In this document: piece by piece, positions 1 to 36,593 of the stretch | Position numbering within the stretch: position 1 is the stretch's first letter | How the letters are laid out: each line of letters begins with the position of its first letter | Origin: a virus | Lineage: Duplodnaviria > Caudoviricetes | DNA: 36,593 nucleotides | Virus record (IMG/VR): IMGVR_UViG_3300031949_000106 | Span: 1 to 36,593 of that record | Strand: one strand, 5' to 3' | Notes under the pieces: generated by a model | What the model saw: the letters and a program-made list of their open reading frames with translations, nothing else | What the model was told of the DNA's origin: nothing | Database searches by the model: none | Position numbers and translations under genes: made by a program

Positions 1-259
1 CAAAAGCTTTCGGGTTCACAATTGAGGACACAGTGGCATTAATGGGTAAGCTCCGGGATGCCGGGTTTGATGCTTCAAGTTCAGCTACCGCAACAAGAAA
101 CATCTTGCTTAATTTGGCAGACGCAAATGGCAAACTTACAAAAGCATTAGGAGGACCGGTCAAATCATTCGATGAAATGATACCCGCGCTGGTCAAACTA
201 AGAACGTCAGGGGTCGATCTTAATTCTACATTGCAACTCACTGATAAACGGTCTGTAGC
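1..259. repeat. Terminal direct repeat (copy of 36335-36593); circular/permuted genome ends
   Basis: 1-127 is identical to 36335-36461; the remaining 132 bp differ at 12 positions. Confidence 0.97.
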
Positions 260-1607
260 TGCTTTCAACCAATTCTTACAAGGAGCTGAAAACGCGCTTG
301 TGTTGCGCGATTCACTTATTGATGTGAAAGATGAATTGACGAAGATGGTCAATACGAAAACAGATACAGTAGAGGGGGCATTGAATAGAATCAAGTCAGC
401 ATGGGAGGGCTTGCTATTAACATCCGGCGGTGGTACTGACTGGCTGAAAAATGATCTTGACAATTGGGCAAAATTAATACTTGTTTGGCAGGACGGCCAA
501 ATCCCCGGATGGAAGAAGTTTTGGGCTTCCGTTCGTAGATCTGCGATGAATGAATATTACGACCAAATAATAAAACGACAAGAGGACGATGCAGCCGCAC
601 AGGAGCGAGTAAATTCAACTACATTGGCCGAGCTTGAAAAACAATACGACAACTACGTACAGCAATTTATTAAAATGACTATTCACGGCAATGATGAAGC
701 CGCAAAGCATTACGAGGGATTAGCCGACGATGTGCGTAAGTTGATCAAAGAAATGAAAAGCTCTATTGAAGAGCTACCGGGCGAAGGATTAGCAAAACCA
801 TTCTCGACACTTGACGATCGAATTAATGAAACGAAGAACACGATAAAAGAGCTTGAGGCGCAACTAATAAATGGATACATAATTGATGTTGATAAGATTG
901 TCGAGACAACAGGAAAAATAGACACACTTAAAAGCTCACTGGAATCGCTTGTTGAAATTCAAACACGGCTAAATAATTCGCAACGTTCAGCCGCCCCATC
1001 AATGATTAGCGGGATCGGGCAAAGCACATTCACCGGCGGCGAGTCTTATTTTGGTGGTGAAGATGGGTTGGGAGACATGTCCAGTTTCTTAGCGGCCAAT
1101 GCCGAACGCATGAAAAAGACAATGGATGCAATGCTCGAAGATGGGCGCGCTTTTTCGGCTGAGTTTAACACTGTAATGTCACAAGGGGCGGCAGATGCTA
1201 TACAAACATTTGCCGCAAGTATTGGCGAAGGATTAGCGACGGGTAACTGGGATGACTTCGGGAAAGATATATTATCAGCGGTTGGAAGTTTTATGCAACA
1301 ATTAGGGGCATTGTTTATTTCATTTGGTACTTATCTTTTAATGGCACAAACAGGAGCCAGCACTCTAAACCCGTGGCTAATGATTGCAGCCGGGGCAGGA
1401 CTCGTCGCGGCCGGAGCGGCAATATCCGCGCTATCAGCAAAAGGCATGAAGGGTGGCGGGGCTTCTTACGCCTCATCCGGTGGCGGTGGATATAATGCGC
1501 CGTCTGCCGTGGCAGCTTTGAGCGGTAATGTTGTATTTGAGCTGGAAGGAACAAAACTCAAGGGAGCGATTGATAATACTAATAGACGGAATAGTTTGAT
1601 AAGATAA
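3..1607 (+). CDS. Tail tape measure protein, C-terminal part (continues from 35761 across the join; 726 aa in total)
   Basis: In frame with the 35761 ORF through the terminal repeat; helical, Ala/Gly-rich, hydrophobic C-terminal segments; follows the tail chaperone genes. Confidence 0.92.
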   Translation, partial: KAFGFTIEDTVALMGKLRDAGFDASSSATATRNILLNLADANGKLTKALGGPVKSFDEMIPALVKLRTSGVDLNSTLQLTDKRSVAAFNQFLQGAENALVLRDSLIDVKDELTKMVNTKTDTVEGALNRIKSAWEGLLLTSGGGTDWLKNDLDNWAKLILVWQDGQIPGWKKFWASVRRSAMNEYYDQIIKRQEDDAAAQERVNSTTLAELEKQYDNYVQQFIKMTIHGNDEAAKHYEGLADDVRKLIKEMKSSIEELPGEGLAKPFSTLDDRINETKNTIKELEAQLINGYIIDVDKIVETTGKIDTLKSSLESLVEIQTRLNNSQRSAAPSMISGIGQSTFTGGESYFGGEDGLGDMSSFLAANAERMKKTMDAMLEDGRAFSAEFNTVMSQGAADAIQTFAASIGEGLATGNWDDFGKDILSAVGSFMQQLGALFISFGTYLLMAQTGASTLNPWLMIAAGAGLVAAGAAISALSAKGMKGGGASYASSGGGGYNAPSAVAALSGNVVFELEGTKLKGAIDNTNRRNSLIR

Positions 1608-1612
1608 TCAAC

Positions 1613-1771
1613 ATGAAAAAGAAGATTTCAGATATAGCGTTAATGCTTATAATGATTATAATGTTATGGGTAGCTATAACTACCACTATTCAAAGATTTA
1701 AAAACACAGAAATGACAGAAACTGAGCTGTTTTTAAATATTCCAGATTCATTTATATTAAATTGGAAGTAA
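1613..1771 (+). CDS. 52-aa single-pass membrane protein (MKKKISDIALMLIMIIMLWVAITTTIQRF...), not in the ORF track
   Basis: ATG 5 nt after the TMP stop; TAA overlaps the next ATG (TAATG); basic N-terminus followed by a hydrophobic helix; AT-rich. Confidence 0.7.
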   Translation: MKKKISDIALMLIMIIMLWVAITTTIQRFKNTEMTETELFLNIPDSFILNWK

Positions 1772-3810
1772 TGGCACACCAGAAAAAATATTTTTACCAA
1801 TATACAGGACTTGATGGCAAAGGCTATGTGGTTGAATTATGGCAAGATACGGAGGACGCACTTGCAGCCGAAGAAGTGACAGGCGGGAATGTTCCTTTTG
1901 TTGTTGAAATGCCGGAGCTTGACCACAAGTTCCAGGTGGTACGCGGCAAAGGGTGCGCCATTGAGATATTTTCCGATGTGGATATGAAATTTTATAATGG
2001 GCTGTATCATGTAGATCCGCAGGAATTTATGGTATATCAATATGTCGATTCGGTTCTTGATTTTGTTGGATATCTCAATTCCGAGATGTATCGGGAGCCA
2101 TACGACCGGGTGAAATATACGATCTCAGTAACCGGCGCGGACGGTTTTTCATTGATGGATCGCTTTTCTTTCCTGCAATTAGGCGGCTCAAATTACACGG
2201 GCATAAAATCAAAGTGGGAGATACTGCAAATCGTATTAGACAAAATCAATTTGCCTTGGAATGAAATATTGATTTCACTATCAACAACGTTTAGCGGCTA
2301 TTCAGCGGCGGCATCCAGCACTATATTACATGAGTCGTATGTGGACTGCTCGAATTTCTATGATGAAGATAACGAAGCCATGACACTCAGAGAAGTAGTA
2401 GAGTCGATCCTTGCACCTTACGGAGCGACAATAGAAGCCGAAAGCGGCAATATTTACATCAAAGACATACACACGCTTGCCGCTGGCGGTTCGATTACTT
2501 ACAAACGCTTTAATGCGTCAACTTACGCGTATATTGCCGGACTTGTTGAGTCAAACGAAAAAGCCATTTCTACTATCCAATATGCCGGAACCGGGCAAAG
2601 TATCGAAATTTCCGGCGGGGTGAATAAGCAGGTGGTTGTTTATTCCCCATACCCATTAAAAACGATATTAGACGGATCTATTGCATCCATTGATGAGTTT
2701 GAAACAGTGCCGGCCAGTTTTTCAAGCAAAGACGGATATTCATACAAGACCCTTGAGGGGAATGATTACTGGAACGAAACAACCCCCGCAACATTTGAAA
2801 TGTCTTATTATCAAGACCAATCAAATGCAAATGTTTATCTTCGATGGCCTGTATTGGCCACAAATCAAAAGGTAGCAGAACTTTCTATAAGCCGCTATTT
2901 AAACATATCAGGGGCAACAAGAAAAACAGGAGGAGGAAGACTAGGATGGGAGAATGGAGTTTTAATAAGCATATCTATCGACACGCTTTTAAAGACGAAG
3001 ACAAATCCATACGATTCAATAGATCCTGAAAATATAATAACGTCAATTGTTCTTAGCTTTAGATTGAGTATTGGTGGTAAATATTATGTGTTTGATAGGT
3101 TTTCTGATTTTCTTTGGACAACCACAATAGGCAATACAGAAGTCTTTTTATATGAAAGTAATTTTTCAGATGAATTTGTAACCCCGGATGATAATTTCAC
3201 AACAACAAAGGGAATAGATATTGTGATTGGTAATTTATCTGGTGACCTGATTGTTGACGGAGACATCGGATTCGAAATATGGTCTGACATTAGAGCAAAG
3301 AAAGCAGGGGCCGCAGATTATGATACAAACCCATCATACGTAGATGAAGTTTGGGTAAAAAATATATCGGTAAATATGAAAGACATTAATGGTAATGAGA
3401 TTTCAGACACCGACATTGAATACATCGGATTACTTGATAACCGTTTTCAGAACGAAGGCGAAACAATCACCCTAACAACCGGCACTGATTCACTTTATGC
3501 TGACCGGGCGAAGATCCTAAGAAATGATGGAACGGACTATCTATCGATAAAGGAATGGACACGCGCCACACAAACATTCAAAATTGAGGAACTACTACTT
3601 GGTTCTGTAAGTTCAAACTATCGGACTGGTTTTGTATCTTTGAACGGGATGAAGCTCAGAAACGCGTTTAAACTTCGGAATGTATTGACAGATACATTTA
3701 TTGCAGGAAAAAAAATGATGGTGAAATCTGCAAGTATTGACTATCGGAATAACCGGATAGAATGTGACTTGGTAGAAATTTCACAGGATGAGTTAATAAT
3801 TGTAAAGTAA
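1771..3810 (+). CDS. Tail tip / baseplate hub-like structural protein
   Basis: 679-aa beta-rich acidic ORF directly after TMP; start reassigned to ATG 1771; function from position only. Confidence 0.65.
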   Translation: MAHQKKYFYQYTGLDGKGYVVELWQDTEDALAAEEVTGGNVPFVVEMPELDHKFQVVRGKGCAIEIFSDVDMKFYNGLYHVDPQEFMVYQYVDSVLDFVGYLNSEMYREPYDRVKYTISVTGADGFSLMDRFSFLQLGGSNYTGIKSKWEILQIVLDKINLPWNEILISLSTTFSGYSAAASSTILHESYVDCSNFYDEDNEAMTLREVVESILAPYGATIEAESGNIYIKDIHTLAAGGSITYKRFNASTYAYIAGLVESNEKAISTIQYAGTGQSIEISGGVNKQVVVYSPYPLKTILDGSIASIDEFETVPASFSSKDGYSYKTLEGNDYWNETTPATFEMSYYQDQSNANVYLRWPVLATNQKVAELSISRYLNISGATRKTGGGRLGWENGVLISISIDTLLKTKTNPYDSIDPENIITSIVLSFRLSIGGKYYVFDRFSDFLWTTTIGNTEVFLYESNFSDEFVTPDDNFTTTKGIDIVIGNLSGDLIVDGDIGFEIWSDIRAKKAGAADYDTNPSYVDEVWVKNISVNMKDINGNEISDTDIEYIGLLDNRFQNEGETITLTTGTDSLYADRAKILRNDGTDYLSIKEWTRATQTFKIEELLLGSVSSNYRTGFVSLNGMKLRNAFKLRNVLTDTFIAGKKMMVKSASIDYRNNRIECDLVEISQDELIIVK

Positions 3811-3836
3811 GCAACAGCGGCAAATAATAAGCAGAA

Positions 3837-5813
3837 ATGGCAGACGTAAACGTAAAAAGCATAAGTGTACCTAGGATATCCCGAAATAAAAGAATTTACC
3901 AGGGAAACACAGCAATATCCACAGCGATAAGCCAAACCGGAGGCGGGGCTGCTATTGATTGGGCGGTAGTGACTGATGACTTGGTAACCATTAACCGTGA
4001 TTTACATGTTCAGGGGCAAATATCAGCCAGTGAGGAAGTCATCGCATGGATTGCTTCGGCTGTAGAAAGTGACGTATTAGCCAACTTGACCGCAACGGCC
4101 CCGCTTCGGAAAAGTACTGATTCAAATGTTGTGCTGGATTATGATGATACACAGTTCGAAGTTGTTGGTGGTGATCTTAAAATTCGTGATGATTTCGCAG
4201 GAGGTGGATCCGTCACTTCGGTAGGACTATCCGCGCCAACTGGGTTTAGTGTTTCAGGATCCCCAATTACAGGAGCCGGAACGCTTGGATTATCTTTTGC
4301 GGCGGGGTATAGCTTGCCAACTACGGTAAAACAGGGGCAGTGGGATACGGCATATGGCTGGGGTGACCATGCGGCGGCTGGGTATCAACCTCTAATTACA
4401 GGCGGTGCAACCACAATAACAGGCACAAACTTAACTGCAAACCGGGCTTTGATTTCAAACGCATCCGGTAAGGTGGCAGTAAGTGCCGTGACAGCAACTG
4501 AGCTGGGCTATTTGGACGGGGTGACAAGCGCAATTCAAACGCAGTTGAACGGGAAACAGGCAGCATTAGTCTCAGGCACAAACATAAAGACGGTTAATTC
4601 AAATTCATTATTAGGTCCAGGCAACATTTCTATTGCACCGATGGTTTATCCGGGTGCTGGAATACCTGTATCAACTGGTTCAGCTTGGGGAACTTCGATA
4701 ACCAATAATTCAAGCAACTGGAACACCGCCTACACCGACCGCCTAAAGTGGGATGGAGGGGCAACCGGATTAAATGCCGGAACAGGGCGTACGAGCTTAG
4801 GCGGTTCGACAATCGGGCAATCAGTTTTCACTTCTGCAAACCCCTCCGCAATTCGGTTTCTACGTGCAAATGCTGATAATACTTCCAGTTGGCTTGATGC
4901 TTCGGCTTTTCGTACGGCAATTGGAGCAGGCACAAGCTCTTTGTCATTAGGAGAAACAAGTTCTACAGCTTACAGGGGAGATAGGGGAAAGATAGCCTAT
5001 GACCACTCCCAACTCACAACCGGAAACCCGCATCAGACTGGCATTGATGATTTGACGGATGCGAGTAATGTTGCTAAGTTGGATGCGAGTAGTCATGCTT
5101 TTACGGGATCTGGGAATCATACGTTTGCAGGTAATTTTGGTGTTAAAAACCCATCTCCTACGTATATAGTAGATATTGGAACTCCCAATACTGAAAATTC
5201 ACAGGATATAATAAGGATGATGCCCAATAATGGACCTCCTGCAGGCGATGGGTTGGGTTATGGTAGTGGTTTAATTATCAAAGCGCTGCTTGGCAGCTAC
5301 ACAAAAAGGACATCGGGCATACTACAAACAGCAGAGGGCAACTATTTTCGCGGTGGACTTGCATTTTTCACAAACAATACGGCAGACGCTACTACTGATT
5401 GGGTAGAATCTATGCGTCTAAATCGATTTGGAAACTTACTTGTCAAAACGACTACAGACAGCGGCGATGCTGTAAATGTAAATGGCAATATCCAAGCCAC
5501 AACCGCCAAACTAACCTCCTTGTCAGACGGCTATCTTCCGTATCACGTTTCAGATGCAAGCGGACTGGCTAATTCAATAGTAAGTCAATCAGGAAGTACG
5601 CTGAATGTGGCAGGAAGCATTGTAGCCACCGGCCTAATTCGCACAAATTCAAAATACGAGCTTCGAAATTCATCCGGCGTTTTAAAATGGTCTTTCGAAT
5701 TGTCCGGTGATGATTTGCTATTTAAAAATGCAAGCGGAGCAACACGTGGCAAAATGGATCAGTCAGGTAACTTCGTCGCAGTTGGGGAGGTCACCGCGTA
5801 TGGGACTGTATAG
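3837..5813 (+). CDS. Tail fibre protein
   Basis: 658 aa, Gly/Ser/Thr/Ala-rich; fibre-like segments (GSVTSVGLSAPTGFSVSGSPIT, LVSGTNIKTVN, NWNTAY, LGETSSTAYRGDRG); position in tail module. Confidence 0.8.
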   Translation: MADVNVKSISVPRISRNKRIYQGNTAISTAISQTGGGAAIDWAVVTDDLVTINRDLHVQGQISASEEVIAWIASAVESDVLANLTATAPLRKSTDSNVVLDYDDTQFEVVGGDLKIRDDFAGGGSVTSVGLSAPTGFSVSGSPITGAGTLGLSFAAGYSLPTTVKQGQWDTAYGWGDHAAAGYQPLITGGATTITGTNLTANRALISNASGKVAVSAVTATELGYLDGVTSAIQTQLNGKQAALVSGTNIKTVNSNSLLGPGNISIAPMVYPGAGIPVSTGSAWGTSITNNSSNWNTAYTDRLKWDGGATGLNAGTGRTSLGGSTIGQSVFTSANPSAIRFLRANADNTSSWLDASAFRTAIGAGTSSLSLGETSSTAYRGDRGKIAYDHSQLTTGNPHQTGIDDLTDASNVAKLDASSHAFTGSGNHTFAGNFGVKNPSPTYIVDIGTPNTENSQDIIRMMPNNGPPAGDGLGYGSGLIIKALLGSYTKRTSGILQTAEGNYFRGGLAFFTNNTADATTDWVESMRLNRFGNLLVKTTTDSGDAVNVNGNIQATTAKLTSLSDGYLPYHVSDASGLANSIVSQSGSTLNVAGSIVATGLIRTNSKYELRNSSGVLKWSFELSGDDLLFKNASGATRGKMDQSGNFVAVGEVTAYGTV

Positions 5814-5836
5814 GCGAATGATAAAGTATGTGAAAC

Positions 5837-5880
5837 ATGACATTTATCATGCTTTTATTATTGGAGGTTTTGTAAATTTG
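5837..5880 (+). promoter_or_regulatory. Promoter: ATGAC-N4-ATCAT palindrome, 22 bp, then TAAATTTG (-7 box)
   Basis: Perfect Bacteroidota TAnnTTTG at 5873-5880; palindrome at 5837-5850; same layout at five other sites. Confidence 0.75.
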
Positions 5881-5942
5881 AAACACCTGGCGATGTTGCC
5901 GTGGTTAAAACAAATGAAATGAAAAAGTTAAAAACAAACAGA

Positions 5943-6350
5943 ATGAAAAAATTGATCATTATTTTAGCGGTGGTGTTTGCGGGGTTAGCAAGTTCCGCGC
6001 AAACCCTTGTGTATAATTCAATCGGATTTCAATATACTCCGATGGTTCATGAAATTTGCAAGGAGCTGGATATTAATACTACGGTCTATTTGACTTACAC
6101 AATAAAAGACGTCAAAGGATACGTTCACAAGGCGCCACATGCCTACATTATTTATGTGAACCCGTCCGAAATAAATTTCAAGGATGTAATCGCTCACGAG
6201 CTTGTCCATGTTTGGCAATATGAGACAGGAAGATTAGTCGGGCATGAGTCTTTTTATGATATTAAGAAAGGCAGATACACAGAAGATTCACTTATCTTTG
6301 AAAAAGAAGCCCGGACATTAGGGCGCAAACTTTACAAAAAATATAAATAA
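5943..6350 (+). CDS. Secreted zinc metallopeptidase-like protein (HExxH)
   Basis: Signal peptide MKKLIIILAVVFAGLASSA|Q; VIAHELVHVWQY with downstream FEKEA; start reassigned to 5943. Confidence 0.75.
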   Translation: MKKLIIILAVVFAGLASSAQTLVYNSIGFQYTPMVHEICKELDINTTVYLTYTIKDVKGYVHKAPHAYIIYVNPSEINFKDVIAHELVHVWQYETGRLVGHESFYDIKKGRYTEDSLIFEKEARTLGRKLYKKYK

Positions 6351-7511
6351 ATGGCATTAGGCACGACATACATATCCGTAACACTCGTAAAAACTGAATT
6401 ATCGGAATCGGTTAATTCGGTTGGTGGGCTGTGTACTTCGGATAATATCAATAAATGGAGTAGATGGAAACCAACATCAATAAATAAATCATACGGCATT
6501 GTAGATGCTGATTTTGTTAACGCTAATTTTGGGTTAACTATTCCGGTTTGGGATGGAACAAATCAGGTTTGGACATATACCAAGCCGACAGGCGTCAGTT
6601 CTTCGCCGTATCGACTTGGTGACTTTAGGAATTATAATCATTCGGCGGTGGCTCCGTTTAGAATAACAGATAGAGACGGCGAAGATTTTAATTTAATTGC
6701 ATCTTCACTGCTTGCATTTCCAGGATTTGAAGCACCCGCCGGAATTTATCACATATCCCTCGATGACTTACCGGACTTGGACGGATATTACTTTGCCTGT
6801 CAAATTACAAATGAATCATCTGATGTGGTTTGGGGATCAACTGCCAACGAGGTTATTGAAGTTGATTTCGATGCGGCTCCATTCACTTCATCAAATTGGC
6901 GGTCTGGTGATTTGGAATTTAAGTTCTTTTTTGCAAGTGAACTGAAAGGGTTTAATGATGCAAACTTAACTCACGACCGCAAAGCACTGAATTACGACAT
7001 TGACCATCCAACTACTCAGACGGTGACGATAGTGCAACAGGCGACAATTGAGGCGCAAATAACAGGGGTGAGGGCTAGTTTGTCATCTGGCACATGGTCA
7101 ACTGTTAATGACAGTTCATTTGATCAAGAAGGAAACGTAATAAACGGTTATGATCTTACAAGCTCAATGGCCATAAGAGTCAGATTTAAAAGTTTAACGG
7201 GAGCCGCACAAACATTGAACGGAACTGATTTGTCTTGGGGAGTAAATCGAACTCATAATTACATGGGTGGATATACCCGTCCGATGGCTGGATCGATGTA
7301 TAACATTTCTGGATCTTCCATTTCCTCGGTTTCAGCACCGGACGGAACTTTTGGAACAGAGATAATCCTATATGATGCTAATATCATGAACCGCAATTCA
7401 TCCGGCGATCCTGCAACGGTCACGCCTCCGAAAGAAACGGAAACTACAATGTTAGTTAAACAGTTGACTTTCACAATCGGAGCGGCTACTAAGATATTTA
7501 CAGTGTATTAA
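6351..7511 (+). CDS. Putative tail-tip / receptor-binding protein
   Basis: 386 aa, beta-rich; N-terminal INKWSRWKP and PYRLGDFRNY motifs that I associate with Bacteroidota phage tail proteins; last gene of the tail block. Confidence 0.55.
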   Translation: MALGTTYISVTLVKTELSESVNSVGGLCTSDNINKWSRWKPTSINKSYGIVDADFVNANFGLTIPVWDGTNQVWTYTKPTGVSSSPYRLGDFRNYNHSAVAPFRITDRDGEDFNLIASSLLAFPGFEAPAGIYHISLDDLPDLDGYYFACQITNESSDVVWGSTANEVIEVDFDAAPFTSSNWRSGDLEFKFFFASELKGFNDANLTHDRKALNYDIDHPTTQTVTIVQQATIEAQITGVRASLSSGTWSTVNDSSFDQEGNVINGYDLTSSMAIRVRFKSLTGAAQTLNGTDLSWGVNRTHNYMGGYTRPMAGSMYNISGSSISSVSAPDGTFGTEIILYDANIMNRNSSGDPATVTPPKETETTMLVKQLTFTIGAATKIFTVY

Positions 7512-7557
7512 CAAAATAAAACAGTATATTGACCAAATAAAACGGCACTTAGTAATT

Positions 7558-7845
7558 ATGAAAACTCTAACAAAATACCTCCTTCCACTATTGACAGGCT
7601 TTCTTTTAGGCATTATCTTTATGCTGAAAAGGATTAAACCTGTGATCAATGCTGACACGTATATTGAGAGCATGGAGCAGCGGGTAAATAAACTAAAACA
7701 GAAAGGCACAAACAATGAGCAAACTACCAAAGGCAGTATTAATATCGAACCCGGACGCGGCGAAGGTGAAGCCCTTTCAAATCGGGAAGAGCGTAAAGCC
7801 AAGAGACAAGCCAGACGCGAAGAAAGAAGAAACAACCGCAAATAA
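7558..7845 (+). CDS. Membrane-anchored protein with basic C-terminus, lysis region
   Basis: N-terminal hydrophobic helix, Arg/Lys/Glu-rich tail. Confidence 0.6.
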   Translation: MKTLTKYLLPLLTGFLLGIIFMLKRIKPVINADTYIESMEQRVNKLKQKGTNNEQTTKGSINIEPGRGEGEALSNREERKAKRQARREERRNNRK

Positions 7846-7939
7846 GCCGCCTGTCGTGTTGGGTTTCGGAAGGTAGACCAGTGCCCGGGTAGCTTCAAGT
7901 AGATATTAACCGCCCGACTTTGGGCATAAAACAAGTAAA

Positions 7940-8176
7940 ATGAAAGAAATATTATTGAATTTGGATTGGGGTGAAATCGTGGCGTATGTAGTCGCATTCC
8001 TGTTGGGATCCGGGCTGATTGCCGGATTCCTGACAAAAGCAAAGACACGGATTGCCGCGCTTGCTGAATTGCTTGCTGCATTTTCAGAGGCTATTGAAGA
8101 CAACCGAATCGACGCCAACGAACGGCAGGATCTTGTGATTAAGGCGCGTGAGTTGATTGGTAAAAAGAAGCCCTAG
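7940..8176 (+). CDS. Putative holin
   Basis: 78 aa, N-terminal TM helix, amphipathic segment, basic C-terminus; upstream of the endolysin. Confidence 0.55.
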   Translation: MKEILLNLDWGEIVAYVVAFLLGSGLIAGFLTKAKTRIAALAELLAAFSEAIEDNRIDANERQDLVIKARELIGKKKP

Positions 8177-8209
8177 CGCGAATTTAAAAAGAGTGAAGAA
8201 CAGCAAGGG

Positions 8210-8593
8210 GTGAGATTCCCCTTGTTCAAAAAGATGAGAGGCATGTCAGAGAGGGAGAGTAGATTTATCAAAATACTTACAGGAGTATTGACGACTTTTT
8301 TAATAGCGCTTGCATTGGGCGCTTTTGCTTTTTACAGAGCTACAATAGTTCAAGACGCATTGCAGGATCAGCGCATCGGCAATACTGAATTAAGGGTTGA
8401 AAAACTAGAATCTTTTGATAAATATTTCCCATCCAACGGGGAGTTTCATAGATCGGTAAAAGTTCTGGATGAAAAGATTTTAAAAAATTCGGTTGAGCTT
8501 GAACAGGTAAGAAGGGAAACAAGGGAGGACTTCAAAGATATTAATAGTAAACTTGATCGGTTGATTGAAATTCAAATGAAGCGCGGCGGCTGA
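8210..8593 (+). CDS. Membrane protein with coiled coil (holin- or spanin-like), lysis cassette
   Basis: One TM helix followed by heptad-rich sequence; directly before the endolysin; exact start uncertain. Confidence 0.5.
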   Translation: MRFPLFKKMRGMSERESRFIKILTGVLTTFLIALALGAFAFYRATIVQDALQDQRIGNTELRVEKLESFDKYFPSNGEFHRSVKVLDEKILKNSVELEQVRRETREDFKDINSKLDRLIEIQMKRGG

Positions 8594-8652
8594 TCGCAAT
8601 TAAAAAGATATAAAATATGACGCTAAGGCAAAAACAGGAAGGAACATAGGGT

Positions 8653-8982
8653 ATGACACTAGGACAAAAACAGGAAGTATTTTTATACAACGTCGGGCGG
8701 TTGATCGTTTGGGCGTTCGAGAATGGGTATCACCTTCGACCAGGTGAGCTTCAGCGGACAGTTGAGCAGCAAAGATTTTACTTTGAAACAGGCAAAAGCA
8801 AGACAATGGAAAGCCGCCACATTGACAAGCTGGCAATTGATTTGTATTTGATTGTTGATGGTAAACTAGCGCCAAAATACAGATACGCAGAATTGGCGGC
8901 GAAGTGGAAAAGCTTAGATCCGGATAACGTTGCTGGCTATGATTGGGCGTGGGATGCAAATCATTTTGAAATGCGGCCGTAA
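8653..8982 (+). CDS. Endolysin, peptidase M15 family (L-Ala-D-Glu endopeptidase-like)
   Basis: R-T-x-E-Q-Q, SRH-x6-D (SRHIDKLAID) and DxxH (DANHFE) zinc motifs. Confidence 0.88.
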   Translation: MTLGQKQEVFLYNVGRLIVWAFENGYHLRPGELQRTVEQQRFYFETGKSKTMESRHIDKLAIDLYLIVDGKLAPKYRYAELAAKWKSLDPDNVAGYDWAWDANHFEMRP

Positions 8983-9060
8983 CTCCCCGGCAACTATTCC
9001 CCGGGTAAGTATTCTATGGTAATTCCCCGGCAACTATTCCCCGGGTAAGTATTGCACGGT
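8981..9060. repeat. Tandem direct repeat, 2 x 40 bp
   Basis: 30-bp identical core TCCCCGGCAACTATTCCCCGGGTAAGTATT at 8984-9013 and 9024-9053. Confidence 0.95.
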
Positions 9061-9174
9061 TAAAGTATTATTCCGATATTTACAGCACACATTACCACGA
9101 AGCGATTTTAGAAGCAAGGCGATTTTTTCATGTATTAGTTTGTTTGTGATTGATTTTAGTTAGGTTGGACAGCG

Positions 9175-9204
9175 AAAAGCCCGGTAAATTTACCGGGCTT
9201 TTTT
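9175..9204. terminator. Bidirectional intrinsic terminator between the converging late and early arms
   Basis: Perfect 28-bp palindrome AAAAGCCCGGTAAATTTACCGGGCTTTT (9175-9202) with A and T tails. Confidence 0.85.
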
Positions 9205-9279
9205 GTTGAGAACTCGTTCTGTTAAGTAGTGCTTTGCGCCGGTATGGTAGCCGGAAAATCACAAAGCTAAAAAAGATCG

Positions 9280-9398
9280 TGGAGAAGGCAGGATTCGAAC
9301 CTGCACGACACATCCCGCAACTAATGGCTAGTTGCCAGCGGGGCAAGTGATGTATCTTCCCTTCCGACGTGAGCGTCTACCAATTTCGCCACTTCTCC
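9280..9398 (-). ncRNA. tRNA-like RNA (Leu-type D arm, intact acceptor and T arms, no recognisable anticodon arm), 119 nt
   Basis: GGAGAAG/CTTCTCC acceptor stem, TG-GCG-AAATTGGTAGA-CGC D arm, GCAGG-TTCGAAT-CCTGC T arm, A discriminator; 68 nt between D and T arms. Confidence 0.8.
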
Positions 9399-9404
9399 AA
9401 TATT

Positions 9405-9800
9405 TCAAACTTTACAAACCCCGTCCTCAACGGCCTCTGCAAAGTCGTTTTTGTCCATAGTTTTTGATTCGGTTTGATATGTAAATTCAATTTCTTCTGA
9501 TCCGTCCGCGTTCCAGAAGGAAATATCCAGATCGTATAAGTTCCTGTCAACTAATTTAGCATCTGCCTGGTATTCTCGGCTTTCTGGTATGTGTTGGAAC
9601 TCATCCACCCGGCGGCCGCTTACAGTCATTTCCTGCGATCCGATGCCGAGAAGAAACTCAAAATATGCTTCATATTCATCATCGTATAAATGACGGCTGT
9701 CAGCGTCCTTAATTTCTGTGATAATGTGGTCTAGAATTTCGGCTTCAAGATCAATGATCTTAATTGCCGTTGCTTGGATTGTTGGATTGAATTTTTTCAT
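9405..9800 (-). CDS. Hypothetical acidic protein, 131 aa
   Basis: ORF downstream of the 9844-9887 promoter; ends 6 nt before the tRNA-like RNA. Confidence 0.75.
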   Translation of the reverse strand: MKKFNPTIQATAIKIIDLEAEILDHIITEIKDADSRHLYDDEYEAYFEFLLGIGSQEMTVSGRRVDEFQHIPESREYQADAKLVDRNLYDLDISFWNADGSEEIEFTYQTESKTMDKNDFAEAVEDGVCKV

Positions 9801-9843
9801 GATATGGATTTTGAATGTGTTCGTTTATGTGATTGTTTTACCC

Positions 9844-9887
9844 GCAATTACGGGATTCTTTAGCGGCTAAACTATGACTTTTGTCAT
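9844..9887 (-). promoter_or_regulatory. Promoter: ATGAC-N4-GTCAT palindrome, 22 bp, then GTAATTGC
   Basis: Palindrome at 9874-9887; octamer identical to the one at 17187-17194. Confidence 0.65.
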
Positions 9888-9889
9888 GC

Positions 9890-10240
9890 TTATAAAATCT
9901 TCTCAGTTAATTCTTGAAATTCTTCAAGGCTCCGCACAATGAAGTAATAAAAACCGGCATGATCAACCACTTGCTGCCACTTTTCTTGCGCTAGTGATTG
10001 CCTCCCGCTCTCTGTTTTAAACTCAATCAAATAAGCTATCCCATTCCACAAAAAGATTGTATCTGATACGCCAGGGACCTGCCCGACTGCCTTGCGCCCC
10101 ATTGCCCGGACAACGTGCTCTGAGTTGTTATTTACCGCGAAAAATAACCCCCTGGTTTCCGGGTAATTATTCCAAAGCCATTTCACGCATTCGGCTTGGA
10201 TTTGGGCTTCTGATTTTTTCTTATTCATGTCGCCAGTCAT
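9890..10240 (-). CDS. VRR-NUC domain nuclease (PD-(D/E)xK)
   Basis: SEAQIQ...GVSD...IEFKT..GRQS..Q..W signature. Confidence 0.9.
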   Translation of the reverse strand: MTGDMNKKKSEAQIQAECVKWLWNNYPETRGLFFAVNNNSEHVVRAMGRKAVGQVPGVSDTIFLWNGIAYLIEFKTESGRQSLAQEKWQQVVDHAGFYYFIVRSLEEFQELTEKIL

Positions 10241-10384
10241 TTAACATTTGTTATTTATTTACTCGCTTAAACCTTGGTAGTGTTTGAAACAGGCAACTAA
10301 CCAAACCTGACGACCGTTACCCCGCATTAAAACGTACGCTTCGCCGGGGTAACACGTGGTATAATTTATGGCTGCTGGGAGCAA

Positions 10385-10624
10385 CTAATCAACATCTTGC
10401 AAGTTGTTTTCTTTTTCTTTTTTCCCGCCCGCGTCAGCCGTGACCGGATGTATGGAAAGGTTCAATGCTTCTAATATTGATTCCAGCTTGTCCGATCCCA
10501 AATTGTACTTTCCATTTTCAAAATCTGAAATAGTGGCATTTCGCACACCAATTTTTTCAGCCAGTTCTTTTTGTGTTATTCCGAGCGACTTGCGCCGCTC
10601 GGATATGGTTTTGTTAATTGTCAT
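10385..10624 (-). CDS. XRE-family helix-turn-helix regulator
   Basis: ISERRKSLGITQKELAEKIGVRNATISDFENG classic HTH_3 pattern. Confidence 0.93.
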   Translation of the reverse strand: MTINKTISERRKSLGITQKELAEKIGVRNATISDFENGKYNLGSDKLESILEALNLSIHPVTADAGGKKEKENNLQDVD

Positions 10625-10902
10625 GATCTAATTCTTAATGCGTAATCATCCCACACAAGTAATTTACCAAATTTTGTATCTTTTAATTTTGGAGTACTCC
10701 ACATTCTAAGTCTTTCAAAAACCTGCATCACATAGCTGTTTAATTCAAGTGGTTGAAATTTAATCTTCGATTCTGCTAAGAAAACTTGTCCGCGTGCCAT
10801 AGAATTTTCCATGATTTTGGCAACTTCGAATAGCTCATAGTGTAATTTAATTATCGGAAAGCTTGAATTACTAAAGTCTTCTATTTCAAATTGTGTTTTC
10901 AT
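10621..10902 (-). CDS. Hypothetical protein, 93 aa, translationally coupled to the HTH gene
   Basis: Start reassigned to MKTQF at 10902; ATGA overlap with the HTH gene; own promoter at 10942-10949. Confidence 0.7.
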   Translation of the reverse strand: MKTQFEIEDFSNSSFPIIKLHYELFEVAKIMENSMARGQVFLAESKIKFQPLELNSYVMQVFERLRMWSTPKLKDTKFGKLLVWDDYALRIRS

Positions 10903-10924
10903 CTTGTTTTGTTTTAAGTTGTTA

Positions 10925-10960
10925 TTTAAATTTCTATACTCCAAAGATACGGTATATAGT
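10925..10960 (-). promoter_or_regulatory. Promoter A (TATCTTTG -7 box), member of a repeated family
   Basis: TAnnTTTG at 10949-10942; 10925-10949 matches 12943-12967 at 24/25. Confidence 0.75.
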
Positions 10961-11231
10961 AACACACTCCAGGCATTTCAACAACTTTTTTACGTTTTTT
11001 CGTATTCATTTTACTTGTTTGTAACAATTAATACAAAAACCCACCCCATAAAAGAAAAAGAAAACGGCAACGGCATTTCTTCAATCAAGCTTTTCCCGGT
11101 TCAAACGCCACAAATCATACCACCAGACCGTTGTGTTTCATTGCGCTTGAAAATTTAGTGTTTAATGAAGTGTTTCCGCAAGCGCAACGGAAAACACAAC
11201 ATGCAATATACTCCAGGGCTTTTCCTTTCAT

Positions 11232-11864
11232 TTAATAAACGTCTATGCTGTTAGTCCATAAATTAATTTGCCCACGCGCTTCAATTTTTTCAAAATTGTT
11301 TGGCTTTGACCACTGTTCGGCAATGGCTTTTGCAATTCCGGGATAAGTTTTAGACCGTAATTTTTGCCTATTTTCGGAAGGTGGCATTTTCCAAATTAGG
11401 TTTTCCCTTCCTTCAACAATATTAGTAGGTTTTAACAAGGGCAGCCCATGCAACCAAATCCAAGTTTCTTTAGTTTCACCGTGTCCAAACTGCCAGGGGT
11501 GTATTATCTGGCTTCTTTTACCAATGTATCTTTGCATAATTGTTTTAGGTTGTTCTAATGCCACTTTATCACAAACCTTTTTAGCTTCGTCCCAGCTATT
11601 TTTACAAAGTTCAATCCCTTGTTTTCTTAGAGGACTATTCCAGTACCATCGGTTTCCGCTCAAAGCTGTGTAAGTGCATGGCGGGTGTAATATTATCAAA
11701 TCCCATTTCCTTAAATTCAGTGCTTTGAAAATATCCATCTGTAAATGCCATTCGGGGTGCCCTCCTGAACATTCCTGCAAATCGCAACTAAAACAATTAT
11801 GTCCAAGTTTCCTAAACTCTATTGTAGTTGCCTGGCTTTCCTCAAATCCTAAAAGAATGTCCAT
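11232..11864 (-). CDS. Atypical phage DNA cytosine methyltransferase-like protein
   Basis: ILLGFEESQ...SCDL...WDLIILHPPCTY catalytic PC motif, ALEQP, RSKTYPGIAKAIAEQW C-terminus. Confidence 0.75.
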   Translation of the reverse strand: MDILLGFEESQATTIEFRKLGHNCFSCDLQECSGGHPEWHLQMDIFKALNLRKWDLIILHPPCTYTALSGNRWYWNSPLRKQGIELCKNSWDEAKKVCDKVALEQPKTIMQRYIGKRSQIIHPWQFGHGETKETWIWLHGLPLLKPTNIVEGRENLIWKMPPSENRQKLRSKTYPGIAKAIAEQWSKPNNFEKIEARGQINLWTNSIDVY

Positions 11865-11924
11865 AAATCCCTCCCTAAAATTATTTTATTGCGTTCGTTC
11901 ATTTAATCAGTGTATGTGCGGTAT

Positions 11925-12185
11925 TCACGGCAACCGACACCTCCATAACTCTTTGCAATCTTCTCGGAGGAATGAGACACCGCCGCCATAATCAAATGAG
12001 TCAATGTATAATTTTATCGTTTCAACAAATTGCTGACGTGTTTCGGTTTTGGCCAGGTCATCAACCTTGTGAACCTTGTGAAAAGGCATTGAGTCGATGA
12101 ATACAAAGACCCGCTGCTGATATGGCGTTAGGCTTCTTGATGTTGCCGTCTGGTCTTGATTTCGATATGTTTCCGTCTGGTCCAT
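11925..12185 (-). CDS. Hypothetical protein, 86 aa
   Basis: ORF in the early operon, 3 nt after the upstream gene. Confidence 0.65.
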   Translation of the reverse strand: MDQTETYRNQDQTATSRSLTPYQQRVFVFIDSMPFHKVHKVDDLAKTETRQQFVETIKLYIDSFDYGGGVSFLREDCKELWRCRLP

Positions 12186-12188
12186 ACC

Positions 12189-12386
12189 CTAAAATATCAC
12201 ATCTGCTGGTTCTCTCATCCGCTTGATCTCCTCAACTGCCAACTTATTGAACTTGTCGTAGTTGGCATTGTCACGCTTAAGGCGTTTGATCTTGTCATTT
12301 CTTGAACCAAGAACAGCGAGTAATCCGGCGTTGGTGATTATCAAAGCTGCGAGTAATACGATTAAAATGATTTCTGGTGTTGTCAT
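12189..12386 (-). CDS. Small membrane protein, 65 aa
   Basis: N-terminal TM helix plus coiled coil; AAACTAAAATC-ATG start context. Confidence 0.75.
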   Translation of the reverse strand: MTTPEIILIVLLAALIITNAGLLAVLGSRNDKIKRLKRDNANYDKFNKLAVEEIKRMREPADVIF

Positions 12387-12452
12387 GATTTTAGTTTGTT
12401 TTGCCGCTGGCTTTTTCGCCGGTGGCGGTTAATACTTTTTAAGTTTGTTTTG

Positions 12453-12496
12453 TAAAATTACCGTATTAATTCCGGTTAAAATATGACTTTTGTCAT
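12453..12496 (-). promoter_or_regulatory. Promoter: ATGAC-N4-GTCAT palindrome, 22 bp, then TAATTTTA
   Basis: Palindrome at 12483-12496; 7/8 match to TAnnTTTG at 12460-12453. Confidence 0.7.
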
Positions 12497-12499
12497 GTA

Positions 12500-12715
12500 T
12501 TAGAAGTGATCAGTAAAATCTTCATCCGTTGCACACTCAGGACATTTTGTAATTACCAGGCGTGTTGATTTCACATGCTTATAAAATTCAATAATCCCCT
12601 GTTCATACCGCTTTTTAGCGCTTGAATTTTTGTAAGAGTCTTCCGATAACCGGAAGAACCCGGCTATGTCTTTATTCGTTAGCCGGAGTTCTTTTTTGAG
12701 TTGGGAGATTGTCAT
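12500..12715 (-). CDS. Small HTH-like DNA-binding protein, 71 aa
   Basis: MTISQLKKELRLTNKDIAGFFRLS pattern; start reassigned to 12715, 1 nt after the upstream stop. Confidence 0.65.
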   Translation of the reverse strand: MTISQLKKELRLTNKDIAGFFRLSEDSYKNSSAKKRYEQGIIEFYKHVKSTRLVITKCPECATDEDFTDHF

Positions 12716-12716
12716 T

Positions 12717-12932
12717 TTAGAAGTTTTTAACCAAGTTAAATCTTTCAGCGATTTGTCCAGCAATTCCAGAAACTTGCCAGCCACCTGTCATTGTTACTTC
12801 GCCGTTTTCGATAAAAATCTTGTCACTTTTTTTACCTCTGTAGGTTATAGATATCTTTTTACCCTCAAAACTTGCATAGCATCCTGCGAATTCTTTGTTG
12901 ATGATTTCTGTTGCTTCAATAATAGTTTTCAT
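12717..12932 (-). CDS. Hypothetical protein, 71 aa
   Basis: Start reassigned to MKTIIE at 12932, downstream of promoter B. Confidence 0.7.
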   Translation of the reverse strand: MKTIIEATEIINKEFAGCYASFEGKKISITYRGKKSDKIFIENGEVTMTGGWQVSGIAGQIAERFNLVKNF

Positions 12933-12942
12933 TTCTTTTGTT

Positions 12943-12990
12943 TTTAAATTTCTATACTCCAACGATAGTATATACTTACATACCGTGCAA
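12943..12990 (-). promoter_or_regulatory. Promoter B with palindromic operator candidate AGTATATACT
   Basis: Shares 24/25 bp with promoter A and 19/19 bp with promoter C. Confidence 0.7.
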
Positions 12991-13019
12991 GTTTTTTGCA
13001 AACTTTTTTTGAATTATTT

Positions 13020-13433
13020 TTAAATTTTAGCTAAAATTGCTTCGGTCAAGTTATCTGTAAAAATGTTAATGCCGTAAACGCTATTCCAATGATTCAATGT
13101 GCTATTTTTTACTTCGTGATTTCTTATCGAAATAGCATCTTTGCCGTTTTTTGTGATATAAATACTGCTATCATAAGGAGTGCTGACGATATACCCAGCT
13201 TGCTGAAAAGCTTCAATTAATTCATTCCATACTGCAACTTGCATATCTCTTATTTCTTTCTCGTCGCGGTCTGAGTAAGTGTACTCTTCTCCATTCTTAA
13301 CGTCATCTTCTGAAACTTCATTCAGAAATTCATTAAAATAAACGTTGTAGCTTCCTGCATTTGCCTCATTAATTGCTTTTAATGCCTGAACTAAGATTTG
13401 AAGCTTGTCGTATTTTCCGATTAAAGTTGTCAT
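13020..13433 (-). CDS. Hypothetical protein, 137 aa
   Basis: AT-rich ORF with its own promoter C. Confidence 0.75.
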   Translation of the reverse strand: MTTLIGKYDKLQILVQALKAINEANAGSYNVYFNEFLNEVSEDDVKNGEEYTYSDRDEKEIRDMQVAVWNELIEAFQQAGYIVSTPYDSSIYITKNGKDAISIRNHEVKNSTLNHWNSVYGINIFTDNLTEAILAKI

Positions 13434-13457
13434 GATGTTTTGTTTTTAATTATAGTA

Positions 13458-13490
13458 TAAAGATAGTATATACTTACATATCTTCCAAAT
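13458..13490 (-). promoter_or_regulatory. Promoter C with AGTATATACT operator candidate
   Basis: TATCTTTA -7-like box; GATAGTATATACTTACATA at 13462-13480 is identical to 12964-12982. Confidence 0.65.
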
Positions 13491-13540
13491 AAAATGTGCC
13501 AGTTTGTAACAATTGGTACAAAAATAATTTAAATCGGTCA

Positions 13541-16033
13541 TCAAAACGGAATATCTCCCTGCTTATTACTCGGTTCATAAACCGGATCCGTCTCAGTTTC
13601 AACCGCCGACAACTGCGAATTGCCATCCTTAATGAACTCCATATACTGACCGCCGGCCCCACATCGCGCCTCAAATGTCCAGCCGTTATATTCGGCCCAA
13701 GTCCGGCACCATTCGGTAAAACGGCGTTGGCCTAAGTTGTTTTGGTAATATTTGTCATCTGTATACTCCCGGAATTTATGAATTAGGTCTGCCTTGCTGA
13801 ACACGTCAGGAAGTGATAATTCGTCTTCAGCAAACAAAACAAAATCCGCATTCGTGTCTGCTTTCAGTTTGTTATATTCTAATGCAACATAATTAGGTTT
13901 GACCAGTCCAACATTCAAATAATGAACCAAACAGGCAATCATGTAATTATCAAAGCGCGTCCATTCCTCAACATCCCACTCAGTAAACGGTTCCCGCTTA
14001 AATTCATCTTCGGGCGTATGGTCCGGCTTAAAATATTTGTGAATCTCAATTTCAAAAATCCGGCGGGTAAATGAATCGCCTTTTGATTTGATCGCGTAGT
14101 TTGTTGTAATGGCTATTTTGGGGGCTACATCGAACGGAAGGAACACCTCACCGGTGTAGAGTTTACGAATTGTAAAACCGGTTGTTATCATCGAAAAAAG
14201 CTGTTCAAATTTGAAGCCCTTAATAATGTCATCAAGAAAAAGGACGTTTGTATCTTGTCCTATTTGCTGCATTGCGAACTGATTTTTTGAATCAAAATTC
14301 TTTCCGTCAAGGGTCACCACATTTCTAAGTTGTTGGACAAACTTCACGCTTAACCCTTTCCCGGTTCCCCCGGTGGGCTTGTCTGTCATGTTCTCGTCAT
14401 TAAAAATTATGACCGGGCAAAAGCTCGCCTTCTTAAACGTATGCATCAAAAAACCCATGCTCGCCCGGTACGCGCTTATTCGGTCGCCCTGTGAATTTGA
14501 AACCAGCTTAGCAAACTTAGCAACATCCGACTTTTGATATTCTTCTTTTTCAAGCTTGATAAAATCCCGCTTGATAATCTGAGTAGACCAAACCACCCCT
14601 TTAAACTCGCCGTAGTCATGTGTTTTTATTCCGGTCTTATCTGCCTCAACAATGCAATTTTGAAAGAACAAAAATGCACGGTCTTTTTTATCCCGGATCC
14701 AATCGACTTCTGCCGGGGCAACAATTGATAAGCTAGTCTGGTTGAATTTTGAAGAGTCCATGAACTCGTTGTATATTTCAATTCGGTCTGTTCGTTCCAG
14801 GTACGAAAGAATGAAATCCCGGATTTCCATGAAGTTGGTTTCAGTTGCAACATTCTTTTCTATTTTAAGAAACATGAATTTATCTTTGTTTATCTCATAT
14901 CGAAAGTACCCGTTCTTTTGCAGAAAATTACGAAGGGCGAAAAAATCAATTTTAAAAGCTCCCTTTTTCCCGTATCCCCAGAAAATCTCGAGATATCCAG
15001 GATCTTCTTTGGGCGTTGAGTTGGTTGGTGTTGAGTTGGTTTTTTTTTCTTCGTTCGGTTGTGGCTTGCCATTAGGCTGCTTTACTGGAGCGGCTGGCTC
15101 CTGGGGTGTCCGGGGCGGCATCTCGTACCGCTTAGCAAGTTCGCGGGCGGCGGCTGAATAGTCGCCGTTGTATTGAAGCGTTACCATAATGTCAAAAGGG
15201 TGATAACACCGGCGCGGCTCAAAGTCGGGAGAATTACTTGAAAATGGGTAAAATACATCCGGCGCAATGTGTCCGAATGTGGCAGATACTCCGGTTTTTT
15301 TCCCGGGCCGCCTCCAATGTTTGCCGCTTAAATGGATCCATCCGGCCGCCTTAAGCATCGACTTCGCTTCCTCCACTCCATCCCGGTTAAATAAGTCACC
15401 GGGGCGTTCGCCTTCCTGTCGTGGCTCCCGGCGGTCGGGGGTGTAGGTTGGATGGTCCGGCTCTTGGGTCTCGGACTTATCAAAACTCCGGCAATAAGAT
15501 AGCAAGGTTTCTCTCTCTTCCTCGGTGATGATCGGTATGTCTGTCAAGCTGCCGGACATTAGGGTATATCCTTTTGACGGCGCGCAAACAATTAAGCCGC
15601 CTTCGCCGCGCGTTTCGATTACCGTTTCTTTCCCGTCAACTGATAGTTTCTGATTGCCTTCAATCTTTGCGCAACGATAAAATAAATGATAGCCGCCGCC
15701 CGGGGTTTGCTCAATTGGAATGTCATACCGCTGTATGATTTTCTGAACCTCGTCAATATCCGTTAGCTCGTTAAATACCGACTCCGCTGTGTCCAGATGA
15801 TTGTCTATATCAATTACTTCCAAACTACCGGAAACCGCCCCGCAAACGATGCAAACGCCAAAGGTATTGCAGTCTTTGTAATTCCTAAAGGTTCCCAAAT
15901 CATACTGCTCCGGCGGCTTCTCCATGAACTTACGCCAGCCGGATAGCATGGAGGGATATTTATCGGATAACTTACAGGGCAAAGCCGAAAGGGCGGCTTT
16001 ATTGTATGCGAATAACGCTTTTATATGTTCCAT
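13541..16033 (-). CDS. Bifunctional primase-polymerase fused to a C-terminal P-loop ATPase/helicase
   Basis: Prim-Pol motifs VIDID, TPGGGYHLFY, IETRGEGG..V.APS; Walker A GGTGKG, Walker B LFLDD; acidic DIPF tail. Confidence 0.88.
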   Translation of the reverse strand: MEHIKALFAYNKAALSALPCKLSDKYPSMLSGWRKFMEKPPEQYDLGTFRNYKDCNTFGVCIVCGAVSGSLEVIDIDNHLDTAESVFNELTDIDEVQKIIQRYDIPIEQTPGGGYHLFYRCAKIEGNQKLSVDGKETVIETRGEGGLIVCAPSKGYTLMSGSLTDIPIITEEERETLLSYCRSFDKSETQEPDHPTYTPDRREPRQEGERPGDLFNRDGVEEAKSMLKAAGWIHLSGKHWRRPGKKTGVSATFGHIAPDVFYPFSSNSPDFEPRRCYHPFDIMVTLQYNGDYSAAARELAKRYEMPPRTPQEPAAPVKQPNGKPQPNEEKKTNSTPTNSTPKEDPGYLEIFWGYGKKGAFKIDFFALRNFLQKNGYFRYEINKDKFMFLKIEKNVATETNFMEIRDFILSYLERTDRIEIYNEFMDSSKFNQTSLSIVAPAEVDWIRDKKDRAFLFFQNCIVEADKTGIKTHDYGEFKGVVWSTQIIKRDFIKLEKEEYQKSDVAKFAKLVSNSQGDRISAYRASMGFLMHTFKKASFCPVIIFNDENMTDKPTGGTGKGLSVKFVQQLRNVVTLDGKNFDSKNQFAMQQIGQDTNVLFLDDIIKGFKFEQLFSMITTGFTIRKLYTGEVFLPFDVAPKIAITTNYAIKSKGDSFTRRIFEIEIHKYFKPDHTPEDEFKREPFTEWDVEEWTRFDNYMIACLVHYLNVGLVKPNYVALEYNKLKADTNADFVLFAEDELSLPDVFSKADLIHKFREYTDDKYYQNNLGQRRFTEWCRTWAEYNGWTFEARCGAGGQYMEFIKDGNSQLSAVETETDPVYEPSNKQGDIPF

Positions 16034-16088
16034 ATAGTTTGTTTGTTTGATGTTATGATTTCAGAGCAGGACTGCTAAGTTATTCTTT

Positions 16089-16973
16089 TTACTGACTTGA
16101 TGCAATAGCCTTAAATATTTGCAGGGCTATTTGCGGCACAATCGCATTTCCGTAGGCTTTGATTGATTCGTTTCTCCACTTAGGAAAGGTAATTCCGTCC
16201 AGTCTGTTGGAAATCCCATCATTTCCGCTACAAATTGGGGGTTGAGTTGGGAAGTTTTGCCAGTTTCTGTACTTATAACATCTTCCAATCTGCTCTTTGT
16301 ATCTGTCCGGACATTTCCTCTCATTCCGTTGGTAGATACTCTTGGTGTCGGCAGTAGTTTGTAAAACATCGCTGCATCCAATATGCTGTTCGGTCTGTTC
16401 TCTCCGTTCTTTCGGCTCATCATTGTTGTTGCTCCCTTTTCCAATAATCCTTGTACTCGTTCTGGATGGTCCCGTTGTACACTTGTTGGAGTAGGCCACA
16501 AAAAAGACCCGTTCTCTTTTGTGGGGTGCATTTTGGCTGCAAGCTGGAAGTATAACCGGCTGTACTTCGTACCCTTCATTTTCCAAGTCAGCCTGCACCT
16601 GCTCGAATACCAATCCGTCTGACCAATTAATAAGCCCAGGAACGTTTTCGCCCACGATGTAGCGCGGCCTGACCTCTCTAATAACTCTAAGCATTTCCGG
16701 CCAGAGGTTTCGATCATCTTCTGTACCTTTTCTTTTTCCTGCAAGGGAGAAAGGTTGACAGGGGAATCCTCCTGAAATAATATCAACTGTTCCTCTGTAT
16801 TTTGAAAAGTCTGTTTTGGTGATGTCTTCATAAGATTCTGCGTCAGGCCAGTAATAGTTCAACACTTTTCTTCCAAATGGGTTGATTTCGCAATGAAAAA
16901 CATTCTCCCATCCCATCCATTCAGCCGCTAAATCGAAGCCGCCAATTCCGCTAAATAAGCTTCCGTGTTTCAT
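16089..16973 (-). CDS. DNA (cytosine-5) methyltransferase, alpha chain (motifs I-VIII and X)
   Basis: LFSGIGG, GGFPCQ, ENV, RERVF, GNAIV; no motif IX in this frame. Confidence 0.93.
   Translation of the reverse strand: MKHGSLFSGIGGFDLAAEWMGWENVFHCEINPFGRKVLNYYWPDAESYEDITKTDFSKYRGTVDIISGGFPCQPFSLAGKRKGTEDDRNLWPEMLRVIREVRPRYIVGENVPGLINWSDGLVFEQVQADLENEGYEVQPVILPACSQNAPHKRERVFFVAYSNKCTTGPSRTSTRIIGKGSNNNDEPKERREQTEQHIGCSDVLQTTADTKSIYQRNERKCPDRYKEQIGRCYKYRNWQNFPTQPPICSGNDGISNRLDGITFPKWRNESIKAYGNAIVPQIALQIFKAIASSQ
16127..16831 (-). CDS. Nested alternative-frame methyltransferase beta chain (TRD-like repeats plus motif IX)
   Basis: 234 open codons inside the alpha gene; WPTP and LPTP repeats; LNPQFVAEMMGFPTDWT; true start uncertain. 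Confidence 0.75.
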   Translation of the reverse strand: MKTSPKQTFQNTEEQLILFQEDSPVNLSPLQEKEKVQKMIETSGRKCLELLERSGRATSWAKTFLGLLIGQTDWYSSRCRLTWKMKGTKYSRLYFQLAAKMHPTKENGSFLWPTPTSVQRDHPERVQGLLEKGATTMMSRKNGENRPNSILDAAMFYKLLPTPRVSTNGMRGNVRTDTKSRLEDVISTETGKTSQLNPQFVAEMMGFPTDWTELPFLSGETNQSKPTEMRLCRK

Positions 16974-17000
16974 GTTTTACTTTTGCCGTGTTTCATGTTG

Positions 17001-17147
17001 CTATTTCTTCGGATACCGATACCGATCACTCACATAATGATCAGGCTTTTTTGATGCTTTTCTGAATAACAGCCAGATGAGCAAAACTAATATAAGCCAG
17101 ACGATAAAACCAGCGAAAAACTGTGAAAATAAAATGATGTGTAACAT
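17001..17147 (-). CDS. Small membrane protein, 48 aa
   Basis: MLHIILFSQFFAGFIVWLILVLLIWLLFRK; start reassigned downstream of the 17187-17230 promoter. Confidence 0.6.
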   Translation of the reverse strand: MLHIILFSQFFAGFIVWLILVLLIWLLFRKASKKPDHYVSDRYRYPKK

Positions 17148-17186
17148 GTTGGTGGGATTTAGGTTTGTATTTGTTCCTGTTAGACT

Positions 17187-17230
17187 GCAATTACGCAATT
17201 CATTCGTTATTAATCTATGATTTTTGTCAT
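17187..17230 (-). promoter_or_regulatory. Promoter: ATGAT-N4-GTCAT palindrome, 22 bp, then GTAATTGC
   Basis: Palindrome at 17217-17230 overlapping the helicase stop codon. Confidence 0.65.
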
Positions 17231-18928
17231 GTTTTGGCTTCCTCCCGCTCCTCCTCAAACTTCTCGATCTGAGACGCGCAAATTTCTCGCATCCGCCAAA
17301 CCCACCCTTGTGAATGTCGTTTTTCCTTTGCGTAATCTTCCAGACCCTCAACGCCGTATTTCAACGCAATCTGCCGGGTGATCCAGCCATTTTTATAGCC
17401 TCGGGCGTTGGCGGTCTTCTCCAAGTCCTCAAACTTAGAAAATTCTTTCAATATACTTCCATGGTCCGGGATAATATCGTAGTCGATGAGCTTTAGTTCA
17501 GCCATAATCAGTTCGCGTTCACTGTCGTAAGTGTACCCGCAAAAAGGGCATATCATTACAGACGGGGCAATATAAGCGCCGCATCCCGGGCGTCCTTTTT
17601 TATCCGGGGTGTAGCCGGTGTATTCGTCAATTTTCGCGCCTGGCCGCCGCTGTTTGCCGCATTCCTTCACCGGGGGAGCGCCGCCGCCTGTTGGCTGTTC
17701 GTGAATTAGGCTATATTGGCGTTTGTCCCGGTAGTTGCCAAGCCTACCGCCTAAGTGCCCGCCGTGTCCTCCAAAGTCCAATATATTGAAGTACTGCTTA
17801 CCTGGAAATGGTCGGCTCCCACGTCCGATTATCTGCAACCATAAATTATCTGATAATGTGTCCCGATCCATTATCACCGTCTGGATTCGTCTATAATTAA
17901 AGCCTGTAGTTAGAATTCCGGCGTTTACCAATATGCAAAACTCATCATCTTTCCACTCTTTTATGACCTCATCCCTCGGTCCTGACATTTCAGCATAAGC
18001 TGCCATGTAATTATCATACGCCGCTTTTTTCGATTCATACGCCGCTTTCTGTCCTTCGGTTGGATTATCCGGTAGTTTCGGTTTACTTACCGCTGATGTG
18101 ACAAATTTCGCCTTAATGCCGCGCTCATTGAACTCCCTACATGTTTCTATCACGTGTTGAATATTTATACAAAAACAAAGCGTAATTGTTCCGGGTGTAT
18201 GCTTTAGCCATTGATCAACAACCCCGGCGTACAGTTCAGGTCGGTTGAATTTTGCAAACATCTGATTTTCGTCATAGTCGCCTGTCTTGCGGTCGATCTT
18301 TACGTCCTCAGTCGATACCGATTCTACGCCATAATAACGATCCTGCACCAGTTTCCCCTTATTAATTAGCTCCTGAGTAGTCGGACCAATTACCAAAGTA
18401 GAATAGTCCTCGGCTAATTGCCGCTGTTTTCCGGATCTGGATGGTGTTGCCGTGAATCCTAATATGTACGCGCCATTAAAAACGTTCTGACCGTCTTGAA
18501 AAAAGTGATTAAATTCTTGTTTGTGGCATTCGTCTATTATGATAAGATCAAATGAGGCAAAGAACAAAGCCCAGTCTTTTGGGTATCGTTTCGGCTTGAT
18601 CCGGTTTTTCAAAGTCTGAGCCATTGCCACATAACAGCTATGATATTTTGGCGGTGGCGCCATTTGCCCGGCGGTGATCTTGTACGCTTTAATTCCAAAT
18701 TCTTGAAGCGTTCCCCCAGTTTCGGTCAGCAATTCTATCCGGTCAGTAAGGATTAGCACGCGGTTCTTTTTAGCTTGCATTTGCTTAGCGATGTAGCTAA
18801 ACATGACTGTCTTGCTCTCAGCCGCTCCCGGTTGGCGATTGCACGACAATATGTCTATGCCCTTTGGCCATCCGGGAGCGAGTTTCTTTTATTAATTGTT
18901 CCTGATAATCGTATAGCGTAATGCTCAT
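17227..18928 (-). CDS. SF2 DExH helicase (RadD/UvsW-like), interrupted by a 7-nt insert in Walker A
   Basis: 5' ORF 18928-18818 gives LYDYQ...QSPTGSG*; downstream frame resumes KTVMF, then DECH, TAT, TGFN, QIIGRGSR and a CxxC zinc ribbon. Confidence 0.88.
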
Positions 18929-18965
18929 AATGTGATTAATTTTCTTTATTAGCCGGTGCTAGTTT

Positions 18966-19262
18966 TTACAAATAACAAACCATTATCCCGATCTTTTCGG
19001 CTATCTCTTTTTCAATTTGCGCGCCCTTGGACGTTTGCCAGCAGGGCATCATGCCGATCATTTCGCAGTCACATAATGCCCGGACACAGTCGCGCATGTA
19101 GTCATTCCATGTTTTATCTTGATGAAATGGTGATACTTTCATCGGATTAATGACTTCAAATCCTTCTGAGATTAACGAGCTTTCGTACCGGTTGAACTTT
19201 TCCTGAGCTTCGGTAATATCTAGTCCGGTAATTTTGCCGGATATGTAGATTTTGTTTTTCAT
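18966..19262 (-). CDS. DUF4406 / nucleoside 2-deoxyribosyltransferase-like protein
   Basis: KIYISGKITGL...VINP...W.DYM...CE....M..W..SKGAQIE pattern; start reassigned to 19262. Confidence 0.85.
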   Translation of the reverse strand: MKNKIYISGKITGLDITEAQEKFNRYESSLISEGFEVINPMKVSPFHQDKTWNDYMRDCVRALCDCEMIGMMPCWQTSKGAQIEKEIAEKIGIMVCYL

Positions 19263-19314
19263 GTTTCGGTGTAATTTCAGCCCCGACAAACCGCCGGGGC
19301 TGTTTTTAAATCCA

Positions 19315-19716
19315 TCAGAACGGAATATCATCCCCTTCGCCTATCATCCCTGCCGCGTTGCTTTCTGGTTCGGGTGTTCCGCCGGTGACCTGATCCCACG
19401 CCACCATGTTTCCAAGGGTTGCCGGATATCTGGCCGGCGTTTCGGATTTCAGTGCATCCCGAATTTCCTTACCTGGATCCTGATTGACAATGTGTGTGGA
19501 TTTGTCATTCTCGAATTGGCTAGGTGTCTTGCGCGGCCATGCTGACCAGTCTAAATTGACGTGGTATTTGCCTTTGCTATCAGTTGCCAACTCAAGATGA
19601 TTTGCCGCCAAGGGAATTACAATACAATCCACTTCTTGACCGGCTTTGTTTTTCTTTTTTTCGATTACGCTTTTTAGGGCGCATAGGTCAAAACGGCCAC
19701 TCATGTTATTTGCCAT
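19315..19716 (-). CDS. Single-stranded DNA-binding protein (putative)
   Basis: Acidic C-terminal GDDIPF tip; near the annealase and exonuclease genes. Confidence 0.7.
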   Translation of the reverse strand: MANNMSGRFDLCALKSVIEKKKNKAGQEVDCIVIPLAANHLELATDSKGKYHVNLDWSAWPRKTPSQFENDKSTHIVNQDPGKEIRDALKSETPARYPATLGNMVAWDQVTGGTPEPESNAAGMIGEGDDIPF

Positions 19717-19775
19717 AATTTACTCCCGTCCGTCCGTGCGCGCGCCGCCGGGGTGCTGCTTTTATGTCTGATTAA

Positions 19776-20069
19776 TTACTTGCGTTTTTTGCGTTTGTTT
19801 TTTGATCTGCCGGTAGTTTCACGAGGCATTTTTTCAACTATCTGCTGACCCATAGGCTTTTTATACACGCCTAAAATAAAAGGAGGCATCACGTTAACTA
19901 CCTTATGCCCAACTCGCTTTAATGTAGTTGTTCCAACGTTCTTTTTAGGATTCGGAACGTTTACAGTATGTGCACCAATGAACACCGCACGACTTCCCGG
20001 CTCTCAATTCGGGCGTAAATGTCGGCGTCCTTTTTTGTCTTTTTCGTTTGTTTTTACTAATTGTGTCAT
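19776..20069 (-). pseudogene. Basic hypothetical protein with an in-frame TGA at codon 22 (pseudogene or readthrough)
   Basis: ATG 20069 in the AAACTAAAATC context is in frame with the 19776-19985 ORF; single TGA at 20006-20004. Confidence 0.55.
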
Positions 20070-20125
20070 GATTTTAGTTTTATGCCACCCGGCTTTTTTC
20101 CCGGGCGGCTGGTTCATTACTTTTA

Positions 20126-20169
20126 CAAATTTACTTATTTGATTGTTCTTGTTTCATGACTTTTATCAT
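20126..20169 (-). promoter_or_regulatory. Promoter: ATGAC-N4-ATCAT palindrome, 22 bp, then TAAATTTG
   Basis: Perfect TAnnTTTG at 20133-20126; palindrome at 20156-20169. Confidence 0.78.
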
Positions 20170-20170
20170 G

Positions 20171-20941
20171 TTATGCGACTTTATTCAAACTCACCCTCAC
20201 CGGAACCCCGTCAAAAAGATTGGCATTGATCGCCGCCTCGCAGATTGCCATCCGTTCCAGCATTTCATCGATAAACGGCTGGTCTCGCTCAACTTTAATT
20301 ACTGCCAGTTTCATTGCACCATCCCGGCGCGGATCATAGCTCACAAACAAGCAATAAGGCGCATCAAAGTTAATCATGTGAGCTTGGATTTGTGGGTAAT
20401 ACGTGTGCTTGCGGTCAATTCCGGTTAGTTGTAAGTCCAAGTTGGCTTGATGTATTAGAACATTGTACGGACATTTGATTTCGCCGGGGATGTTGCCTAT
20501 TGGTATGCGAAAATCAGCGCTCCCCCCAAAATAAGGAATCGGGCTTTGCTTGAACGTTACCTCATCAACCTCATTTCCGATCCATTTCTCAAACTCCGCG
20601 CGGGCTTCCGGTTCGTACTTATTTCCCCACCTAGTTTGCACAAATTCCCGGCTCATTTGCTGCTCGATGTATATCTGTTTTCCTTCTTCAGATAACGTCC
20701 GCTCAATTATCAATTCCTGTACATATGTCACAGCCTTTGCCCCGAACAGCTCACCACGCCCGCGCCCCATTACATCAATCATCCGGGATGCCGTAAATTT
20801 GCCTAGTCGCTGCTTAAACCATTCAGTACTCAACTGCTCAACTTGCTTTTTTTCCTGAATGTACGCCGGGTCAGAACTGCCGGATATTGCCCCGGCTAGT
20901 TCGTCCCAAGTGTTGCCATATTTCCCTTGTTCTTCGCTCAT
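20171..20941 (-). CDS. YqaJ / lambda-exonuclease family nuclease
   Basis: EWFKQRLGKFTAS, WG..YEPEAR, GSAD, EIKCP, YYPQIQ, FVSYDPR. Confidence 0.92.
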   Translation of the reverse strand: MSEEQGKYGNTWDELAGAISGSSDPAYIQEKKQVEQLSTEWFKQRLGKFTASRMIDVMGRGRGELFGAKAVTYVQELIIERTLSEEGKQIYIEQQMSREFVQTRWGNKYEPEARAEFEKWIGNEVDEVTFKQSPIPYFGGSADFRIPIGNIPGEIKCPYNVLIHQANLDLQLTGIDRKHTYYPQIQAHMINFDAPYCLFVSYDPRRDGAMKLAVIKVERDQPFIDEMLERMAICEAAINANLFDGVPVRVSLNKVA

Positions 20942-21585
20942 TATTTACCTCCTTTCAGTAGTTCCTTCATTTCGGTTAATGTCGCCTTTGCCCGCTCGTT
21001 TTTATCAAACATCTCCTTATTCATGTTATAAATCATGACCAGATTGGAGATTGACGGGTCTATTTTATTACACCATGAAGACAATGCCGCAGGACCATCT
21101 AGCGTATCTCCGGATGGGGTTTGTACTTTGCCCTGACCCAAGTTTTTAAGCTGGATTTTCGGAAGTAGGGATAAATGGCGACCAATGCCCCACTTTGCAG
21201 CGGCCCTAACAAATGCACCAGATGCGGCTGTCTTGGCCTCGAATGTTGCTTTATCAACTGCTTCAATGGATTTCTTACGGCTTCCACGCGCCCCGCCAGC
21301 GTCCGACTTTTCAATAATTCCGTCCGGTGTAATTACCTGAATAGAGCAAAAAAGCATTCCTGCAACTTCCCGATACTCGCAACCCCACCCTGCAATGCCG
21401 CATACAGCGTCCAGGATTTCCTCGCACTGGTCTGCCTCATAATATGGGTAGATTTCATTTTTTGGTCCGGCTGAGTCACCGACTCGCCACTTTGGAAAGA
21501 TCCCAATTTCAGCGTGAAAATTTGGGTCTGATAATTTGAATAATTCCACGTCCTCTTTGTCCGTGTCTTGTTTTGTTTGTGTCAT
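20941..21585 (-). CDS. Rad52/Sak-like single-strand annealing protein
   Basis: ILDAVCG..GW..EY, KSDAG, AK.AASGAFVRAAAKWGIGRHL; coupled to the exonuclease gene. Confidence 0.82.
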   Translation of the reverse strand: MTQTKQDTDKEDVELFKLSDPNFHAEIGIFPKWRVGDSAGPKNEIYPYYEADQCEEILDAVCGIAGWGCEYREVAGMLFCSIQVITPDGIIEKSDAGGARGSRKKSIEAVDKATFEAKTAASGAFVRAAAKWGIGRHLSLLPKIQLKNLGQGKVQTPSGDTLDGPAALSSWCNKIDPSISNLVMIYNMNKEMFDKNERAKATLTEMKELLKGGK

Positions 21586-22099
21586 GTGATTTGATTTTAT
21601 GCCCGGTTGGGCGGGTTAAAAATTATTGTTTGAATAAATAAAGTCAATATCTTCTGAGTGTTTTTTTATTGATTCTTCGCTAGCATCGTGCTTCGAATAA
21701 TGCTCTTTTGTATTTATCATTGCTTCAATACTACCACATGGAATTTCATCAACTAATTCTATTTTTTCATCGGAATACATAAAATCAACCTTAATTCCAG
21801 ATACTCTGTGTTCAAACTGAATTGCATCAACATCTGACTTGCTGCCGTTAATGTTGCCAACCTTCCATATCGATGGCATTATTGGATATCCTTCATGCTC
21901 TTCGCAAAGATTTTCGCAAATAATATCAATGTCGCTTGCCTCACGTCTCTTTTTAATTCCTCTTAAAGCTAACATTAAGCTGCCTGTCAAGGCTGGTCTT
22001 AAGTCACTATTTATTGTAATTATTTCTTTTGCAATTTCAAGTAATGCTTTTTCTCGGTGTGTCATGTGATTTGATTTAGCGCCCGGTTGGGCTGATTAA
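21578..22099. repeat. 42-bp direct repeats (21578-21619 and 22058-22099) flanking the nucleotidyltransferase gene
   Basis: 37/42 identical at an offset of exactly 480 bp. Confidence 0.9.
21616..22065 (-). CDS. Pol-beta superfamily nucleotidyltransferase-like protein
   Basis: ALTGSLML..G......DIDI and KVDF motifs, C-terminal K.....KH..D. Confidence 0.75.
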   Translation of the reverse strand: MTHREKALLEIAKEIITINSDLRPALTGSLMLALRGIKKRREASDIDIICENLCEEHEGYPIMPSIWKVGNINGSKSDVDAIQFEHRVSGIKVDFMYSDEKIELVDEIPCGSIEAMINTKEHYSKHDASEESIKKHSEDIDFIYSNNNF

Positions 22100-22468
22100 T
22101 TACTCTTTTTCTGTATTTGCCGTAGTTCCGTCCGATCTTACCCGGTTCAACTCATTACCGTCAATGCTGATGCACGTCCAAGGCTCGAAAACCACTACAC
22201 CAATAGGATCATTTTTCATTCGGTAGGTTCCTTTTATGTGTAGTTTTTTGGTTGCCAGTAGTGACCGGAACTCGTTTTTTTCGGCGTATGTCAACTCATG
22301 ACAGGCGAATGTTTTTCCTTGTTTTTTGCTTCGGTGCATGGTGAACTTCCCTATTTTGTCCTGGTCACGCTCATTTACTACCAAGGTTTGAACTCCTTTC
22401 TCTTCCCACGCGTCACCAGCTATGATGACAAATGGAATCATTTCTTTTATTAGGTCTGCGATTTTCAT
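22100..22468 (-). CDS. Hypothetical protein, 122 aa
   Basis: ORF in the early operon. Confidence 0.7.
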   Translation of the reverse strand: MKIADLIKEMIPFVIIAGDAWEEKGVQTLVVNERDQDKIGKFTMHRSKKQGKTFACHELTYAEKNEFRSLLATKKLHIKGTYRMKNDPIGVVVFEPWTCISIDGNELNRVRSDGTTANTEKE

Positions 22469-22488
22469 ATTGTTTGTCTCCTTTTAGT

Positions 22489-22740
22489 TTATTCAACTAC
22501 TCCATCATTCCAGTGACCAAGATAAATAATACCATATTTTCTATCTTCGTCAAACGCAAACATTAAATCAAATATTCCATTAGTTGAATACTGTCTGCAT
22601 ATAAGCTCTATGTTTTCAAACTGTGATGGTGATCTTTTTGCCTCTTTACGCTCTAAATTAGACAAAAAAGAGTATTTAAATTCAATCGGTTTCAACATTC
22701 TAACTTCCGGCTCTTCGCCTAATACAATACATTTTGTCAT
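22489..22740 (-). CDS. Hypothetical protein, 83 aa
   Basis: Start reassigned to MTKCIV at 22740, 4 nt after the upstream stop. Confidence 0.65.
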   Translation of the reverse strand: MTKCIVLGEEPEVRMLKPIEFKYSFLSNLERKEAKRSPSQFENIELICRQYSTNGIFDLMFAFDEDRKYGIIYLGHWNDGVVE

Positions 22741-22744
22741 GTCT

Positions 22745-22966
22745 TTAGTTTTTATGCCTTGCGGCTGTTTTTGTTTTATCAATTGATTCCTTAATCATAC
22801 CTAGTGTTTCGCCGTTTCTTACTCTCAGTATTACAAACGATACAAAACCATTTGGAAATTGTTTTTGAAATAAATTCATATCTCGCTGGCTTTTGATTGT
22901 GTCCTTTATTTCCTGCCATTCTTTTTTCAACTGCAATTCTGTGTATACCATTTTAGTCTTTTTCAT
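22745..22966 (-). CDS. Hypothetical protein, 73 aa; first gene of the leftward arm
   Basis: Start reassigned to MKKTK at 22966, downstream of the 22991-23034 promoter. Confidence 0.65.
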   Translation of the reverse strand: MKKTKMVYTELQLKKEWQEIKDTIKSQRDMNLFQKQFPNGFVSFVILRVRNGETLGMIKESIDKTKTAARHKN

Positions 22967-22990
22967 GTCTTTTCGTTTTTGATTGTGTTT

Positions 22991-23034
22991 CAAAGTACGG
23001 TATTTGAGTTGTCCTAAAATATGATATTTGTCAT
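22991..23034 (-). promoter_or_regulatory. Promoter: ATGAT-N4-GTCAT palindrome, 22 bp, then GTACTTTG
   Basis: Palindrome at 23021-23034; heads the leftward arm. Confidence 0.68.
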
Positions 23035-23039
23035 GTTTC

Positions 23040-23545
23040 TGGAAAAACTTCACCCAACGTCATTTTTTTATCCGCACTCTAAATTTTTTCGGGCAGTACG
23101 TCTTTATACGTAGTTTTGACTATAATATATTATTGATCAGTGCGGTTCTTTTTTATATGGTTAAATGTAGATTTTATACCTCTTTTACAACTATCTTATT
23201 ATTATGTATTTATAGATTATTATAGGATAGTGCAAATTATATAGTAGATTGGTAGAGAAATTAATAGTAATAAAAAAAAGAAAAAAATAGTAAATAAATA
23301 GGGTATATATATATGAGCCAAACTAGAGAATCGTTAAATTAGTCCTATAAGGTGGCGCAAGTGGATGATAGATACTAAGTTATAAAAATCGGTGCTATTT
23401 TTAGCCTATTTTGTAGATGAATGCTTTGTTTTTGTTTTATTTTTTGTATTTTTGTGTTGGGCTTAGTCGGGATTGGCCTCCTGATGAAAAGCGGAAGCGA
23501 TAACCGCCGCCCTTTCTCTTTATCGCCTTTCTTAATATTCGCAAA
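23040..23545. other. AT-rich non-coding divergence region (candidate origin and rightward promoter TATTTTTG at 23447-23454)
   Basis: Longest gap without a credible ORF, at the strand switch; A-tracts and TA runs. Confidence 0.45.
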
Positions 23546-23842
23546 ATGGCTTTTTATAACGAAGTAAACAGATTTCATTCAAACAAACTTTATCCTGAGT
23601 TTGAAAAGTTTGCAGATGAAAATTTAGCAGTTGGTAAATTTGATCGAGTTCAAACAATTAGCAAATTTATAGAGCGGTGTCCGTGGCTTGATAATCCAGT
23701 TAATCACAACGGGCGTCCCATAAAAGGCATGTCTATTGCATTTCGTATCCTCGTGCTAAAGTGGTGCATAAACAGGGGACTATGGCCTTTTGATACAGAT
23801 AAAAAAGTATTTACTATAATCCCTCAAAAATTAGAATCATGA
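23546..23842 (+). CDS. Hypothetical protein, 98 aa
   Basis: First rightward ORF; ATGA overlap with the next gene. Confidence 0.7.
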   Translation: MAFYNEVNRFHSNKLYPEFEKFADENLAVGKFDRVQTISKFIERCPWLDNPVNHNGRPIKGMSIAFRILVLKWCINRGLWPFDTDKKVFTIIPQKLES

Positions 23843-24258
23843 CAGAATCAAACAACAAACATTCAGAACAAAAAACATTCACTTACAACGGCAAATTCAA
23901 CCTTTGCAAATTGTGTTCATTTGGCGCATGTGATGTGCCTTGTGAAATTGTCGAAACCGGAAAGCATAAGCGCGCTGCCGGGGAGTTTGATATGGAGTCT
24001 TTGAAAAAGAAAGAACTTGAAAAGGCAGCTCGAAAGGAACAGCGGTACATTGCCAGGCTTGAGCTTGGATTAGTTGATGTTTCCGGCAAGGTTATTTTAA
24101 CCGAAGTTGAAAAGAATTTCCTTTGCGTACAACCAACCGCCGATCCGCTTGTTGATATCGTTAAGCTTGATTTTGGACGTGGCGAAGCTGAGTATTACAG
24201 ATTTTACGAAAAGCGATCAGATGGACGGTATGGCGTTTTAGAACATAAATCTGTTTAG
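23839..24258 (+). CDS. Hypothetical protein, 139 aa, with a Cys cluster
   Basis: CKLC...C...C motif; coupled to neighbours. Confidence 0.7.
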   Translation: MTESNNKHSEQKTFTYNGKFNLCKLCSFGACDVPCEIVETGKHKRAAGEFDMESLKKKELEKAARKEQRYIARLELGLVDVSGKVILTEVEKNFLCVQPTADPLVDIVKLDFGRGEAEYYRFYEKRSDGRYGVLEHKSV

Positions 24259-24260
24259 TC

Positions 24261-24815
24261 ATGTCTCAGGAATTGACAAAAGAACAAACGCGGTTATTAG
24301 TCGGTCCTGTTCATTTTCGTGCAAATACGGAAACGGGAGCCGTAAAGTCCGTTTTTGTTTTTTTTGGTAAGTCGATCAAATTATCAACAGGGGATGTGAC
24401 CGATGATTTATTTGAATTTTCAAAGTCGAAAAGAGCCAACGAAATAAGGTCTAAAATCAGGGAAATATCGAAACAGATTGTTGTTAACGGGTCGGATCCG
24501 TTGTGGATTCGCAAATATTTCAACAATTGGAAAAACGGGAAAGAATACCAGCCAATCAAAAGATCAGATGAAAAAATAACTTCTGTATGTTTCGATTTTT
24601 CACGTAAAAATGTTTATATCCGATATTATCATAACGGTAGAAGCCGCCATTTCTCAACCGGAGTTGAAGTGTGGGAATACAGCAATGCAACAGTGAAAGA
24701 TACCCTTGATGAGATCATGAGAAGATGCCGCCACCTCGCCGATCAAAAGCCGGACCACAAGGAATTTAAAGACCAGGTATTGCGTTACGTTGAAAGAATG
24801 CCTATTTTTGTGTAA
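24261..24815 (+). CDS. Hypothetical protein with an integrase arm-type DNA-binding-like segment
   Basis: VYIRYYHNGRSRHFSTGVEV; no tyrosine-recombinase catalytic motifs. Confidence 0.6.
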   Translation: MSQELTKEQTRLLVGPVHFRANTETGAVKSVFVFFGKSIKLSTGDVTDDLFEFSKSKRANEIRSKIREISKQIVVNGSDPLWIRKYFNNWKNGKEYQPIKRSDEKITSVCFDFSRKNVYIRYYHNGRSRHFSTGVEVWEYSNATVKDTLDEIMRRCRHLADQKPDHKEFKDQVLRYVERMPIFV

Positions 24816-25306
24816 TGGGAGCACCTAAAGGAAACGAATATTGGAAATTAAGGTCTAAGGACGGGAGGGATAAACAGTATCCAACTCCGGAGGAGCTTTT
24901 AGATGCGTGTAATGAGTATTTCGAATGGGTGCAAGCTAATCCATTGCTTGAAGCTCAGATAGTGAAATACAAAGACTATGCGGAGCTAATGGACGTCCCC
25001 AAAATGCGACCGTACACCATTCAGGGGCTTTGCAACTTCATTGATTTAAGCGTTGAGGCTTGGCGAAAGTATAGAATGAGAAAAGAATTTGTTGCAGTCA
25101 TAACGCGTGTAGAACAAATTATCTACAATCAAAAATTTGAAGGTGCCGCTTCTGGATTCCTAAATCCTAACATCATAGCCCGCGACCTGGGGCTTGCCGA
25201 AAAGCGCGAAACCGAGCATTCCGGACAAATGGAAATAACAACCCTTACCGAAGAGCAACGTTTAAAGCGCATCGAAGAACTTAAGGCCAAACTAAATGAT
25301 CAATGA
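24815..25306 (+). CDS. terS: Terminase small subunit (P22 gp3-like)
   Basis: GAPKGNEYW, KMRPYTIQGLC, IYNQKFEGAASGFLNPNIIARDLGL. Confidence 0.9.
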   Translation: MGAPKGNEYWKLRSKDGRDKQYPTPEELLDACNEYFEWVQANPLLEAQIVKYKDYAELMDVPKMRPYTIQGLCNFIDLSVEAWRKYRMRKEFVAVITRVEQIIYNQKFEGAASGFLNPNIIARDLGLAEKRETEHSGQMEITTLTEEQRLKRIEELKAKLNDQ

Positions 25307-26790
25307 TAGCGGACAGCGAATTGTTGGAATTGGAGCAGCTTGTTGATGAACAAAGTCAATGCGAGGCAAAGCGGCATTTATTGCCGTTCACAAAATACAC
25401 CTTTCCAAAATTTAGCGCTACATGGTTTCATGTCAATTACTATTCAATCCTTGATCTTTTTGCAAAAGGGCTTATTCGTAAACTTATAATTTCAGTTCCT
25501 CCTCAGCACGGGAAATCTCAAAATAGTTCCATTCAACTACCGGCCTATATGATTGGGCACCGGCCAGAACTAAAGATAGCTACGGTATGTTATTCAGCAA
25601 CAAAAGCCCGGAAGTTTGGCCGTAAAACAAAACAATTGATGACTGAAAGAAGTTATCAAAAGGTTTTTGGTTCGAGATTAGCCGGTTCTGTCGATTCAAA
25701 TTACATTAACACAGCCGAAGAAATGGAGATTGTCGGGCATGATGGTAGTTTAAAAATGGTTGGGTATGAAGGCGGGTTAACAGGCGATCCTGTTGATGTT
25801 CTTTTGATGGACGACCTGTACAAGAACTGGCAGGAGGCAAACAGCCCGGTGATCCGTGAAAACGTTCAGGATTGGTATAATTCAGTCGCAGACACCAGGC
25901 TTCACAATGGCAGTCAACAGCTGATAAATTTTACCCGGTGGAATAATGACGACCTGATTGGTTTCATAGAGAGAAACGAAGAAGTAATTTTGATTAACAA
26001 CTGGTCTGATGTCGAGAATCCAGACCCGGACAGATGGTACAAAATCAATTTTGAGGCAATCAAAACAGGCGAGCCCACAGAAATAGACCCGCGCAAAAAA
26101 GGGGAGGCGCTATGGCCGGAAAGGCATAGCATTAAAAAGCTACTTAAGTCAAGATCAAAAGATCCATTAATGTTTGAATGTCTGTATCAGGGCAACCCAA
26201 AGAGCGCGGCGGGGCTATTGTATGGCAGTAATTGGAAAACATACACAGAACTGCCGGAGGCGATAATAAGAAAAAATTACACCGATACGGCAGACACTGG
26301 AACGGATAACCTTTGCTCTATTGACTACGATGTTACAGCGGACGGTCTGGCCTATGTTGTAGACGTGAGGTACACCCCGGAACCGATGGAGGTAACAGAG
26401 CCGCTCTGCGCTGGCGGACTTCTTAAAAACAGCGTAAAATATGCCGATATTGAAAGCAATAACGGCGGACGCGGTTTTGCCCGAAAGGTTGACGATATAT
26501 GCAACCCAAACAAACAAAAAGGAATAATAAAATGTCATATATCATGGTTTTATCAATCAATGAATAAGGAGTCAAGGATAATAACGGGGGCGGCTACGGT
26601 AAAGCAGAAAATTATTTTTCCTGACGATTGGCATATCAGATGGCCGGATTTTTACAACGATATTACAACATATAAACGCAAATTTGCAGCCAACAAGACA
26701 GATGATGCAGCCGACTGCTTGACTGGAATAACTGAGCGAATGGACATTATTAACACGGACAGTATGGATTTGGATCCGTATGCCATGTAG
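25303..26790 (+). CDS. terL: Terminase large subunit
   Basis: Walker A VPPQHGKS, Walker B LLMDD, TRW coupling motif, YQGNP, nuclease DTA and DDAAD. Confidence 0.95.
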   Translation: MIADSELLELEQLVDEQSQCEAKRHLLPFTKYTFPKFSATWFHVNYYSILDLFAKGLIRKLIISVPPQHGKSQNSSIQLPAYMIGHRPELKIATVCYSATKARKFGRKTKQLMTERSYQKVFGSRLAGSVDSNYINTAEEMEIVGHDGSLKMVGYEGGLTGDPVDVLLMDDLYKNWQEANSPVIRENVQDWYNSVADTRLHNGSQQLINFTRWNNDDLIGFIERNEEVILINNWSDVENPDPDRWYKINFEAIKTGEPTEIDPRKKGEALWPERHSIKKLLKSRSKDPLMFECLYQGNPKSAAGLLYGSNWKTYTELPEAIIRKNYTDTADTGTDNLCSIDYDVTADGLAYVVDVRYTPEPMEVTEPLCAGGLLKNSVKYADIESNNGGRGFARKVDDICNPNKQKGIIKCHISWFYQSMNKESRIITGAATVKQKIIFPDDWHIRWPDFYNDITTYKRKFAANKTDDAADCLTGITERMDIINTDSMDLDPYAM

Positions 26791-26840
26791 AAACCTGTTG
26801 CAAAACATATAAAACTCAACTAAGAAGTATGACAAAACAA

Positions 26841-26875
26841 GCTATTGCAGTTTAAACACAAAACACCTAACTTTC
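26841..26875 (+). promoter_or_regulatory. Candidate promoter upstream of the portal gene (GCTATTG-N20-TAACTTT)
   Basis: Same motif and spacing as 29814-29848. Confidence 0.5.
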
Positions 26876-26955
26876 GCAAAAATACAGCGGCCATAACCAG
26901 CGGATCGTGGATATGGGAAATAGGCACACAAGCGTAAAAATAAAATATCATTCAA

Positions 26956-28278
26956 ATGGGAGTATTTAACTTTCTCAAAAAGGCAATACCGGGCGTGAGT
27001 TCATCGTCATTATCAAGGGCAGAAAGAACAGTAAACCAGGCATTGCACGAATATTGGGTACATCAAGGATTTGCTAACATCATGCCGGATGACCCGGAGA
27101 AATACCTAACAGACGGCTATTCATCCAACACCACGGTTTATTCAATAGTTACCCGGGTTGACAACATGCGAAAGCAAGCCAAGCTGAAGCTTTACAAAAA
27201 AGATAAGTCGGGCGAGAAGGTAGAAGTTGACGATCATGATTTATTGCGGTTTTTGGAGAAAGTTAACAAGCATACTTCGATGGATGATTTCACAACCCTG
27301 AACATCATTTATATGATGACCGTTGGCGAAAGCTTCACATACAAACCGCGAATAACAGCCGGGGCAAATGCCGGCAAAGTCATTGAGCTTCACACACTGC
27401 CGTCCGCCGACGTTGAGATTGTGGAAGGAACAATTTTTCAGCCGGTGCAAGGGTATAAGTTGGAAAGCATGTCGAATATTGTTTTTTCGGTGGAAGACGT
27501 TTATCATTCCAAATTGGTTAATCCAAATTGGCGAAGCGAACGAAGTCTACACGGACTTTCGCCACTACGGGCGGCGGCAAGGACCGTATCAAAATTAAAT
27601 CAATCCGAAATAACAGAGTTAAAGCAACTGGAAAATCAGGGCGCGCCGTTTATACTATTCCGAAAAAACGAAGTCGGATCTACAGTGCCGCAACGATTGA
27701 CAGACACACAGGTCTACGACTTAGTAAAAAAGATCAAAAGCGCATCTGAACAATCATCCAGGGGCTTGCCGCTTGTGCTTAAGGATGAATTTGGAAAGCT
27801 TGATTTAGGTCAAAAAATTGCGGACATGGAGTTATTGGAGTCATCTGCCGCCGGAATCATTGCGCTTTGCTCAGTTTATGGTTTACCGCCTGAACTGTTC
27901 GGCTACGGGCAAAAGACCTACAACAACATGGCAACCGCCCGAAAATCAGCTTGGACGGATTGCATTATGCCAACACTTGACAGGCACGAAACAACATTGA
28001 ATAATTGCACAATTGCAGGCACTCCGTATCAATCGGAGGGTTATTTTTGGGGCTATGATTATTCGGATGTTGAAGAATTGCAGGAAGGATATCAAACTCA
28101 AGTTGATTGGATGAAAAAAGCATACTGGACGGCCAATGAAATCAGAGAGGCAACTGGAAAGAACCGAATAGACAACCCGGCAATGGATGAACCGATGATC
28201 GCAATGGGAGACACCCCTCTGTCTGATTTTGGAATGGATTTAGACGGTGAAAAGTCATTTGATGATTATATTAAATAA
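26956..28278 (+). CDS. Portal protein, HK97 family
   Basis: TVYSIV, GLSPLRAA, YGLPPELFG, TYNN, TANEIRE motifs; follows TerL. Confidence 0.93.
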   Translation: MGVFNFLKKAIPGVSSSSLSRAERTVNQALHEYWVHQGFANIMPDDPEKYLTDGYSSNTTVYSIVTRVDNMRKQAKLKLYKKDKSGEKVEVDDHDLLRFLEKVNKHTSMDDFTTLNIIYMMTVGESFTYKPRITAGANAGKVIELHTLPSADVEIVEGTIFQPVQGYKLESMSNIVFSVEDVYHSKLVNPNWRSERSLHGLSPLRAAARTVSKLNQSEITELKQLENQGAPFILFRKNEVGSTVPQRLTDTQVYDLVKKIKSASEQSSRGLPLVLKDEFGKLDLGQKIADMELLESSAAGIIALCSVYGLPPELFGYGQKTYNNMATARKSAWTDCIMPTLDRHETTLNNCTIAGTPYQSEGYFWGYDYSDVEELQEGYQTQVDWMKKAYWTANEIREATGKNRIDNPAMDEPMIAMGDTPLSDFGMDLDGEKSFDDYIK

Positions 28279-28297
28279 CTAAATAAATACAAACAAA

Positions 28298-28495
28298 ATG
28301 AAAAAAGAAACAGAACAGCAACCGGTAAAAGAACCGATTATCACCTTATTATTTAGGGTTGAAGAAGTTAATCTAATCCTTAAAGGTCTTAGCGAATTAC
28401 CAGCTAAAGAGTCAATGGATTTGATATTGAAAATTACCCGGGAAGCTCAGGAACAATTAACACCGAAACGAGATGATACAGACATCGAGGACTAG
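28298..28495 (+). CDS. Hypothetical protein, 65 aa
   Basis: EEVNLILKGLSELPAKES helical ORF with an A-rich start context. Confidence 0.7.
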   Translation: MKKETEQQPVKEPIITLLFRVEEVNLILKGLSELPAKESMDLILKITREAQEQLTPKRDDTDIED

Positions 28496-28962
28496 CCTAT
28501 TCATAAAAGAGGACGTGACCCGTGATCATGGAATACCTGACGATGGATGGACGAGCGACGATATATCAGAGACGATCCGGCGGACATTGACACCGTCCGG
28601 TCTTTCTACCTATTTGCCGATTGGGCAAAACTACACCACGCCGCCACTATTGGCCAACACCCCGACCAAAGTAGTTATTCCGGTTACCGTAAAATTTGCG
28701 CGGGATTTCGCAATTGCGGCAGGAGGTGGCGAGCAATTTACACGGGACACAACAACGATCTTTGAACTTTATTCTTCTACGACAATGACAACAAACACGA
28801 ATAATGTAGTTGGTAAGTTTTATATGTACAATAACGGCGTATACGTTCCTGGGTGTGCGATTCAACGCAAAGTAGGAACCGGGGCTGATGTTGGGACTAT
28901 ATGTCGAGGTTGATCTACCGTCTACCGTGACATTTAGGAACACTTCTTTCTTAATTATGTAG
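28473..28962 (+). CDS. Beta-sandwich-like virion accessory protein, apparently frameshifted near its 3' end
   Basis: ORF stops at 28913; another frame continues LYVEVDLPSTVTFRNTSFLIM* to 28962. Confidence 0.5.
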
Positions 28963-28982
28963 AAATAACCGAGCCAATTAGC

Positions 28983-29759
28983 ATGAAACGCGACACACTA
29001 AGATTCAAAAGTAAATTTGTAAGGGAACGCAACCGGATAGAACGCAAAGGGCTACGGATGATACGGGCGGCCTTGAAAGAACAATACAAGCCATTACTTA
29101 AAAGGATTGGAAGCGTACCATTTACCGATCTTGAAGGATTAGTAGAAGACATTACAGAAGATCCAATTCAAAAAGCGTTCATGCGCTATTATCCGATGTT
29201 TGGCAGTATGGCGTTAATGCAGCGCAAGCACGTCTTAAAACAAAAAGCGGAAGAAGATGTAATTTATACCTCCCTGTTTGAAAAGTACATGCAGGACATT
29301 GTACGCAACGAAGCCGGGGAAATGATCACAACAATAACCGCAACTTCAAAAAAGAATGCACTTCGTAAGATCCGGGAGATATTAACAGCAGGGGAAGCCG
29401 AAGGATTAGGTATTGAAGAAATACGCAAGCAACTTGTTGCGGATGTTGGTAAATTTATTAGGGGAAACGTCGAAGCGCGAGCGCGGGCAATTGCACAAAC
29501 GGAAATGATCAAGGCATCAAATCAGGCAGCATGGAAAGGCGTTGAATCAACCAACTTAGAATTTAGAAAATTTTGGAGTTCGTCACATTTACCTGGTACC
29601 CGCGAAAGTCACATCATGGCCGAACAGGATAGTATAAGCCGGGGCGGCTTGTCCAAAGAGGAATATCACTCGAACGGGCTACTGTATGTTGGTGACCCTT
29701 CCGGTCCGGTGGAGGAAGTTGTAAATTGTCGATGCACTGAGTTGTATGAGGTTGTTTAG
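28983..29759 (+). CDS. Head morphogenesis protein (SPP1 gp7 / Mu gpF family)
   Basis: RARAIAQTE, KFW...TRESH, GDP..P.EEVVNCRC. Confidence 0.9.
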   Translation: MKRDTLRFKSKFVRERNRIERKGLRMIRAALKEQYKPLLKRIGSVPFTDLEGLVEDITEDPIQKAFMRYYPMFGSMALMQRKHVLKQKAEEDVIYTSLFEKYMQDIVRNEAGEMITTITATSKKNALRKIREILTAGEAEGLGIEEIRKQLVADVGKFIRGNVEARARAIAQTEMIKASNQAAWKGVESTNLEFRKFWSSSHLPGTRESHIMAEQDSISRGGLSKEEYHSNGLLYVGDPSGPVEEVVNCRCTELYEVV

Positions 29760-29813
29760 GACAAAATAGAATCAGCAAGGCTAGCACGATGAAAGAAACA
29801 ATGACATTAATCA

Positions 29814-29848
29814 GCTATTGACAGTTAATAAGAAAAAACATACTTTTA
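29814..29848 (+). promoter_or_regulatory. Candidate promoter upstream of the prohead protease gene (TTGACA-N17-TACTTT)
   Basis: GCTATTG-N20-TACTTTT, matching 26841-26875. Confidence 0.55.
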
Positions 29849-29869
29849 CAATAATTTGAACAGAGTGAT

Positions 29870-30538
29870 ATGGACAGCTTGAAATTTAAGAACTTTGAAA
29901 TTCTCGAACACAAAGCCGATGGATCCGGCAATTTGGAGATAACCGGCTACGGGGCAATCTTCGGGAATGTTGACAGCTACGGCGATGTTATCGAAAAGGG
30001 GGCGTTTGAAGATACGCTGATCGACCGCAAGGACCGTATCGCTTTTTGCTATCAACACGACATTTGGAACCCGATTGGTAAGATTCTCGAAATGTACGAA
30101 GATGACAAAGGTTTGTTTTTAAAGGTCATGATTTCAGCAGCCGAAGCGGATATTCAAACCAAAATCAAAGAGGGCATTTTAAAAGAAATGTCTATTGGCT
30201 ACCGGACGATGCAGGAGGTAAAAGAGAACCGTGGCGGGTCTGAGGTCAATGTTTTGAAAGCTATCAAGCTGTTTGAAATTTCGATTGTGACAGTAGCCGC
30301 TAATCCGCTCGCATTGATTGAAAGCATGAAAAGCGAAGACGAGAAACAAAGCTATGTTAAGAAAGAATTTGACCGGCTTATTTCAGTTGTCCGAAATGAC
30401 AAAATTACCTTTGAACTTGAAAGATTGAAATCGTTAATTTTTTCCGCTCCCGCTGAGATTATCCCGGAGCCGCCGAAAAAGGAAACGGAAACATATACAA
30501 AAACAGATTATTTGAAATTGTTGAAACACCAAAATTGA
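29870..30538 (+). CDS. Prohead maturation protease, HK97 family
   Basis: GYGAIFGNVDSYGDVIEKGAF, YQHD...PIG, MSIGY, LFEISIV...AN. Confidence 0.95.
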   Translation: MDSLKFKNFEILEHKADGSGNLEITGYGAIFGNVDSYGDVIEKGAFEDTLIDRKDRIAFCYQHDIWNPIGKILEMYEDDKGLFLKVMISAAEADIQTKIKEGILKEMSIGYRTMQEVKENRGGSEVNVLKAIKLFEISIVTVAANPLALIESMKSEDEKQSYVKKEFDRLISVVRNDKITFELERLKSLIFSAPAEIIPEPPKKETETYTKTDYLKLLKHQN

Positions 30539-30572
30539 ATGGTTGAGACAGATTATTTAAAACTTTTGAAAA

Positions 30573-31790
30573 ATGGATAAAGAATTAGAAATTGCTCTAA
30601 AAGAGCACGGCGAAGGGATTGACACGAAACTGCAAGACCTTGCAAAAAAGTACACTGATGGCGAAAAAGCCACTCAGGAGGAAATCACCGCGTTAAAGGC
30701 GGACGTTGAAAACTACAAGTCTCTGCAGGCTCAGCTCGATGAGCAGAACATCGAATTGCAAAAGATGACCAAGGGGCAAATCGAGAAGCGTAAAAGCTTT
30801 GAGCAAAGTGTTGAGGAGATGCTTTCAGGCGATGACTACAAAGCAGCTTTGAAATCAAAAGGTGGAAAATTTGCTTTTTCCGTGAAAGTGGCTGGCACCA
30901 TGTTGGAATCAAGTAATCTCACGGGCGAAGTTATCCCGGCTACTGTTGTTCCCGGTATTGTTTACGATCCGGTACGTGGCGAACATGCCCGCGACATTAT
31001 CCCCGGTGGAACGACTTCCAGTAATCTGATCCGGTTCGTAAAAGAATCTGGATATGAGGACGGCGCTAATGTTGTTGCCGAGGGTGACGCATCCGGCCTT
31101 ACTGATTTCGATCTTGTTGCTTCTGAAACTTCGATTAAAACGATTGCAACCCATTTGATCATCTCTAAGGACATGTTGGATGACATTCCTTACATTGCTT
31201 CTTATATTTCTCAGCGCGTACCAAGCAAGCTGAAAGTAAAAGAAGATGCACAAGTGTTGTACGGTGATGGATTGGGCGATAACCTGGATGGACTGTTGAC
31301 AAACGCCGCCGCTTTGGTTCCCGGGACTTTTGCAACTGGATCTGCAAACGAGGTTACTGATCCATCTTTGATCGATTTGCTCGGTGTAGCAATGAATCAA
31401 ATCCGTGTTGGCGAATATCGCACTACTCGGATTCTTTTGCACCCTACCGATATTACAGCATATCGGAATGTCAAAGCCACTGATGGCCATTACTTGGCCG
31501 ATCCGCGCGTCATGTTCCAGAATGGCCGCATGCTGGTTAATGGTGTCCCTGTTTGGGAATCAACCGCCATTACTGCCGGAACTTATGCCGTGGGTGACTT
31601 CGGTCAAGGCGCTCAATTGTTTGATCGCAAGGCTTTGGAGATCAACTTCTACGAGCAGGATGCAGACAACGCCAAAAAACGATTGGTGACTATCGAGATG
31701 AACGAGCGTTTAGCGCTTGTTAACTACCGTCCGGCAGCCTTTGTTACCGGAACTATTGCAACTGACATTGCAGCTATTGCTAAAGCATAA
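30573..31790 (+). CDS. Major capsid protein, HK97 fold with N-terminal delta domain
   Basis: Coiled-coil N-terminus; VAEG, ISKDMLDD, EDAQVLYGDG, GVPV, VGDF, ERLAL...RPAAF. Confidence 0.95.
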   Translation: MDKELEIALKEHGEGIDTKLQDLAKKYTDGEKATQEEITALKADVENYKSLQAQLDEQNIELQKMTKGQIEKRKSFEQSVEEMLSGDDYKAALKSKGGKFAFSVKVAGTMLESSNLTGEVIPATVVPGIVYDPVRGEHARDIIPGGTTSSNLIRFVKESGYEDGANVVAEGDASGLTDFDLVASETSIKTIATHLIISKDMLDDIPYIASYISQRVPSKLKVKEDAQVLYGDGLGDNLDGLLTNAAALVPGTFATGSANEVTDPSLIDLLGVAMNQIRVGEYRTTRILLHPTDITAYRNVKATDGHYLADPRVMFQNGRMLVNGVPVWESTAITAGTYAVGDFGQGAQLFDRKALEINFYEQDADNAKKRLVTIEMNERLALVNYRPAAFVTGTIATDIAAIAKA

Positions 31791-31820
31791 TTAACCGGGG
31801 AGGTTCACGCCTCCCCTTAA
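31788..31820 (+). terminator. GGGGAGG/CCTCCCC hairpin after the capsid gene
   Basis: Stem 31797-31803/31810-31816, weak T tail; repeated at 32243-32269. Confidence 0.6.
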
Positions 31821-31832
31821 TTCAAAAATAGA

Positions 31833-32237
31833 ATGAAAAAGTTTTTTTTACTTATGGTTGCTGTAATGCTGATTGGCATTGCGAGCGCACAAACCAAGGG
31901 AGTATCTACCGCTTTTGTGAATGATACAACCACAAACACTGAGACTGTTTACCTGGCGTTGGCTTCGGCCAATAACTTGTCTTTGGACTATAAGGTGACA
32001 TTGTCGGTAACGCCAGTAAATGTTTCCGGAACCGCAACAGTTACTTGCATGCCGCAAGGGAAGAATGGAGCTGGATGGTATGATCTACAAGCAGCCGCCG
32101 ACACTGTCAACAATGCGGGGACTGTTGCCACTAAAACGTACAGCTACGCTAATGCCTATTATGATCAATATAGGCTTAAGCTGGTATCGACTGGAACCGG
32201 GGTTGCTAATCACTCCGGGGCAATGTTGATAAAATAA
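31833..32237 (+). CDS. Signal-peptide-bearing beta-rich protein, 134 aa
   Basis: MKKFFLLMVAVMLIGIASA|Q; Thr/Ala/Val-rich; C-terminal YDQYRLKLV. Confidence 0.8.
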   Translation: MKKFFLLMVAVMLIGIASAQTKGVSTAFVNDTTTNTETVYLALASANNLSLDYKVTLSVTPVNVSGTATVTCMPQGKNGAGWYDLQAAADTVNNAGTVATKTYSYANAYYDQYRLKLVSTGTGVANHSGAMLIK

Positions 32238-32273
32238 TTAACAGGGGAGGTTTAGTTTAATCCTCCCCTTAAT
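32235..32273 (+). terminator. AGGGGAGG/CCTCCCCT hairpin, second copy
   Basis: Stem 32243-32250/32262-32269 with the same TAATTAAC...TTAAT flanks. Confidence 0.6.
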
Positions 32274-32284
32274 ACCTTTCAATT

Positions 32285-32509
32285 ATGAAAATTAAAGCAA
32301 AAAAGAACTACATGACCGGGGCTGTAATGCATCGAAAAGGTGACGAGTACGAATGCGCTGAAGGTTATGCAAAGATGCTGATCAAAGCCGGACATGCTGA
32401 GGCGGTTAAAGCAGCCGAACCTGCAAAGGAAAAGGCAGACCCGGAAGCGAAAAAGCGGAAAACGAAAGTTGACCCAGAAGCGGACAAAGCAGACAGCAAG
32501 GCTGAATAA
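32285..32509 (+). CDS. Small Lys/Ala/Glu-rich head-associated hypothetical protein
   Basis: GDEYE...A..LIKAGHAE followed by a low-complexity tail; typical post-capsid position. Confidence 0.7.
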   Translation: MKIKAKKNYMTGAVMHRKGDEYECAEGYAKMLIKAGHAEAVKAAEPAKEKADPEAKKRKTKVDPEADKADSKAE

Positions 32510-32542
32510 CAATACCAGTACAAATAAACAAAAAGAAACAGC

Positions 32543-33055
32543 ATGCAAGTGAAATTTTCAAATGAGGGAGTAGAACCTATTTCAATTGAAGAAGCGAAAC
32601 AGTATCTAAGGGTAGATTTTGAGGATGAAGATTTGCTGATTTCCTTGCTTGTTTCGGGCGTTCGCCGTAGAATCGAAGAATTTACAGGGCGGTCACTTGT
32701 CACCCGAACAGTTGAATTGTTCCTGCCGGAAATACCAGAAGAAATTGCATTGCCTTATCCTGACCATGACGCAATCACCGAAGTTAAAATAAACGGAACC
32801 ACATCAACGGCTTACGTTCAGACAGGGCTTAGTCAATTCATACTTCGCCCGACAACCGTAGCAACAACCCAACAAAATGAATCAGGTTTTTACGTGAAAT
32901 ACACAACATTAGGAAACTGCCCGGACTTAATCAAATTGGAAATTTTAAAGGCCATTGATGAGAAATACAAGAACCGGGGCAACACTTCCGAAATGAACGC
33001 TACGGAATTATCCGAAAACACATACGCCAACTTGGCGCAATTCTGCTTAATGTAA
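32543..33055 (+). CDS. Head-tail connector (HK97 gp6 / SPP1 gp15-like)
   Basis: EPISIEEAKQYLRVD..DED.LI..L.......IEEFTGRSL. Confidence 0.9.
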   Translation: MQVKFSNEGVEPISIEEAKQYLRVDFEDEDLLISLLVSGVRRRIEEFTGRSLVTRTVELFLPEIPEEIALPYPDHDAITEVKINGTTSTAYVQTGLSQFILRPTTVATTQQNESGFYVKYTTLGNCPDLIKLEILKAIDEKYKNRGNTSEMNATELSENTYANLAQFCLM

Positions 33056-33384
33056 TGGACACGGGCAAACGAAATAGACGAGCAACAATAGTATTTGCCG
33101 GAGAAATGACACCGGACGGACTAGGCGGTTTTACTGAAGGTGCAAACACGACCCGTGAAGTTTGGGCGAATGTCAAACGGCTTTCAATGAACGAACAGCT
33201 GCTTTATGGGCTGGAAACATCAACAGCATCATATCGGTTTCAGTTTCTTTATTATGCCGCTGATGACATTACCCGAATTGACAGCATCCAATACAGGGGG
33301 CGTAATTTCAGGATTAAAAACGTCCGTGAGATTGACGAAATGCGGCGAGTGGTTGAAGTTATCGGGACTGAGTTGAACACGTAG
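33055..33384 (+). CDS. Head closure protein (SPP1 gp16-like)
   Basis: G....R.TI...DGLGG......VWANV...Y.G..F.I pattern. Confidence 0.85.
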   Translation: MDTGKRNRRATIVFAGEMTPDGLGGFTEGANTTREVWANVKRLSMNEQLLYGLETSTASYRFQFLYYAADDITRIDSIQYRGRNFRIKNVREIDEMRRVVEVIGTELNT

Positions 33385-33386
33385 AT

Positions 33387-33851
33387 ATGAGCGTAGAGAT
33401 AAAGTTAGACCAGGGAAGTTTGAAAAATCTTAACCGCCAATTCGATAAACTAAAAGTTGGCGTAGATCGGTCTGCTTATTCTGCACTAATCAAAGTACTG
33501 GTAAAAATACGTTCTGAGGCTCAATTAAGATTGAAAGGGCGCGGGCACATTGTCACATCGAGGTTGATTAATTCGATCTATGTAAAGGCAAAGAATCCCG
33601 AAAACATACCGGATAACAGCTTGATTTATTCCGATAACGAGGGGCAGACTTTCAATAGGGAACTTCGATCTGTTCGTGTTTCCGATGTTGAGGGGGCAGT
33701 TGGAACTAATGTTGAGTACGGGGAAAAGATTGAATTTATGGACTCATATATCTATTGGGCTATGAAAAATGTCGATGTAACTCGGGCATTGGCAGACGAC
33801 ATGAAAGACGATGTAAAATTCGGTAAAGTGCTAAGAACCGGAACACCGTAA
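33387..33851 (+). CDS. HK97 gp10-like neck/tail protein
   Basis: TSRLINSI and VGTNVEYG..IEF motifs. Confidence 0.8.
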   Translation: MSVEIKLDQGSLKNLNRQFDKLKVGVDRSAYSALIKVLVKIRSEAQLRLKGRGHIVTSRLINSIYVKAKNPENIPDNSLIYSDNEGQTFNRELRSVRVSDVEGAVGTNVEYGEKIEFMDSYIYWAMKNVDVTRALADDMKDDVKFGKVLRTGTP

Positions 33852-33875
33852 TTTAGACGCAATTTAGACGCAAGA

Positions 33876-34283
33876 ATGAAAGACTATCGAACAAAATTAA
33901 TAACTGAACTTGTTGCCGACATTCAAACGGCAACCGGGAAAGTTCCATATACCCGGCTTCCGAAAGCGGCGCAGATCAGTTATCCGTATATCCATATTTC
34001 GGATATTTACGATTCAGAAATCGGGGATAAAACGATATTTGAGCATGAAGTCGATATGTTGATTAATGTTGTTCATCTGGATGTCAATTCGTTGGCTGAC
34101 TTTTACACGGATATCAACAACATTAAATCAATAATCAATAATAATTCCGGCGTTGATTTATCCCCGGATTTCAAGTGTCGGGAAATGCGACTGAACCTAT
34201 GCACGACAAGCGAGATTGAAACAGAGGTAGGAACTTTGAATATTGCGAATATCAGGATTTTGTTTTATATTGACGAACTGTAA
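33876..34283 (+). CDS. Tail completion/terminator protein (putative)
   Basis: Y..P....YPYIHI motif; directly before the tail tube gene. Confidence 0.72.
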   Translation: MKDYRTKLITELVADIQTATGKVPYTRLPKAAQISYPYIHISDIYDSEIGDKTIFEHEVDMLINVVHLDVNSLADFYTDINNIKSIINNNSGVDLSPDFKCREMRLNLCTTSEIETEVGTLNIANIRILFYIDEL

Positions 34284-34364
34284 GACGTGTCAGTTGACGA
34301 ACTGTAAGAATAAGTAAAGATGAACTCTAGAGAGTATTAATATTCATGAATAAAGAAAAGTAAA

Positions 34365-34799
34365 ATGGCAACAAAAACAGGAACAAAAGTATTAATCAAG
34401 GTGGCGTCCGGCTTATTGGTCGGGCAAAACTCACTTGATTTTTCATCGGTGGCGAATATGGTTGAGATTTCAAATAAGACCTCCGGCCAATATTCGGAAT
34501 TTGCACAGGAGCGAATTACTCAGACGCTATCTGTCGGGGGAATTGCTTCATCTGCAAAAGAGGCAACCAATAAGGGGTATTGGGAATTGCTGGAAGCTCA
34601 GGCAGCCGGGGCGGCGGTAGCTATTGTTTTTACAGAGTTTACCACCGAGGCAGGGACAACCGAAGAAGCAGGAGCCGAAGAATTGACCGCTTCCGCTTTT
34701 GTATCAAGCTTGGACGTTTCATTTCCAGACAACGATGCAAATTCATTTACTTGTGATTTCCAAATCACAGGAGCGCCTACAGTTTCAACGAACGCATAA
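34365..34799 (+). CDS. Major tail (tube) protein
   Basis: 144 aa; EISNKTSG, SVGG, FVSSL......D...FT.DFQITGAP. Confidence 0.85.
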   Translation: MATKTGTKVLIKVASGLLVGQNSLDFSSVANMVEISNKTSGQYSEFAQERITQTLSVGGIASSAKEATNKGYWELLEAQAAGAAVAIVFTEFTTEAGTTEEAGAEELTASAFVSSLDVSFPDNDANSFTCDFQITGAPTVSTNA

Positions 34800-34801
34800 T
34801 T

Positions 34802-34833
34802 AAAGCAGCCAGTTAATCTGGTTGCTTTCTTTT
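34802..34833 (+). terminator. Intrinsic terminator after the tail tube gene
   Basis: AAAGCAGCCAG-TTAAT-CTGGTTGCTTT followed by CTTTT. Confidence 0.75.
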
Positions 34834-34882
34834 ATAATATCCGGCTCCTTGCGCTGGACTAATTTACTATAATATCTAATCA

Positions 34883-35281
34883 ATGATCAAAACAAACGAC
34901 CGTATAGTAGTTGAACTGCCGTTTCCTGTTAAGATTTTGGGAATCCGGTTTTTCAAAAAGAAGAAGGTGGGCTTTCTGTTTACTAACCTTGCCTTACTTT
35001 TATTCCGAAACAACAATAATACCCTGTCCGGTAAGGAATTACAATTTTGGATTGAAAAGCATGGACAGGCTGAGTTTGCATTTCAGTGTATGTATTATGC
35101 GGCAATTGCCTACAATATGGATTCCAGGCAACATGAAAACTTCACAATGGATGAGCTTCGAATTGCTATCAAGATGGGCGATGAACCGACATTGAAAGCA
35201 ATTGGCGAGGTTTGGGAATCATCGCAGAACTTCGGGGTGACCATTAAAAAAAAAGTAGCTCCGATAAAGAAGAGGAAATAA
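34883..35281 (+). CDS. Tail assembly chaperone (gpG-like)
   Basis: Between tube and TMP; A9 slippery run at 35246-35254. Confidence 0.75.
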   Translation: MIKTNDRIVVELPFPVKILGIRFFKKKKVGFLFTNLALLLFRNNNNTLSGKELQFWIEKHGQAEFAFQCMYYAAIAYNMDSRQHENFTMDELRIAIKMGDEPTLKAIGEVWESSQNFGVTIKKKVAPIKKRK

Positions 35282-35604
35282 GCTTTTCTGAGGAATACGA
35301 ATTTTGCACGGGCATCTGTGGAATTTCCAAAGCCGAATATCTTTCATTGACACCGGCAGAAACTTACAATAAAGTACAGGCATATATTTATAATCGGGAT
35401 ATGATGTCCGCGAATTTCCGAATGATTTATACCTTGCAATTTAATCAATGGGCGAAAAAAGGACAACAGAAACAACCGGCTAGGCTATGGCCACTTTCCT
35501 TTGACACCGATCATGAATTACCAGCGGAGGAAATGTATGAACGCAACGCTAAAATAATTGAACAATATTATCAGCGTCACCCGGAAGAGCGGCGGCCAAA
35601 CTAA
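35248..35604 (+). CDS. Tail assembly chaperone -1 frameshift extension (gpT-like)
   Basis: The -1 frame opens exactly at the A run (TAA at 35245 just before it) and reads to 35604; contains YLSLTPAE. Confidence 0.78.
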   Translation, partial: KKSSSDKEEEISFSEEYEFCTGICGISKAEYLSLTPAETYNKVQAYIYNRDMMSANFRMIYTLQFNQWAKKGQQKQPARLWPLSFDTDHELPAEEMYERNAKIIEQYYQRHPEERRPN

Positions 35605-35760
35605 AACCTCACCTAACAAGTGGGGTTTCATTATTGGCGGGAATAGTGTAATTTTAGGGTGAAATACAAACTCAAGGAAGTGTGAAATACAGCAATCAAT
35701 AAAGCGTGAAATAAGGAACAACACGGGCAGCGACAACGGGAACTTAAAGAACACAGTGTT

Positions 35761-36593
35761 ATGAAAATTGGAGATTTATTTGTAAAAATAGGCGCGAATA
35801 CCAAGGGGTTCACGCAGGGCATCGGTAAAGCGAAGAAGCAAACAAGTGGTTTCAGTTCGGCAATGAAGCGAGTCGGGGGAGTCATTGCCGGGGCGTTTGC
35901 GGTAACTTCAATTATAAACTTCGGTAGAAAGGCAATCGGGGTTATAAAGGGGTTTGAACAAGCTAACGCCACATTAGCCGCGACGCTTGGGAAGAACATC
36001 AATCAAGTGGAGGAACTCACAAAGCAAGCCCGCGACCTTGGAAAATCAACGGAGTTCACCGCTTCGCAGGTTTCATCACTTCAAAACGAGCTTGCAAAAT
36101 TAGGCTTTAGTCAAAAGGAAATTAAGGCATCCGCAAGGGGAATTCTGGATCTATCATCCGCCACCGGAAATGACCTTGCAAATTCAGCGATGATTGCAGG
36201 ATCCGCGTTAAGGGCTTTTAATCTTGACGCTTCCGAGATGTCACGGGTCACTTCTGTATTAGCCGTGGCGACCACTAAGAGTGCATTATCCATGTCCGAC
36301 TATGCCAGCGGACTATCGACTATTGCACCTGTCGCAAAAGCTTTCGGGTTCACAATTGAGGACACAGTGGCATTAATGGGTAAGCTCCGGGATGCCGGGT
36401 TTGATGCTTCAAGTTCAGCTACCGCAACAAGAAACATCTTGCTTAATTTGGCAGACGCAAACGGAAAACTTACAAAGGCATTAGGCGGACCGGTCAAGTC
36501 ATTTGATGAAATGATACCCGCACTTGTCAAGCTTAGAACGTCAGGAGTCGATCTTAATTCTACATTGCAACTCACCGATAAACGGTCTGTAGC
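35761..36593 (+). CDS. Tail tape measure protein, N-terminal part (TP901-type core); runs off the end into position 1
   Basis: MKIGDLFVKIGANTKGF...ARDLGKSTEFTASQV..LQNELAKLGF; open to the window end; absent from the ORF track because it has no stop. Confidence 0.93.
   Translation, partial: MKIGDLFVKIGANTKGFTQGIGKAKKQTSGFSSAMKRVGGVIAGAFAVTSIINFGRKAIGVIKGFEQANATLAATLGKNINQVEELTKQARDLGKSTEFTASQVSSLQNELAKLGFSQKEIKASARGILDLSSATGNDLANSAMIAGSALRAFNLDASEMSRVTSVLAVATTKSALSMSDYASGLSTIAPVAKAFGFTIEDTVALMGKLRDAGFDASSSATATRNILLNLADANGKLTKALGGPVKSFDEMIPALVKLRTSGVDLNSTLQLTDKRSV
36335..36593. repeat. Terminal direct repeat (copy of 1-259)
   Basis: 247/259 identical. Confidence 0.97.

Follow-up and report, generated by a model that had tools for sequence, protein, structure and literature searches.

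The stretch of DNA analyzed here (the window; 36,593 nt, IMG/VR record IMGVR_UViG_3300031949_000106) represents an entire phage record and includes genes for head, tail, lysis, and replication functions. An overlap of 259 nt between its ends, at 95% identity and within the tape-measure gene, makes the genome look circular, although CheckV gives 52%. The phage encodes a YqaJ exonuclease and an Erf/Rad52-like annealing protein, and a search of its genome for PF00589 returned no tyrosine recombinase candidate, in line with an earlier note on this DNA, which had called the array described below integrase-less. The host is likely a member of the Bacteroidota, as suggested by a promoter motif, a palindrome common with Bacteroidales chromosomes, and the family of sites found at the locus. 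Elsewhere in the genome, two tandem 40-nt copies with internal palindromes directly follow the endolysin gene (8979-9058). A tRNA-like element with a 52-nt extra stretch (9280-9398, minus strand) scores 42.9 bits against the Rfam tRNA model, while ARAGORN finds none; it was the sole match in an Rfam search of the window and lies outside the element region. A C5 methyltransferase gene and a long overlapping ORF in another frame (16089-16973 and 16127-16831, both minus strand) form a pair that is also found within a cassette in a related viral locus, L047.

The locus itself sits in the minus-strand early region and comprises, in coding-strand order, a broken element 2, a 71-nt body, element 1, a 38-nt body, and a half site. 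Every segment placed here by the earlier note was recovered at its coordinates, including the two GTT..AAC segments of 38 nt (10316-10353) and 71 nt (11130-11200), both with complementary ends. Element 1 (10351-11132, minus strand) is a giant attC-like site of 782 nt that runs, on the coding strand, from an AAC core (11132-11130) to a GTT core (10353-10351). Its outer arms, 11107-11123 on the 5' side of the coding strand and 10356-10372 on the 3' side, form 17 contiguous pairs on the minus strand, 15 Watson-Crick and two G-T, as the earlier note had stated for the two mismatches on the bottom strand. Inside them lies a second stem, hereafter the bracket, whose arms (10406-10421/11050-11065) pair 16/16: at its left end (11040-11065) a 16-nt T-rich arm is followed by a G-rich motif (11040-11047), and at its right end (10406-10432) a G-rich motif (10424-10432) is followed by a 16-nt A-rich arm through which the HTH gene reads.

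Element 1 follows the rule AAC-n4-6-arm..arm-n1-3-GTT on the coding strand, in alternation with bodies that have complementary ends, which is the rule of the site family described below. As in attC sites, AAC and GTT triplets flank an imperfect palindrome. A spacer is present and asymmetric (6/2), the first 17 pairs contain no bulge, and the left half (61-67 nt) and right half (55 nt) add up to the length of a family site. The cores, GTTACCC and GTTGTGT, are not of the GTTRRRY/RYYYAAC type, a deviation already pointed out in the earlier note.

Element 1 encloses a promoter head, a 93-aa ORF, and a gene for a small regulator, all on the minus strand. The promoter head (10942-11039) consists of an 18-bp operator-like palindrome (11019-11036) and a predicted -7 element at 10949-10942; the predicted promoter is a motif match only, TATCTTTG, which fits a Bacteroidota -7 consensus. 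Similar heads recur at about 12950-12990 and 13450-13490, and the head is 78-80% identical over 96 nt to those of cassette bodies in L047 and another related locus, L046. The 93-aa ORF (10621-10902) was assigned to no PHROG, Pfam, or PADLOC family and had no usable Atlas match; it has two relatives at 72%, and a locus search found none related in viral contigs and only this genome among metagenome contigs. The XRE HTH gene (10385-10624, 79 aa, PF01381) is predicted to encode the autoregulator of a promoter-gene-HTH module. Relatives of the HTH at 61-63% close the same kind of module in L046 and L047. Read-through tails like that of the window, with the arm codons changed, are found at the ends of HTH relatives, as seen at the protein level only. 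The cargo named in the earlier note, including the methyltransferase-like gene of element 2, was thus found as described, the promoter being a motif match.

The 18-bp palindrome is found upstream of two early promoter heads in the window (11019-11036 and 13504-13521). A 21-base palindrome pattern occurs in Bacteroidales chromosomes (L129, L133, and L137) between genes for ferredoxin-like proteins and Crp/Fnr-like regulators, identified by eye, and also upstream of genes in L132 and L134; its matches number 10 in total, several of them within coding DNA of other groups. The phage module may have taken the 18-bp palindrome over from a host, where it would be a regulator site. In another genome (G003, L125-L128), two diverged copies of a promoter-gene-HTH cassette lie 4.4 kb apart in one array.

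The 38-nt body that follows element 1 is an empty cassette body with 9-bp complementary ends and the loop motif CGTTTTAATG. This motif and its spacing are common to 29-nt bodies of L021 and L178 and occur as well in minimal sites of L021, L025, and Polaribacter phage P12002L; a search of Bacteroidia genomes with a tiny-body pattern gave 1/401, a genuine body adjoining a site in L178. The loop also contains GCGAAGC (10338-10344, minus strand), which we take to be an unusually stable DNA mini-hairpin and which is also present in the attCaadA7 bottom strand as printed. Beyond this body, a third site, absent from the earlier note, begins at the AAC at 10318 and consists of a half site (10290-10318, minus strand) with the AAC core and the coding-strand left arm. 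Its canonical partner arm was not found within 4 kb, and no attI-like motif follows the AAC. A 12-bp partner at 9321 was rejected, as it sits in a local hairpin of the tRNA-like element.

On the other side of element 1 lies the second empty body (11130-11200, minus strand), of 71 nt and with an internal hairpin, preceded on the coding strand by element 2. The right half of the element 2 site (11198-11252) has 55 nt from inner AAC to GTT, as in element 1, and the two right halves align (1/1000 shuffles as good). The outer partner arm was not found within 3-4 kb, which agrees with the earlier view that this arm appears to have been lost. The element 2 bracket (11258-11889; arms 11258-11269/11878-11889, 11/12, with G-rich inner flanks) encloses a DNA-methyltransferase-like ORF of 210 aa (11232-11864; phrog_757, E 1e-56) that reads through the right bracket arm, and both bracket matches, 16/16 in element 1 and 11/12 here, are those given before. 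Of the left half a remnant is seen (11890-11940), with the loop sequence kept and the outer end unrecognizable; the end of an ORF (11925-12185) overlaps it. The left side of element 2 aligns with bracketed units of L182 and L217 (0/1000 shuffles each) and the right side with L182 (2/1000 shuffles). Element 2 is a decayed or chimeric bracketed unit.

The window therefore contains one intact site and two half sites by the arm detector. As both sites that neighbor element 1 have lost an arm, the array is probably frozen, and excision from it is unlikely. An excision joint or circle, for which the earlier note had proposed to look, was seen in neither of two runs, searched as contigs that leave the region largely uncovered; gaps in this coverage were given no weight as evidence.

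Several controls bear on whether element 1 could be a product of chance. The arm detector for AAC..GTT sites, applied to both strands of the whole genome, returned element 1 alone at a score of at least 30 (score 39) and nothing at that score in eight block-shuffles of a 15-kb stretch. Folding of both strands over a 901-nt region, a check that had been suggested for this DNA, gave z = -3.6 for the minus strand and z = -2.6 for the plus strand, and the fold energy of element 1 is -89.9 on the better strand versus -74.7 kcal/mol. Both arms align with a 123-nt site of L038 (0/1000 shuffles as good). Chance or low complexity as the origin of the arms and the bracket is ruled out by the shuffle controls. 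A profile built from 55 normal sites scored the window halves non-significantly (E 1.2 and 3.7), the half site at 10290-10318 being its second-best window match (E 3.7). One contig of 151 nt from another study, at a depth of 3.7, covers 10942-11088 (the promoter, the left bracket arm, and 23 nt of loop) with 11 differences. A second copy of the whole 814-bp unit with other neighbors was not found in viral contigs, metagenome contigs, or INPHARED, and blastn against INPHARED gave no relevant match for element 1 or for a giant site of L195. The exact left-arm pattern had one, unrelated, match in viral contigs and was at control level in Bacteroidia genomes (18/301); the two matches to an exact pattern of the T-rich arm plus GGGNGGG were both judged to be due to chance.

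Judged from its sequence, element 1 is an oversized representative of a family of attC-like hairpins that stand between the gene cassettes of Bacteroidota-type phages. The 16-base right-arm pattern of element 1 matched 26 viral loci, of which 12 are full 121-125-nt sites with these arms, three are family-type right halves with an undetected partner, and the rest look like chance; this result upholds the attC-like nature proposed earlier. The methyltransferase-like gene has 17 relatives, and those in L002, L003, and L007 stand directly behind a normal hairpin of ~120 nt, in L003 and L007 within a body with complementary ends. We collected 55 distinct normal sites for the profile and for statistics, from records chosen for carrying the family. 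Normal sites are usually about 120 nt long (range 80-130 nt), with spacers mostly of 4-6 and 1-3 nt; 39/55 need no bulge in the first 16 pairs, and strict GTTRRRY cores are rare (6/55 at one core and 3/55 at the other). The arm sequences change between sites yet stay complementary, as the compensatory changes anticipated in the earlier note would require. One strand folds better in 52/55 normal sites, a figure biased by how the sites were found, and in 53/55 the G-T strand carries the longest ORF in the vicinity; genes run on the folding strand, which is the reverse of integrons.

The arrays alternate sites (AAC..GTT) and bodies (GTT..AAC) on the coding strand. Cargo is mostly located between sites, and cargo within a loop is a minority form. 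The inverted geometry that the earlier note had described thus holds for the window, with its genes in a giant loop and its GTT..AAC segments empty, but not for the family, in which the GTT..AAC slot holds most of the cargo. The unit common between phages is a site plus the following body, cut at AAC (G/TT on the other strand). Among pairwise homology blocks that cover a site, 11/16 start at most 4 nt from AAC, and for the three pairs with a complete unit in common, which come from four contigs and belong to one cassette family, the homology ends at most 2 nt from the next AAC. Selection of the loci had relied on a motif within the site, which favors such starts, yet the homology does not continue upstream. 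Homology between phages therefore breaks at the cores, as had been expected. The proposal of a gene-shuffling system is supported in this respect, for a recurring family with breakpoints at its cores, whereas present-day shuffling at this locus is doubtful, since element 2 and the site below 10316 are broken.

Genes within site loops were also found outside the window. Whole ORFs of 89-113 aa lie inside 314-417-nt sites of L015, L021, and L006, the last with two such sites, and in every case the next body is short and contains no ORF; giant sites are few compared with about 55 normal sites in the same records. A scan for outer arms plus an inner stem, covering the window and 29 virus records chosen for the family or for related genes, gave six matches, compared with 0 in 569 kb of shuffles. 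Besides that of the window, three true bracketed giant sites were found in G409 and G416, with unrelated arm sequences and genes: a 730-nt site with two ORFs and inner arms pairing 16/16 in G409, and sites of 780 nt (209-aa ORF, 24/24) and 325 nt (43-aa ORF, 14/15) in G416. Giant loops with variable cargo, which the earlier note had called for, are thus recurrent. In these two genomes the distance from AAC to the bracket is 56-59 nt and that from the bracket to the end of the site is 60-62 nt, compared with 67 and 56 nt in the window. A 1363-nt unit of L217 was reclassified as a bracketed body, as its body ends are complementary (8/10) and normal sites lie on both sides; the 12-bp inner stem of L181, a self-palindrome at shifted positions, was not counted as a bracketed site. 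Long calls with scores of 33-39 and no inner stem were treated as chance or cross-pairs.

The bracket stems are A/T-rich. Counted as perfect inverted repeats of at least 11 nt that have G-rich motifs inside both arms, brackets number 17 and are spread over 12/31 records, against 0, 1, and 0 in three shuffles; a 24-bp case that has no G-rich motif was left out of the 17. A script placed four brackets in sites and six in bodies, with seven unclear, which became three and seven for sites and bodies after L217 was moved; brackets are thus found in ordinary cassette slots too, and not only in site loops. Their arm sequences vary from case to case, and no empty bracket was found among those surveyed. 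The promoter head and HTH of the window form a plain body in L046 and L047, genes of L046 are bracketed in L200, and bracketed genes of L217 are unbracketed in L024 and L032, so that the promoter-gene-regulator module is found in either slot. The inner arms, which the earlier note had taken as part of the element, are real but constitute a separate module. Two accounts were set aside: a split G-quadruplex at the bracket base suits element 1, but GCG or GAGCGATGG is present in many brackets, and a reading of the inner ends as ordinary GTT..AAC body ends holds for the window arms only. In L228 (G426, minus strand 8626-11730), two nested brackets of 21 and 22 bp with a C-rich direct repeat between them surround a 3-kb promoter-led module, whose terminal small regulator-like gene reads through the arm. 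The bracket provides a clear marker for finding gene capsules.

A candidate enzyme is encoded in related arrays. Arrays of this kind contain the closest HTH relatives (L046-L048), and the L047 array ends at a gene for a 277-aa tyrosine recombinase. Nine loci encode relatives of this recombinase, of which eight were examined after one duplicate was dropped. An attI-like motif, YAAC-n4-6-ATATGT, lies just upstream of the integrase gene in 8/8 loci, and family sites lie upstream on the same strand in 6/8, the other two having less than 430 nt upstream. The L047 enzyme is collinear with archaeal XerA (PDB 5hxy and 4a8e) over residues 6-267 with no long gap; its best alignment with IntI4 (2a3v) does not extend past residue 178, and the IntI insertion is absent. 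It scores 162.6 bits against TIGR02249 (cut-off 265) and 183.2 bits against XerA_Arch (cut-off 220). Relatives (E <= 1e-45) are present in 17/61 Bacteroidales genomes; 4/18 of the host loci have a family site within 1.5 kb, one with the phage geometry and three with the site downstream on the opposite strand. The earlier note had invoked a host tyrosine recombinase acting in trans. No such gene was found in this genome, but the best candidate is a phage-borne XerA-like enzyme, encoded at the end of related arrays and with host relatives, not specifically a host enzyme.

Taken as a whole, these observations make it probable that element 1 is an integron-like recombination site that carries a predicted self-regulated two-gene module in its loop, closed by a recurring inner stem. 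The window unit (10317-11130, 814 bp) consists of the giant site and the 38-nt empty body. By analogy with attC sites, a XerA-like tyrosine recombinase of the L047 type would insert such units as folded single strands, and could be supplied in trans by a co-infecting phage, a prophage, or the host. In the circular form, the body ends would pair as a core stem of 9 bp that adjoins the 17-bp arm stem, and a computed fold of the 814-nt circle has this arrangement. In the array, each core is computed to pair with its own body (P 0.97), with no core pairing across the site (P 0.0), an arrangement that would brake excision. The outer helix of element 1 forms on both strands in the computed folds. 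Long loops reduce classical attC recombination by up to 4 logs in replication, but not on single-strand delivery, according to the available text of PMC8946536. At the weakest step of this scheme, a bracketed capsule would enter the middle of a ~120-nt scaffold by homology-driven exchange, for which the shared loop and the G-rich motifs could serve as exchange points; the phage encodes YqaJ and Erf/Rad52-like proteins. The perfect inner stem may have been retained because it isolates the cargo from the site when the DNA is single-stranded; a role as a thermodynamic clamp was not supported, as the outer helix has P 0.98-0.99 with or without the inner arm. More tentatively, and less likely than not, Bacteroidota phages might shuffle genes at two levels, by a XerA-type enzyme that accepts loops of at least 0.7 kb and by the exchange, within sites or bodies, of stem-sealed capsules that often consist of a promoter plus a regulator.

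The same stems could instead act in RNA, closing genes in an early polycistronic mRNA and influencing its processing, stability, or translation, with the modules spread by homologous recombination at shared flanks as in PeSL cassettes. The wobble strand is the sense strand in 53/55 sites, body ends and brackets pair on the sense strand too, and the window genome encodes YqaJ and Erf/Rad52 proteins and no integrase, all of which would suit such a role. The breakpoints fall at the AAC core, however, a conserved motif and a tyrosine recombinase gene mark the end of the arrays, and both stems of element 1 enclose its predicted promoter. With the promoter inside the bracket, the module's own mRNA would lack the left arms. 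We regard this explanation as rather unlikely for the sites; for the bracket alone, an RNA-level role is plausible.

There is also little reason to favor a dead site, in which a promoter module would have inserted once into a normal ~120-nt site and inactivated it, even if the two halves of element 1 sum to the family length, both neighbors are broken, and the whole unit was found in no other copy. A bracket occupies the same position in three other sites, whose outer arms are intact and whose cargo is different; the arms of element 1 are themselves intact, its left junction is present in the contig of another study, and the HTH relatives keep the read-through tail with changed arm codons (protein level only). 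This makes a one-off insertion unlikely. Alternatively, the bracket could be a separate mobile element that targets the scaffolds, either a cargo transposon of the non-autonomous kind or a second site-specific system in which the G-rich direct motif would be the crossover. Such an element would account for perfect terminal inverted repeats of 11-24 nt with a repeated inner motif and for fixed positions in two kinds of scaffold, but it would have to do so with arm sequences that differ between cases and with no empty bracket among those surveyed, and we consider it very unlikely. It would in any case be compatible with the explanation of the outer site as an integron-like recombination site.

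Element 1, as analyzed here, would work like an integron cassette site but is not a member of that class by core, length, orientation, or enzyme. The likeness lies in AAC..GTT foldback sites with one favored strand, as described in the available parts of PMC5371416 and PMC8946536, in units bounded at G/TT, and in a recombinase gene and attI-like motif at one end of related arrays, on the favored strand. Unlike in integrons, where the gene precedes the attC site on the strand opposite the folding strand, the genes here are on the folding strand; the family cores are not GTTRRRY, the spacers are about 4-6/1-3 nt, and there is no regular extrahelical base. Element 1 measures 782 nt, compared with 57-141 nt for attC sites in the available text of PMC5371416, and its loop holds whole genes and a predicted promoter. 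The recombinase of related arrays does not have the IntI insertion, and the window array has no linked IntI gene and no adjacent attI. That recombinase resembles archaeal XerA and XerC/D-like enzymes, with which it aligns collinearly over nearly its full length, but it differs from them in sitting at the end of a cassette array. If the proposed mechanism holds, element 1, at five times the known attC length and with genes of its own, would widen the range of single-strand tyrosine recombinases, and the system would indicate that such an enzyme may not require the IntI insertion.

In T4-type phages, PeSL cassettes consist of repeated early promoter heads before interchangeable small genes. The early region of the window has the same arrangement, but the module here is bounded by long-range stems within a core-bounded site. 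The system would offer a testable route for early-region mosaicism in phages.

Surveys, including IntegronFinder 2.0, report few integrons in Bacteroidota/Bacteroidetes, as far as their available text goes (PMC9024848), and our analysis suggests that phages of this phylum carry many attC-like sites built by rules other than those of integrons. A literature search in which subscription journals were thinly covered returned no paper that deals with reversed sites, with genes inside attC loops, or with brackets. In print, as represented by the available texts, the family appears to have been touched only by two sites of phage P12002L that were called a CALIN. Qi et al. (2023) described this two-site CALIN in P12002L, a virulent phage, and reported that attC2, but not attC1, recombined with IntI1 (PMC9892861, available text). 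Like the window, P12002L has an integrase-less cluster with methyltransferase cargo, and its attC1, as printed in that text, is a minimal family site with the CGTTTTAATG loop on the coding strand. The available text of the paper does not mention reversed gene orientation, giant loops, or brackets (PMC9892861), and it tests two sites, whereas our detector, together with a motif scan, places about 13 there. About a dozen of the family sites, including sites of 187-203 nt and 403 nt, lie at 30000-41000 (minus strand) of P12002L (L241), a cultured phage that provides a ready test system.

Follow-up and report, generated by a model that had tools for sequence, protein, structure and literature searches.

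How might a full-length helicase be produced from a phage gene whose Walker A motif is interrupted by an in-frame stop codon? The question is raised by the window, by which we mean the whole stretch of DNA analysed (36,593 nucleotides), a 36.6-kb contig of a soil tailed phage with terminase, portal, capsid, tail and replication genes. Its tape-measure gene runs off the end (35761-36593) and resumes at base 1 (1-1607), which suggests that the window is nearly a whole phage genome and circularly permuted. A member of the Bacteroidota is the probable host, since the best isolate matches of the sister protein are Cellulophaga, Nonlabens, Parabacteroides and Flavobacterium phages.

A seven-nucleotide insert splits the Walker A motif

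The helicase is encoded on the minus strand in two reading frames. The first (ORF1) opens at the ATG at 18928 as MSITLYDYQ and ends in QSPTGSG, its last codons being CCA ACC GGG AGC GGC (GGC at 18823-18821), while the second (ORF2) runs from AAG at 18813-18811 through a TGA stop at 17229-17227. Between them lies TGAGAGC (18820-18814), which splits the Walker A motif of a RadD-like helicase. The sequence-only reading had described a precise, stop-containing insert whose removal yields a 564-residue helicase; the reading frames (36+528 codons), the two ResIII matches and the intact motifs confirm this description. The features of the locus are as follows.

18821..18928, minus strand: ORF1, first 36 codons of the RadD-like SF2 helicase (Q motif and Walker A to its last Gly); from the sequence and Pfam ResIII (E 1.2e-5)
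18821..18823, minus strand: putative take-off codon GGC (Gly); codon from the sequence, role inferred
18814..18820, minus strand: 7-nt insert TGAGAGC, the coding gap; from the sequence, an intact relative and a Logan contig, with 40 related types at the same junction
18818..18820, minus strand: in-frame stop TGA directly 3' of the take-off codon; from the sequence, stop-first in 31/31 unbiased loci
18814..18816, minus strand: putative landing triplet AGC (equal to GGC at positions 2 and 3); AGC is last in 5/40 insert types
17227..18813, minus strand: ORF2, resume codon AAG (Lys of GKT) and the rest, 528 codons; from the reading frame, Pfam ResIII, motifs and alignment to the intact relative L001
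18867..18881, minus strand: 5' arm of a predicted hairpin (10 bp, 1x1 mismatch, 4 bp); from the fold and compensatory changes among 5 relatives
18822..18836, minus strand: 3' arm of the predicted hairpin, from the Walker A codons to the second base of the take-off codon; from the fold
18966..19331, minus strand: upstream neighbour, DUF4406 by profile search; relatives often have an HNH endonuclease gene at this place, the window none

Both helicase pieces match Pfam ResIII separately in profile searches, and the motifs DECH, GFTAT and QIIGRGSR (motifs II, III and VI) are intact. The features of a RadD/ResIII-like SF2 helicase are all present, namely the Q motif, Walker A (only if the gap is skipped), DExH, motif III and motif VI. 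The ORF2 product aligns without gaps to that of L001 (85% identity), an intact sister that reads GGG AAG at the junction. The best solved relative of L001 is E. coli RadD (PDB 6jde; phmmer E 3.6e-19), which has the SF2 helicase core in common with the window protein; RadD has an uninterrupted PTGAGKS, whereas the window protein is phage-encoded and its loop is split.

The insert is retained in a Logan contig of run X1, which spans 18660-19217 at a depth of 104.9 with zero differences. An assembly error, for which a check had been proposed from the sequence alone, is thus disfavoured at the level of contigs, which lose rare alleles, and in a run that may be the window's own source. The X1 contigs leave 17303-18423 uncovered, a hole that proves nothing. 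A search among sequencing runs listed one DNA run and no RNA run, a result that is neutral as to expression.

Inserts that open with a stop codon recur at the same junction

Is the insert peculiar to this genome? Among 14 related viral loci, L005 (52% identity) is interrupted by 5 nt at the same junction, and the other 13 are intact. Two unbiased scans, in which only the flanks were fixed and the insert letters were free over 1-30 nt, yielded 45 and 20 loci. Helicase Walker A motifs with an insert account for 16 and 15 of these, and the remaining 34 are intact motifs or matches due to chance. All 31 helicase inserts open with an in-frame stop (TAA in 20, TAG in 7 and TGA in 4; 23 types), and since random triplets would do so at 3/64 per site, the insert is not a product of chance. 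The set was enlarged by stop-anchored scans and isolate records. One stop-anchored scan returned 34 loci; two of these, L019 and L046 (the L005 contig), are helicase inserts, and the others look like chance matches; a genome scan gave eight loci, two of them real (L336, L338), and a metagenome scan gave two, with L483 left out as apparently the same record as the window. With lineages defined at 70% identity, unbiased scans, stop-anchored scans and isolates together provide at least 60 unique insert sites in at least 26 lineages, all at the Gly|Lys junction. A search of homologous phage helicases for such inserts at the same codon, as suggested earlier, was thus rewarded many times over, and the prospect raised with it, that the insert might be unique to this genome, did not materialise.

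The inserts comprise at least 40 take-off/insert types, 4-11 nt long and in frames 0, +1 and +2, and 40/40 types begin with TAA, TAG or TGA. The last triplet equals the take-off codon in 15 types, is another GGN in 13, in 11 agrees at two of its three positions with the take-off codon, and in the remaining type, where the landing match is poor (GGC...GAT), is GAT; 28/40 types thus land on GGN, and 39/40 end in a Gly or near-Gly triplet. Take-off and landing agree modestly in their wobble class (16/3/2/4, p 0.03). In one close family GGC, CGC or AGC comes last, in frame, after the same GGT-TAA. This variation within one family indicates that the first base is free and argues against the triplet being decoded.

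Such inserts are found, among others, in MAG contigs of Desulfosporosinus and Flavobacterium and in two cultured phages, P12024S and P12024L. The insert frequency is about 1%, with 16 insert loci against some 1,400 intact stretches with the same flanks, the latter being an estimate from 6/64 parts. Genes with such inserts are mis-annotated: GenBank starts the helicases of P12024S, P12024L and phiSP119-3 after the P-loop lysine.

Two ways of coping with the stop codon were rejected. Reassignment of stop codons does not fit, as all three stops are used, the lengths are not multiples of three and the window helicase itself ends in TGA. Re-initiation would find an in-frame ATG within six codons at only 7/60 sites, and its product would omit the Walker A lysine.

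A predicted hairpin ends at the take-off codon

The sequence-only reading had overlooked a predicted RNA structure: an arm about 60 nt upstream is complementary to the sequence that leads into GGC and takes in part of this codon. Positions 18881-18822 fold at -34.4 kcal/mol (z -5.97, 0/200 shuffles), and the first two bases of GGC close the stem, whereas the equivalent region of the intact sister folds at -10.1 kcal/mol (z 0.17). In synonymous-codon controls, with the peptide kept and the codons resampled, z was below -2 in 24/26 insert lineages versus 5/52 intact ones (p 1.6e-11). Positions -10 to -5 are paired with a probability above 0.8 at 59/60 insert sites as opposed to 6/122 intact ones, and the stem ends at -1 to -5 in 60/60 insert sites. 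The location of the 5' arm differs among lineages (near -39, -50, -61, -68 or -71), which suggests separate solutions to one constraint. Better folding of insert alleles than of intact ones is found in the 45 nt before the stop; a 54-nt folding window lost the window's own 5' arm (z -1.7), and 72 nt gave z -5.1. Folding was not enriched across the insert site (p 0.12) or 3' of it (p 0.16).

Base changes in the stems bear on the same point. Among five sequences selected for a fold in the same register as that of the window, pairing holds in 92% of cells, 4/10 pairs change on both sides and the covariation score was reached in 0/500 shuffles. A 14-bp stem in the LLVLPTGxG subfamily pairs in 98.6% of cells in 30 insert alleles versus 56.8% in 38 intact ones; its variation is mostly one-sided (G-C/G-U), with a both-sided change in one pair only. 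The first Gly of the loop is GGG or GGC in 25/25 insert lineages versus 25/52 intact ones, a bias that is absent from intein alleles (14/26) and is better explained by stem pairing. The peptide before the junction differs at three positions (p<0.02, uncorrected), a difference confounded by subfamily and by hairpin coding. Three intact alleles (L379, L346 and L357) have a strong stem at the same position, possibly through insert loss, pre-adaptation or GC-rich chance.

Stimulation by a Shine-Dalgarno element as in RF2 was considered and rejected, as the anti-SD pairing energy over -16 to -4 did not differ between insert and intact lineages (p 0.66). The GGGAG of the window sits within the hairpin stem.

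Inserts and inteins elsewhere in the loop

Stop-first inserts also occur at other codons of the loop. Four Staphylococcus phages (L486, L488, L489 and L490; about 1580-1610) carry them after the Ala codon of QSPAGSGKS. These inserts are 5 and 8 nt long (GCA-TA-GCA and GCC-TGAAT-GCA) and land on the Ala triplet GCA; in the two phages checked, the gene upstream of the helicase is Sak4-like. In the Listeria phage record OR846737 (L492:1185-1210), a 5-nt stop-first insert follows the first Gly of the loop (GGA-TA-GGT). Thus, inserts at Gly codons end in a Gly-like triplet and those at Ala codons in Ala, so that the last triplet tracks the amino acid on the P-site tRNA. This is what re-pairing of that tRNA predicts, while RNA excision or random scars predict no such relation. 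The hairpin is not universal at these other codons according to the folding predictions: none was detected upstream of the Staphylococcus inserts (z about 0), and folding at the Listeria insert was not above control (z 0.3).

A one-base insert, CCC-UAG, lies inside the helicase P-loop of the Streptococcus phages MK448955 (L493:1190-1215) and MK448858 (L538:685-710), and phage PP758850 (L539:690-710) is intact at this site. In L493 it is preceded by a hairpin (z -3.3), and 12 records, taken as a group, are at least 99% identical to this region. CCC-UAG appears to be a +1 shifty-stop form of this design.

An intein-like insertion occupies GK|T, one codon from the insert site, as 26 distinct alleles from 44 loci (L494-L537), mostly of about 340 aa, and 4/4 tested match Hint and homing-endonuclease profiles. 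The P-loop would thus be a homing target by two routes. Two insert-bearing helicases (L472:1-2214; L109:1-2205, minus strand) have an additional intein further downstream. Inteins in P-loops form a related known system (listed for PMC5050341 and PMC10643990). Hint-LAGLIDADG inteins and the inserts occupy the same loop of the same helicase family, but the inteins are about 340 residues long, in frame and removed at the protein level, none of which is true of the insert. That the insert is itself an intein or a group I intron was rejected, as it has 7 nt and no long self-splicing element.

Both halves of the gene are under selection

Relaxed selection, which the sequence-only reading had named as a sign against bypass, was not found among insert carriers. 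Two families were compared, one of 12 loci whose inserts are 6 nt long and one of 8 loci, some of them repeating a contig, whose inserts are 9 nt long. After the junction, dN/dS is 0.031/0.461 (all pairs) in the first and 0.028/0.347 in the second; before the junction, the values are 0.021/0.152 and 0.073/0.261, respectively. These substitution patterns indicate that both halves of the helicase gene are under purifying selection among insert carriers. Between the window and L001, dN is 0.107 and dS is near saturation (pS 0.70), so that this pair cannot show selection since the arrival of the insert.

In a midpoint-rooted FastTree phylogeny of the part after the junction (131 rows: 67 intact, 38 insert and 26 intein), insert alleles are scattered, several with a close intact sister (window/L001, L480/L363, L474/L418, L338/L013 and L005/L004). 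The tree shows the patchiness of the inserts and gives no direction of change. In most of the insert/insert pairs listed, similarity is higher over the 30 codons before the junction than over the remainder of the gene, and in the closest insert/intact pairs it is lower there. This pattern fits a 5' segment that travels with the insert, RNA structure acting as a constraint, or a combination of the two.

Endonuclease genes lie upstream of many insert alleles

A second feature overlooked in the earlier reading is that relatives carry an HNH endonuclease gene just upstream. The gene at this position encodes an HNH or GIY-YIG endonuclease in 17/36 insert loci (12 by Pfam, 5 by PHROGs) and in 0/65 intact loci (Pfam); the profiles assign these enzymes to NUMOD4-HNH, PHROG374 HNH or GIY-YIG families. 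Leave-one-out tblastn with 17 proteins from insert loci, a test that other nuclease families beside intact genes could escape, places an endonuclease within 900 nt upstream at 18/51 insert versus 0/85 intact sites, or in 15/26 versus 0/42 lineages. The other 33/51 insert sites are without a nearby endonuclease, and the window has no such gene or remnant near the helicase by tblastn over 900 nt upstream. By analogy with mobA, we infer that the insert protects its gene against endonuclease cutting: the mobA bypass insert is reported to block nicking, to outlive loss of the nuclease and to accompany other nuclease families (Manning and Atkins, bioRxiv 10.1101/2022.08.31.505936).

How the ribosome may pass the insert

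Taking the comparative data and the folding predictions together, we consider it very likely that the gap is crossed by a programmed ribosomal stop-hop driven by the predicted hairpin, and that the insert has spread as a homing cassette in the manner of mobA/gene 60. The ribosome would pause when UGA enters the A site, its peptidyl-tRNA-Gly still on GGC. The anticodon would leave GGC while the hairpin zips as mRNA exits, pulling the message through, and the zipped hairpin would hide the take-off codon from re-pairing. The tRNA would re-pair 7 nt on, at AGC, via positions 2 and 3, and decoding would restart at AAG to give the exact GSGKT loop, whereas terminating ribosomes would release a 36-residue peptide. 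A leaky hop could be tolerable for a helicase that is needed in small amounts. Forward drive by pairing of the exiting mRNA has been proposed for gene 60 (bioRxiv 10.1101/2024.12.09.627546). As to its origin, the insert would have travelled together with the 5' part of the gene and a free-standing HNH endonuclease gene whose target it would disrupt; the window phage would have kept the insert, and the nuclease gene is absent. Ribosomal bypass had already been put forward from the sequence, as a device that may throttle helicase output; the bypass itself gains strong comparative support from recurrence at the same codon, the stop coming first, the Gly-like triplet coming last, the use of three frames, purifying selection and the 5' hairpin. 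Hopping had been offered there as an alternative to a mobile-element scar; the two are probably one thing, with the insert co-occurring in relatives with an upstream homing-type endonuclease.

It is conceivable that the insert is instead a micro-intron, cut out of the RNA by an enzyme for which the hairpin is the recognition element. Inserts of 4-11 nt are too short to self-splice. Enzymatic excision would explain both the exact restoration in all frames and the conserved structure. However, it needs no in-frame stop at the start of out-of-frame inserts, yet all 31 unbiased inserts have one, nor does it need a last triplet that matches the take-off amino acid (Gly versus Ala), and the inserts have no common end sequence beyond the stop. 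RNA excision thus appears improbable.

A single-base frameshift or stop readthrough could decode the insert and add residues to the loop, and the window does offer a +1 path that would add Glu-Ser; the one-base CCC-UAG form in Streptococcus phages, at another codon of the loop, is a precedent of sorts. However, no one shift serves lengths of 4-11 nt in three frames, and the added residues would differ among types, with the Gly before Lys turning into Ser or Arg in several, whereas G and K are directly joined in 132/132 intact loci classified (the search patterns required G-K). Decoding of the insert is very unlikely on these grounds.

The gene might also be dead or dispensable, and the insert a scar left by repair or the footprint of a transposon, with GC duplicated on both sides of five bases, at a hot spot for nucleases or inteins. 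The flanks do resemble a short direct repeat, inteins with homing-endonuclease domains sit at the next codon junction (26 alleles), and the phage has a second P-loop protein, its primase. Against this stand the low dN/dS on both sides of the junction among insert carriers and the intact motifs II, III and VI of the window helicase; moreover, a scar would not be expected to begin with a stop every time or to come with a hairpin linked to it, and the lytic cultured phages P12024S and P12024L carry the insert. We regard a dead gene as highly improbable. An assembly or sequencing artefact has virtually no chance of being the explanation, since, although the direct support consists of contigs from one run that is possibly the window's source, the contig at depth 104.9 is free of differences and the architecture is found again in independent records, GenBank phage isolates among them.

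More tentatively, and as a proposal that we deem quite possible rather than probable, the stop-hop may be the work of a portable recoding module of about 70 nt that phages have evolved repeatedly. In this module, a hairpin within the coding sequence would zip to the P-site codon and throw the ribosome a few bases over the stop, with such efficiency that two paired bases suffice for landing. It would work on ribosomes of several bacterial phyla, give homing endonucleases a means of immunising P-loop genes by inserts of as little as 4 nt and be present in roughly 1% of the helicase family, where it may set the enzyme level by competition with release factors.

Comparison with known bypass systems

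T4 gene 60/MobA and the helicase inserts have several features in common (bioRxiv 10.1101/2022.08.31.505936, 10.1101/2024.12.09.627546): take-off at Gly, a stop next to it, a Gly-like landing and a 5' stem-loop (predicted here), together with, in part of the relatives, apparent linkage to an upstream endonuclease, which later loss often removes and whose family varies (here HNH and GIY-YIG). The stop or hungry codon directly 3' of the take-off codon is a stop in the window (GGC-TGA), but the matched landing codon of gene 60 is not seen: AGC agrees with GGC at two of three positions, so that helicase landing may mismatch at position 1, whereas gene 60 landing is exact. Gene 60 has a 50-nt gap with a take-off/A-site stem-loop, a Shine-Dalgarno sequence 5' of the landing site and a 3' slippage barrier, none of which the window has; its gap of 7 nt (4-11 nt in relatives) leaves no room for an A-site stem-loop, a Shine-Dalgarno sequence or an AU-rich tract. 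The take-off codon is on the 3' side of the stem in the helicase and on the take-off stem-loop's 5' side in gene 60. Unlike gene 60, the helicase gene is not split by a nuclease, and its inserts comprise 40 sequence types across distant phages. The linked endonuclease of gene 60 is absent in the window and is found at 18/51 insert versus 0/85 intact sites, its families being assigned by profile. Since the 50-nt gap, the A-site stem-loop, the Shine-Dalgarno sequence and the exact landing are lacking, the helicase insert, though likely similar in operation to gene 60 bypassing, falls outside that cassette family.

In the terminase of Streptomyces phage Hau3, mass spectrometry confirmed a 10-nt bypass in E. 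coli after UUA had been changed to UAA (PMC10732093). Hau3 (PMC10732093 and a 2016 review, PMC5009743) and the helicase insert have in common a short gap (7-10 nt) after a Gly codon, a proposed 5' stem-loop and a stop-hop with UAA. They differ in that the A-site codon of Hau3 is the rare sense codon UUA, which occurs in 3/100 genes and is proposed to be regulatory, whereas the helicase inserts are always stop-first. The word "homing" is absent from the main text of the Hau3 paper (PMC10732093). The layout of the helicase insert also resembles the synthetic stop-hops of Weiss et al. 1987, as relayed in later work (PMC5009743, bioRxiv 10.1101/2024.12.09.627546); those were low-level and had no stimulatory signals, whereas the helicase layout is natural, under selection and paired with a predicted hairpin. 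Natural in-frame stop hopping was not known according to the 2016 review (PMC5009743). The byps of Magnusiomyces mitochondria likewise combine many short inserts with tolerance of imperfect landing, but are 27-55 nt long, have an unused sense codon in the A site, are read by mitochondrial ribosomes and occur in many genes (bioRxiv 10.1101/2022.08.31.505936, PMC5009743). We found no report of stop-hop inserts in this helicase family in the literature covered.

Programmed bypassing is treated as rare in the literature covered, being confined to gene 60 and its homologues, the mitochondria of one yeast and one Streptomyces candidate. The helicase inserts offer 40 natural variants of a minimal design in which the predicted hairpin ends within five bases of the stop. 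The model of drive by pairing of the exiting mRNA thereby becomes testable on a 70-nt cassette without the other signals of gene 60. The inserts also suggest how homing endonucleases might, in general, protect ATPase motifs that are conserved. The KGWG before the Hau3 bypass, which we take to be the terminase P-loop, is not called so in the passages of PMC10732093.

Other genes of the phage

Two further loci on the minus strand deserve mention. A Prim-Pol protein of 830 aa (13541-16033) has its own P-loop, GGTGKG, and represents a second candidate helicase activity. A C5 methyltransferase ORF (16089-16973) fully overlaps a 234-aa ORF (16127-16831) in another frame. The end of the 234-aa ORF (LNPQFVAEMMGFP) resembles what we take to be late methyltransferase motifs, and the two overlapping ORFs may encode a two-chain enzyme like M.EcoHK31I.
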